64,000 nt of DNA, from NCBI GenBank assembly GCA_024704765.1, contig JAKMXF010000363.1, forward strand, positions 102,706 through 166,705, given 5' to 3'. The position numbers and the translations under genes were made by a program. The notes below the pieces were generated by a model. It did no database searches. It saw only the letters and a program-made list of their open reading frames with translations, and was not told where the DNA came from. The stretch is from Oopsacas minuta (taxonomy: Eukaryota > Animalia > Porifera). Shown piece by piece: positions 1-64,000 of this stretch. The first letter of the stretch is position 1. Every line of letters begins with the position of its first letter.

Positions 1-1330
1 TGGACAAAGACTGTAATTCTGAGATGTAGTGGGTGTTGTGATGGAAGCTGGTGGAAGGTAATGCTCTGTGCGGGAAGTTGAGCAAGTGGGAGCTCGACGC
101 GGCACAGGTGGGGGCAGAAGATAAGGAAGTGTCTGAGTGGCGAGATCGGTGCGGTCTGTATATATTGAATGGGTCGGGTTTGCGAATTTTCTGATACCTA
201 AATACATACCACGATCATTAGAAGCATTAAAACATACAAAACAAGTAACCTATGACGAATAAAGTATGATGAGAAATATACGATATGATACCTTAGATAT
301 GCAAAGAGCGAATAATATTCCTAAAATTGCACATATTGAGCCAATGATCAGAATTACTACATAAAGTATATTATGACTACATACATAAAAATATGTTAAT
401 AGGCTAAAGCTTTTCGGAAATAAAGAGATTCAGTGAAACACATACAAATGTTGAGGTAAATAAGCAAATCTGTCATCTAAATGCAAGAACAAGGTGACAA
501 TAATACAGATAATCGTAACCAAGCTAATGAAGATCGAATATATTAACAAAGAGGATATATAGGTCTATGATCAACAAACAACTCAACAAAAATACCCCAA
601 TTGGCATACCCAATATTCAAAATATTGGAAGTCATAAATATTAATCTGATGAGCTTTCGATTCATAATGTGCAAGAAATTTGTGTATGCTTGTCTAGATA
701 AGTAAATAACATTTATTTAGCTATATAAATAAATACAATCAAGATTTCACAAATAAGCGAACATTAATCAAATGAACGTACTAGGATCAGTCAAAAGCGA
801 TCAGATAAGAAAATCAGGGCAATTGAGGTAATGAATAACTAGTGAATTGGGACTAAGAAGCATGTCGATATTATATAACGTACAAATATGACTGAGGACT
901 TCGACAGTATGTAGGTCATGGACAAAATGAGATCATCAATTTTGTCCAAGCTCCTAGACAAAATTGAGAGCTGGACAAGAAAGAATAACTGTTATTAATT
1001 TCAATATACATTTCACTGTGAGTTACAAATAATGGATACTGTATAGTAGTTCAATTACTACATGAGTATCAAGTGCATTTAATACCATATTCTAGAGCAA
1101 AAATATTCGTTGGCCTATTTCCTGTAAGTACATTCAGAAAAAGGTCCATAAACTATTGATCCAATAAGATACAAAATTCTTATAACAAGTGATATGACTA
1201 GGGATTAATGCTTCGACTAAAAATATGACAATTGTATAACATTTCAATGTATTAGATGTTATCGAAATGTGAAAAGTTTAAATTTCACTCGAGATGAATA
1301 TATTGGTCATATAGTCTTCGTATCTATCTA

Positions 1331-2670
1331 CAGGGTGTATCAAAAGTGCTGTCGTACAATTAACATTTATCTGATGTTCACAATATTCGAAACCCATTCC
1401 TCACTCTAATCATTTCGTTATCATTCCGATAGTTGAATATGTTTTGTATATTTATCTGTACAAATCATTATATATTCTCACATTTTGATATTTTTTTCCA
1501 AGTTTTACATTTTTGTGCATCTTTCGCATAATGGATGTCAACGACCATGGTATTGAACTTGGAAATAAAGCCATTCAGATTCTAAAGGCTAGTTTGACTC
1601 TTAAAAAAGTGTCAGAAGCTCAAGATATTTCAATTAGATCAGTCTAAAGTTGGTCCCGGCGGGAAAACTTGGACAATCCTTGGGTACTTTACCCAGGTGC
1701 GGACGCCCAAAGATCCTTTCTCGCATTCCAAAAATCATCATATCCAAGACTTTGTGCAAGAGAGGAAAATCTACACGATCAATAGCACGTACATTGGTCA
1801 ATTCTGGTTTTCCGCTTCACATTCAACAGTCCATCGCGATTTGAGGCATTCCATCAGTGTTTATCGTTACAAAAGGCCGCGAATCCCTCGTCCACCAATA
1901 AAATGATGCAAGATCGACTACTCTTCGCCCTCAAACACAAGAATTGGACTGTAAACAGATTGGGAGAAGGTTTCATGGCCCGATGAAACACTTTTTCAAC
2001 AATTTATACCACCAAACTGGCAGAACGACCGAGTGTGGTCACATAGTTCGGCCGATGTTCAGCCATTCAAATGTGTTAAATTCCCGACGAAAATCCAAGT
2101 TTGGGGATGATGTCTCATCAGCACTCTCAGAACTCCATATAATCCCTCAGAAACAGAATGTTAAGGGAGAGTATTAACGAGAAATAATATTGAAAGGAAC
2201 TTGCATGGATGCGATAAGAAGAACATCAAATTCTAGCACTATTTTGGAACTGTCTATGACTAAAAAGATGTCCCAGGCGATTTTTGTGCAAGATGGCGTT
2301 CCAGCCCACACCACCAAGCTCACTCAGACTTGGTGTTCAGAACACCTGCCTAACTACTAGGCGAAGGTTGACTGGCCAAGCAACTCCCCGGATTTGAATC
2401 TGATCGAAATTAATGATCTATCCTTGCAGACAAGCTCAGTAAACTCTTTGAAGTTAGCACCATAAATTCCCTCGTAATTCATTTGAAAAAGGTGTGGTCA
2501 GGGATTGACTGTGTGATTCCTCCAAATTTGACAAATGGTATGCCTAATCGCATTAGCGAAGTTATAAATTGGTCAGAACATTATATTGGTAAATAGAGCA
2601 TAAGTTTATATTGTGTATTGAATATGTTATAGTCAAATATTTAATACGACAGCACTTTTGATGCACCCTG
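1331..2670 (+). mobile_element. Decayed Tc1-like DNA transposon, DD37E spacing (TRT/ITmD37E-like)
   Basis: TIRs cagggtgtatcaaaagtgctgtcgta / tacgacagcacttttgatgcaccctg with TA on both flanks. The frameshifted transposase has QDGVPAH...WPSNSPDLNLIE, with 37 residues between D and E by manual count. Confidence 0.9.
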
Positions 2671-2949
2671 TAGTACTACGGAGTATTACAAATATCAATT
2701 GACTGATGAAAAATACGTACACTTGTACATGAACTAAAATAGTAGATAATACAGAATACTTAAGGAACAACATTCATTATGACTACTGTCCGTATAGAGG
2801 TTAAACATTGGAACGAACGGGGATCATAAACAAGTAATAAATTATATGTGGCCATATGTTAAATTACTCCAGACACTTTTAGCCAATATAGATTAGGATT
2901 AATAGTATTCAATCATTCAAACAAAAATAATTTTTGCTAGCTCAGAATA

Positions 2950-3857
2950 CACAGTCAAGGGACAAAAGTATTCGACCACACAAATATATTGTCATAAATG
3001 GTATACTCTTTCCCGCTCCCATATATTGTGTAGTCTATATTCTTAGCTGCAATCTAGTAATTTGCATAGAATAACATATAGTTTACAAGAATTTCAAAAA
3101 ATATTTCGAATTACACTTTTTGAAGGTGTTAATAATAATAATTATTATATAATTAGTGATAATCAAAGTATGTGGTAATTCAAAACCATTTAAGAATCTA
3201 TAATTTCTGACTTGATATTATGAACTCTACGTAGGCGACTTACCCCAGATAAAAATTTTCAATGGGATTTAACAATTTTTGCCGAAGTTATAGAAGAATT
3301 TCAATTTGTGCCGTTTGTGCCACCTTTTGCCCAAGGTGGCACAAGTGGCCGCTACCAAGAGGATATTTTGTAATTCAAGGGTTAGCATAATCGTATCATT
3401 CGAAAATATAACTTTGATTTATTCCACCTAACCCTAGTTGATTTCCTTTTAGTGGTGCTTTTCCTGCCACATGTGCCACTTTTTGCAAAAAGTGGCACAA
3501 GTGGCACAAATTGAAATTCTTCTATAACTTTGGTAAAAATTGTTCAATCCCATTGGAAATTTTAATCTGGGATAACTCGCCTACGTAGAATTCAAATATC
3601 AAGTCATAAATTATAGATTCCTAATAGATTTTGAATTACCACATATTTTGATTATCCATAATTATCTAATAATTAACACCTTCAAAAATTATAAATCGAA
3701 AGTATTTTTTTGAAATTCTTGAAAAACATACGTTAATCTATGTAAATTACTAGGTTTCAGCTACGAATATAGACTACACAATATATAGGAGCGGGAAAGA
3801 GCATACAATTTATGACAATATATTTGTGTGATCGAATACTTTTGTCCCTTGACAGTA
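2950..3857. mobile_element. Non-autonomous foldback MITE (Tc1-type ends, ~400-bp inverted arms)
   Basis: Ends cacagtcaagggacaaaagtattcga / tcgaatacttttgtcccttgacag with TA flanks. The arms remain alignable almost to the centre. No ORF. Confidence 0.85.
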
Positions 3858-4119
3858 TATAAATTTGTTGCCCAGAAATAGACTTTTAGATGCTTTCCAG
3901 CTAATTAGTTATATTAGAAATATGGGGAAGCATACCTATTTACATAAGATGTGTCATATATCAGATTTGGTCGTAATTGTACAACGAATTCGCATGTAAA
4001 ACTAGAATTTTGGGTAACTAAAATCCGATGCAAATCTTGTAATATTTCTTATATATTTAAAACCTTAAGATTAAAAAGTACATATCCAAAACAGAAAATG
4101 ATATGGACATCAGGGAATG

Positions 4120-4470
4120 AAAAGTTTACAACCGAACTTATTGAATTTGAACTGAACGAACTTGGTGAATAATAATTTACTACACAATAGAGAATTCCAT
4201 ACTTCAGTTCCATGAAACTCACTCAACTCAGTGCCATATATGTATTTCCGAACCTAATTAAATAACAGCTTAGATGGATTATCCAACAATCTTAAACGGG
4301 ATGAACCAACCCACTCATCGAACGAAATGAACGAACATTAATGAAATAGGAGTTAGAATGTAACGTGAACGAACTGATCGTGTGTCAATTTGAGTTGAAC
4401 TGAATTGGGCTTATTCAATCCGTTCGTGAACCCTTCATTCTCCGAACTGGACATTCGATTTATTTACGCC
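4120..4470. repeat. Cluster of GAAC/TGAAC motifs ending in gccatccta; possible hAT subterminal region
   Basis: Dense gaactgaac/atgaacgaac motifs. The end reads taggatggcg on the minus strand. No partner end found. Confidence 0.3.
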
Positions 4471-4479
4471 ATCCTACTA

Positions 4480-5240
4480 TGCATACAATAACTCACTGAC
4501 TCACTGGTTAAGTTACTTTTACACATCTTTGAGTCAGACGTGGAGCATATTCTTGAAGTCTCCATTAACACTCTATTGGTCCTGTGGCTGGCTCGGCTTC
4601 CAGTGCACGATGACTGTACTTGTCCAGAGCCACTTAATCCTAGCACTAGTGTCATGTTGGACAACTCAGCCACGTCATCTGTTTGTAGGAGAGGGCGGAT
4701 CGTGCTCTAAGATATTCAAAGGAAGTCTGCTACCTCGGGCGTTGTCTTGGTTTGAGTGCTCGTGCGAACTGAAACAGTCCTGACAGTTGAGGATGTACAT
4801 GTACCCTTCAACTGGTACCATCTGTAAATCCACCAGGTCGCTTACCTGCGTTACCCAATAGTGTCTGGGATGATTGTCTTGTGTATAACCTTGTGTGTGC
4901 TCTTCCTTCTTCTTGTTTCCTGGCACGTCTGACAGAGATCTAAAATACCTGTTTCACAGGGTGGGGGACATGAGTGCCATGCTCTTTCAAGTATTTCTCC
5001 ATCTTCTACCGTCTACCATGACTGATCTCGCTGTGTACATCTACTAACACATCTCACTGTTCCTCAATAGCGACTAACGCAGAGGGGGGTGTTGCTGTCT
5101 CCCGGTAGTAGAGCGGGCTCACATCTCCAACCTTCTGTCGCGAAATTTCTTCCTGTTACAATTTGATCGTCTGTCTCACTTTTCCTGAAACAATACTCTC
5201 GTTTATCTCACCAATACATCTCTCTCCCCAACAGCTGCTT
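4480..5240 (-). pseudogene. Decayed Ginger2/KRBA2-like integrase (HHCC zinc module plus rve core)
   Basis: Across frameshifts it reads H..ISHGRR.KMEKYLKE...LCQTCQE...DLVDLQMVPVEGYMYILNCQD...ALKPKTTPEVADFL...LQTDD...VHWKPSQPQDQ. Confidence 0.7.
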
Positions 5241-5421
5241 AAAACATGATAATTTTTAAACAGATTCTATAACATTGTCCAGATCGAACAACAATTAGAT
5301 TTGAATTCTAAGAATAAATGTTTCAAGTTTTGGAAACATAGGCATAGGCAAAAGTATGCATATTTTCAATCTGAAGACACCACAACTACTATTCATTATT
5401 AGTAACCCATAGTGTAATATA

Positions 5422-6730
5422 CAGGGTAGTCAATAAGTTCTGGCACATAGAAAAACTATAACAATTTAACCAATATTCATTATATTGAGTTGATATTTAG
5501 CATAAGTAGTTAGGCACTATGAGTTTTATTGTGCACAATCTCTATTCTATGTATCCGCCTTTCTTTTTGATAACAGTCTTCAGACGCCCGGGGACTGCCC
5601 AAACTGCGGCACGTAGCATCTCCTGTGGGATTTTTGCACATTCTATCGTCAGAGATTGCTTTAGAGACCCAATACTAATATGGGACTTCGAGCAAGCACT
5701 TGACTCTAAAATGGACCACACTGAGAAATCTAGAGGGTTTAGGTCTGGGATAGACGGTAGCCATTCTACCTTTGTGATAAAGTCAAGAATATTGTCTCAA
5801 GCCAATCCTGAGTATTGTTTGCTGTATGGGCAGGAGCACCGTCTTGTTGGAGTATGAACGGCTGGTTTTCAAACATCATCTCACCAAGATCTTTCACAAT
5901 GGGCTGTAAAATGAGCTCTTTAAGAGTTGCAACATATATCTTGACCCCTGCAGGGACGAAAACCAGTGATGTCCGGCCAACAGAAGATACTCCGGCCCAA
6001 ACCATCAACGAGAGTGGTTTCTGGATTCATTTGACGTATCTGTACTCATCAGGGATAATAGAAGTGCTTTTAGTTAATATTCTATCATTTTGACGATTGA
6101 ATGCTTGTTCAACGGTGACAGGTTTTTCATCGGAGAAAAGGACTTGATCCAGTCCCTGGGCTGCGAATCGTGTATGGAGGACTTTACTTCTTGAGAGCCT
6201 CTTTGTCTTTATTTTGTCTGAAAGGAAATGGACTTTCCTTTTTTTAAACGAAGATAGCCCTAAGTCTCTCTTGACAATCGTTTGAAGAGATCCACGGGAT
6301 ATTTTCAGTTCCTTGGCCATTTTTCTGATCGATCGCTGAGGATTTCGCAACACTCGATTCCGCACTACCTTTCGCAACTTTACGGTCGTGATGGAGACCG
6401 GGAGACCAGTTGTGGCTCTGTCCATCATGCCGCCAGCCTCATTGAAGCGTTTTATCGTACGGATTACGAAATTCCGACGTGTCTGTGGAATTTTTAAAAG
6501 TTTCACTATTTCCTTTTGTTTTTCCCTTTTTGAAATAATTCAACAATCGCCGACAGTTCTTTCTCCATAGCTGATAATTTGTTCCTGGTTTTCAAATAGT
6601 GTATTTTTCAATGAATATTGTATTGTGAGAGATAACAGAATAAATACAAACCAGCAACATCAATCAATCTTAATCATGAAAGACTTTGGTACGATATAAA
6701 GTTATGTGCCAGAACTTATTGGCCACCCTG
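5422..6730 (-). mobile_element. Decayed maT-type (DD37D) Tc1/mariner transposon
   Basis: TIRs cagggtagtcaataagttctggcacata / tatgtgccagaacttattggccaccctg with TA flanks. ORF pieces 6027-6506 (FSDEK) and 5766-6008 (QQDGAPAH), then PDLNPLDF; 37-residue D-D spacing after one frameshift. Confidence 0.9.
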
Positions 6731-7249
6731 TATATGAAAATTGATAACACTCACTCACTTTTCCAGCTCTCAATTTTGTCCACAACATGTAAACAACTTA
6801 ACCAGAGGAATGCTAGCACACAGGACTCAAGAATGCAAGGCGCATGAACATGGCATAAGACAGTGGTTCTTAAACTCGCAATCAATAATAAAGAACGTAT
6901 TATACTATAAACCTCTCTTTCTGTGAGCGAAAATTCTTGCATTTTCTAGAATGTGCCCAGGAATATTCAGTCATCTAATGATATCTCAAATACCGCATGT
7001 ATTATACAAAATGTAACAATTTTCAAAATAATCCCAGAAACATGGTTTCAACAATGATTATTAGGGAATTGGATGCGCTAGTTCCAAATATCACATTGTC
7101 AACAGGATGTGATAAATATTTGTTGTTATTTGTGGCTAAACAGTAAACGAATGTCAAAATTCTTCCAGAAACAAGGTTTGAACGATCGTATATGGGTAAT
7201 CGGCTACGCTGATTCCGAATATGATAATATAAACGATGTGTGAATACTA

Positions 7250-8338
7250 CAAGGGTGTTCAATAAGTAATAAGACTAATGCATCGAATTTATATTCTAGT
7301 TAATACAGCTCTAAGCCTAATATCAGATTACAAGGCTAACTTGATTGTCTAACTTCGATACAATATATTCTTTACTCTACTAGCATATTCTTCAGCATAA
7401 AGTGTCATACTTCCTCAAAAACCCGCAGTAATATCGAGAGGGTCCAAACAATTTTGGACGAGGACAGACAAATAACCCAGCCAGAGTTAGAAGAGAAGGT
7501 AGGTATATCAAAAGCCACACTGCACTCGATTATCAATGAAGATCAGGAAATGTCGAAGGTAACTGCGCGTTGGGTTACAAAACTTCTTTCCAAAGGAACA
7601 AAAATGCAAAAGGGTCAGAGTTAGCAAAGAATTACTTCAAGATACAAGGAACAGAAAGACTTTTTGGATCGTATAGTAACCGGGGATTAAACTTGATTTC
7701 ATTATGGTGAACCAGAGAGCAAAACTTAATCGAAGCAGTGGAAGAGACGTGATGAACCTGTACCCATCAAGGTAAAGGCCGCACAATAAGCAGGGAAGAC
7801 AATGGCAACAGTATTTTGGGATAGGGAAGGAATTATACACCCCCACTGGTTGCCTGAGAAGACAACCATAAATAGTGACTATTACGTTGACGAATTGAAA
7901 GAATTGCGTCAAGCGATTAAACGTGAGAGGTGAGGCAAGTTGACACGTGGTGTATTGCTGTAACATGACAACGCAAGGCCCCATGTAAGCTCCAAGACAA
8001 TGGCAACAATTGACGACTTAGGATTCGAATGCCTCCCTTATCCCCCGTATAGTCCAGTCCTGACTCCCAGCGACTGCTGGCTGTTTGGAAAGATGAAGAG
8101 ACCTCTTCGAGCGAAGAGATTTGAGGATTTCAAACTGCTGGAGTATGAAATAAAACATTGGGAAAAGGGACCCCTAAAGAACTCTATACCACTGGGCTGG
8201 AAAAGTCACCAGAACGATGGAAACGATGTGTAAAGTTAAAGGGGGAATTTATCGTAACTTTTGATAATCAATTATAATAAGTATAGGTTTACTATATGAA
8301 TTATGAAAAAATTCTAATTATTTATTGAACAATCCTTG
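7250..8338 (+). mobile_element. Decayed, internally deleted mariner (DD34D)
   Basis: TIRs caagggtgttcaataagtaat / attatttattgaacaatccttg with TA flanks. Motifs WV..L, HDNARPH, YPPYSPVLTPSDCWLF; contains stops and frameshifts. Confidence 0.88.
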
Positions 8339-8850
8339 TATTTGTAGATATTTTCAGCTATATAGTGAATGATCTTCCAAATTTCGAATATTAGCTGTAA
8401 TTTCCCCCTTAAGTGGCCCGAAAGTCGGAGTATCCATAATCAGCGCAGCGCGAGCAAGCAAAACTCGTTTGTGGAACGTAATATCTCGCCAATATTATTC
8501 TATATCATGTTCAATATAGTTATAAATAAATAAATATAGTGCACAACATGCTTTAACGCTTTCCTATAAGATTGAACTAGTCAAAATATTAGCTGTTAGT
8601 AACTAGAACATAGTATCACTCGACTTTGAAGAAATATTTGTCTAAATCAATAAAAATTAACTATGAGAAATTTAACCCAGTTAAGAATACTTGGTATGAG
8701 ACAACAATTATCGAACATCAGTATGTGATTTGTCATTAATAGAAATACTTTGCGATTAGTAGTAAGACAGAAAAGTCTTGCTCCTCTTCACATTTACTTT
8801 TCATAAATCATACAGTAAAAGTTCAGCATGGTTACAATGGAATTCATATA

Positions 8851-10212
8851 CAGGGTGGGCCACAGGAGTCTGATCAAAAGTAAATTGCTCTCATTTGAAA
8901 ACGAAACAATAAAACTTAATTCTGTAAAAAGATTTTTAAAATATAGATAAATAGTTTTGTGAATACATCATCCTTTCTTCTTCAGCCATTAATCAGGTGC
9001 TCGATCCATGCCCCTTTCCTACCCAGCACTCTTTGTAATCTGACAAGCACGTTATCGTACACTTTAGCCAGAGTTTCTCCATTAATCTTCATGATTTCTC
9101 TTCTGATGTTCATCTTGAGGTCCTCTAGTGTCTTAGGAACAGGATCCCTGTACACAACTGACTTCAGGTAGCCCCACAGGTAAAAATCGCAAGGATTAAG
9201 GTCCGGGGAATATGGGGGCCAGAAGTTGTCAAATCCACGACCAATCACCCTGTCACCGAACTTCTCTTGTAGCCAGCTCCTAACTAAATTGGCATAGTGT
9301 GGGGGTGCTCCATCCTGATGGAAAGTAATGGTATTCAGTTCACCATGTTTCCTAATGTTGGGAAGGTAAAATCCTTTCAGCATTACCAGGTATCTCCACC
9401 GGTTCACCGTACAGGTCTTACCATCCTCATCTTCAAAAAAGTACGGGCATATGATCCGGTCATGGGCAACTGCACACCAGACAACCAACTTTTCAGTCCT
9501 CAAGGGTCTCTGGGCAATAGGTTCTGGCTTCTCCAATGCCCAGAACCTCATGTTCTGCTTGTTAACATGTCCTGAAAGATGAAAGTTTGCCTCGTCAGAC
9601 CAATGAACTTCAGTGATCTTCAAAAGTTCTTCCTCAATCTTCTTGGAAATGTACGTGGCAAATTGGATCCTCTTCTTCTGATTTGATTCACTTTGCTTTT
9701 GCTGCATCTGTATTTTGTAAGGAAAGGCTCCAATGTCATCATTGAGGATCCTCCTCACTGAGCTCCTACTGATTGCAGTCTCTGCAGATAGCCTTCTTGT
9801 TGCGCGATGGGGTGAATCTGCCAGTTTCTTCTTAATTTTTTGAATGTTTTCAGGGGTTCTAACAGTCTTCTTGGGTCTCTTTCGTTTTCTATTGCCTACC
9901 GTACCACCCTCCTCCATCCTCTTGACAATATTCATGATTGTGTTCCTTACAGGAGCCTTCAATGTCTTGTAATGCACCTTGAAAGCTCGTTGGGCCGAAA
10001 CAACACTTCTCCCGTTTTCAATATACCAGTAGAGTAACTTCACTTTCACATCCTGCTGGAGCGACATTACATAAACCTAGGGGTAGTTTGGTTAGTATTT
10101 TTTAAAAACTATTTATCTCAGCTTTAAAATGAATGGTGAACTACTGAAGTCTGACAAAAATTGCACGTGCTAGAGCAATTTACTTTTGATCAGTCTTCCG
10201 TGGCCCACCCTG
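8851..10212 (-). mobile_element. Full-length Tc1/mariner element, DD41D (rosa/Visitor-type)
   Basis: 41-bp TIRs cagggtgggccac...aaaagtaaattgctct (about 3 differences), TA on both flanks, single intact ORF. Confidence 0.95.
8982..10067 (-). CDS. Intact 361-aa DD41D transposase
   Basis: N-terminal HTH region, WSDEANF, FHQDGAPPH, WPPYSPDLNPCDFYLWG; 41 residues between the second and third D. Confidence 0.95.
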   Translation of the reverse strand: MSLQQDVKVKLLYWYIENGRSVVSAQRAFKVHYKTLKAPVRNTIMNIVKRMEEGGTVGNRKRKRPKKTVRTPENIQKIKKKLADSPHRATRRLSAETAISRSSVRRILNDDIGAFPYKIQMQQKQSESNQKKRIQFATYISKKIEEELLKITEVHWSDEANFHLSGHVNKQNMRFWALEKPEPIAQRPLRTEKLVVWCAVAHDRIICPYFFEDEDGKTCTVNRWRYLVMLKGFYLPNIRKHGELNTITFHQDGAPPHYANLVRSWLQEKFGDRVIGRGFDNFWPPYSPDLNPCDFYLWGYLKSVVYRDPVPKTLEDLKMNIRREIMKINGETLAKVYDNVLVRLQRVLGRKGAWIEHLING

Positions 10213-10467
10213 TATAATGTATTTAACGTTACATAAAAAATATGGAAGTAAGAAAGAGATAACGAGCTGAGAATATATGAGTAAGCATGATGACCAGACA
10301 GATATTCTGATCTGTGTCCAGGCTAGCCCTGTGCTAGAAAAATTCTTCCTTTTTCACTCCACTTCAAACCTATTTGATGTATTTTTGATGCCTTAAAATT
10401 TTGAATCTCTGAGAAGCTAGGTGGATTTAGGTGTAAATTCTGAAATAGTTGCAATCTCAGCCGATGG

Positions 10468-11287
10468 NNNNNNNNNNNNNNNNNNNNNNNNNNNNNNNNN
10501 NNNNNNNNNNNNNNNNNNNNNNNNNNNNNNNNNNNNNNNNNNNNNNNNNNNNNNNNNNNNNNNNNNNNNNNNNNNNNNNNNNNNNNNNNNNNNNNNNNNN
10601 NNNNNNNNNNNNNNNNNNNNNNNNNNNNNNNNNNNNNNNNNNNNNNNNNNNNNNNNNNNNNNNNNNNNNNNNNNNNNNNNNNNNNNNNNNNNNNNNNNNN
10701 NNNNNNNNNNNNNNNNNNNNNNNNNNNNNNNNNNNNNNNNNNNNNNNNNNNNNNNNNNNNNNNNNNNNNNNNNNNNNNNNNNNNNNNNNNNNNNNNNNNN
10801 NNNNNNNNNNNNNNNNNNNNNNNNNNNNNNNNNNNNNNNNNNNNNNNNNNNNNNNNNNNNNNNNNNNNNNNNNNNNNNNNNNNNNNNNNNNNNNNNNNNN
10901 NNNNNNNNNNNNNNNNNNNNNNNNNNNNNNNNNNNNNNNNNNNNNNNNNNNNNNNNNNNNNNNNNNNNNNNNNNNNNNNNNNNNNNNNNNNNNNNNNNNN
11001 NNNNNNNNNNNNNNNNNNNNNNNNNNNNNNNNNNNNNNNNNNNNNNNNNNNNNNNNNNNNNNNNNNNNNNNNNNNNNNNNNNNNNNNNNNNNNNNNNNNN
11101 NNNNNNNNNNNNNNNNNNNNNNNNNNNNNNNNNNNNNNNNNNNNNNNNNNNNNNNNNNNNNNNNNNNNNNNNNNNNNNNNNNNNNNNNNNNNNNNNNNNN
11201 NNNNNNNNNNNNNNNNNNNNNNNNNNNNNNNNNNNNNNNNNNNNNNNNNNNNNNNNNNNNNNNNNNNNNNNNNNNNNNNNNNNNNNN
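10468..11287. other. Assembly gap (N run)
   Basis: 820 N bases; the right edge abuts a tandem repeat. Confidence 1.
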
Positions 11288-11505
11288 CCATTAAATGTCC
11301 CAACATCTGTAGATAAAGGGACAGTTTATATCCATTAAATGTCCCAACATCTGTAGATAATGGGACAATTTTTAACCATTAAATGTCCCAACATCTGTAG
11401 GTAATGGGACAGTTTATATCCATTAAATGTCCCAACATCTGTAGATAAAGGGACAGTTTATATCCATTAAATGTCCCAACATCTGTAGATATTGGGACAT
11501 TTTAT
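11288..11505. repeat. 44-bp tandem repeat with internal palindrome (about 5 units, truncated by the gap)
   Basis: Unit ccattaaatgtcccaacatctgtagataaagggacagtttatat; tgtccc...gggaca forms a hairpin; the array ends in (TA)n. Confidence 0.95.
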
Positions 11506-11980
11506 ATATATATATATATTTAGCATCAATACTTACGTTTTCAATATTTTGTTGTGTGATTCAACAAGTCTGGGACTTTGTGGGTGTTATGCTCTGGTTC
11601 TTCGGGGTTGATATTTATCTTCTTGTGAAATTCTTGAAAATCCTATTATGAAAGTAAATAAGAAAACGATAACAATCTACTACGCACAAGTATTTAGTCT
11701 TGTACAACAATAATTGGAAAGATAAAGCGACTAATAAAGTATATATCCACCCAAAGGTAGTAGGATTAATTCGTAAACTCTTATTTATTCGTATTTCACA
11801 TAAATTAACAACCAATTTCCACACGGTTTCTTAAATATGGCCATCAGGACGCACAATTTCCTACTAGGGTATATATTGAAGCAATGCGTTGACAATTGAC
11901 AATGCAACTTGTTACGTACGTATAACCAATATAGTAAGTTGCATTGTGTATCGGGAATAATTTACTGAGTGTATTTACAA

Positions 11981-12215
11981 TTACTGATCTCGAGTATGTA
12001 AAATATGAGTTACCTTGCTTGAGAATTCTTTTCCCTGGTCATGTTGGAAGATCTTGTGCACGCCGAATGAGAGATAAATTTTCTCTAAACAATCCGATTG
12101 TTCTTTAGAAGTTTTAGTCTTGAGAGGTCGGGAAATGACAAATTTTCTCAGGTAGTACACGATTGCAAGAATGTGCTGAAATCCAAGTACAGTGCGAGAC
12201 ATATTGCATACAAGA
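11981..12215 (-). pseudogene. Integrase (rve) core fragment, Ginger2/KRBA2-like
   Basis: GFQHILAIVYYLRKFVISRPLKTKTSKEQSDCLEKIYLSFGVHKIFQHDQGKEF matches the LRPLK.K.A.EV...FG.P..LQSDNG.EF pattern. Confidence 0.7.
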
Positions 12216-12539
12216 TCATTTCCACAATGACACCATGGTTCTTCAGGAGAAGTTCTCGTTGTTGTTGAGGAGGTAGAGCAGCAGAGGTTTGACAGTCGTG
12301 GTAAGTTCGGATCTAGAACGGGAAATGATTTATTATCAGTTTGTAGTCCAGTCTAATGGAAATTGCTACTTCACAGATGTCGCACTAAATCGACATTCCA
12401 TCCCGCTTTTTCTTCGCTCTGGTTGGCAAATAAGTTTATGTGAAATACTCCCACTACCAATCCCACTAATAACTACTGCAAGGATCATTAGTTGTTAGAT
12501 CCATTGCTGGTTGGTTGTACCCAGTGTTCGCCCTAAGCC

Positions 12540-13625
12540 AGTGGTCGGCAATTAGAGGTAAATTACACCATTGGGGGTAACGAGACTAATCCGGAATAAA
12601 ATAGTATGAACGAAACATCATGCCTAGAAATGAGTGCAACTAATTCAAAATTTCCGTAATTAATATTATAATAATAGTAAACAATAAATTTAGCAATTCG
12701 TGTGTATTGATATATCTTGCTCAATTTACTTTTAGTCTCTTTCTGCAGCATTATACATTCTAGAAAGCGTGTATTCAAAGACGAATTCTTGGAGTATGGC
12801 TTCATAGCAACAACCGATAAAGGAGTCATAAAGCCGTAGTGCGTCTTCTGTCTGGCTGTGCTGTGTCCGGAGTCCCTCAAATCATCTCAGCTTCAGAAGC
12901 ATCTGCGCAACAAACACCCAGAACTAGCGGACATGCCAAAGAAATTTTTTGCCCATAAGAGAAGACAAGCGAAGAAACAGAGGCTGGATCTTATGGCAAA
13001 AGTGACATTTGATCAGCAGGACTCCTTAAGAGCAAGCTTGGAAGTCGCATGGCTTATAGCTCGTGCAAAAAAGCCGCACAACATTGGTGAGGAACTAATC
13101 AAGCCGGCTGCAACAAGGATGACAGAGATTATGTGAGGAAGGAGCAAGCAGTGAAACTTGGAACGGTTCCATTGTGAGCAAAAACGGTTTCGAAGAGATT
13201 GGACGTGTTGGCACAGAACATCACGAACAGCTGATTATTTCCATAAAGAAGAGTCGACAGTTCGCAATACATTTGGACGAAACTACGGACGTCGGGAGCG
13301 ATCCCCAGCTCATGGTATACGTCAGATATCGAGACTAATGCAGCCCGCTGGATACTACAACCCGTGGTGTCAACATTTTCAACATGATTGACAATTTTTT
13401 TACATCGCCAGATGTTGATTTGCACTGGGCTGATTGCATTGCAGTTTCAACCGACGGAGCTCCAGCCATGGTTGGGATAACAGGGGATTTGTCGCCCTAG
13501 TGAAGAGAGAAACCCAAGAATCATAACTACACATTGCATGATTCACCGACAAGCATTGGTTGTGAACGCATTGGACCCTGATTTGGAACAATTAATGAAA
13601 ATGTGATCAAGATCATCAACTTGTT
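12540..13625 (+). mobile_element. Partial decayed hAT transposon, Buster/Charlie (ZBED5-like) type
   Basis: Left end cagtggtcggcaa. Translated pieces YGF...P*CVFC..VL...SLKSSQLQKHL..KH, LRASLEVAWLIARAKKPHNIGEELIKPA, LDETTD, STDGAPAM, HCMIHRQAL. Confidence 0.88.
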
Positions 13626-13639
13626 TCAAGAGTTTGCAG

Positions 13640-13770
13640 GATCTAAAATTTGGAACCATTTTAAGCGCTCGGTATGTGGGAAATTAGCTGAGTGTAATTC
13701 CTGTAAAAAGGTACTTAAATGCGAAGGGGGATCAACAAAGGGGCTACACAANACTATCTAATATTGTCAA
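13640..13770 (+). pseudogene. Isolated BED zinc-finger fragment (hAT-type)
   Basis: SKIWNHFKRSVCGKLAECNSCKKVLKCEGGSTKGLH. Confidence 0.65.
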
Positions 13771-13959
13771 ATAAACTGCTTTTAAGTGGTATGAGCCCAT
13801 GGCATTTTCCAATGTTTGAACAACTAGAATTATTTTGATTCTCAAGTAAATATCTAGTAACTATGAAAAACTAGTGATTAGTGTGCAAGAGATTGTATCT
13901 AAGTAACAATATATTGGTTTCGTATTCTATTATCAAGTTGTGAAATGGATTATCACCAT

Positions 13960-14729
13960 GTTTCTTTCTCCAACAATTTTCAGCGAGGTATGCATCCAGG
14001 AGCTCGAGGTTGGCGGTCATGGAATTTCTCATCTATTTTTGGCTTGACTCCAAGTGCTTTCTATTGTTTGTGTGTGAATCTCTGTTCCAGGGACCACAAA
14101 CTGGATACTGTGATTAACAGTCAAATGGGTGAACGTAGCTGGTGGAATAAGATTGTATGAAGCCCATTCATCGCTTAGAATAATAGTACCCGGTTTGATA
14201 TATTATTCTATAATGGGAATCAGTGTAGATGCTGATCTATCTTCAACTGTGACCATGAAAGCTTCTTTGGTCACTCTATCAATCCCACCAAACACCCATT
14301 TTCCTGATAGTTGCCTTCCTCGAGGTACTTTCTTTTCCCAAATTTGCTTTCATCAATCTCAACGATGTGCCCATGCCCTCCGATTGGTTCGGGATTAGAG
14401 AGGTACTTCTCCACACAGATATCCCTCAAGAAATTTTTCCAATCCGTGATGGTGTTTGGAGACCACTTAAGATTCAGGGTTAAGAAATATGTACTTTGTA
14501 GTCCTTCTGCCCAAAAATACAAAAATTCCACCAACTGAGTAAGAGTAATATTGGATCCCTCAAAGAATGATCCTACTCGTAGGGATGCAAATTTCTTGCA
14601 ACCCTTTTCAGGACATCTCCAACCTCTCCCTTCGTGCGCTTTAGAAAATACGCCTTCCGACATGTTTGCCCCGCATTTACATCTCAACCTCTTCGTAATA
14701 ATCCGTGAACCCTTAACCAATCGATACAA
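13960..14729 (-). mobile_element. Decayed Merlin (IS1595/ISXO2-like) transposase
   Basis: N-terminal Cys finger (CKCG...WRC...C), SLRVGSFFE, GG.GHIVEIDESKF.KRKY, WVFGGIDR, ILSDEWASY, TVNHS..FV, HTQTIESTWS; one frameshift and stops. Confidence 0.88.
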
Positions 14730-16509
14730 ATGTCACGATTGATGGTTATCCCTAAGAATAATTCCTTCAATCCAATCTCATCGACGAACGGAAAAGATGT
14801 AGGCATCATTACAGGTCTAAATACGCGAGTAACCATGAAAAATTGCGACAATCGTGAAAAATATGAGTTTGAAATGATATGTAGATGTATTTCTGATATC
14901 GAAATAAATTGTTTATATTTATAGAGATTGCTTAGATATCTACTTGGAGATGATCCACACTATTGATTGGTTTTTATCACTCAGATAGAAAAATCAATTG
15001 TTACTTTTCCAACCATGAAACAGCCATAATACATCAACATTCAAGAAAAAGCATACACAATCCATTTAATAATGTTAAAAACTATACAAATGCAAATAAT
15101 TCGCATGATGAATAATATAATTCATCAACAGTCCATTATAACTCATTGTTTTTATGATGTTATGAGTTTGTTCCAACACGCATGACAGATAACCATCTCT
15201 AACTTGTAAAGGAATACTTAGAATATGCTAAAAGCGGTTCAATTGTATTTAATATAATTCACTGAAGGGTATATTCATTCATTCATATAGGTTCTTTGTC
15301 TTTCTTATAGATTATAATATTGAATCTAACCTTTTGTATTGCTCTTTATTTTGAAACATGACTAAGTCAGAAAATTATCCATTACTCTAATATCAAACAG
15401 CCGTAAAACCAGGTACGTGAAAGCCTCCTTGTCCTTCAGTTCAGGAGATCCAGTAGCAAGCAAGCCCCCTGAAGTGTAAGACGCAGAGGCTTTAACGGAT
15501 TTTGTTATAAGGCTGCTTGTTGCTGGAGTAATGAATAATTTTCGGCCTTATTACAGTTTCCTTAATATGGGAATTTTGCTCGAATTTTCGGCCTTAGCCA
15601 GTGAACCCAATACTTTATTTTACCAATACAATTTGAATTGATTCACAAAGAAACTCTTGCATTAGTTATTTAAAAAGTTACTAGATTGAGTATCCCACAA
15701 CCCAATGCAAAAATAAAGTCATTAGTTTTTACAAGTTCCTCAATCAATTCCAGAAAAACAACCAAAAAATATACATACCATGAAATAAAGTTTCAGGCAA
15801 ATCGGTTGTAATAGAAGTTTCATGCAAGTGCAAAAGGTGTCCTGTGTCATAGTATGATTTAATTAATTTCTAAAATTTCATTGAAAGCTTTGTTTTAAGC
15901 TCACCCTATGCATGCAACAATATTTATGTGCAACATTTTTGCATGCAACTATTAATACACACGCTGCAAAAATTTTGGTGTATACCATCCCATAATACAC
16001 GGTACAACATAGTTGCATTGTGTATAGGGGCTTTACATTAATCAAACGAAAAAGAATCGCTGGAGATTATTAGAAGATGTGATACCGATGAATAGAACTA
16101 ACAACCGTCTCCATTTAAAGTTCAAGTAGTTACTAAATAATCTCTTGATATGTAGCTAATTAACTTAATATCATTATTGCAGATTGTATGTTTACTAAAT
16201 ATGTCTATTTACTTGCAGATTTAAGAGATTGATTAATAGGTAACACAAATTACTTAGACATTGGAATGCTAATTAGGTATGTTGTAGTATTGTATGCACA
16301 CTATTATGCTATTTGCAATACTATTATAGAAATATATTTGGCTTCAATGAAGTTGCAACTTTCCCCATAGACTTTGGCTTATAAGCTAGAATTGCTGTTA
16401 CCTTTTTGTTTCTTGACCTATTTTAGAAATCTCTAGTTCAATCTTCATCTCTCAACATGTTCTATAACGGCTCATATAGCGATTTTTACCATCTTGCAAA
16501 AAGTTAGGA

Positions 16510-17275
16510 GTCTAACATTCTAAAATTGTACCTTGAATCCTTTGAAGCTTTTGAATCTCAGAGCCACTAGTTAAAAAATGAATAGAATTACAGTAATCTA
16601 ATTTACAAGTGATAAATGCGGGAATTAAGCGTCCCAGATTCTTCTTGTCCAAGTATTTACGTATGTTTCTAATATTCCTGAGGGAAATTGACACATTGGA
16701 GCAGACATTTCTGACATGCTTCTTCAAGTTAAGATTAGAATCCAGGACGACGCCTAGGTCTCTAACAGAATCAACTGGTTGGATGTGGTGGCCATCAATA
16801 CATAAATCCAGCTTTGAGATATTTTGCGTAAATTTCGAAGAAAGTAGATATACAGCTTGTTTTATCCGAATTACATCTTAACATATTCATTTTAACAGAT
16901 GAAGATATCAATAAAGCATACATCTAGACATTTAAGTTCTAAACTGAAAGGACTGTGTCTGAGTGTGATATATATTTGAGTGTCATCAGCCTAAATCACG
17001 ATATCAAAATGACGAAGGTGTGCAATTTCTTGTATGGGTGAAATATATAATTTAAAGAGAAGTGGACCAAGTATAGATCCCTAGGAACACCCCAAGAGAT
17101 AGCATAGGGCTCTGAATAAAATTTAGAAATAGGACCAGTTTGTGTGCGATCAGTTAAGTATGATCTAATCAAGCCTAATACGGAATCACAAAACCCAAAT
17201 ATATCTCGAAGTCTTGCAATCAAAAATTTACGATCAATAATATCAAAAGCACTTGTTAAGTCAAGCAAGCTAAAG
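16510..17275 (-). mobile_element. Truncated non-LTR retrotransposon, L2/CR1-group RT fragment
   Basis: LDLTSAFDIID...SYLTDRTQ...GVP; downstream RDLGVVL and CKLDYCNS...IQKLQRIQ. Confidence 0.85.
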
Positions 17276-17367
17276 TTGTATTTTTGGCTGACTAGATCAA
17301 AAGATTAATTTTCTACTATTCGAACAGTTAATAATTCATTATGTCTGATTGAATCATTCAACAGATA

Positions 17368-17527
17368 CAGTGAAAGACACTTAATCGGGAGACGGATAAA
17401 CGTGAGACGCACTTAATCGGAACAAATCCATATCTAACAATAGAAATTTCATCGGATAATCGGGACATTCGGTTATTCGTGACAAAATTCCGACTTCGAT
17501 GACGTCCCGATTAAGTGGCTTCCACTG
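17368..17527. mobile_element. pogo/Tigger-like MITE (160 bp)
   Basis: TIRs cagtgaaagacacttaatcggga / cccgattaagtggcttccactg; TA on the left flank. Confidence 0.7.
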
Positions 17528-19072
17528 TGCTTCATATATTTTTGATTTATCCACAAGTATATGCTTCTATATTTTGCCTCAAAATTCTGGAGTGTACAAG
17601 TCCCGATAAAAGAGTTTGCAACGTATAATCGGAGTTTTGTTGCACTTTACTTCTCGTTCACTCTATCTGCAATCTATAGTCTTGCCTGTTAATGTGAATT
17701 GCACCTAATCCAAGCGCTTTCTATGTTTTCTAATGAATTCATAGACTGGAGATACAAATTTCCCCAAATACATTCATTGATTTTTGTTGAAATGTAAAAT
17801 CTTTGCTCGTTTTCGAAAGTAGATTAAGTCTATGGTGGAATTTGTCTGTATGTATGCCCAAGAATATTTTGCTATTTCAATCAGTTAGATACTAGTCTGA
17901 AACTTTAGGTAAACGTACGACTATGCTAATACCATTTCTTTAAGACCTTAATTTTCTGGAATACAATATGAGCACCGATCGTGCATTAGTTTGAATACAT
18001 TAGGGTCTTTGCAACACTTGATTTGACGATTGTATATTGTCGCTACTTATTTTCCTTTCTCGACAAAATTTGAAATTTCATCAAATTCCAGGTTATACGA
18101 GGGGTACTCAATAACCTTTGAGCCTAAGAATCAAAAAGCATCAATCTGTATATTTATTTTTACTACAATTATTCGAAATAGCATCACTTAGCTTGAATAC
18201 ACTTGTTCATTCGTTTAAACCAAGCTTGAATAGCTTCTTCAAATTCATTTTCGTTGATGTCTTCGATCACATCTTTGAGGGACCCCCCAAGATCAGAATT
18301 CGATGAAAGATTTCTGCCTCTAAGGTATTTTTTATTCTATGAAAGAGCCAGAAGTCGTAGGGTGCTGGATCTGGAGAATGAGGGGGGGGGTAGCAAAATA
18401 TGTAGTCCTGATTCTTCAATGAATTGTCTTGTCATTTTTGATGTATGAGAATTGGCATTATCGTAGCGCAAAAAAGTTCCCCTTAATCCTGTGCAGGACG
18501 CTGTAAATTTATTGCTTTTATGACTAGAGGCAAACAACTCCCGTATACCAGGTTGAATTAATTGTCTTACCGGGTTCCAGAGATACAACAGTTTTGCATA
18601 AATTTTTTCCTGATATACTGAGTTCTGCGAACCTTTGTTGGGGGACTTTCTCCAATTTCACATCATTGACGGCTCTGCTCCTTTGTTTCTGGATCATAGT
18701 GAAAGATCCATGTTTCATCACCAGTTATTATCTTGGAAACATCTCTACTGTTGTCATTGTTGAATTTTGTAAGCATTTCATGGCACCATTTCACTTGATT
18801 CTGCTTCTGCTCAGGATGAAGTTGATGTGGGATCCAGCGGGCGGCACAAAGTTTACGTCGCTGAAGGGATTGGCGTACAACGGTGTGTACTGCTCCGGAT
18901 GAAATGCCAATTTCGTACGGAAACCTCTCATATGTTCTGCTATCACCATGTCCTCAATTGACTCAACAACTCCCTCTGTAACAGCGTATGGGGGTGGTCC
19001 AGGGTGGAGTTGGTCTTCAAGATGAAAATTCCCACTTAAATTCTCTGTACCATCTTTTCACTGTTTCCGCTG

Positions 19073-22000
19073 CACAGTGTGGCAAAATGGCCATAATGGG
19101 GAAATAGGTAAATGAATCTGGAATATCACCACAATTATACTTACATATACTAAATCGACACTGTAGATTTCAAAAATACTAATGATTTTTAGTAGCACGA
19201 CTGTAAACCTAGTTATGACGTAGTTACTGACATTTTCTAATTTTAACACTTGTGGTTCATTAGTGAGGATATTGTGTAGTTGATAATACATGCATGTCAT
19301 GGTCCCTATTCTGCTATTTGATAATGTACAATTTAAAGACCCTTAAATATGTATGACTATTGGATATACCTATTATCATAAATCATCTGATAGTATGCTA
19401 TTATATAATATTTCTTGGAGGCTATTTGCAACGTCTCTTTTCTTCTTTGCGTGCTTCAAACGATTCTGTACTAAGATGGGGTCACTACAACATAACAACC
19501 TGACTAAAATATCTCTAACATTATCTGTGAAAGAAGTTTTTCTTGCAAGATTCTCCCGATACCGCCTTACAAATTTATTGCAGGATTCTAAACATTCCTC
19601 AGAGAGATTCTGTAATCCCTTACCATTATTGTAAGCACCTATTAACTAAAACGAATGGACAAGTAACTTGTGCAAAGATGGAGTGATGCTTGCCCATGGG
19701 TACCCTACTAGAATAAATTCGTACGTTTCTTTGCACAATTCTTACATTTTGTCATAGTTAATCGAGTCACCACTGTTGACGAGTCTTAACAAAGCAAATA
19801 GATTTGTCTGGATCTTCAATAATAATATTTTATCTGAAGGATTAATGGAAGAAGTGGCCCACATCAAAAAGTCTCTCTTATTTAAAAAGCAGTCTCGCGC
19901 AATGTTACCAGTGGTTGAAATGCCGCCCTGGCTTGAAGGGATATCGACACTGAAGTTACATCATTCCTGGAGTATAGTTCGAACCCATTACATGGAAGAA
20001 TTTACTTTCGAGTTTGATGGCACCCATACCTTGTGTCCTGCATCAAGATGGGATATCAACAGCATGAACCAGCTAAGTACACAAAGGTAAGCATCCAAAG
20101 GAGACGCAGCTATAATAGCGATGTTAGAAGTTGGTTGATGCGTAATACCAACATGTTGATTTGATGGGAGTTTCAAGTAATCTTCTTCATCAACCTCTTC
20201 AAAAAGCTGCCGAGCGTCGCTAATTAATCAGTTAATAGGGAAACCAGAATGGGCCCATTCTAAACTTTTAATTTGGCTATCCGTTGCAGTACACAGATGA
20301 CAAGAAGCCCCACCAGCTCCATCCAGCAATCCTGCCATCTTGGTATCAAAAAGGGAACGGACTATCTCGACCTGTGCAAGGCCTCCAATAAGAGATAACC
20401 CATCCTGTATGATATGGTCTGTTTAGGGATTGACTATTGTATTCATGATAAGCTTTACACTAGAATAATCTTCTTTCAAAGCTATCAGTGCTACTGGCCT
20501 AAAGCAGAATGGAGAGTTGGGTGAGCTGTTATAGAACACGTCATTTCCAAGTGTGTCTGTAATTGATGTTACTTTGAATCCGAACAAAATGAAAGTTTTT
20601 GCGCTTAATATAGAATTGTTGCTTTGTTGGTTATAGGTTTGATGGCAACCGGAGCCATCCAATCCATCAGATATCTTAATTTTGAGTGGGTAGTGTGAAT
20701 CAGGAACTGGGTCTAATGTTGAAAGCAAGCGTTGAATGGTCAGACTAAGGATGGAATGATAAGAGACGCAAGTACCAATTGACAATGCTTCGGGGTCTCT
20801 AACTATTTCCATTTCATATGTTAGGCTTATTTCCCTACGATATTGCGAGACAAGCTTATAGGAAGGAAGCTTAACATCACCTTTGAGAATTCTTTTCAGA
20901 TTCGTGTATTTACTCGCACCAAATTCTAAGCTGTCCAATATGTAAGCACATTTAGAGATTTGTACTTTGTTCAATCACCGCTAAAAGATCCCTTATCAAT
21001 TATTTCTCTGCACATATCTGAAGTATCACGATCATAGGATTTATTTGAGACTGATTCTAAAGCTAGAGCGAGTAGTTGTTTAGGCTCAATCTTTTCTCTC
21101 TGCTAGAATTGCACATGCTCTAAAGGAACACCAAGTCTCGATCTGAAAGTCTTCATGTGACATTCGAGAATATGCTTCCGAGATTCAGTTACAATCTGTT
21201 ATGAAAAGTTTCGATTTTCAGAATCAGTGACTAAAGATGAAAATTCAGGATCAAGCGATATTCGCTTTCTCGGATTGGATATTGTTAGATGGGTAGAGTG
21301 GAAAATCATATTACCCATGTTTCAAGATCCTTCCTACGGTAAGCCTCTCTAGATGTTAGAAGTGATTTAAATTTGAATTGGAGAGTAGCAGTTTCTTCAT
21401 CGGACAAGTGGTTGTTCTCAATAAGTTTCCTAACAGAGACTGTAACACTTCTTCCATTCGAAATATACAAACTATATGCCTCATTGTTCGTGATTAGTAC
21501 AGACATGATCCGAAAAAGGGCTACTTTAACATAGAAACAGTACGATATATGGTTGTAGAGTATCGGAATAACTAATAACCAGCAAAATGTAGAATTTTAC
21601 TGAAAAATTTCAAAAGTATGGGAAATATATTTTTCGGATTTTTGTCCGGTCCGGACAATGAATGAGGTCATAAATTTTTGGGCAGCTTTTGGCAAGCCTG
21701 GAAAGTGATTAAATAGTTGACTAAATATTATAACATTACGTATATATTAATAACGTTTTGTCAAATTTTGTCAAACAAGAGATGCTACACTTCAATCAAT
21801 GAGAAAAAATTCCAAATTATAACTTTGGGAGGGCCAAACTAGACACCTGGAAAAAAGTACAAATGAATATCTGGACTAACCTATCAATGATTAAATTGTT
21901 GTTATAATATAGATTTATTATCAGAAGATGTTTTTCACTCTTATGTTTAGTATTTACATCAGTTATGATTACATACATTAGGGCATAGGAATTTGCGGTT

Positions 22001-22178
22001 TGAAAATATATATATCTATTATTAGAAACACATAACAAAGTTGTGCGTAGTTAGAATTCCTAACTGCTTCTAATGCTGGCAATGACACTTTCGTACTAAT
22101 TGAACTATGGAGAATTCGAAGAATGCATTGAAATGTGTTTTTTAAAATATGCCTATTTCCCCATATTGCCACACTGTG
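19073..22178 (-). mobile_element. Complete RAG1-like (Transib/RAG superfamily) DNA transposon, 3106 bp
   Basis: Both ends begin cacagtgtggcaa (RSS heptamer CACAGTG). Perfect 5-bp direct repeat CGCTG at 19068-19072 and 22179-22183. Internal RAG1-core pseudogene. Confidence 0.95.
19376..21506 (-). pseudogene. RAG1-core-like DDE transposase (~700 codons; about 8 stops and 2 frameshifts)
   Basis: NBD-like RKHILECHMKTFRSRL; KISDGLDGSG.H..Y.Q (D1); PNSPFCFRP; LFDTKM (D2); ASCHLC; TTGNIAR; ITPSLHKLLVH; LSEECLESCNKFVRRYR (E3); DILVRLLCCSDP. Confidence 0.93.
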
Positions 22179-23703
22179 CGCTGATACCTTGTTATTTGGA
22201 AAGGCTGGTACAGAAATTTTCGTGACATTCTTTTATTGTTTCCAAAAGTTGGAACTGAAAAAGTACTATCGCATGAATATCACGCCTTGACAACTGTTTT
22301 GAGGATTTGGTAACTAAAGAATCCAAGGATAATAAAACAATGCTATCTGAAAAGTATACCAGATAAAGGTACAAGATTTTCAGCGAAGTATATTCATCCC
22401 ATGTTTATTCGAAACAAGTAATGGTTTACTTATATAAGAGCTCGCAACATAGTCAGGCTCAAAACTTATTGATTGCCCCTCGTAGTAAACTACTATGCTT
22501 TTACCAAGCTCGTAGTGACCAAACAGAAAGTGATCAGGTTGAGACAAGAAAAGCAAGTCCATTTAATCCAGAGTAGCTGAAAAGGTGGTCAGGTTAAAAC
22601 CAACCAGTTGTTGCCATAACAATCAAACAATACATCAATATTCCATTAACATCATCTAAAATATCAGATTGAAAAGATTCATAATTTTTGTATATACTTC
22701 AGGTTATAAGTAAATGAAATTAATTGTGCAATATTTACGAATACGTAATAATAAGATTACCTAGCAAACTTTAAGTATCTATGTGTTGAGATTCGTGAAA
22801 CAAACGAAAGCTTGTGAACAAGAGAGTTTTGTAAACCCCAAATCAAATTTGATGTAAACCTGTTGATTCTTACCATAGGTGCACTGTAGTATTTTTAATT
22901 ATCAGTAAATATGTACGAGCCAAGTGTAGAGTATCAAAGCTTTCTTCATTAAACTGTTCATGATCTACTTGGAAATTCACTTTTCAAAATTCCGTTGATT
23001 GTGTAAACCATTGTTCAAGATTCGAACTTGTCCGCAAGGCCAAAAACAACCGATCAAAAATCATCTGCTGTGAATCAGTGTACCAAATGCAAAGAGGATT
23101 TGTTTAACTGTGTAAACATATGCACTATGTGCATACAAAACTTTTGATACCTGGATATTTGAATTCCTATCTTGGTTTCCAACTTGTACATTTACTCTAT
23201 AAATAGCACAATCAGACAGGGATATTCAGTGGGGCACGAATACTTTTGATAGGGCAGTGTATAATGCTATAATACATCACTGTGTAATGAGTCTGAATGC
23301 ATAAGTCAGAGCTGAGATGAGCAATGAAATGACCATAACTATGAGTAGATTTGTGGTGAGAGGTATGATAAATAGAACCCTTGATTACACAAACTAATCG
23401 AATGATTCAAATCATAAATAGTTATAGTGAACACAGTCCCATGCTAATTCTTAACTATGCTTCAGACACCATTTCCTACTAATACAGATTTACACAATGC
23501 ATTTTCCTCCATTGCCCGGCTACCTCGCTACACACATTTGGTTAAGCATTTTGCTTGCCATTCTATCTATATTTGCCTTCAGTTAATTATCCAGTTTACA
23601 CCTAGGGTGAATGTGACATTATTTTCTTTCTCAAGCTATTTCTACCTAATATGGCCTCCCACTCACCCGTGAAACGTCTTCAAAACTCCTTGAATACGAG
23701 CAA

Positions 23704-23752
23704 TAAGAAAAGGAAGAAAAGAAGAAGAAGAAGAAGAAGAAGAAAAAGAAAA
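23704..23752. repeat. (AAG)n microsatellite
   Basis: aagaagaag... run. Confidence 0.9.
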
Positions 23753-24129
23753 TAATCATTGCAAACAAGCTCACGCGAGACGTACGATGATATCCAAGTA
23801 GACTTCGGGAAGGAGTGGGTTCAAGACGGGCCTTTCTACCATTGAAGATGTCTGTTGCACTCGTAACGAATGGTTTAAAGTAGAAAACGAGAATATGACA
23901 TGGCATACACGAACTCCAAAGTACCAGATCATGAAAGATGTACTATCGCTTTGATTTTCCGAGCTCGTATGTCTGAGGTTGCCATCTCATCTTGAACAGA
24001 TGCTTATAAACTCAGTCAGCGTCTTTCGATCACAGATCTATTCTATTCAAAGATCATCATATCATCTCGGAGGAGCTATTTGAGGGGAGAGTGATGGCAC
24101 TGATATGCAACTTTTCACCTATAAAGTGT

Positions 24130-24345
24130 TCCCACTTCTGTAGATAAAGGGACAGTTTATATCCATTAAATGTCCCAACATCTGTAGATAATGGGACAAT
24201 ATTTAACCATTAAATGTCCCAACATCTGTAGATAAAGGGACAGTGTATATCAATTAAATGTCCCAACATCTGTAGGTAATGGGACAGTTTATATCCATTA
24301 AATGTCCCAACATCTGTAGATAAAGGGACAGTTTATATATATATG
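24130..24345. repeat. Second array of the 44-bp palindromic tandem repeat
   Basis: Same unit as 11288-11505, about 4.5 copies, ending in (TA)n. Confidence 0.95.
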
Positions 24346-24349
24346 CATA

Positions 24350-24880
24350 TTGTGTTCCTTTATCTTGGATAAAGGGACACCTAATTTCAAAACAAGTCCC
24401 TTTATCTGACACATTTTGAAGTAGCCGGAATTGACTAGATCCTAAGCAATTACAAACTGTGTCCCCTTACCTTGGATAAGGGGACATCTAATTTCAAAAA
24501 AGTCGCTTTTCTGACCAAATTTTCAGGTTGTCTGCAGTGGCGTGGTTAGGTATTTGTTTATGGTTGTGCACTGTGGTTCGGGTAGTGGTGAATTGTATTG
24601 GAGGCATAGCAAAGGTGGTCCGCATCATTTGCACATTTCGGACTAACGTCGGATGAAATGAGTAAAATGGTATCGGATATTCAATATATTTATCTCTGAA
24701 TGGTTTGAGATAGATTTGAAACAATTGTACAATCAATTTGTGGAGCTCCATGACAAATAATTATTTAATTACCTGTGTTGTCAGAAATCGATATAATTGC
24801 TATCAATTACAAACTGTCTCCCCTTTTCTTAGATAAGGGGACACAAAATTTCAAGACAAGCCACTTTACTCTGACAAATC
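24350..24880. repeat. Longer degenerate units related to the 44-bp repeat
   Basis: Three hairpins tgt(g/c)(t)ccc...gata(a)ggggaca followed by aatttcaa(a/g)acaagtc at ~24352, ~24458 and ~24815. Confidence 0.6.
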
Positions 24881-25074
24881 TTAATGTTTTCGGAAATCAG
24901 CTTGATTGCACAGCATGTTTCATAAGTTTATATTAGTTCAAGCCATTACCGATCTATATAGTATGCGCCCATTAGGAAACATTCCTAATAGGTATGTTAT
25001 AATTTTTATGCAAACATATTTTACTATAAAGTCTATACATGTCTCTTAATCTATGAATTTTATCAATATATTCG

Positions 25075-25330
25075 CTTTACGGATAGATAGAAGTCGTACA
25101 ACATCCATGTTATTAGGAGCATGGATGTTGTACTACTTCCGTACGTCTGTCCGTTCGAGGGATCCTTCAAAATATGTTAGTCATGATAGACATCAAATTT
25201 GGCACATTTCAAATTTTCCTAGAGATTAACCCATCTGTTAGTCAGGGGTAACCGGGAACCTAAAATATCATTCAAATATTTCAAAAGCATAGACACATAT
25301 TTCATGTGACTAAACATATTTTGACGTCCG
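25075..25330. mobile_element. Possible Helentron-associated (HINE/DINE-1-like) element
   Basis: Hairpin gaagtcgtacaacatccatg...catggatgttgtactacttc followed by ccgtacgtctgtccgt and atcaaatttggcac. Confidence 0.35.
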
Positions 25331-28319
25331 AAGTTTATTATTGAATTGTAATGTGAATTGTTTCATATATTCGGAGCATCACTTAGGGTCATTCTTCGGA
25401 ATTCTGTACATACCAAGTAGTATGTCTGTGTGTTTCATCACATCTCCTCGGAGATGCCTGGACCGTTGTTTTTGCAGGATACACTTTGGTCACCTATTAT
25501 GAATAAGGAGTATTTGAGAGATCGGATGATGTGATCAAAAGGTATGTGATTTTTTCAACACATCTTTCAATCAAATCAATGCATTATATTTGATATTAAG
25601 TTGGCCAATCATATTATACTTTGTATTTTTGCTGAATTACCGCGCATAACAACATACTAACCCATTCGGATTCAGTTTCTACAGGTTAATCACAATAGAT
25701 TGTAGCTGTAGAATATAATATCCGCCGCTGCGCTTCTAAACAAATTAGATTTGTTGTTGTACACGTGGTTACATACACCTTATAACACGTCCTGATATTG
25801 TTACTATCGTGGGGGTCCGCGATACAAAGGTAGTTCATTTAAATGAGGTATAATGAATGTTAGGGGAGGCTTCGGTATTTCAGCTTTCAATATCTATTTT
25901 CGGAGTAAGGCCCGAACCCTAAAAGTAATTTGGGGAGGGTAAATTATCAATTCTTTATACACTGAGATTTTCTCGTTCGCATAGTAATTGTGAACAAAAA
26001 TAATTTCGGAACAGTAAATGAGCTCAAGATTCTTCAACAAGTATATTTATTAATCAAGCGATTACTCATATATGGCCTATTATAGCTATAAGCGATTATC
26101 TTACTATTCACATATAAATGGGAAAAATACTGGAAGAATTTAGAAATCTTATTCCAATATGTAGGAGCTAATTTATTCCTGAAGATTTATGAAAAATAAA
26201 TTGCAAAAATTGGACAACTTCTAGGAATTTGAAGAATATTATATTATTTTAGATTTAATAATTTAAATTTGAATGAAGACAAAATGGAGCGCCGTTACTG
26301 GTGCGCGCTCCTCAAATATATGGGCGGCTCTCCAGTTTCGTTTCCTTATTTCACGAAAGAGCGACTCCAGCCTCCGCTCCTCAAAGTTTGAGCGTGGACC
26401 TGGAGCGCGTTCTTTTAATGCTCTGGATATATGGACCACCATACGTAGACTTTGTGTCTTATACTGCCAGTATTACGACACAGTGTCCGAACGTGAAGAT
26501 TATGAGAGGAAACAGATACTCTTGGGTTCAACTTAGCGATTGCAAAACTATTGCCAGAAGCAATACCAAAATTTCCACCTGTTCATTTCGACGAGAGGAG
26601 ATTCGTGCCAGAGGAAAGCCATTGTACAGAACGGATGGGTATACTAACATACTATCAAAAACGGAGGTGACTGATGATAAAAGAGGTAGAATACCCCTCA
26701 GTAGATAATATGGAAAGTGTTCCTTTAGCTGAACAGAAAGGGAAGCGTACATCCCTCGTACGAAAAGAGCCAATTAGAATCGGTGAATGATCGTAGTCCT
26801 TATGGGATTCGGTAATCTGAATACAAATTATAAGAGAATACATATACAGCGATGAAGGGTGGCATCAATAAAAATCCCTATCCAACATGTACCGATGAGC
26901 AGTACCATTAGTGATGTATAAATGCGCGAATCAAATTCTAATAGCCTTTTGTTTAACTAATTAGATGAAAAGTCAGGTCAACAACTCCCAGCAACTCAAA
27001 AAAACAATGCCCCTTTTCCTGACACACGTCCAAGGCGAGAAACAAGAAATACACCCTATTGTGTGCTATTGGGAAAGATTATAGGTGTTACCGATGATCG
27101 TAGTCTTCTCGAATAAAACTTATCTGAAATGGCCCTACCAATCACCATTTTGAGTCTATGCATGTGCTATAACTGGTATTCAGTTGTTTATAACGTAGAA
27201 CTAATTCCATTTTTCGTCTACTCACTTTGTTTATGACACTAATTAACTGGTGTATCAGGAATTAGAGAAAAATTGAGGCGTGGAGTCGAAGGTGATAGTA
27301 TGCCTGATAGACTTGAAGAATGGTCACTATACCAGAATTCCGGATCAATGTTTTTTGGAATGTCTTCTGAAATAGGAGATTCATCCCTATCAGATGATAC
27401 GGTATCATATAAAATGCTGGTTCAGTTTTCTTCTCTGTACGAGCATGTGATGATCTATCACTAAAGTTGTCTCTCTCGAAATTCTTCTCTTCAGAATCTC
27501 GGGTTTTTATGTATCTAATACACTTAATAAGCATTCGCGATTACTTTTCCTTACATTACAGAATGGGGTATGCCTTGGCCACCATTTAGGTTGTTTCTGG
27601 CTCCATAAATTTCGTTTTCTTACTAAACGAGTAAAATTGTAAACCCAGAGAATACGTAGTACAAATAATTGGGCAATTAAATACGTATTAGCAAACTTAC
27701 AGATTGCTGTGTTATCCATCCGACCATCCGCCGAAGTGTCGAGGTATTCAATCTCTGATAGTTTTTTGTAGATAATTCTGCAAAATCTCTATCAATTTCT
27801 TGTTTTGCTAATGGGCTTGCTTGGCTAGGTATGCCATATTTCGCTCTTATTTTTCCAGTACACTCCTTGAATGAATATCCCCCAATGACATTCATTTTTC
27901 CATTCCAGGTGAATGTTGCACCTATTGCCGCCAGTAACCTCAGTAGATACATCTAGAGCACTTTGAAGGTGTTGTCTAGCATTTGCTTTAGTGACTCGTG
28001 GCATTGATAAATTAGTATATAATTGGAGTGCGATTCGTAAGTTAGTAATTATTATTCCTGTGGATATTTTACTCGCATATATATATTATTGATCCCCTTC
28101 GATCATATCTAGATCTGTGTAAATTTATATGAACATGCTCTGTGAACTTTTGGTTACCTCGAATTTGAAGAAGGAATAAGACCTTAAATATTCAACATAG
28201 GAATAAGACCTAAAATAATTCTGAAGTGGTAATCCAAATAGTGTACAAATTGCTGATATTGCCCGCTAAGACCAATCTAGGCAGATAATCCAAAAAGGTC
28301 CTTTCCAAAACATTCTTAT

Positions 28320-29330
28320 TGACTGTGCAGGGGGACATATTATGTGGCAAAGGTTAATATATGGTGATAACGGGAATAATATTGTGTTTCGTTTTGGGAA
28401 ATATATAAAGTGCTACTGAGCAAAAAATGTTGCAATTGATACATAAAACGTGCTATCGAGGCATCTAATAAAAACGGTACATTTATGGTGTCATTGTGCA
28501 ATTATAGTGATAAAGGGACTTATAAAGTGTTTCGTTTTGTGAAATATATGGTGCTCTCGTAACATAAATGGTGCTATTAGGACATACGTATATGGTGATA
28601 TGGGGAATACTAAGTGCTATATGGACAAATGATGTTTTGGTGGACATTAATGTTGCTGTAATACATCTACGGTACATACGGGACATAAAGTGTCTCCATT
28701 GGGATGCCAAGGAGCTATTTGGACATATTAAATGCATTTTGGTAATATAAAGTGCAAATGGGACATATAAGGCGCAGTGTTGTTGCTAAAGTGACAATAT
28801 TTGCTGGCTGTGCTCATCAGGTGCTCCATGTAATTGAATATCAGGTGCTATTAGAACGAGTGGTCTGATTCTGTACAACAATATTACCGGAATCTGTCCT
28901 ACGACCAAACTGTTCGGGATCTGTGTTTGATTATACAAAACCACATTTTACATCCCTGTAAAAACTTTTCTGTCTCAAAAGCAAGAATTACTCCATCTAG
29001 AACCATTGTAATATATCCTCAAAGCAAACGATATGTCCAATTTCCCAATTGTTCCATATATGTCCCTAATGTACCCTGCATATCCCAAGAGCTCATTGCA
29101 TCTGCTAATTGCAACTTTTCGCATCTTTCTTTCTCAATACATCCAATATGTCCCAATAGCTTCTTATATGTCAAAATAGCAACTCTCCTCTTGAATAGCA
29201 AGAAATATTATTTATGTCATCTTCTATATAACAATGGGAGCTTATCTACCCCGATAGCAACTTTTCTACCACAATAACACGTAATATTTCAGCTGAACCT
29301 TAATTATGTCCAAACAGCATGTGATATTTC
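28320..29330. repeat. Inverted arrays of degenerate GGGACATAT / ATATGTCCC motifs (foldback-like)
   Basis: Left half rich in ggacatat and gtgcta; right half rich in atatgtcc and tagca(a)c; termini not resolved. Confidence 0.45.
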
Positions 29331-29569
29331 CGAATACAACCACAAATGTCATAAACGCTGCGTATCTTGTTACATGTAACAAGGTAATATATATAATGCA
29401 ACAATGTTATGTTGCGTTTTCATGCAACATTGCATCGTGTATGGTAGGCTTTATAAATACATAGATCACAGCAAACGCTCCATGCTTTTATACATGACAT
29501 AATATAGGCAGGGACTATAATCTGTCCTAGCCTAGAAAGTCATAGACCCCAACCTATTACTTTCCATAT

Positions 29570-30002
29570 CAGAGCTGCAAATGGGTCATACAAAGTGACC
29601 CATGACCCACATGACCCATCGAAGAAGTGACCCATGACTCATCGATGATCTCGTAACCCATCTTGACCCATAAACCTTTGAAACACAACACAGTTTAACA
29701 CTAAGAGATTCATGTTCCTTGGAGTAGAATAACTAGAAGTGTGTTGAAAATCAATTGCAATTCAATTTTCTGCATTATTTAATTCTTGACAATAATATTA
29801 ACGTGACAAAACATAAATGTCGATAATACTGGTACATTTTAGACAATAATGTGTAGCAAATCGCATATAACTTCGTTGTATTTTTCCAAATACACTAAAT
29901 GCATGTAGGTACTGGTGGGTCATGACCCATCAAGCATGACCCATGACCCATCGACCCATCTGGCCCATTGACTCATGGGTCAATGACACATTTGCAGCTC
30001 TG
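29570..30002. mobile_element. hAT MITE (433 bp) with TGACCCA subterminal repeats
   Basis: TIRs cagagctgcaaatg / catttgcagctctg; perfect 8-bp TSD ttccatat. Confidence 0.95.
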
Positions 30003-30449
30003 TTCCATATGCAGCTGGTCATCGCATTGTTTATACGGTTGATTACAAAATTTAGACAAGTATAGATATTAGTTCAATGAAAAGATGACATTAACATAAG
30101 ATTGAGTAGTGAATTAAAATATATTTGTAAAATTTTCTCCTCGAATAAATACAAAACATTTATTTGAGCCAAAACGCATATTCTGTCCTAGGGCATATTA
30201 TACACTCGTGTAAGAAGTTGGATAGCTCGGAATATACAGGGCATAATCCACACACCCCAAGTGCCCAGCAGAAAGCAGGATTGCCCAGTATCTGTAGCTA
30301 AAGCTTGTATTACGGTATTTTAACAATTGGAATTATTCATTGAAAATATTTTATTTCATTGTATAGTACAAATATTGCCTTACAATTTATGCCCTCTTTC
30401 TGCGCCACTCTGATTCACAGTCTGTGAATATAGTCTTTTGGCCAATATC

Positions 30450-32250
30450 TGTATTTATATAGCTCTGGAACCAATTGACTCCACCAAACATGAGGCAACA
30501 TATATTTTGCTGCACTAGTTGCTAAGGTGGTGTCAAAAGCACCTTTAGCAGTTTATATTGCTCAAAATGATCTAGAATAGAAAATTTGATCATCAACATA
30601 AGGAAAAATGTGAGCAAGTACTATCTGCAACTCTTCAAACAATTCAGGTGAGGCTACGTTCAATTCACACCGAAATTCTGGATCGAAGGCATAAGCTGCT
30701 GCGTGTGCAGATGAATGAAAGTACATCCATCTATCTATGATGATATCGAGGTTGTCTCTCTTCTTCTGAATTGTAATATAGAAGTAATCAGCATTGCTTC
30801 TATTTTTCTCATCAATTCACACATTCTTCCATATAGTTTTGCCATTAAAGGGCCACCATTATCTGTGATGCGGAGGACAGATAAGGGTGGCCCTTTAATG
30901 TCAAAACTATATATATTGGTTCTAGATAATTCAATTTTCCTCGAGATTACTCCAATGTTTGTCATCCCTGACCATAATTTTGATAATTTTTTACTTGTCT
31001 TTACAAGAATAGTCTGAGATTTTATATTAACACCGAATTCGGATCTACTAATGACAGAACAATTACTGACTGAATGTCTGAAGCTCTTTCCATCATTAGA
31101 TATCTTGTTGTAAAACGGGTTCCTCCAGATTTTTGGATTCATGATGCTGAAAGATATTCATTTGTTCATTATATTTTCTGAAAAGAGACAAATAAATCGT
31201 GGTCCCCAAAAACGTTACAACTGTTTAGTCTTTGTTATGACCGTTTTAACCCAGGCCATTTTATTCCAGTTTTCCTCTTTTCTTTGCACTAATACTGCAG
31301 CATTAAGTTGAGGGAATGAGCTGCACAGATTGTTAAAATAACTTTGGGAATCTACTACTGAATATCTTCATTGCGTCCATGCAGCTGGATGCTCCATCCA
31401 GGCACACGTGAACGATGTCTTTTTCTCCCACTTCCAAAATACTTTGTTCAATAAATCTAGCGATAAATAGCCCAGTTTTTCGGTGCCCTTATGTGTTACA
31501 TGCCTTTTTAAAGATAGTACCAGACGTCGTTTCCAGCAAATAATTGGCAATTGGCTCACTCTTGCAATTTTCCACCCATCACTGACTAGTTTAGCACCAA
31601 AGCTGTCAATAGCAGGTTGCATCCTCGATGATATTCATCTGGAATCAGTTTTTGCACATCATCTAAGAGAGCCACTGATATTGTATTTGACTCGGTGGTA
31701 CATATCCTCCAGAATTTTACAAAGAGATATACAAGACAACATTTCCTTAAACGCTAGCTGTACAACAATTGAGAGTGGTAATCCAAGTTCATTAATGGAC
31801 CTAGCTACTATGAAATCAGTTTGGTGCTTGTGTCCCTCCTAAAATGCATATCTAGAGGCCCAGTCACAGTTACCAGATTGATTTATGTCAATTTATCTTG
31901 CTTCCTTCTTCTTTTCGTCTCCTCTATTTTCTCAGGAACTTCTTTCAGTTCTTGGAAAGGTTCAATGCTGTGTTGTGCTGGAAGGTAAGATTTAATTCCA
32001 GAGAAATTAAGTATATGTGCTCTTATCCGACACACCACACCGACACCTTTTTTCCCACAATTACAACACTTCCACTTGGGATTTTTTAACTGGGTGATCT
32101 GATAATATGTCAACACTACTACTCCAATGACTCTTTTCTTCTATGTTTTCGATTTTGGTTTGGATCACGACTCGATAGATCTTGGACTAACCGGTTCAAT
32201 CTCTTCATTAGACAATAAAATTAGGTCTTCGTCTGTATCTGACATGATGA
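30450..32250 (-). pseudogene. Decayed hAT transposase, DUF659-type with BED-like finger
   Basis: WKCCNC finger; VSDGWKN..EPI.N...TTSGTIF.KA; HVCLDGASSC; TICAAHSLNLML; PLSVLRITD.GGPLMAKLYG.M. Confidence 0.8.
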
Positions 32251-32503
32251 AAAAATAATCGCTATTTACAATTCACAAATAATATCGAAAATTAAATAAT
32301 CATAAATTATGGCAAATGGGCTAAATTTGAAAAAATTGAATTTCCAATAGGGGAGATAATTACACGGTCTATGAATCAGTTAATTGATAATTTGAGTTGA
32401 TAAGTTAATAGGCAACACGATTATAGTTATGTATCAATTGATGGAAGTACCAATAAAAGAATAGACTATAATATGAGGAAGCTATAAATCTATGTGGATT
32501 AAC

Positions 32504-32935
32504 CAGTGCTGCCAAGTGAATTCAGAAAAATTTACGGAGATTGACCGGAAAATTTATGTATAAACCAAATTTTTACGGAGCATTTTCAAATCCCTTAATA
32601 GCCCCCAACAGGTCTTAATCTGCTTTTTACAAATGCCATTAGCTAACAACTTGAAATTAATAATCATTATAAATGTAGATACATGGGCGCTTTCGCGTTT
32701 GTAAACTATAAACTATAATCACTATCAGCATGCAACAAACTATCAAAGTACTATTTTATATGGTTGTACTACTCTGAGAAATAACTCGTACGTCTCGTAC
32801 AAGATGTTAACAAAAATTATTACACGTACATATAATTCGCTAGAAATAGGTAGAAATAAGTCTTCACACGTAGATACGTAGATAGCAGTCACATTTACAT
32901 AGTCTACGTAAATTTACGGAGACTTGGCAGCACTG
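32504..32935. mobile_element. hAT MITE (432 bp), Tip100-like ends
   Basis: TIRs cagtgctgccaag / cttggcagcactg; 8-bp TSD ggattaac / cgattaac (7/8 match). Confidence 0.9.
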
Positions 32936-33619
32936 CGATTAACCGATCACTGATGAGTGTTATGCTCTTAATGAATAGGAACACTAAAGTTTTCTACTCC
33001 GTTTTAACCAATTGCCGCTCCAAAAACGAGATTTGAGCACCTTTTGAAGTCATAAAAATCACACATTCTCCCGGCAGTATTCGGTAATGAACGGACACAA
33101 CTAAATACAAGCTTGATAAATATTTTTGCTTGATTACTCCAAAATATTTAATTATACATTTATACAGTGGAGCCACCCAAAACGTACACTCCGAGAAACG
33201 GACAACCACAACCCCTTTACAATGGACAAACCTCCTCGAAACAGAATCAAATTGCCGTAATTCACACTCAACAATTTGATTGATTCAACTCATATAATGC
33301 CTTCCAAAGCAAAACATAAAAAACGTATAATACATACTTATGATACGCATTACGTCATCCAAACATGTATTGAGGCATTTCTTGAATATTCGGAAGTCTT
33401 TAGGCTACATAGAAGAGATCATCCTAATAGAAGTTACTTCCAAAAATATTTGGGTTAAACGTATATTACATATCATACGTAATACGTCCTCATTGAAAGT
33501 CGTATTTAACAACTTTACACTTGTGTATAATTTTCCATTCGGGCGTAAAAGTTCATAATGGGACAAAAGGCTGGGACTTTGACATCATGAAACAACAATG
33601 AGTCATTAAGGAACTTTAA

Positions 33620-34980
33620 GGCCACACCCTTCTCTTTAGGTAACCTGTGGCACTAAGCTGTCATGCAGCGACCTAGCAAGCGAAGCGCGCAAGTTGAATT
33701 ATATTTGTTATTTCTTAATTTTCTTCGTGACATTTTGAGCATACCAGCAACCAAAACATGGGGTTTTTTGCTTTTTGGGGGATAATGAATCTTTCATCAC
33801 TCTCATAAGCATGGATGGGCCCAAATATGCATCTTTCCGCATCACAACATATTCTGTAGCTTATGAAATGTGTTTGTAATTTCTTGAACTTTTAGTGACT
33901 TTTAGTTTATCGCAAGCAGCAAAACTTGTTTTTGAGTAATATGGAATTTCTTTAATCTGCCAGTTACAGTCATGACCATTGCTATGCCTAAATGCAAACT
34001 GTTTTACTCATCAATTGTACAATAATTATATTGCTCTAAGATTTTAATTAATGACCGTGTTTTGCTTTGTATTTTATATCCATTGCCCAAACTTGTTTTC
34101 TGTGCTTTTTAGAACGTTAGGAATCCATCAACAACGCACATGTCCATTTATGTCTTATGATTGAGTGCCAATTATAACATATTCTAAGCCTATTGAAATT
34201 TTATATCGTGTTTTCTTGATTATGACTGTCACATTTCAAATTATTGACTCAACCAAAACATGTTTCTGTGTTTTTTGTAACATTTCGAATCTTCCGGTCG
34301 CCCACACTATCACTGATGGTCCTAACTATAATTTGTCCTATTCTAATTATTTGATATATACTCATACGTAGCGATTTGATTCTAGACAAAATTTTCAAAA
34401 TGGCCCCAAGGCCCCGACTGTTGCATCAACGTATGATGTAGAAATATCAATGTGTTCTAAACTGTTTTATGTAGTTAAGATTGTTTATATACTTTGTCAG
34501 AGCTCGATTCTTTATTTCGCAATCGCCAACCCATAAATCTGCCCACTATTTCTCCAACACCACAGAAATACTCCATCCGTGGTTTAGGAGGTATGAACAC
34601 CACCAAGATATGTATTCTGTGCTTTTTGGAATATTTGAATGTGTCAGTCACTCACATATCCATGGATGGGCCTCAATATGTTTGTTTACGTATCAAAAAT
34701 ATTTTCTGTGAGTCTTGAGATCTAGTTATATTTTCCTGAATTTATCGGTGCTCTTTGGATTTTCTTTAATCTGTCTATCATTCACATGACAATGTGCATG
34801 AATGTTAAAGTTTCCGAATCATAATATTTAGTAATGCTCTGGTAATATTATTCTATTTCAAAATGTTTTCATTACTTTTTCTTTTGTAGCCACCACCAAG
34901 ACTTGTATGTGTATTTTTTTGAATTCTTGGGATCGGTCTGTCCTCACACAACCACTGATCGGCCAAATTTTCATGTGTCC
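33620..34980. repeat. Degenerate multi-copy subrepeat (accaa(a/g)acatg...ttctgtg...gatgggcc) element
   Basis: At least 4-5 diverged copies of the motif block; gcaagcgaagcgcgc near the start. Confidence 0.4.
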
Positions 34981-37900
34981 GATTCTATATTGATTGTGAA
35001 CTAATAATTACAGTGCCGTAGTCACCGATCCGGTTGTTCCGGTTTCAACCTGACTACTTTTGCCTGCAGTTTCCTAAATCTCACAATCTGTCAGGTTGTA
35101 TAGTTCAACCTGGCCATTTGTTCAGGTTATATTCAGCGCCGTCGGAAGGAAAACATTATTACCGCAGCTCGCTGCTTATTGATAATATTATCAAAAGTAA
35201 GGTTTACCCACCCATAAGGGAATTGTAGATACTTAGTAGTTTACATAGTTCTCCAGCTAAGGGGTCTACCCTCATGTATTAGGCTGATCACTCGGCGTTT
35301 GAAAACATTGGAACGCCCACAAAGATGGAAATTTAGCCATTTCCTGGCCGATTCTTAGAAGGGATAGTGAATATACATTGGTACACCAATTTTAGAATCC
35401 TTCCACTCGCTCCAAAGTAACCTATTATTGTGATAACATTGGGGTCTTGTTCTATGAGCCTGGGTAGCCGTAGACCCAAAAATCATAATTTTGGATATAC
35501 CCGTCAAGATATATGTAATGTTTCATCATGGTCCAGGCCTTTATCAATATTTAGTTAAATATCTTGTTTCTTTGAAATTATGATTTTCAAAATATATAAT
35601 TTTTCGTAGAAACAAGCCTAAGATATGCGAAAATTTAGGGCGCTTTCAGTTATATTCAAATCAAATTTAGTTGCATTCCCCGAGAAATGTTGCAAGAATT
35701 GAATATTTTGAATACGAAAAAATATCCAGCGCTTATATCATTGATGTTGACATTGATTAATCAATAATGAATTTCAAGGCAAATAATTAAAAATACAGAA
35801 TATTCGGTCTATGCAAGAATCTTTCACAAATCATAAACATTAATCAAGTGCAAGATATTATTGCTTTGGAAATTCATGCCGCGGCCATCGTGGCATTTCT
35901 GATGCCCCTGTATTATATAGCTTTATCTGACCACTTGGTCTTGTTTTGCTGTATCCAACAGGACCACTTGTATTTTCATGGCTACAGCCCTGAATTAACA
36001 ATTACATTCTAGAAATTGCAATATTCTCACAATAGCCCTAGTATATATATATTATTTGGTTAAATACATATATTTAGGCCTATCGGTGTTCATGTGTGTA
36101 GCTCACCAGCTCAAAAATCCAAAAAGGACTAAATATATGTTCTTGTGGTGACCATAAAATACACTACCACACACACATTCTAGAAGTTCCAATATTTTGC
36201 AATAAGGCTTAAGCTAAGTTATGATTCAGGAACATTATAGTTAGGCCCATCAGTGTTCATGAGAAAGACTTACCCTTTTTAATATATGAAAAAGAACTAG
36301 CCATTTTTTTTGTTTTCTCAAAACAAATGTAACAAATACATCCTAGAAATTCTTAAGTTAATAGTCTCACGACCATCACCAAATCTTGTGTCCCATGTTT
36401 TTTGAGATACTTTGTTTCAGTCATGTCCCCAAACTACTATACTGCTTAGATACAAATATGTCCGAATCAAAATATATACTCACCCTATTCTAATATTGTG
36501 ATTTCTATAAGATTTTTTGATTTTTTTGTTTCTTTCGGCCAGATAATAATCATGCCTATGTCTGGAAGATCAATAGCCCAATTCCTTTTCTTACATTATT
36601 GCGGACAACTTACTCAGTTCACTAGAATGATGACTAGATATTGTACCTCATCTTCTTTGTTGATTTGAATTTTAATTATACTTAATTTAATTTCTGTATA
36701 TATGCTAATATGTTCTATTTCTATCTACATTCTTTGAGGCCTATTATGAACTCTCTTATCCTGAGTCACGTCGGATTCCTGATAAATGTTTCCTTCGACA
36801 TTCGTAATCAATCTTTTCGCTTATTATTTTGTATATATTTTATCAATTAGATTGTAACACTCTCTTTGGGTTCTTGGTTCACAATAATCTACCCCTTACT
36901 GTACTGTTTTTGTTTTTACTTGATAATTTTGCTCTCCAATTTTTGTTGCTCTTTCCTTTATATTCTACACTTTCTACTATTTCTGTGTTTTTGATTGGAT
37001 GCATGTTGAATGCTCGAGTCCAGGAGAAAGACAATTAAGTGGGTTAAGTTTTTAACATTCATGAGAGTTGTATGCTTCTCTCCAGAATATTTCGCTTCAT
37101 AGTGCGCAATTATATTAGCTAATGGATCTAGTGTTGAAATCACAATTGACTCAACAATTATTGGATCTTGTATTTATTTACTTAAATTACTCTCGCCCTG
37201 GAAGCACTTGTGGATTTGATTGATATTTCATTCAAATCGGAATCAAATCAATTGAAATCGAAATCAAATACTTCCAATTCAAATCTATCCAAATCACATC
37301 CAAATAATATTGAGAGAATTTATTGAGATGCGTACTTAGTTAGATATGATTTAATATAATACTATGTAGATAATACGTGCATAACGTGTAATAATCTAAA
37401 AGACGTATTACACAACAGTAGATATAATAGTATATATTACTGTATTGTACAGATAATTATTCACCGTTAATACGAGCACCAGTCACCAAATTTTCAAAAT
37501 TATTTGACTCAAATATTTAATCAAATCCGAATCAAATTAATAATAATAGTCAATCAAATTCCGGATAAATAAAATCTACAACTCTGTCTGGAAGCCGAAA
37601 ATGTGCATCCTATCTAGGCATTAGACGATCCTCAATTATAGGATCTAGATCCCATCCCGATCATAGATGAAATTATGATCTGCGTTCCCGGTGCCGATCT
37701 TAAATTCTAAAAGGATGTCTGATCCGATCACGATCCAATTTGAGATCCTCTTATAATCTAATTGATCATCCATATTTTTAAATACAGGTGAATATTTTCA
37801 ATGCTATAGCTGGATGTTTTGATTATAAGTTATGAAAAAATAATCTATTTATCTATTCATACATGCGCGGTGTGTCATTTCTAAAAGTGCTACCATGTAT

Positions 37901-39404
37901 TATTTTATATTTAAACAGAGTTGGCTAGTTTAACCCCTCCCATGGTTTAAACCGGGGTACACCCCTATTTAGTGGGTTAAACCCTATTTGATGGTCAAAA
38001 CTGGTTATTACACTATGCTAAACCTAATTTAATTGGAAAAACTATCTAAACTGTGTTTGAGACTCTAATTTCGGATTTCCAGACTATAATTTGATTAAAT
38101 GGTAAACACAATAAATGTTCTAAGTCTTCATTAATAAAGATCTGAAATCGTACAATTGATTTCTGCATTCGAATCCTATGTAAAACATTCAGTTCTTGGT
38201 CACTCATGATGAATTTTAGAATCAAAGATGCAGTAATTCATGTATCTGACGGAATTCTGAAGATTCGTGCAACCATGATTTGTTCAGTCAACTCCCAACA
38301 CGACAATTAGTCAACAATTCATAATTGAGATTCATAAATATTTGGATTCTTTAATTCGGCAATATGTCATCCTTTTGATTGATTTGGATGTTTACATTAT
38401 GTATAATGAGTAAAGAACCTGTGATATTTTTTAGATTCCTAATATACACCTCTGTAAAAATTAGTTTTACAAGTGGTTTCCTGATCAATGTAAATTTATT
38501 GGCAAAACAACATCTGGTACAATCTCATTATAAGTTTTCACACTTAAGTATCACAGAGTAAGTGTTTCTCTGAGTGGCGTAGAGAAGTTCATATATGGGG
38601 GATACATTTGGTAGATTTAGAGAAACAATTCACTGGCTGGCTCTTCAACGAGGATTATGTAAAGTAATACTATACAGACAAGGGTTTTTGAAATTATGTG
38701 CAAAATTATAGTCTTCCTTTTTGTTAGGAATGTAATACTTCTACCGTAGTTGGTTATTATCGAGGAATATTGAATATTTGCTGTGTCGTGAGGCAGTCAT
38801 TTGCGGATTTTTTGGGCCGCATTTATTGCGTAGCCACCGTAAAGAGTTCCGGCCGTGCCGTCTTAATTTTCAACCTGAGAGAACTTCACCCTCTCGATAG
38901 ATGGAAATTGCTTCCCATGATCAATATTAATTAATGGTACCTCCTACTGAGAGCTAATTTATTCAACAAATACTGGTTAAATGCATATAACGAAATGTAG
39001 AAATTTTCTGACGTTTGTAGCAAAAATCCTTATTTAGTGCCAAAATTTGGTGAAATTAATTCAAATGATATATGGATAGTATCTTGGTGCCAAAAGCTGG
39101 TAAAACACCGGTATTCCGCCGGCATTTTACCAGTTTTTGAATATTCATTCTCTCAATGGACACAATTGCATTGACAAATTCTCCAAAGACATTTAGAATG
39201 AAATCGGGATAAGGGCGATTTTTCGCAGTAAACGGGCTAATTGGGACTATTTTTTGAATTTGTCTGGAAAATTTCCATAATTGTATTCTTAATTTGTTAG
39301 GATTTTATTCGAAAGTTATTGTTGAAAGCATATTGGAGATTTCGTCTCTGCTATCCTTATTAACCGAATACAGCCTGGAAATTGTATCATTTATGACGTC
39401 AATA

Positions 39405-39574
39405 ATTTAACCCAAATTTTGAAGTTCTCAAGGATTTCTAAGTAATTCAGTATTAACCTTCAAAACAAAATGGCTACGCAAATTTTTATCACATATTCAA
39501 ATTTGCTTCGTCATTTTGAAGGTTAATATTGAATGACTTCGAAATTCTTGAGAACTTCAAAAATTGGGCTAAAT
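39405..39574. repeat. Inverted repeat (~60-bp arms), MITE core
   Basis: atttaacccaaattttgaagttctcaag...ttaaccttcaaaa versus its reverse complement. Confidence 0.75.
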
Positions 39575-41358
39575 CAAACCCAGTGGATCATGTGGCCCCA
39601 TTTTACGGTATGCAGAATGTTTGCCAAAGGGAGATCTGTCTCTTAGGGTCTTACCATCCTTATCATCTAAACTTTAATTGTATCATCTAAATCACAATGA
39701 ATGTGAATAATCTAATACTCTAATGTTTTAATATTGGTTCAAACATGTTCATTTAATTATTAGCCTTAAACACATAACGGAAGGAAGTGAACACAGACTG
39801 TCTCTATCTTAGTAATATTAGTACGACTCACCAGATATTCAAAGGAATACCAAAACAACTTTTCTCACTTCTTTATTTAACATAAATTTCTTATTAGTGT
39901 TAAAGCCAATACCATCCATTATTTAGGCAGAATTTGTATCCACTCTTTCCCAACATTTTTCAAGATATGTATCGCTACCACATTTACGAAAGCATTACAC
40001 ATACTATGAATTAACGCCAGCTGAAACATATCTCAATATATCCTAAAAATTGCATAATCATGAACGATTTGTGATTATAAGTGATAATATGAAATGTACC
40101 AACTTTCTTCTTTACCCTAATGTCGTTCTTTTCAAAATAAAACCCGTAATTTTGAGTAAATGAGGTTTTGTTGGGGTTCGAATACTCTGCTGAATCCTTT
40201 GCTAAGTTAACACTCGTTACCTAGCCGCATATATTCTTTAGGGAACAATTAGTACAGTGGATACCGTTAGAAGAACATTCTTGCCAGTAATAATGTAGGT
40301 TATTATAACCATAATTTATTGTACAGTACTCGCAAGCTCACGCTTGCTATCGCTGCACGTCCTTCGAACATATCGTGTTCGAAGAAGTTACCATTCGGGT
40401 GCCTCCTGTGTTCTGCTTTAGTTAGTAATATTTACTATATACTTATTGAACATTTAACGACTCAATATAGACGTTTCACACGCTACAGCCTAAATCTACT
40501 ATATTTTTCGCATGGTCACATGGTGATTCAATTTGCATTTCGCAATTTTTGCTAAATTTTAAGTTTTGAATATTTTTCTTCATTTTAATTAACCTGTGTT
40601 AGAGGCTAGGACCTGATAGGGCAAGATAATCTCAATTGATACACCCTCGAACTGGTTGGCCAAAAAGATCATTTCACACCCTATCTCAAAGATGTGTGAT
40701 AATCTTGAAATTCTGATGAAAGAATTTGCAATGTTTGTAAATTTTCCTCGTCGTTTGGTACCATTGTCGACCTTTTTTGACCACTGGTTCATACCGAATG
40801 ACTGATGAAAGACAGGCATAGATCCAAACTTACATACCTACAGGTATTCAGACAGAGATTGCTCATTTAATAGTATAGATTTATGAGGACTGTTTTCCTC
40901 AAGATTAATCGTATAACTAGAATGTTCTTATTACCGGCATCCACTGTAATTATTTTGTATGTTTATTTTCCTTCTAACATCATTATTATCTCAAAAATAT
41001 ATTTTAGTGATCCATCAGTGCTTTTCCTCCAGGAAGGCAGACATACATACACTACCGGTTATACAAAATCTTCAAATTTCTGCTACCCTGCCCAAGCTCA
41101 ATTTGAAGAAAATTGCAATTTCTCCCATTCTCAAGAAAACACCTCTCGAGATATACCCACCAACATCCAACTTCCAACCTCGACATCAATGTATGTAATC
41201 TAATTTAATGAATTTACTTCGTTTGCTAGATAATGATGACGTAATATTAATGCGATTAGTATGCACTTTTGTGAAATATTTGGTCAGCTTGTTAGGTTTT
41301 AGTCGTCTACATATTCCATCAAATCTTAAACCCATAATCATATATATTGGCTGAGCAG

Positions 41359-44285
41359 TTGTTAATTAATGAGTGGGACATTAGATTGGCAGATTTCGGT
41401 TATTCCAGGTTCTACAAGGAGAATACGGGAGAGTTCGCTAACAGAAATATCGATATGGAATCCTTAGCGGGCACCCCTGTATTTATGGCGCCTGAAGCTC
41501 TGTATTGTGTGATGTATCCTGGAGGATCATATGACCATACGGTAGACATCTGGTCAGTAGGAGCTCTCCTCTACAGGGTACTAGTAGGGAAGTGTGGGTT
41601 CTTTGCTCCTATACAAGATATTCTTAGAATTCTTAAGGCAAAAGGTGCGTTGCTATATAACTATTCAATGGAATTTACTTAATTATTATTGTTAGGAGAT
41701 GCCATTGCATTTACGCGCCATTCCAGGAAGACAACTTATGTTAGAGAGCTTCCCCCTGAAGTAGATGATATTCTAACACCTGTATTCAAGGATAGAATGA
41801 CGTGGTTAATTAAGAGGTGTTTAGTTGTAGAAGCAACTAATAGAATTACGTATGACGCATTCTTCGAGGTTTGTAATTATAATACAGAGCCAATTCTTAG
41901 CGTCTTTATTAGTGGAGAATTCTGCCATAAATTTTCTTGAATAACAATTTTTGTATAAACTTGAATTATAAGGAGATTTGATATTTGTTATATTGGTCTA
42001 ATTAGACTGTTGACGATCTTGTACAGACTAAGATTCGGTTAGTGTCTGTACACTCCGGTCTGGAGAGTAAGATCCCTTACGGAGATGGTCCTCTACTCCT
42101 CTCAGAGCTTAGGATTGTTATACACACAGACTTTAATATCCAATTGGATAATATTGTAATAATAAGAGACACATTACAGGCAGAATCTACAATTACTGAC
42201 CAATCAGACTTAGACGTTAGTTTGTATTATGTAACCATGGATTAGTGAATAAATTTATTTTAATTTTAGCGTTTTGTAAACTTTTCAAAGTCTCAGCAGT
42301 TTGGAAGTTCCGGTAAAGATCCCAAACTATTTCTGCTGGACCAATCAATTCTCTCACAGATGGACCCTCCTCTCCTTCCCCTCCTGGCCTACGAGGAGCT
42401 GACAGAATTCCTTAAATCTCCAGAAAGGATAGAAGAAGTTCGGACGAGAGATAACATAGAATTTATCCCTCAAATATTCTCTAAGCTTGTCAAGGATATA
42501 GACCTAACAGCTGATTCACAGGCGAGTTCAGTAACCAATCAAATATCTGTGTTTATAATTATCTTAGGTGTCAGGACTTAGCGCCTATATTCAGTATGCC
42601 CTGGGGGCGAAGGAGAGACAAAAATATGAGAGTTAAACTGAATGAGGTGTTAAATCCCCTCAGAATGAGGATTACTTATCTGACCAATCAGCTGACTAGC
42701 TACACAGATTCTCTTAATCTTAGTTACGGAGAGGAATGTGTTAGTTTCAGAGAGATGGCAGCAGAACTGGAATCAATTAGGACACATTTGGAGGATTCAA
42801 TGGCAGAAATAGACGCTGATGTTATCAGGAGACACGGAGCTCTAATGTCCGACACGGAGAGAGCTCCGCCTCTCTCCGTCAGAGATATTATCAAGTCAGC
42901 TGATTGTGTTCATTAGTAGCAATGTTCTAACATTCCTATGTTTGTAGACCGTTACTAGGAGAGTGTAGAGCTCTTAAGAGATTACAGGTGGCAGAACAGC
43001 TGGCCAGAGCTAAGACAATCAGAATAAATATTGAGAACAGACACCAAGACATGAGTGTACAAATACATTACAGACTGAATTCCAATTGTCAAGTTCTGTC
43101 ACAGTTTCAGAACTCGAAAATAGCGCTTTTGGCGCTCGAAAAGGAAATGAAGGTCAGTGGTTGCTGGGTTGATAGAATGGAATGTTATTAATCTATTTTT
43201 AGGAAATTCACTCAATTAAAATTAATTCAATTAACGACAAATTACAGTCTATTTTACTGGCGATTATTCAGACACCTAAACTGACCAATCAGAACCCGGG
43301 GAGCACACAGGACAATTCTGACCAATCACGTCGCTTACAACTGAAATTGTCAGAACTTGAAAGAGAAAATAAACAGCTGATCGAATCTAGCACCAAATTA
43401 AAGGTAGAAAACGAACAGCTGATTGGTCAACTAGACAAGGAGAGAGAAGCTAAACCAATCGTACAAAGTGTGATCGATTCTGCAAATTCTAAGGTGTGAA
43501 ATATTCATATTTAATATCCAGCTAAGGATCCTATCGGTCCCGTTTATAGTAATATTCCTGAGATATCATTGATATATGGAACTAATTAATAGGTTTAGTT
43601 CCTATTCAATTGTGTATAGATAGCAGAATGTAGCTCATGGCTTGATTGGCTGAAAGGAACTTTGGGAGTATTGGAACCGCCATTGGAAGATCAGCTGAGT
43701 GAAGAATTTCAAACAGCTGATTGGGAGCCTACTTTAGGCGCCAGTTGTAGAGAACTTTCTAGAAGTGTACAAAGGTAAGACTATTAATTTGATTGGTTGT
43801 TTAAGCTCATAATTTGATTGGTTGTTACAGATATCCCAGCTCTATGCTAGAACAAATGAAGGCAGAGGTTGGTAGGAAATTGACAAATGAGGAGGCGAGG
43901 GATCCCACGAGCGCTCGGTTTAGTGTTGCAGATTTTAAGAAAGGAAGTTTCGTACTTTTCCTACCGACTAAACCGATGGGACCTTATAAGAGCGTTCCTA
44001 AAGCATTCTGTATTGACAATAAACAATATTTCTTACACAAAGATTGCTACGAATATTTTAAACTGAAACCGGAACAATCTCTCGCGACCTGGCTACTCGG
44101 TAAATATTTCTTGTTGTATATTTATTTGTTTACTTTATGATTACATAATTGTAGGACAAGCTACAGAAGAACCAATCAAAGACACAGCTCATCACGTCTG
44201 TCACTACCCGGCGGGCAGAACTGGAACTGAATTCTTCACAATTCGGGCTAACCTTCATTTCTCCCCAGTTGCTAAGCCTAACTGA
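41359..44285 (+). CDS. RB1CC1-like: Multi-exon gene: TBK1/IKK-like kinase C-lobe + ubiquitin-like domain + ATG17-like helices + coiled coil + ATG11 Claw (RB1CC1/FIP200-like); 5' end unresolved
   Basis: Exons ~41359-41644, 41696-41868, 42006-42215, 42270-~42521, ~42575-42894, 42948-43152, 43203-43493, 43620-43774, 43831-44099, 44155-44285 join in frame (one junction ambiguous). Motifs DFG, GTP.FMAPE, VDIWSVG; LFLLDQSIL..MDPP; QIHYRL; FSVADFKKGSFVLF, YFLHKD, WLLG, GTEFFTIRA. Confidence 0.85.
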
Positions 44286-44416
44286 CCAATCAGATTTTGT
44301 ATTTTTTGAATTTTGAATTTATTTGGATTTGAAAGCTTACTGCAATCCTTAGTTTAAAGCTAGTCGCTGATTGGTTGAGTATAAATACTGTGTTTCTGAT
44401 TAATTTACATTTTAGA

Positions 44417-47400
44417 ATGTCAGATTCCAGAAATAAACATTCACCGCCACTTCCCGAACTAAACAGGACCAGATCTCTATCTCCTCCTGCAGTCAAACTG
44501 GAACGCAAGAAACCGGACGCTCTCAATCTCTCTCCGCAGAGAAATGAACCAGCGACACCCTCCCCTGTCCTCACCCCCATCGGCCCTGGGACAGATGAAT
44601 TGGACACAATTTGGGAGCCCTCAAACACTCTAACCCTCTCCCTCTCTCCTGAGCACGATATGACAGCTCTAAGTCCTCAACATTTAGAGCAGGTAAGTGC
44701 ATAACAACCAAATTACACTCAGAAATGTGATACTATTTAATTTCTGCTTAACTTACAACATGTTATGTGATATCTAGCATGAGTAGGAGTGTGTTCTGAG
44801 GAATGAATTTGATTGGTAGATTAGATAATATCTCATATATGGCGCCTATTTTATATTTGGCTACTAAAGTTCTGATTTGTAAGCAAAGACGGAAATTGAT
44901 TGGTTTAGCTTACAGGTAATTATTTAATAATTCTGACCACTAACTTAGATGTAATCTGATTGGCTATTCAATCAATGGTTTCTGCTTTGTGAATTAATTA
45001 GATTAGAAGTCTAAGATTTCCTTACAAATTAACCTATCAAATTAGTGATATTTGTACAAGCAAGGGTCATTATGCGAGAATATTTATATAATTAGATTAT
45101 TTATTGGTTGTTATCCATGGTTCTATTTATAGATTCTAGAGAAGTTATTAGATCAGAAAGAGAGATTACAAGAACAGCTGAGTGTGCAGGGAGATCAGGC
45201 GCGCTATCTACAGCAAGATCTGAGCAGCTGTACGCGGGAGCGTGATGTGTTGATAGCACAACTTAGTCAGCTGACTCCAGAGCTCTCTAACTCACAGCTG
45301 GAGGACTTGGATGGTTTTAGAACTTGTCCCGAATCCGATCTGTTAGGGATTGAGCCGAGGGCTCGCAAGTTCTGGGACAAATTCCTGAGACTGCGGGGGG
45401 AACTTGAAGGACAGAGGGACATAGTAGGAGAGAGGGACGGGGAGGTTAGGGATCTCCTCAGTGAGAGGAGTAACACTCGGATCCTATTGGAACATTTGGA
45501 GAGACTGGTAGCACGACATGAGAGATCTCTCAGGTCTACAGTAGTTAAGAGGCACACCGCTCAAAATGGAGTAGCATCAGAGGTTTGTTATACATTCCTA
45601 TCTCCCTCTAGCGTAGCTAAGATGTAACTATTCCTTTAAGGTTGAAGTATTAAAGGCCTTGAAATGTCTGTTCGATCATCACAAAACTTTAGACAGAGTT
45701 AAAGACAAACTTAAGACTCAAGTAGCAAGGAATAAAGACCTGGAGGATCAGCTGACTGATTCTATAGCTCAGAGAGAACTCAATCAGCTGGAGAAGTACC
45801 AGAACTATGACGGATTGAGTCAGCTGATTGAGCGGGAGAGGGAGATAGAGGCGTTAAAATTTGAGCTAGATGAGAATAGATTAATTAATGAATCACAGAA
45901 TGAGCAGAGTACACAGGAATTGGAGGAAGCTAGGTAGCCAATCAGATTATACATATCTGCAGAATAATTGAATTTGCATAGAAATTACAAATTCAGGAAT
46001 ATTGCTAGGAACGCTAAGAATGTATTTGATGCATATTTAATATAATATTGGTTGCTAGGGAGATGTACAGCCTGGAGAAAATAAGGTGTGAAGAAGCTAA
46101 CAAAAAGTTAAAAGATCTATACTCACTTCTGACCAGCAAGGAGAGGAATATAAATAAATTGGAGAAACAGGTGATTAAGTGTGAAAAAGACTTAGCAGAA
46201 TTGACACAAGAAGCTAACAGAAGATGTCTGGAACTACAGCGTAAACTGGAACTGATACCTCTTCAGATGTTTGAGCCTAATACTGAGCTGATTGAACCAG
46301 TTAATCAGCTACTAATTGAGTCTAATAATCTATTGACAGAACCCAATAATCTGCTGTTAGATCCTAACAATCAGCTGATTACAGAGAGGAATACCTTGAG
46401 GGAGAGGTTACAAGAAATGGAGGTACAAATGTCAGAGCAGAGAGAAGAACTAGAGAACAAATCAAGTAGTGAAAGACTGATGCAACTCAGATTACAGCAG
46501 ACAGTTGAGAAGTTGTCCCGAGTACAGAGAGACAAAATGGACCTAGAACAGCTGTTACATGAGAACGTATCAATACCCAATCAGAAGAGAGGGTCTAGAC
46601 GTATAAAGAAATCCAACAGACAATCTATACACAATATAATTACAGAAATTAACAGAATGTCAGATGGTAACGGAGATCAGTTGCATCCCTGGTCACAGAA
46701 ACGGCTCATGGATCCTCCCAGACACTCTGAGAGACAGAGACGTAATAGTCCTGACTTAACACCTTATTCCAGCAGGAAGAGCTCTCCCATCGATGAGAAT
46801 AAAGTATCCCCGACAGAGTCTGAGACAGGTGTTAGCGGACTAGGTGCCCCTCTCCGAGAGAGTCATTCTTCACTCTCCGATATAGAAACCGCTACCACAA
46901 TATCTGATACCTCACACATAATAGTGGATGAGTCCCTCCCTGGGAGGACAGAATTGGACCCAGGAGCTCCCAAGCTCTACATGTCCCGCTCCCGAAAGAA
47001 ATCACTCAAGAGGAAGTCCTCTATCCGACGAATCGTCAGTTCCTTTAAAGGAACTAAATCCCCGGGTACAAAAGAGACCCCCTCTTCTCTAGGGGAGTGT
47101 GAGGCCCCGGAAGGGAGACTAGCTAGACTACAGGCCTCAATCTCATTGCTGGAAAGAGAGAACACACAATTCCTGTTATGGTCTCCAGAGGCTCTTCAGG
47201 GGTGGGTAGAGGTGGAGCTAGGTCTACCCGAGTCAGTGGGAGATGCAGTCAGATGGCAATGCAAAACAGTTCCTATGCTCCTGTCAATGGGAGAGAGGGA
47301 CTACGAACAAGAACTGGGAATTCTACAGCCTCTCTTGAGACTCAAACTCATGAAAGCTGTCCAAGAGAGGGTAGCTCACTCTAAGGCTAGTACCCCCTGT

Positions 47401-48194
47401 CTCTTCTCCCCCTACAGAGCTGTTAACCACGAATGGATAGCTTCTCATTGGCTGCCTTCTCTAGGTCTAACTCAGTACAGCAATAATTTCAGGTTTGTTA
47501 TTATTTACTTGTTAGTTAACACGTGTATTTGTTGTTATTTACTATTCTTATTATTAATAGACAATGCTGCGTAGACGGTAGGGTGCTAGAACATTTGTCT
47601 AAGAAGGAACTAAGGACCAGCTTAGGAATGGTTGAGAGTTCCCATAGGAATAGTCTCCAGTACGGAATATTTGCTCTCAAATCTCTCAACTATGACAGGA
47701 ATATTCTAGAAGACAAGCAGAGACAATCAGTCACTGACAGGACAGATCTACCCTTCTGGTCCAACAGACAGATATCATTATGGTTACATTCCATTGGTCT
47801 GGGTGGTTACACGGGTAACATAGAGTCCTCAGGTCTCCACGGAGCTGTCCTATATTTTGATAACTCATATGATTATCATGAGATAGCTATTACTCTACAA
47901 ATTCCTCAGAATGATTCGGTTGCTAGGAAACTACTTAAGGTATCAGTTTCCGATTTAATGTCTCAACAAAAATCTTCCAATTCTGACAAAAAAACTAAGA
48001 GGAAGAGCTTTGTTCTATTCAGGCGGAAGAGTGACGCAGTGAGTCCAAGAATGTCTCCAGAGCCTGAGAGTCAGGACACCGTTACTCCCATGCCCTCTAG
48101 CCCTACTAGGGGACTGGTACCCACTCTCCTAGGACTACACAGCTGTTCGGAAGATGAGGACGATAAGACTAACCCAGTCAAATTTTATTGCTAG
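44417..48194 (+). CDS. PPFIA: Liprin-alpha (coiled coils plus three SAM domains), 5 coding exons
   Basis: ERSNTRILLEHLERLVARHERSLRSTVVKR...SEVEVLKALKCLFDHHKTLD; SAMs W...WVEVELGLP...LRLKL, NHEWI..WLPSLGL.QY, VDGRVLEHLSKKELR, WSN...W..SIGL..Y...SGLHGA. Confidence 0.95.
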
Positions 48195-48265
48195 CTTTTA
48201 AATAAATAATTAAAGTGATTTATTGATTAATAATTTGATTAATAATTTGGTAAATAAACACAAAT

Positions 48266-48506
48266 TTATTTTTTCTTTTTTCCTTTTTCTTTTTTCCTTT
48301 CTTAGTTTCTGTCTTTACAAATCCTGTATAAGTTAGAAAATGTGCAGCATTGTGGCAGACATAATATGCGTCTACAATCTCTGTATGTGTCAGGGGCTCT
48401 TTGGTGGGTCCGGTAGGACCTGAGGACTTCTTTCCTTTTTTGTTTTCTTCTTTCCTGTAACTTTCTTCTTAGGACTCCCAGATCTACCGCGGGCCTTCCC
48501 AGGCAT
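48266..48506 (-). CDS. SMKR1: Small lysine-rich protein 1-like (needs +1 A in homopolymer runs)
   Basis: MPGKARG...KK(frameshift)GKKSSG...EPLTHTEIVDAYYVCHNAAHFLTYTGFVK...KKGKK resembles the SMKR1 core (YYIAHN.A..L...GF). Confidence 0.7.
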
Positions 48507-48653
48507 GCTATTTATAGTAACAATTTATTGTTGTTTACATAACTAAATATGATAACTACAGATAATATCGCTGATAAGAACAATTGGATAGCAAATAACC
48601 GATCATTCAATAAGTACATATCCATGGTTCTTATAACTGGTATACTCTAGATG

Positions 48654-49275
48654 CCGGTATATACTGCTACCGGTATATACTCTTACCGGTATATACTGTT
48701 ACCGGTATATACTGCTACCGGTATATACTGTTACCGGTATATACTGTTACCGGTATATACTGCTACCGGTATATACTGTTACCGGTATATACTGTTACCG
48801 GTATATACTGTTACCGGTATATACTGTTACCGGTATATACTGCTACCGGTATATACTGTTACCGGTATATACTGTTACCGGTATATACTGCCGTCGGTAT
48901 ATACTGTTACCGGTATATACTGTTACCGGTATATACTGTTACCGGTATATACTGTTACCGGTATATACTGCCGTCGGTATATACTGTTACCGGTATATAC
49001 TGTTACCGGTATATACTGTTACCGGTATATACTGTTACCGGTATATACTGCTACCGGTATATACTGTTACCGGTGTATACTGTTACCGGTATATACTGTT
49101 ACCGGTATATACTGCCGTCGGTATATACTATTACCGGTATATACTGTTACCGGTATATACTGTTACCGGTATATACTGTTACCGGTATATACTGTTACCG
49201 GTATATACTGTTACCGGTATATACTGTTACCGGTATATACTGTTACCGGTATATACTGCCCTCGGTGTATTCTGT
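48654..49275. repeat. 16-bp minisatellite (accggtatatactgtt)n, ~39 copies
   Basis: Directly visible; the unit contains the palindromes taccggta and gtatatac. Confidence 0.98.
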
Positions 49276-49347
49276 ATATTTAATATTTGTAATAAATTTT
49301 AATAAGCTATGATACATAAATGATTAAAGCTGCAATTTGATTGGTTA

Positions 49348-49917
49348 CTATACTGGCCATTCTTGTGTAGGCTTTATTGGGGGTAAGAACATATCTATTG
49401 GTGTGTTTGGTTGCTGGGGATCTTGCATCAGAGTTATACCTGTCTCCTCTCTAGTTAGATAGGTCCCTTGTCCTCTTTCACACCTCTTAACAACCATACA
49501 TATCAGGATAACAGCTGATGACGCTATTAACAGTAACATCGATATAAACAGGGGCAGTAGAAATGTTAGGATAGGTGTGAGAAGTGGCAGTTGTGTCGTG
49601 GTGGAATCTATAAATTTTACATAAAATATTTGCAAATAATATAATTTAATAAACTTACTTAAACAGAAATCTCCGCTGTACCTAGTTACGCAAAGGCACC
49701 GAAGGAATGTGTCGTTTTGTGTCTCACAAGCGGCACCGTTGGCACAAGGTGTGAAATCACATGGCGTGGTGATTGGACAAGAATTGAGAGAATAATTAGA
49801 AGCCCGCCCGGACAGGAGAGTAGCAATAGAGAGCTCATTTCCAAACAGAACTACATTCCTTATACAGCCACCTGTAACCATGGGAACGTAAAATATTAAT
49901 ATTATTCTGCAATCCAC
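49348..49917 (-). CDS. Short type-I membrane protein: one EGF-like domain, TM and a Crumbs-like tail
   Basis: PCDFTPCANGAACE...CLC...YSGDFC; hydrophobic TM; tail KRCERGQGTY...PP..TQEWPV; probable intron at ~49610-49660. Confidence 0.75.
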   Translation of the reverse strand: MDCRIILIFYVPMVTGGCIRNVVLFGNELSIATLLSGRASNYSLNSCPITTPCDFTPCANGAACETQNDTFLRCLCVTRYSGDFCLSKFIKLYYLQIFYVKFIDSTTTQLPLLTPILTFLLPLFISMLLLIASSAVILICMVVKRCERGQGTYLTREETGITLMQDPQQPNTPIDMFLPPIKPTQEWPV

Positions 49918-50440
49918 TCAGCCAGCCATTTCAGTCACTTCTCAGCTACTATCCACTAAAAATCAATCCTTCAGAACACTAAAATCTACTTCAAAACAGA
50001 CTTGACTTCCTCCGAGATCGTTCACTGATTAACTAATGCAAGCTCTAGCATCTTCTTAGCCAGTTCAGCATACTCTCATCGACTCACAGCCTTCGAATCC
50101 TTCTACAATCACATCAAAATCCTTCACTGCTATCCATTTCAATCATTTAGTTACTTGAACTTGTCCTGAATGTGTGTTCTATAATACGCAGAAGATACTG
50201 TCGCTCCTTTCCTTATTTTCCTAAAATTCTGAGCCCCCACAGATTCCCAGAATGAATAGAAATAAAAGGAAAACTGAACTGCCTCCATCAACTACTCAAC
50301 TTCCTTCAATCCACTCAGCCAGCCATTTCAGTCACTTCTCAGCTACTATCCAATAAAAATCAATCCTTCAGAACACTAAAATCTACTTCAAAACAGACTT
50401 GACTTCCTCCGAGATCGTTCACTGATTAACTAATGCAAGC
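49910..50440. repeat. 134-bp near-perfect direct repeat (49910-50043 and 50307-50440)
   Basis: caatccactcagccagcc...gattaactaatgcaagc occurs twice. Confidence 0.9.
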
Positions 50441-50559
50441 AAAACTGCCACTGCCTCTGCCTCCATCAAGTACGCTCCTTAAACAATGAGCTTAAGAACA
50501 CCAGCTTGCAAACACCACCTCAGAGCTCTGAACATAGTTTTCCAAAGCCCCTACAAGGA

Positions 50560-52010
50560 GTACAAGTAATATTCTATTTAAAACAAAGATAGCATCTATA
50601 ACACAAACAAATCACACAACAGCTACACAACATTCAAACATCAGCCCTATCCACCTGCAATAAACAACAAAGTATTCTACAACAATACTCCAACAACACC
50701 TGCAACATTAATCTTAGAATAACAGCAATACAACAACAATACATTGTAATACAGGACAACTTCTACAACTTCATTTACAATGCAAAGAAATACATTACAA
50801 TACAGCATAATTTCCACAACAACATTTGCAAACTACAACACATAAGCAATACATTGCAACACAGCATAACTCCTACAACAACATTTGCAACATTAATCTC
50901 AAACTAACAGCAACACAACAACAATACATTGTAATACAGCAAATTTCCTACAACAACAGTTTACAACATAGCCTACAATTTTCCCTTCACAACATCCACA
51001 ATGCAAACGGTAAAGCAACACTTTGCAATACAGCATAATTTCTACAACAACATTTGCAATATACATCTTACTACAACAGCAATATAACACAGCATACAAG
51101 CAATATCCTACAACTTTCCTACTACAACATTTCACCTACAACATTTGCAATGTATCCTGCAACAGCACTACATTGCAATACAGTAATACATTGCAACACA
51201 GCGATACATTGCAATATAGCAATACATTGCAACTCAGCACTACTTCCAATGCTCACCAGAAGACACACAATGCACATACACGTGACACAATACAGACACA
51301 TATCAATAGGCAATTTATGGACACAATTACAGGCACATTCCTAAAGCTGAAATCTAATACCTACAGGACAGTTGAAAAGTGTACAAATACACGAAAGTTT
51401 AATGTTTTTCACTTCTGTTAATTTGCAATCTGAACTATTAAAAGTAACTTATTTACCTTGCCAAAATATCCCGTGATAATCCCGTGCTATCCCATCCCTG
51501 TCCCATTCGTTAATAAAGGAAGTAATACATTTAATAACAACATAGATCAACATACAGTACGAGTACAATACAAAACAGATGTAGAATGTAGAATGACAAT
51601 AACACTTATCCTTTGGATTGAGAATTTGTTCATCCTCTGTCCTTCACACCAACACCAGAATTACATCCAGAGTGAGTGAGTTACGCAAAACCATTCAACA
51701 TCAAGACCTACAAACAACAAGAATGATATCAAGTTTGACAACAAACTGTACACATAAATCACACAGCCTATTGCAAACACATAAAGCTAAGCTGCAACAA
51801 CAACATTTTGCAAACACAAAAGGCTAATACACTATTACATAGCTACATCTGTACAACATTACACACACAGACTACACCTCACCAGCTAATGCATAACATA
51901 TACACACACAAAGACTACACTACAGACACAATTATATGGCATAAGTGGACATACATTAAAGGCGTCAAATCAAAACATAAAACCACTACAACGACACAGC
52001 TGAAAAGAGT
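50560..52010. repeat. A/C-rich degenerate tandem low-complexity region
   Basis: Recurring tacattgcaatacagcataa...ctacaacaacatttgcaa; strong strand skew. Confidence 0.75.
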
Positions 52011-52089
52011 ATAAATACAGGCAAGTTCTGACATTTGGTACTTCTGTTCTTTTATTTCTGCAACATTAAAAGTTAATTATTACCTTGCT

Positions 52090-54240
52090 CAAAAACCTTC
52101 CTTAACTGTCTCCATTTGCTTGATTTAGTGACCAGGTATATCTATTGCTCTCTTCTTCATTTCCTTAGTTTAGTGACTTCTCCTTTGTATAGAACAACAA
52201 TAACTTGGTTACAGCTCAGTCTCTCTCTTGTTAGCCTCTGATAACAGAAACTCTAACTCTTTAACCGTGTACTTTTCCTGTTCTACCTGGTCCCTTGAAG
52301 TAGTAAGGTCTGTTTGCCTGGAATTAACTGCTAATTCAGTATCTGCTACTTCCTTTCTTAGCTTACTTATTGTTTCAGATAATTCTGTATTGATTGAAAC
52401 CATCTGTTCTAACTTAGTAATGGGCTCACTCAACTATAAATAGGAAATTAGGAGATCGAACTCAGTCAAAATGTATTAGAATAATCAGGATTATTATTAT
52501 TACTATTATTATTATTATTATTGACTTACTTGTTTGGTGTAATACTCTACGTCGTTTGTGAGTTTAGCATTTTCCAATAACACATCTTCTAACTTTTGTT
52601 TCTGGTTACATAGCTCTGATTCTTTGCTCAGAAATTCTTCTCCTTTCAACTCAATCTCTTTCCTACTGTCTCTAAGCTCAGCTTTCAAATTATTCGCTTC
52701 TTGCAGGTGATCATCTACAGAGTCAGCAGCTGTATTCGTTAACCATAAATTGAAATAAGTACACATTTCTCATTTAGTGAACAGATTTCAATTTACCTCC
52801 TGATTATCTTTGAGTACTTCCCTCTCTCTTCCAGCTGTTTTCAACTCCTCTATCTCCTTAGTATATCCTTCTACCTGTAAGACCAATTCCTGGGAATATA
52901 GTCTTGAAACCTCTTTATCCTTCCTAACAGATGATAGCTGTATACCTTGCTTAGTCCTGCTCTCTTTCTCATCAGTATACTCTATACGTAGAAGTGATAA
53001 AGACTTGCTCAGAGCCTCCATTTCATCTGATGTATTAGGTAGAACTTCTTGGAATTCTTTAACTTTATATTCCTTAAACTGATCTAGGTTCTCCCCACAT
53101 TCTTTCAGAGATTCCTCCAATTTATAAATCACAAATATTCATAATAACATCAACAAGTTATTTACCTATCTAGTTATATGCGAGAGGTTATTCGAGGGGA
53201 AATACCTCTGAGATGTCACTCTCATCTTCATCACAAACACCTATTTGTATTGCTTCAAAGTCATCAGGTTTGTCAACGAGTGAGTGGATAGAGTCTAATG
53301 CTTCAGACACCTGATAAGCTCGAGAGACACTTCGCTCATCAACATTCTCACTTGATCCGGACAGGTTACTGTTCAGGTAGTAGTGTCTGAGGTGAACATT
53401 CTGGCTGGGAGAGTACACGCTCTCTTGTCTCCTCGCCACCTGCAATCTCTCTGACACTTGTGTACAAGCTATGAAAGAAAAAGGGGCGGGGGAGGTTGTG
53501 GAATAGCAGAGAAGGCTTCAGCATCGATCAGATCACAATTTTCATCATCATTAATCACACGCTTCAGACAACTCAGACCACATTCTCTCACATAATCACT
53601 ATTGAGTAATTGAGCTACACGAATAAGCTCCAGCATGTAGTAGGCACGTGTTTCATTCTGTCTTACCAGAGAGGCTACCTCTGAGTATATCCGTTCCCTC
53701 ACTTGATCCAATACAGGAGACTCAACACCTGGGGAAACCCTCTTCTGTGAATTGTGACGAGTAACATGACCAGATTTCCTTCTGGGGGAAGCAGGAACAG
53801 CATTCACTTGTTGTTGGGGTTGTTTTCTGTAACAGTGCATAGGAGTGACCTCCCGTCTAGAAAGATTATCACGAGCTAAGGGCACACAGTGTTGAGATGA
53901 TATCATATTATCTGAGAAAGTTAGATCAGTTTGAGTACAGCTAGTAGTTACAGGCACACGAGGCTCATGTATCCACTGGTTAACCGGGTGTAAAGCAGGA
54001 TCAGGACCAGGACCAGGACCAGGACCAGGAGTAGGTAAGCTCTGGTACATATTAGCATCAGCTGAAGAGGGATAGAAGCCAGGAGTAGGTGTAGGGTAGC
54101 TGAGAAGGACAGGAGGAGCTGTCTGGTAGTAAGGAGTGACTGGAAGGGAATAAGGAGCACTAGGGAAAGTAGCACCGTGAGGAGTAGTGGCTACAGGGAT
54201 GTGAGGCTGTTGTATAGACAGAAATTGTGTCATCTGTTCG
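52090..54240 (-). CDS. PCM1-like: PCM1-like centriolar satellite protein followed by coiled-coil exons (boundaries uncertain; last exon frameshifted)
   Basis: ERIYSEVASLVRQNETRAYYMLELIRVAQLLNSDYVRECGLSCLKRVI matches the PCM1 motif ETIYSEVATLISQNESRPHFLIELFHELQLLNTDYLRQRAL. Confidence 0.7.
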
Positions 54241-54809
54241 GCTAAAATACAGAGGGGTCAAATGTGCGAAAATATACACATTAGAAAACTTGTAAATGTG
54301 CACAACAAGAGGTCACTACAAGTACACATGCCAAATTTGGTGTCTTAACTTAGAAAGGTGTGAACAATAGAGCGCAAACATATACGTATATATTATATAT
54401 ACTCAACCATTTTACAACTGAGCCACTATACTATGCAATAGTATTAATCGGAATAGCAAAAATAGAATATACAATCACATACTCAGAGTGCATTACTTAG
54501 ATTTACAGCAGCTTGGTATTTGTTTCGCTTAGCAAACAAAAGTAACATTGCAATGCCATATAAGTAAAAATTGATCATTCGAGTTTCTTACTGAGTACTT
54601 GAATAGATACGAGTCTTGAATAGAGATATCTATTTGCTACAACGGAATTATCATCAATAGTTTCCACGATACACTGGTACTCTCATGTGTCTAACTCCTG
54701 GGTGTCTCTGAAGAGTAAAGTTCCTTGGTGGGGAGATACGTAACTCACTCTGTTGCTAGTCTGATGAGGAATATACGTATATATATATATATATATATAT
54801 TTTTAGCGG

Positions 54810-55505
54810 GGATAAGGCATTATATTTAGCTGCAAAAGGATTCCATCTACTAGCCACTTAAACGATAGAGAGAGTTCCTCATCTACACTAGCCTGATATA
54901 CCAGATAGTCATCTTGGGCTAGTGCAAAAGAGCCAGAGGAAGGCTCATGTATGAATCTAGTATCATCTAAATGAATAAGAATTAGTCTTGATTGATAATT
55001 TGGTAAACAAATAATCGATATGTTTACAAATATACATAACTATACAAATAATAATTACTTAGTATGGTGATGTAAGTACTTCTGGTGTATTAAACCGAAA
55101 GAGTTGGAAACGATACAAGTGTAATTTCCGCTATCTTCTTTAAAGAGAGAATTCTTCACAAGAATACCAGGTGCAGGAGAGTAGACAAATATCTCAATAA
55201 ACGAAAATTAATTTCTTATAAAACCTATCACTGATAAGATATTTCATATTTGTAATCTCGTTGTCAGACCTACCCAAACTAAGCAATAAAATACAGCTAA
55301 ACAATGAAACATCAATTTACCCTTGAGTAATAGCATCATTAAGAGGAATAAAGTCTCTGTTCCAAGAGTATTGGGGGGGGGGCGGAACTGAGTCACCTGA
55401 GCAATTGAGTGAAAGAGGAGGATAAGTGAATATAATTACAGATGGCAAGTGTTCACAACCCAGAAATCTGGGAGAATAACCTAAATGTAGTTGTGACGCA
55501 ATCAT
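54810..55505 (-). CDS. Ig-superfamily (I-set-like) gene fragment, about 3 exons
   Basis: LSLNCSGDSVPPPPQYSWNRD (55317-55505) and EDSGNYTCIVSNSFG (~55085-55170); downstream LSFKWLVDG. Confidence 0.65.
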
Positions 55506-55654
55506 AGTACGTATACGAAAGTTTACTTGAGATATACACTTTTATCACTATCAACTTATAACTTTCCGCAAGTTCTAATCACCGAATTTACCATTACAAA
55601 AGTATTTTCATACTAATATTCACAAAATTGATACAATTAAGTAAAGATTGCATA

Positions 55655-55891
55655 TCGTATTACCTCGAATAATCCGCGGGGCAATTATTAATTTCAAGCA
55701 CCCTTCAGAGGGAAATTTAGATTTTTGTAAGCACGATTATTCCGACATAATCATACCTATGTTTATGCAATATGTATATATATATCCTTACAAACTGTAG
55801 ATTGACCAAAATAAAGTGGAGTAATGGTTCACTGTATGTAGTTATATATTTTTAGGACCCTCAGGGGGGGCGAATATTCGAGGTAATACGG
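55655..55891. mobile_element. pogo/Tigger-like MITE
   Basis: TIRs tcgtattacctcgaata / tattcgaggtaatacgg. Confidence 0.7.
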
Positions 55892-56273
55892 GAATTTCAT
55901 ATCTACAGGGAAACTTTGGGGGAAGATCGAATTACTGTCGTAATATACAACAATTTCAAGCAGAAAATGTCCAGCCGGCAGACTGGTAGTGCAGCTCAGG
56001 GTCATGTACTTTTGTTCTTTCAAGGGGAGCAAGTCTCCCCCACCCCCAAGAAAATGCCGCAATCACTGGACCCGACTGATTATAGGATCCTGGATCAGAT
56101 AAATATCTTTCAAATATTATAAATATAGATTTGAAAATATCAAAATTATAATTCCCTTACTCGATTACTCCTTACTAGAAGTTGAAATAAATTCTCTGCC
56201 ATGATTTTGAATATTAAGAATTAATATATGTGAAAACATTATATTTTAATGAATCATTGTTCATTTTACAACA

Positions 56274-57176
56274 TCAGTCTAGTACCACATAAGATTTACT
56301 AGGGAAAATTTGTCCTACACTAGAAGAACGTGTACTGAGTTGAAAACTTTCGAAATCATCATCATCACAATGAGTAGAGATCGCTTCTAACTGCACAGCT
56401 TTCTGCCTAGTCAAAAGTTCAAGAGGGAGTGAAATGTTGTTAAGCTGACCCAAAGTTCGCAAATCGAAATAATATTTAGCGTATAGACTTAAAGGGACAT
56501 TAACATCCAATTGTAATAAGTCAAAAAAATCTCTTTCCATTTTATTGACATCATCAACTTGTAATTCTTTGAAAAGCTGACAATAATCCGCATTCCACAC
56601 GGCTTTATCATTCCATACTTTCGAAGCTAACAAGATAGATCCAAACAATATTCGTTTCCAAGTAAAAACTGAAATATGAATCCCTGCGTATATAAGAAGG
56701 CGCTCCAAATAGATAAGAGAAATAATTGCACATTCTGGTGTCAACTCTGCTGGATAAAAAAGCTGTTTCATGAATCTATAAATGGTCTTGGTTTCTGGAA
56801 TAAGGCAGCTATCGAAACAAATTGCATTGTGACTTGAAATTGGGTGTAAACGCTCATCAAAAACATCCAAGTTACGAGGTTGTTGGTTTTTAGAATCGAA
56901 TATGAGTAAATTATGCACTGCTAACGCTACTGATTTTAGGGTATGCTTCATATTTGGTTGTGCAACTGTATTTGAATCGATAAAAACACTACTGGTGGAG
57001 GAGGACCTCCGAATTCCATTATGATTCCCAATTATGGGTAAGTGGTTGTTGTTGTTAAAATAGAAGGACCCGAGGAACAAACTACCAATGAGCTCTTCGG
57101 GTTCACTAATATCTGTTAGCGAAGGGTATATCGGAATGAAATATTCTGTATCGGTCTCAGAGTTCTGTTCAGGTGT
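56274..57176 (-). CDS. CCNY: Cyclin Y domain, single 903-nt terminal exon behind a splice acceptor
   Basis: RRSSS...STV.QPN....K.VALA, FDE.LHP, IYRF...LF..A.LT.ECAII.L.YLERLL, WKRI..G.ILLASKVW.D.AVWN.DYC, YAKYYFDLR. Confidence 0.95.
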   Translation of the reverse strand, partial: TPEQNSETDTEYFIPIYPSLTDISEPEELIGSLFLGSFYFNNNNHLPIIGNHNGIRRSSSTSSVFIDSNTVAQPNMKHTLKSVALAVHNLLIFDSKNQQPRNLDVFDERLHPISSHNAICFDSCLIPETKTIYRFMKQLFYPAELTPECAIISLIYLERLLIYAGIHISVFTWKRILFGSILLASKVWNDKAVWNADYCQLFKELQVDDVNKMERDFFDLLQLDVNVPLSLYAKYYFDLRTLGQLNNISLPLELLTRQKAVQLEAISTHCDDDDFESFQLSTRSSSVGQIFPSKSYVVLD

Positions 57177-57491
57177 CTATAGGCAAAATTAAATAAATCG
57201 ACCCTTGCTAGCGTAGCAACTAGATGTGACATAGGAATTTGAAAATAGCTACATACGTAGTTAATACAACAATTAACTTGAGTGAATGACTTATTAATTA
57301 ATCACACATTCAATGATTAGATACAGCAACCCTTAAGAATAATAATTCAATATTAATTAGTTCCGAAGTAATTTCTGGTATTAAATGTAATGCGAGAAAT
57401 ATGGAAATTTAAAGAAAACAAATTACTACAAAACAATAACGTCAATTATAGAAATGAGTATTATATAACTCACATTGCGGATAGAACATAC

Positions 57492-60400
57492 CAGTAAAGA
57501 TTCATGTTTTGTTCGAGATTTTTTACATGCCTATCAACTTCTGCTGGCCTAGATCGTTTGCGTGAAGAACTATCACCAATTTTAACAACTGTAGGGCGTT
57601 GAGAATCAGACACACTGTAATCCTATTTAAGATTAAAAATAGAAACATAATTCGTAGGGATGTATTAAATTGTCACCTCCAAATTGGGACGATTTAAGGG
57701 TGAATTATTGGAATTATCAACATTTGAATACAGTGGATTCCGGTTATAAGAACATGTATGCTACTCACAAGGGTGTTCTTATAACCAGCATCCATTAGGA
57801 ACAATCATACTACTTACTAAATTGTATGTTTGTAAGCGAACTGAATAAATACAATTACTACGGAGATTCATATACATTTTCAGTGAAGATAACTTAATCT
57901 CTCAAGTAATATAATTCTATAAATACTTACCCATTGTCCTGACTCTAATTGGAAATTTGGAGGAGCGAGTTGTGTTATGGGTCCTCTAGATGCCGACTAG
58001 TAGATAGATAGAGAGATAGATAGATAGGCTAGACCAGACTAGACTAGATTAGACTTACCGTCGCAGATTCAAATAATTGTCCCGGTTCTTGGGTGGGGAA
58101 AGAAGAATTAGGAGAACATTCATCAGTATTGTCTAATAGCTAAACGAAAAAACAAAAACACATAATATCAAATAAATATTAAACACATTACGTGGACCCC
58201 TCCCATAACTGCAATACAAATTTTGAGACTCTATGGACCCGGTACTGTCGTCCGTAACCGTTCTATTATTGTATAAAGATATTACCTGTTCAGTCTGTGA
58301 TGCTTCGATAGATAGATAATCGTCAAGAGTAAGCCCAGGTATGACGTCAGGTTTTTGAGGGCCAGCAACAACGAGATCTGGAATGTGTTGAATATTCGAA
58401 GGAGAATCCTTTATTATTGAACTATGTGTAAGTGATGGTAATGAATTCTTAGTCATCAGATCAGTTGTATTGCTAGAACCAACTGAAACTGAATCTAAAG
58501 ATGGTGTTAGAATATATCTAGGACCATCTTGATATCTATCTCTCACTTCGTCGCTAACAATTGGTATACATATACTTTTATCTGAGTCTTGGTCATTCAT
58601 AGAATCGGAAGGAAGTTTACGTCGAACAGAGGTCTTCTCAGTTTCATGATTTGGGTAGGATTTTTGGCTGCTAGAGATCTCTACCTCGGAAGGCATACTG
58701 CTCTTATCGCTCACTATAGAATATGGAAATGTAGGTATACATGTAAATCAGGAGAAGTAGAGAGAAGATTATAGCAATACATTAGCAAATTGATGGGAGG
58801 TAGATATAAGAATGTCTTGCCTACTATGGCGAAACCTCCACAAACGACCCAAAATACTACCCAGTTCCCCATTCTTGCTAAATTCCACAGTTCATTTGTA
58901 TGGGACGAGGTACCATGAATTCGCTCTATATATTTTCTCTCCGTTTCTACGTTTGTGGAGGTATCACTGCCATAGGAGGGAAAATTCGCTTTTCGGCAGG
59001 TTTTTGTAAGACAACAATCAACATAAACACGAAAAGGTGAGACAATTGACATAGTTACACCAAATTTTATCATGGCTGTGCGAAGGAAAATGAAGATTAA
59101 GAACTATGCAGTATAAATACGTATAGAATGTAATTGAGTTCTATTAATAGTAACACTATGGCAACTATTGAGCACAAATATATCCATAGTTATGTGCGAA
59201 TAAATAATGACGTCTGATTACCTTATAAGGAAACAGGATAGACGCAATGGTATTTACATTCTTGTAATTTGGAATTTTACAAATTAGTGCGGTATTATGA
59301 ATTATATTTTAAAGTCGAGCACTATTCTCTACAGAACTTACAATTCGATCCTTCGTTACTTTCTCCATTCTGCATTTCCTGGGGACCTAGATTATTAATG
59401 TCCTCAGTATCCTGACGGACTTGACGTAAACTGTCTTCCAAATTCAAGGAGTTTCGAGATTTTTTTACATCCACATCAACTATATCGTCTTCAACTTCTG
59501 CTGGCCTACATCGTTTGTGTGAAGAATTCGAGTTCATACTAGTTTGGAGTTCAATGGAACTCGTAACAATGATTTCAGTGTTTCTCAAGCCTTCCAGAGT
59601 GTGTTTTTCAGTAAATTTGAAATTATCACCAATTTTAACAACTGTAGGGCGTTGAGGAGGATACATAGTATGATCCTATTTAAGATTAAAAATAGAAACA
59701 TAATTCGTAGGGATGTATTAAATTGTCACCTCCAAATTGGGACGATTTAAGGGTGAATTATTGGAATTATCAACATTTGAATACAGTGGATTCCGGTTAT
59801 AAGAACATGTATGCTACTCACAAGGGTGTTCTTATAACCAGCATCCATTAGGAACAATCATACTACTTACTAGTAATGGCGAGTTGGTAGTTATCTTCTC
59901 TTGCGATTGTGAGTAGGGAGAGACACAGTGAAGTGAATCATTTGATGCAAATGGCTGGGGCTTAGGAAATGGTGAAGTATTTGTGCGAGGAATGTGAATG
60001 AATGGGTAGAGATTATTCTTTATTATTTCTCCTGTAGTATTTCGGCTGAGAAATCCCTAAATTGTATGTTTGTAAGCGAACTGAATAAATACAATTACTA
60101 CGGAGATTCATATACATTTTCAGTGAAGATAACTTAATCTCTCAAGTAATATAATTCTATAAATACTTACACATTGTCCTGACTCTAATTGGAAATTTGG
60201 AGGAGCGAGTTGTGTTATGGGTCCTCTAGATGCCGACTAGTAGATAGATAGAGAGATAGATAGATAGGCTAGACCAGACTAGACTAGATTAGACTTACCG
60301 TTGCAGATTCAAATAATTGTCCCGATTCTTGGGTGGGGAAAGAAGAATTAGGAGAACATTCATCAGTATTGTCTAATAGCTAAACGAAAAAACAAAAACA

Positions 60401-61190
60401 CATAATATCAAATAAATATTAAACACATTACGTGGACCCCTCCCATAACTGCAATACAAATTTTGAGACTCTATGGACCCGGTACTGTCGTCCGTAACCG
60501 TTCTATTATTGTATAAAGATATTACCTCTTCAGTCTGTGATGCTCCTCTTGTATATTTTTTTGATGGTGATGTGATCTTGGAGGTACCTGGATTAGGAAC
60601 ATCAAGGTGTAACATGTCAACTGTCTCTCCTGACTCAAGTTGGTTACTCTCTTGTGATCCTAAAACACAATTAAACCAATATTCCAAAAAATCTAAGTAA
60701 TAGTATGGAATTACCTGCGCGAGATCCAGGATTGGGTTGAGCTCCTCTAAGTAAAAGATAAAACAGATGTTAAACACAGGACAAAGATTGTTAATATTTG
60801 AAAATTGATAAATGGTAAAGGGAATAATATGAAATAAAAAATATCCGACAACTAACCTCTCTGCATCTCCCTGTGCCTGTGGAAAATACAAATATTCAAT
60901 CATTGCAAATAAAATACGATAAAATTCACAGTAATATCTTAATTAATATGAACTTATACAATAGATTATGCGACGGTCATATTACTACAACGTGGCATAC
61001 GTTATGTATAACAACGTGGCTTACAAGTTGAAGAATTCGTATAATTGGAGGTAATGAAAATGAGTAAAATTATGATTCTATCTGTTGTAAGGAAAATTGG
61101 CCGTGTTGAGGCAAATGTCTGCCTACATTTTCCATATGCGATCTGAAACACGAATTGATAAACCATATTCTGTTAGGAGTTACTCACCAT
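57492..61190 (-). CDS. Predicted upstream Ser/Pro-rich multi-exon N-terminal extension of the cyclin Y gene
   Basis: About 12 small GT-AG exons chain in frame from an ATG|GTGAGT at 61190 (MAQGDAERGAQPNPGS...) to the cyclin exon; this needs one +1 A fix at 57519-57524. Confidence 0.55.
57572..60544. repeat. Intragenic duplication: 57572-58304 is nearly identical to 59624-60544 (second copy has a 187-bp extra segment)
   Basis: Near-identical introns, exons, MITE and GATA microsatellite in both copies. Confidence 0.95.
57733..57800. mobile_element. ~70-bp pogo-like micro-MITE (also at ~59785-59852; relatives at ~40255 and ~48557)
   Basis: cagtggattccggttataagaac ... gttcttataaccagcatcca. Confidence 0.6.
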
Positions 61191-62293
61191 TTTATCAGGA
61201 ATAATTTTCCTACTAGTAAGAAAAGTTATACACTTTCTAGCCAGTTTCAAGCAAATTCGAAATAGCACCGTACACGTCCAACGCATAACTTGAAACCCAT
61301 AATAGATAAGCACCGACATTTTGAAAACACGATTAAAAGATAAACAAATAACAATTCTATTAAAAGATTATAACTAACATTAGCTTATACTATTAGTGTA
61401 TTAGTAATTGTATTTGTGTTTGACAGATAATAATACAATAACTACACGCAAGTTCATTAGTAAAGGAAATAGGTTAATAGAAGTGTTACTATATTGAAAA
61501 TATATCCAATATTGTATATTTGTTCATTCCTGAAGAAATACTATTAACTTCAAATCCGCAGAAAATAATTTGAATTACTTATTAGTATTTGTTGGGTTTG
61601 TTACTATATGTCTGATAATAATCTCATTAGTATGCTCTACTAGTGTAATAATTCGATCGTAATTAACCATTTTTGGAACGGTGCTAAGAATTATTGATAA
61701 TCCCAAATCGGTTACAATTGCTTTCAAAGCGTATTTCCCAAAAATATGTCAAAAAGTATTTGGGGAATTATAAATCAGTTAGCATGAGTATCCCTCCTGA
61801 ATGCTTAGCACATATATTTGCTATACAAACTAAGTTCGTTTGTCTCATCATTATGGGTCAAATCATTCCATTGAATTTTGATGTATTCAAGCAAATGCTC
61901 AGCTCAGTGTTGTTGTAAATACAATTATAATAGCCACAAGGTTTACCTTAATACTTCCTAATGATATAGGGAAGTATAATGTGATTCTAGGGATATAAGT
62001 ATATAATTATTCTAAAAAATAGATGTCAATTCGGGTCTTAGGGAGGAGTGAGGGGCGCTTTGGCACCTAACTTGGTACCAAGCCAGAGGAAACTCAAAAC
62101 TTCATTGGCTTTATATGTATATAACATTCCAATTTTGATGTCCGAAATTGTATATCGCTGTTACTGACATTCATTTGTCCTCCCTTAGGGTGTTATGTGT
62201 TAATAGGTAATAATTGTCACCGATAAAGTGATGATAATAATGTCCAAAAGTTATTTACAGGCATAAGCGGCAATATTCTCAGAAATGTCTCAC

Positions 62294-62420
62294 CTTTGGA
62301 ACTGGGTCTCCATTTTGTCTCCCTTTCTTACAACACCAAAGTATTGCCGCGATGATACATAGAGCAACTATAATCGTTCCGGTGGGTATTAACTTGTAGT
62401 AGTAGAGATGTGGATTTTCT
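62294..62420 (-). CDS. Exon encoding a type-I transmembrane segment; further small exons to ~62745
   Basis: IPTGTIIVALCIIAAILWCCKKGRQNGDPVPK followed by a GTGAGA donor. Confidence 0.65.
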
Positions 62421-64000
62421 AAAATGATAAACCAAATGAATGACGAGCCTTGCATTAGGTAACAGTGATATTCGCCTAATAGCAAGTTCATACATTAGTG
62501 AGGGAAATGTCCACATACGACTTGCTAATAGGTGAAGTCCACAGTACATAAGCTTCCCCTTCTAAACGGGAGAACAGGAGAGTTCGCTATTAGTTACTAT
62601 CCTTTACCTCCTGGAAACTTGCTAAATAATGGCGAACACTCCTGTAGATCAATACAACGAAGTTACTCATTGAAATGTGGGCGAATGTGCACGTGCGTCA
62701 ATTGCAGACTCACTTTTATAATCACAATCCTCCAGTATACACCATCTGATAAAATCAAACTTGACAAAATCTCACTCATTTCGTAATACACAATTGACTA
62801 ATTCTGTAATATAATATTGAATTGTATACAAACTGAAATAACATACTATCCCCAATCAAAGATCACTTATATACCTATACAAGGCTAATGAGCTCTTTAC
62901 TATTGAACATTTGGTCAATCATATATTATTAGCGATAATTAATGGAATTTTGGCCCAAAATACTAATTCCAATTAATTAATATTAGTATAAACTTACCAA
63001 AAGCATTCATCTGTAAGTGTGTATTTGATATAAATATTCTAATATTAAAGAAATAGATTTCCAAGTAAGATTAATTATCGAGATATTAAAAAGTACCTGG
63101 CGCATGCGCTAATATATTAAATAGTGGGGTGTAGAGTATAATATTCGTAGTATCAATCTAGATATAACATTCATTTATTTTAGCAAACCATAAAACATAT
63201 CTTTGAAATTTTTGAAATTTTGTTATTTAGTAAACCATAACATTAAATTTCGAATTTTGTATAAGAATAACCTTACTCAGTTTGGCAGTGCCAAATACTC
63301 AATTTGGACGGTAACCTACACAAGCTAGAGTATCAACAACATCCCACGGCCCACCAAGCTCATTTATTCTCTAAATCGATTTCAATCATTGGACGAAAAG
63401 AACCCAATTTATATTAAAGAAAATAAAAGTGGATGAAAAGAATATTGATTATTATAAAAATTAAATAAAACTAAAAACTAAACTAAATAAAACTAACACT
63501 AAATAATTCTTCTAAGAGCTAGTATACCTAAAAGTGAAAGAACAATGTTAAAGAAGGTAGAAAGAGAAATACATATAGAAATGAACAGAATTGGAGGAAT
63601 TCAGATCTAAATTCCTCTGCATACTTGCCAACTCCTTACAATATGTTTTCCTGTGTAAATTGTCAAAATCTTTGTATTTCACATTGCTTCCTAGAATTGA
63701 TATCCAAATCAATTATTTCGAATTTATGGCTCATTATATAACTATTAAAACTCTAAATAATCGTGTAATTCACACTAGGATTTGAAGAAATATCCATGGC
63801 TAATCCAGGATCCCAAAAGGGTTGACAAGTATTCTTTGTATATTTATCCTATTGTATTTCCTGAATGAAGCAAGCGTGCTACATCAAGCAGTTGCTCAGT
63901 AAGATAATAATTACCTATGCCATAATTGGCCGTGCAATAATCTATTGAGTAAGATTTCACATTTAAAATGTGTAAACTAATTAGCACAAACTCAAAGAGA

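What the first reader, a model, noticed from the sequence alone, without database searches (positions are those of the whole stretch)
41359..44285. TBK1/IKK-like kinase domain spliced in frame to a miniature FIP200/RB1CC1
Seen: the kinase C-lobe ends ...RITYDAFFE|TVDDLVQTKIRLVSVHSG across a phase-0 GT-AG intron (41869-42005). It continues through a ubiquitin-like segment, ATG17-like helices and a short coiled coil to a Claw-like end (FSVADFKKGSFVLF...YFLH...WLLG...GTEFFTIRA). Known: TBK1/IKK have kinase-ULD-scaffold architecture (FDQFFAETSDIL...IHVFS junction); the FIP200 N-terminal domain resembles the TBK1 ULD/scaffold but has no kinase; FIP200 recruits ULK1 and TBK1 in selective autophagy. 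Inference: one polypeptide joining an IKK-type kinase fold to a FIP200 Claw is either a kinase-scaffold fusion or a relic of the common ancestor of TBK1 and FIP200.
Basis: partly seen in the sequence, partly recalled or inferred. Interest (0 to 1): 0.82.

Follow-up and report, generated by a model that had tools for sequence, protein, structure and literature searches.

The report
Sponge TBK1-like kinase with FIP200 Claw
This is a sponge gene for one protein that joins a TBK1/ULK-type signalling kinase to the cargo-grabbing 'Claw' of the autophagy scaffold FIP200. That combination bears on how TBK1 arose, but the copy in this window has lost the front half of the kinase.

Summary
Ten GT/GC-AG exons (41359-44285, +) read from a kinase C-lobe through a ubiquitin-like domain, a helical scaffold and a coiled coil to a Claw. 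RNA-like contigs support the 41868|42006 junction. Pfam finds Pkinase on exon 1 and ATG11 on exon 9.

The gene belongs to a family found in all four sponge classes. Databases name its members 'IKK-beta-like' or 'TBK1-like'; one is Amphimedon XP_003387126.1, cited as IKK-like in an NF-kB preprint. Intact members have a complete kinase, ULD, scaffold and FIP200-type Claw.
- The Claw is homologous to FIP200's (profile E 1e-10; Z 13, rmsd 2.1 A).
- The kinase-ULD junction matches TBK1 (hhalign 96%).
- The kinase is closest to ULK1/2 by similarity. In a tree it is sister to TBK1/IKK-epsilon (87/84), but a ULK sister cannot be rejected.

This window's haplotype is broken. A deletion removed the start codon, N-lobe and catalytic loop, and 2 bp are missing in exon 5. 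An intact allele exists in the same sample.

The scan found this family before on other DNA of this genome (s1-293480, s1-273558, s1-284878).

I found no paper that mentions the Claw on these kinases.

The parts
40660..40843 (+). 5' non-coding exon Ea. The start is approximate; the donor GT is at 40844.
   Evidence: X4 joint 40843|41008, GT..AG. No in-frame ATG.
41008..41190 (+). 5' non-coding exon Eb.
   Evidence: X4 joints 40843|41008 and 41190|41696. One frame is open across the exon but has no ATG; the frame that would join 41359 has a stop.
41368..41369 (.). Deletion junction with 'AA' microhomology. In the other allele the acceptor, ATG, N-lobe exons and catalytic loop lie here; in orthologues that stretch is about 0.65 kb.
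   Evidence: A DNA contig of X1 ends ..GATAGGAGGACAAGGGGCCAGGAACAGACC before 41368. That reads DRRTRGQEQT|NEWDI and matches L003 DRRGRGQDPSPEWDM. A DNA contig of X3 continues after 41369 with GTATTTATTTAG|AATGCCGAG.
41359..41644 (+). Exon 1 as left in this haplotype: kinase DFG, activation segment, APE and helix F. True homology runs from 41368. The cag| at 41356-58 could serve only as a cryptic acceptor.
   Evidence: Pkinase 6.8e-14. 86-90% identical to P0001 and P0002. pN 0.07-0.10 against orthologues.
41696..41868 (+). Exon 2: end of the kinase C-lobe (..RITYDAFFE).
   Evidence: 75% identical to L002. Aligns to the kinase end of all family members.
41869..42005 (+). Phase-0 GT-AG intron between the kinase end and the ULD.
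   Evidence: Splice sites. Loose ends of two X4 contigs at 41868 read the sequence of 42006 onward.
42006..42215 (+). Exon 3: linker TVDDLVQTK and the first part of the ubiquitin-like domain.
   Evidence: The junction motif FV(D/E)DL..SK(I/L).V is conserved across the family. hhalign to the TBK1 ULD: 96%, E 4e-9.
42270..42521 (+). Exon 4: end of the ULD and start of the helical scaffold, followed by a GC-AG intron (donor GCGAGT).
   Evidence: X4 joints 42215|42270 and ~42521|42568. 72% identical to L002.
42568..42894 (+). Exon 5: scaffold helices. This haplotype lacks 2 bp after 42617, which gives a premature stop unless acceptor 42575 is used.
   Evidence: 'AC' is put in after 42617 in X4 and X2 contigs. 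With AC the reading VSGLSAYIQYALGAKERHKNMRVKL matches L002 VSGLNAYVQYALSARERYKALRMKL.
42948..43152 (+). Exon 6: scaffold helices.
   Evidence: X4 joints. Collinear with L002 and L003.
43203..43493 (+). Exon 7: coiled coil.
   Evidence: Only weak coiled-coil Pfam matches. Collinear with orthologues.
43620..43774 (+). Exon 8: linker helices before the Claw.
   Evidence: X4 joint 43774|43831. 80% identical to L002.
43831..44099 (+). Exon 9: Claw domain (FSVADFKKGSFVLF..YFLHKDCYEYF..WLLG).
   Evidence: ATG11 PF10377 2.6e-5. The family profile hits the FIP200 Claw at E 1e-10.
44155..44285 (+). Exon 10: last Claw strands (GTEFFTIRA) and stop codon TGA at 44283-85.
   Evidence: X4 joint 44099|44155. 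84% identical to L002.

Best explanation
The stretch is most of a sponge gene, probably from a glass sponge. It belongs to a family present across Porifera. The family's protein is, in one chain: an active-looking Ser/Thr kinase, a ubiquitin-like domain, a long helical scaffold/dimerisation domain, a short coiled coil, and a FIP200/ATG11-type Claw.

In overall build it is an IKK-related (TBK1/IKK-epsilon-like) kinase. Its C-terminal adaptor-binding end is a Claw, and its kinase domain still looks ULK-like.

Inferred mechanism for the intact protein:
1. The Claw docks on FIR/LIR-type motifs of cargo receptors or adaptors.
2. The scaffold dimerises.
3. Local clustering lets the kinases activate each other on the activation-loop serine.
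4. The kinase then phosphorylates receptors or autophagy factors.
This would give a self-contained selective-autophagy or innate-immune kinase.

In this window's haplotype a deletion, about 0.65 kb by comparison with orthologues, has removed the acceptor, start codon, N-lobe and catalytic loop. A 2-bp deletion also shifts the frame in exon 5. This copy is therefore a null or severely crippled allele that is still transcribed and aberrantly spliced. An intact allele is present in the same sample.
For: Shown:
- Exon model and junctions.
- Pkinase and ATG11 on window exons.
- Family members with both domains: P0007 Sycon and P0183 Corticium carry PF10377. The Claw alignment holds across 17 members.
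- All catalytic residues are invariant in the family.
- The family is present in Calcarea, Homoscleromorpha, Demospongiae and Hexactinellida.
- The Claw matches FIP200: profile E 1e-10, Foldseek E 1e-6, VIA Z 12-13 with rmsd 2.1-2.6 A over 88-95 residues.
- The ULD and scaffold resemble TBK1/IKK: hhalign 96%, TM 0.56-0.62, Z about 9.5, language-model features 0.97.
- The kinase tree puts the family sister to TBK1/IKK-epsilon at 87/84, or 97/94 when junction columns are included.
- The family shares Ser-Leu-x-Gly-Thr in the activation loop and an insert after APE with TBK1.
- Deletion allele: loose ends at 41368 and 41369 match the orthologue exon and a start-codon context. No N-lobe is found in 64 kb. 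Synteny with L002 and L003 begins exactly at 41365.
- The 2-bp deletion.
- Strong purifying selection, kinase exons included: pN 0.07-0.16 with saturated pS. This points to a recent loss.

Inferred: the mechanism, by analogy with TBK1 and FIP200.
Against: - Only 30 letters of each loose end are visible, so the size and content of the deleted segment are inferred from orthologues.
- The intact version could be a very recent duplicate rather than an allele.
- Run X4 is of unknown library type.
- The structure model is of low confidence outside the ULD and the Claw (mean pLDDT 60). Helical-bundle Z scores near 9 are not specific; the FIP200 NTD scores 8.8-9.4 as well.
- Pfam models TBK1_ULD, TBK1_CCD1, IKBKB_SDD and ATG17_like do not hit.
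- By similarity the kinase is nearest ULK, and the AU test does not reject a ULK sister.
- No functional data exist for the Claw of these proteins.
Confidence: 0.75

Rival explanations
1. The window copy is a working gene for a kinase-less protein. In this reading the protein is a C-lobe remnant plus ULD-scaffold-Claw, translated from the internal Met (..NIDMESLAG or ..DRMTWLIK). It would act as a scaffold or as a dominant-negative partner of the intact paralogues.
For: The frame is open from MESLAG to the stop if acceptor 42575 is used. The locus is transcribed and spliced. The kinase C-lobe exons are highly conserved.
Against: The observed exon-5 acceptor is 42568, which gives a stop without the AC allele. 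The only joint seen from Eb skips exon 1 and lands out of frame, with a TGA across the joint. Conservation is explained by the intact allele or by a recent loss. An intact form exists in the same sample.
Confidence: 0.12
2. The window copy is a fixed pseudogene, and the intact sequence seen in the reads belongs to a recent duplicate at another locus.
For: There are two disabling lesions in one copy. Earlier notes report intact family members on other pieces of this genome.
Against: Both flanks of the missing segment are shared with the window. An X3 contig runs from the window's left flank into the missing segment, and an X1 contig runs from the segment into exon 1. The downstream genes are collinear with the orthologous loci L002 and L003, so this is the ancestral locus.
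Confidence: 0.13
3. At family level, the architecture is a sponge-only fusion of a ULK-type kinase with a small FIP200/ATG11 paralogue. On this view it is a 'Rosetta stone' of the ULK1-FIP200 complex. It resembles TBK1 only because the FIP200 N-terminal domain and the TBK1 ULD-SDD are alike.
For: ULK1/2 are the best kinase matches by 20-35 bits. The motifs DFGFAR and MAPE are ULK-like. The AU test does not reject sponge+ULK (p = 0.148). No non-sponge member was seen.
Against: The tree prefers TBK1/IKK-epsilon as sister (87/84, or 97/94 with the junction) even though the TBK1 branch is long. The activation-loop Ser-Leu-x-Gly-Thr and the post-APE insert are shared with TBK1. The kinase-end/ULD profile matches TBK1. 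Language-model neighbours are all TBK1/IKK. The literature reports only these proteins as the IKK-like genes of Amphimedon.
Confidence: 0.3
4. Two neighbouring genes (a kinase and a FIP200-like gene) have been wrongly joined.
For: None beyond the 137-bp intron, which is longer than its neighbours.
Against: RNA-like contigs bridge 41868|42006. There is no stop or start between the parts. The junction motif is conserved in 17 proteins from four sponge classes, including single-contig transcripts.
Confidence: 0.02

Closest known systems
TBK1 / IKK-epsilon (IKK-related kinases)
   Same: The domain order is the same: kinase, then directly a ubiquitin-like domain, then a long helical scaffold/dimerisation domain. 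The kinase-end/ULD profile match is 96%. Structure gives TM 0.56-0.62 and Z about 9.5. Both share the activation-loop Ser-Leu-x-Gly-Thr and an insert after APE. The family is sister to TBK1/IKK-epsilon in the kinase tree. Databases already name members TBK1-like or IKK-beta-like.
   Different: The C-terminus is a FIP200-type Claw instead of TBK1's adaptor-binding coiled coil. The kinase sequence is much closer to ULK (DFGFAR, MAPE). The Pfam TBK1_ULD, TBK1_CCD1 and IKBKB_SDD models do not hit.
FIP200 / RB1CC1 (ATG11 family)
   Same: The C-terminal Claw is homologous (PF10377; profile E 1e-10; Z 13, rmsd 2.1 A, 28-30% identity). An N-terminal ULD plus helical scaffold is also the build of the FIP200 NTD, which Shi et al. 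2020 (PMC7337493) found to resemble the TBK1 ULD+SLD. The FIP200 NTD in 8SOI and 8SRM scores Z 8.8-9.4.
   Different: It has a kinase domain in front. Total length is about 780-1100 aa against about 1600. The coiled coil is very short. There is no Pfam ATG17_like hit.
ULK1/ULK2/ATG1
   Same: The kinase domain is most similar to ULK by sequence (121-137 bits, 33-36% identity over the full domain).
   Different: It has no C-terminal tandem-MIT/EAT domain (PF12063, PF21127). It has a ULD, scaffold and Claw instead. The tree places ULK one node further out.
Amphimedon queenslandica XP_003387126.1 ('IKK-like', TBK/IKK-epsilon-like; Williams et al., bioRxiv 10.1101/691097)
   Same: It is a member of the same family (P0179, 948 aa), with the same junction and a Claw-like end.
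   Different: The paper treats it only as an IKK/TBK homologue and does not mention a Claw. The window's gene belongs to another branch of the family, nearest Oopsacas P0196.

Membership tests
Protein kinase superfamily (PF00069) | Pfam Pkinase match above the gathering score | tested here: met
   Exon 1 scores 52.3 bits against 31.7. Family members score 143-192 bits.
Protein kinase superfamily (PF00069) | Gly-loop, VAIK lysine and HRD catalytic loop present in this copy | tested here: not met
   None is found in the 64 kb by regex or by tblastn. They are invariant in intact relatives and present in L002 and L003.
IKK-related kinases (TBK1/IKK-epsilon) | Kinase followed directly by a ULD and a helical scaffold/dimerisation domain | tested here: met
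   hhalign 96%, E 4e-9 over the kinase end plus ULD. Foldseek gives IKK-beta E 1e-4 and TBK1 E 7e-3 over about 380 columns. ESM Atlas TM 0.56-0.62.
IKK-related kinases (TBK1/IKK-epsilon) | Kinase domain groups with TBK1/IKK in a phylogeny | tested here: inconclusive
   Sister to TBK1/IKK-epsilon at 87/84 (kinase columns only) and 97/94 (with junction columns). The AU test does not reject sponge+ULK, p = 0.148. No IKK-alpha/beta sequences were sampled.
IKK-related kinases (TBK1/IKK-epsilon) | Pfam TBK1_ULD / TBK1_CCD1 / IKBKB_SDD | tested here: not met
   No such hit at E <= 0.01 in 18 family proteins.
FIP200/RB1CC1/ATG11 | C-terminal Claw (PF10377) | tested here: met
   Window exon 9 scores 24.7 bits against 22. 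P0007 scores 28.5 bits. Profile against the FIP200 Claw: E 1e-10. VIA Z 12-13, rmsd 2.1-2.6 A.
FIP200/RB1CC1/ATG11 | N-terminal ULD plus ATG17-like scaffold | tested here: inconclusive
   The model shows a β-grasp domain and three long helices. ATG17-like clusters score TM 0.42-0.44. The FIP200 NTD scores Z 8.8-9.4, within the range usual for helical bundles. No Pfam ATG17_like hit.
FIP200/RB1CC1/ATG11 | No catalytic domain; long central coiled coil | tested here: not met
   A kinase domain precedes the ULD, and the coiled coil is about 100 residues.
ULK/ATG1 | Kinase domain most similar to ULK1/2 | tested here: met
   Against the PDB, ULK2 scores 135.6 bits, ULK1 121-131 and ULK3 109-111, while other kinases score about 100 or less. 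ULK/ATG1 of animals, plants and amoebae score 121-137 bits.
ULK/ATG1 | C-terminal tandem MIT / EAT domain (PF12063, PF21127) | tested here: not met
   Absent from all family members scanned.

The most novel reading that the evidence does not exclude
The sponge proteins preserve the ancestral form of the IKK/TBK1 family. On this reading a ULK-type kinase was fused to a complete small FIP200/ATG11-like scaffold (ULD, helical domain, Claw). TBK1 and the IKKs of other animals descend from it, having lost the Claw and strongly remodelled the kinase. This would turn the suggestion of Shi et al. 2020, that TBK1 is a chimera of a kinase with a FIP200-like N-terminal domain, into a concrete and testable history. 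It would also root an innate-immune kinase family in the autophagy-initiation machinery.
Probability: 0.35. Interest if true: 0.85.

Novelty: new variant of a known kind. Interest (0 to 1): 0.62.

Why it matters
FIP200 and TBK1 cooperate in selective autophagy. The FIP200 N-terminal domain was found, unexpectedly, to look like TBK1's ULD plus scaffold, which prompted the idea of a shared origin (PMC7337493).

A natural protein now carries all the pieces together: kinase, ULD, scaffold and Claw. It is conserved across all sponge classes, and its kinase is intermediate between ULK and TBK1. That makes it the kind of link that can test the shared-origin idea.

It also gives a compact, single-chain model of receptor-docked kinase activation that could be studied biochemically. 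It further suggests that what the sponge literature calls IKK/TBK may act in autophagy rather than, or as well as, in NF-kB signalling.

The window itself adds a natural knock-out allele: a transcribed copy lacking the kinase N-lobe.

Tried and rejected
1. Decayed catalytic loop. tblastn extends the kinase match upstream of exon 1 as 'IFHQILNP*SYILAEQ' against IVHRDLKPxNIL. I first read this as a decayed catalytic loop. I rejected it because the loose ends of DNA contigs show this stretch is the 5'-UTR intron of the intact allele, brought next to exon 1 by a deletion.

2. Single-exon searches of the PDB for exon 2, exon 3 and exon 9 found nothing significant.

3. The word-indexed protein search with the non-kinase part of P0173 found only one relative. 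The range of the family outside sponges therefore rests on kinase-based searches and is not exhaustive.

4. Pfam finds no ATG17_like, TBK1_ULD, TBK1_CCD1 or IKBKB_SDD in any member.

5. Lineage-specific dN/dS was dropped. Synonymous sites are saturated between the window and L002/L003, and the deletion is polymorphic, so no relaxation signal is expected.

6. The spliced window protein could not be passed to the fold or family tools as one piece. Relatives (P0196 and others) were used instead.

7. Searches for a separate canonical FIP200, ULK or TBK1 in this genome were not possible with the tools left.

Full report
**1. What is in the window**

The window is AT-rich eukaryotic DNA (about 35% G+C) with short introns. 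Reading the three + frames and checking splice sites gives ten coding exons:
- 41359-41644
- 41696-41868
- 42006-42215
- 42270-42521
- 42568 (or 42575)-42894
- 42948-43152
- 43203-43493
- 43620-43774
- 43831-44099
- 44155-44285, with stop codon TGA at 44283-85

All introns are GT-AG except 42522-42567, which has a GC donor (GCGAGT).

Four public runs of one sample hold the stretch. Three behave like DNA. The fourth, X4, has very uneven depth, adapter-ended contigs and GT..AG joints, so it behaves like RNA, although its library type is not on record.
- X4 gives the joints 40843|41008, 41190|41696, 42215|42270, 43774|43831 and 44099|44155.
- With one mismatched base each, it also gives ~42521|42568, ~42894|42948 and 43152|43203.

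Pfam on single exons finds Pkinase on exon 1 (6.8e-14) and ATG11 (PF10377) above its gathering score on exon 9. The observation therefore stands.

**2.

No Gly-loop, VAIK or HRD motif exists anywhere in the 64 kb on either strand. This holds by regex and by tblastn with intact relatives. Upstream lie two spliced exons (about 40660-40843 and 41008-41190) that contain no usable ATG. If 41190 were joined to 41359, the frame would carry a stop 29 codons upstream, and the first ATG would be the one in ..NIDMESLAG. The only joint actually seen from 41190 skips exon 1 and lands on 41696, creating a TGA across the joint.

**3. Relatives**

A full HMMER search of 1.84 billion proteins with exon 1 found two near-identical fragments (P0001 at 86% identity, P0002 at 90%). 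It also found a set of longer proteins at 51-66% identity. These form a family.
- Sycon ciliatum XP_065194105.1 (P0007, 1052 aa) has Pkinase at 23-304 and ATG11 at 925-1045.
- Oopsacas minuta has two members (P0011, P0196).
- Further members are Corticium candelabrum P0183 (with a precomputed ATG11 hit), Amphimedon XP_003387126.1 (P0179), Ephydatia (P0178) and Dysidea (P0181).
- About ten proteins from metagenome or Logan assemblies complete the set.

All four sponge classes are therefore represented, and no non-sponge member appeared. NCBI names these proteins 'IKK-beta-like' or 'TBK1-like'; EukProt names one 'ULK2'.

All catalytic residues are invariant. A MAFFT alignment shows a conserved kinase-end | ULD junction..(E/D)FF(E/D) | FV(D/E)DL..SK(I/L).V. 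It also shows a conserved Claw pattern, F.V..F..GD.VL..P .. YFL.K .. W..G .. FY.V.A. The window's protein aligns end to end with Oopsacas P0196, starting at that protein's residue 167.

**4. The window's haplotype is a deletion allele**

P0001 and P0002 lie on sponge contigs L002 and L003. Both contigs carry the complete gene, with the N-lobe exon (LGKGAFGEVFLGY..VAVK..) and the exon ..IVHRDLKPQNILLKFP..WD(I/M)RLADFG. From 41365 onward the window is collinear with both loci through this gene and at least two downstream genes. Nothing upstream of 41365 matches.

In the DNA runs, one contig reaches 41368 from a different sequence ending ..GATAGGAGGACAAGGGGCCAGGAACAGACC. In frame this reads DRRTRGQEQT|NEWDI and matches L003's DRRGRGQDPSPEWDM residue for residue in spacing. 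Another contig follows the window up to 41369 and then continues GTATTTATTTAG|AATGCCGAG... This looks like an acceptor followed at once by ATG (MPRSD..). L002 has the same arrangement, and Oopsacas P0196 starts MPK.

Both flanks are therefore shared, and a segment is missing from the window between them, with 'AA' microhomology at the junction. By comparison with L002 and L003, the missing segment is about 0.65 kb. It holds the acceptor, the start codon, the N-lobe exons and the catalytic loop.

I first read 'IFHQILNP*' just upstream of exon 1 as a decayed HRDLKP loop. I now reject that reading, because this stretch is the UTR intron of the intact allele.

A second lesion lies in exon 5. With the supported acceptor 42568, the window reads VSGLSAYIQYALGAKERQKYES*. 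Contigs of X4 and X2 carry two extra bases (AC) after 42617, which restore ..AKERHKNMRVKLNEV.., the reading found in L002.

Non-synonymous divergence from the orthologues is low everywhere and lowest in the kinase exons (pN 0.07-0.16). Synonymous sites are saturated. The gene was therefore under constraint until recently, which fits a polymorphic null allele.

**5. What kind of kinase**

- Against solved structures, the kinase domains of Sycon and of a probable demosponge member known only from a Logan assembly (P0173) hit ULK2/ULK1 best (135 and 121 bits). ULK3 follows (111 and 109 bits), then generic kinases (about 100 and 95 bits). Human TBK1/IKK are not in the best 60.
- In the large database, ULK/ATG1 of animals, plants and amoebae score 121-137 bits against P0155.
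- Invertebrate TBK1 scores 97-113 bits against P0173.
- An IQ-TREE analysis (LG+C20 PMSF) used 15 family members, 16 ULK/ATG1, 10 TBK1/IKK-epsilon and 11 other kinases.
  - It puts the family as sister of TBK1/IKK-epsilon, with support 87/84 on kinase columns alone.
  - Support rises to 97/94 when about 30 junction columns are kept.
  - ULK is the next branch out (75/73).
- The TBK1 branch is very long (2.3). Long-branch attraction would pull it toward the outgroups, not toward the sponges.
- The AU test does not reject a sponge+ULK clade (p = 0.148).
- The activation segment is a mosaic. DFGFAR and MAPE are as in ULK. Ser-Leu-x-Gly-Thr at the position of TBK1's activating serine, and an insert between APE and helix F, are as in TBK1.

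**6. The rest of the protein**

AlphaFold2 of P0196 residues 318-909, with a 17-sequence family alignment, is of low overall confidence (pLDDT 60). It does show four elements:
- a β-grasp domain (pLDDT 70-80);
- three very long helices;
- further helices;
- a β-rich C-terminal domain (pLDDT 67-89).

Foldseek against the PDB puts the FIP200 Claw first (E 1e-6 to 1e-4, TM up to 0.81). IKK-beta follows (E 1e-4, about 380 columns), then TBK1 (E 7e-3). VIA-align gives the Claw Z 12-13 at rmsd 2.1-2.6 A over 88-95 of 92-96 residues, with 28-30% identity. TBK1 scores Z about 9.5, IKK1 9.2 and the FIP200 N-terminal domain (8SRM, 8SOI) 8.8-9.4. The helical scores are within the range usual for bundles, so they do not separate TBK1 from FIP200.

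Three further comparisons:
- A profile of the family's non-kinase part hits the FIP200 Claw in the PDB at E 1e-10.
- Profile-profile comparison with invertebrate TBK1 tails gives 96% probability (E 4e-9) over the kinase end and first half of the ULD.
- The ESM Atlas's own model of P0011 (305-722) matches IKK-beta at TM 0.62, TBK1 at 0.56 and ATG17-like proteins at 0.42-0.44. Language-model features of the whole Corticium protein are nearest TBK1, IKK-epsilon and IKK-alpha clusters (0.97).

**7. Comparison with what is known**

Shi et al. [quoted passage not shown] Williams et al. (bioRxiv 10.1101/691097) list XP_003387126.1 as one of two IKK-like proteins of Amphimedon, nearer TBK/IKK-epsilon. 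They do not mention a Claw.

Five full-text searches found no paper that describes a Claw on these kinases or a kinase-FIP200 fusion.

Earlier notes of this scan report intact members of the family on other pieces of this same genome and call it a glass sponge (s1-293480, s1-273558, s1-284878). This agrees with my tree, where the window fragment sits with Oopsacas P0196 (98/72) inside a starred hexactinellid group.

**8. Verdict**

It needs two corrections. By similarity the kinase is ULK-like, although its best tree position is beside TBK1/IKK-epsilon. And this particular copy is a crippled allele that lacks the first half of the kinase.

The family is annotated in databases, but its Claw seems to have gone unremarked in the literature I could search. 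I rate it a new variant of a known kind. The mechanism (Claw docking, scaffold dimerisation, trans-activation) is inferred by analogy and is untested.

Noticed in passing
window 42200-46600: The heptamer CCAATCA/TGATTGG is concentrated here. 18 of its 27 occurrences in the 64 kb lie between 42200 and 46577, inside exons and introns of this gene and the next, often as TGACCAATCAG or CTGATTGG. Another reader noted a 16-bp palindrome here (s1-305120). It looks like an NF-Y/CCAAT-box core, but its meaning inside genes is unexplained.
   Followed up: partly
window 40933-40937: DNA contigs show a polymorphic insertion with a 5-bp overlap. One contig leaves the window after 40937 (TGTGGTAGTGTCATGTGTCCTCCCTA..) and another enters at 40933 (..CCCGGAGGACCACTGCCCCTCTGAC). 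The ends share GTCCTCC/GGAGGAC, so this may be a transposon present on the other haplotype.
   Followed up: no
window 44417-48420: The next gene on the + strand starts MSDSRNKHSPP.. and is a coiled-coil protein whose orthologue parts in L002 and L003 carry faint SAM_1/SAM_2 hits. It is collinear with L002 and L003, as is a further gene on the opposite strand at 49327-49891.
   Followed up: partly
window 42522-42567: This is a GC-AG intron (donor CAG|GCGAGT). The orthologue L002 has an ordinary GT donor (CAG|GTGAGT) at this position.
   Followed up: partly
window 10468-11287: A run of N (assembly gap) explains the 20% G+C bin at 10001-12000.
   Followed up: yes
window 40795-40841: An X4 contig replaces this part of exon Ea with 40 divergent letters (TATGATGAAGACAGGCGTAGATCCATAGTTACATGCCTAC) before joining 41006. 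This is a second, diverged allele or paralogue of the 5' exon.
   Followed up: no
P0003: This 827-aa protein matches exon 1 in nine separate stretches and carries two MIT domains, so it is ULK3-like. It looks like a gene model with repeated or mis-joined kinase pieces.
   Followed up: no
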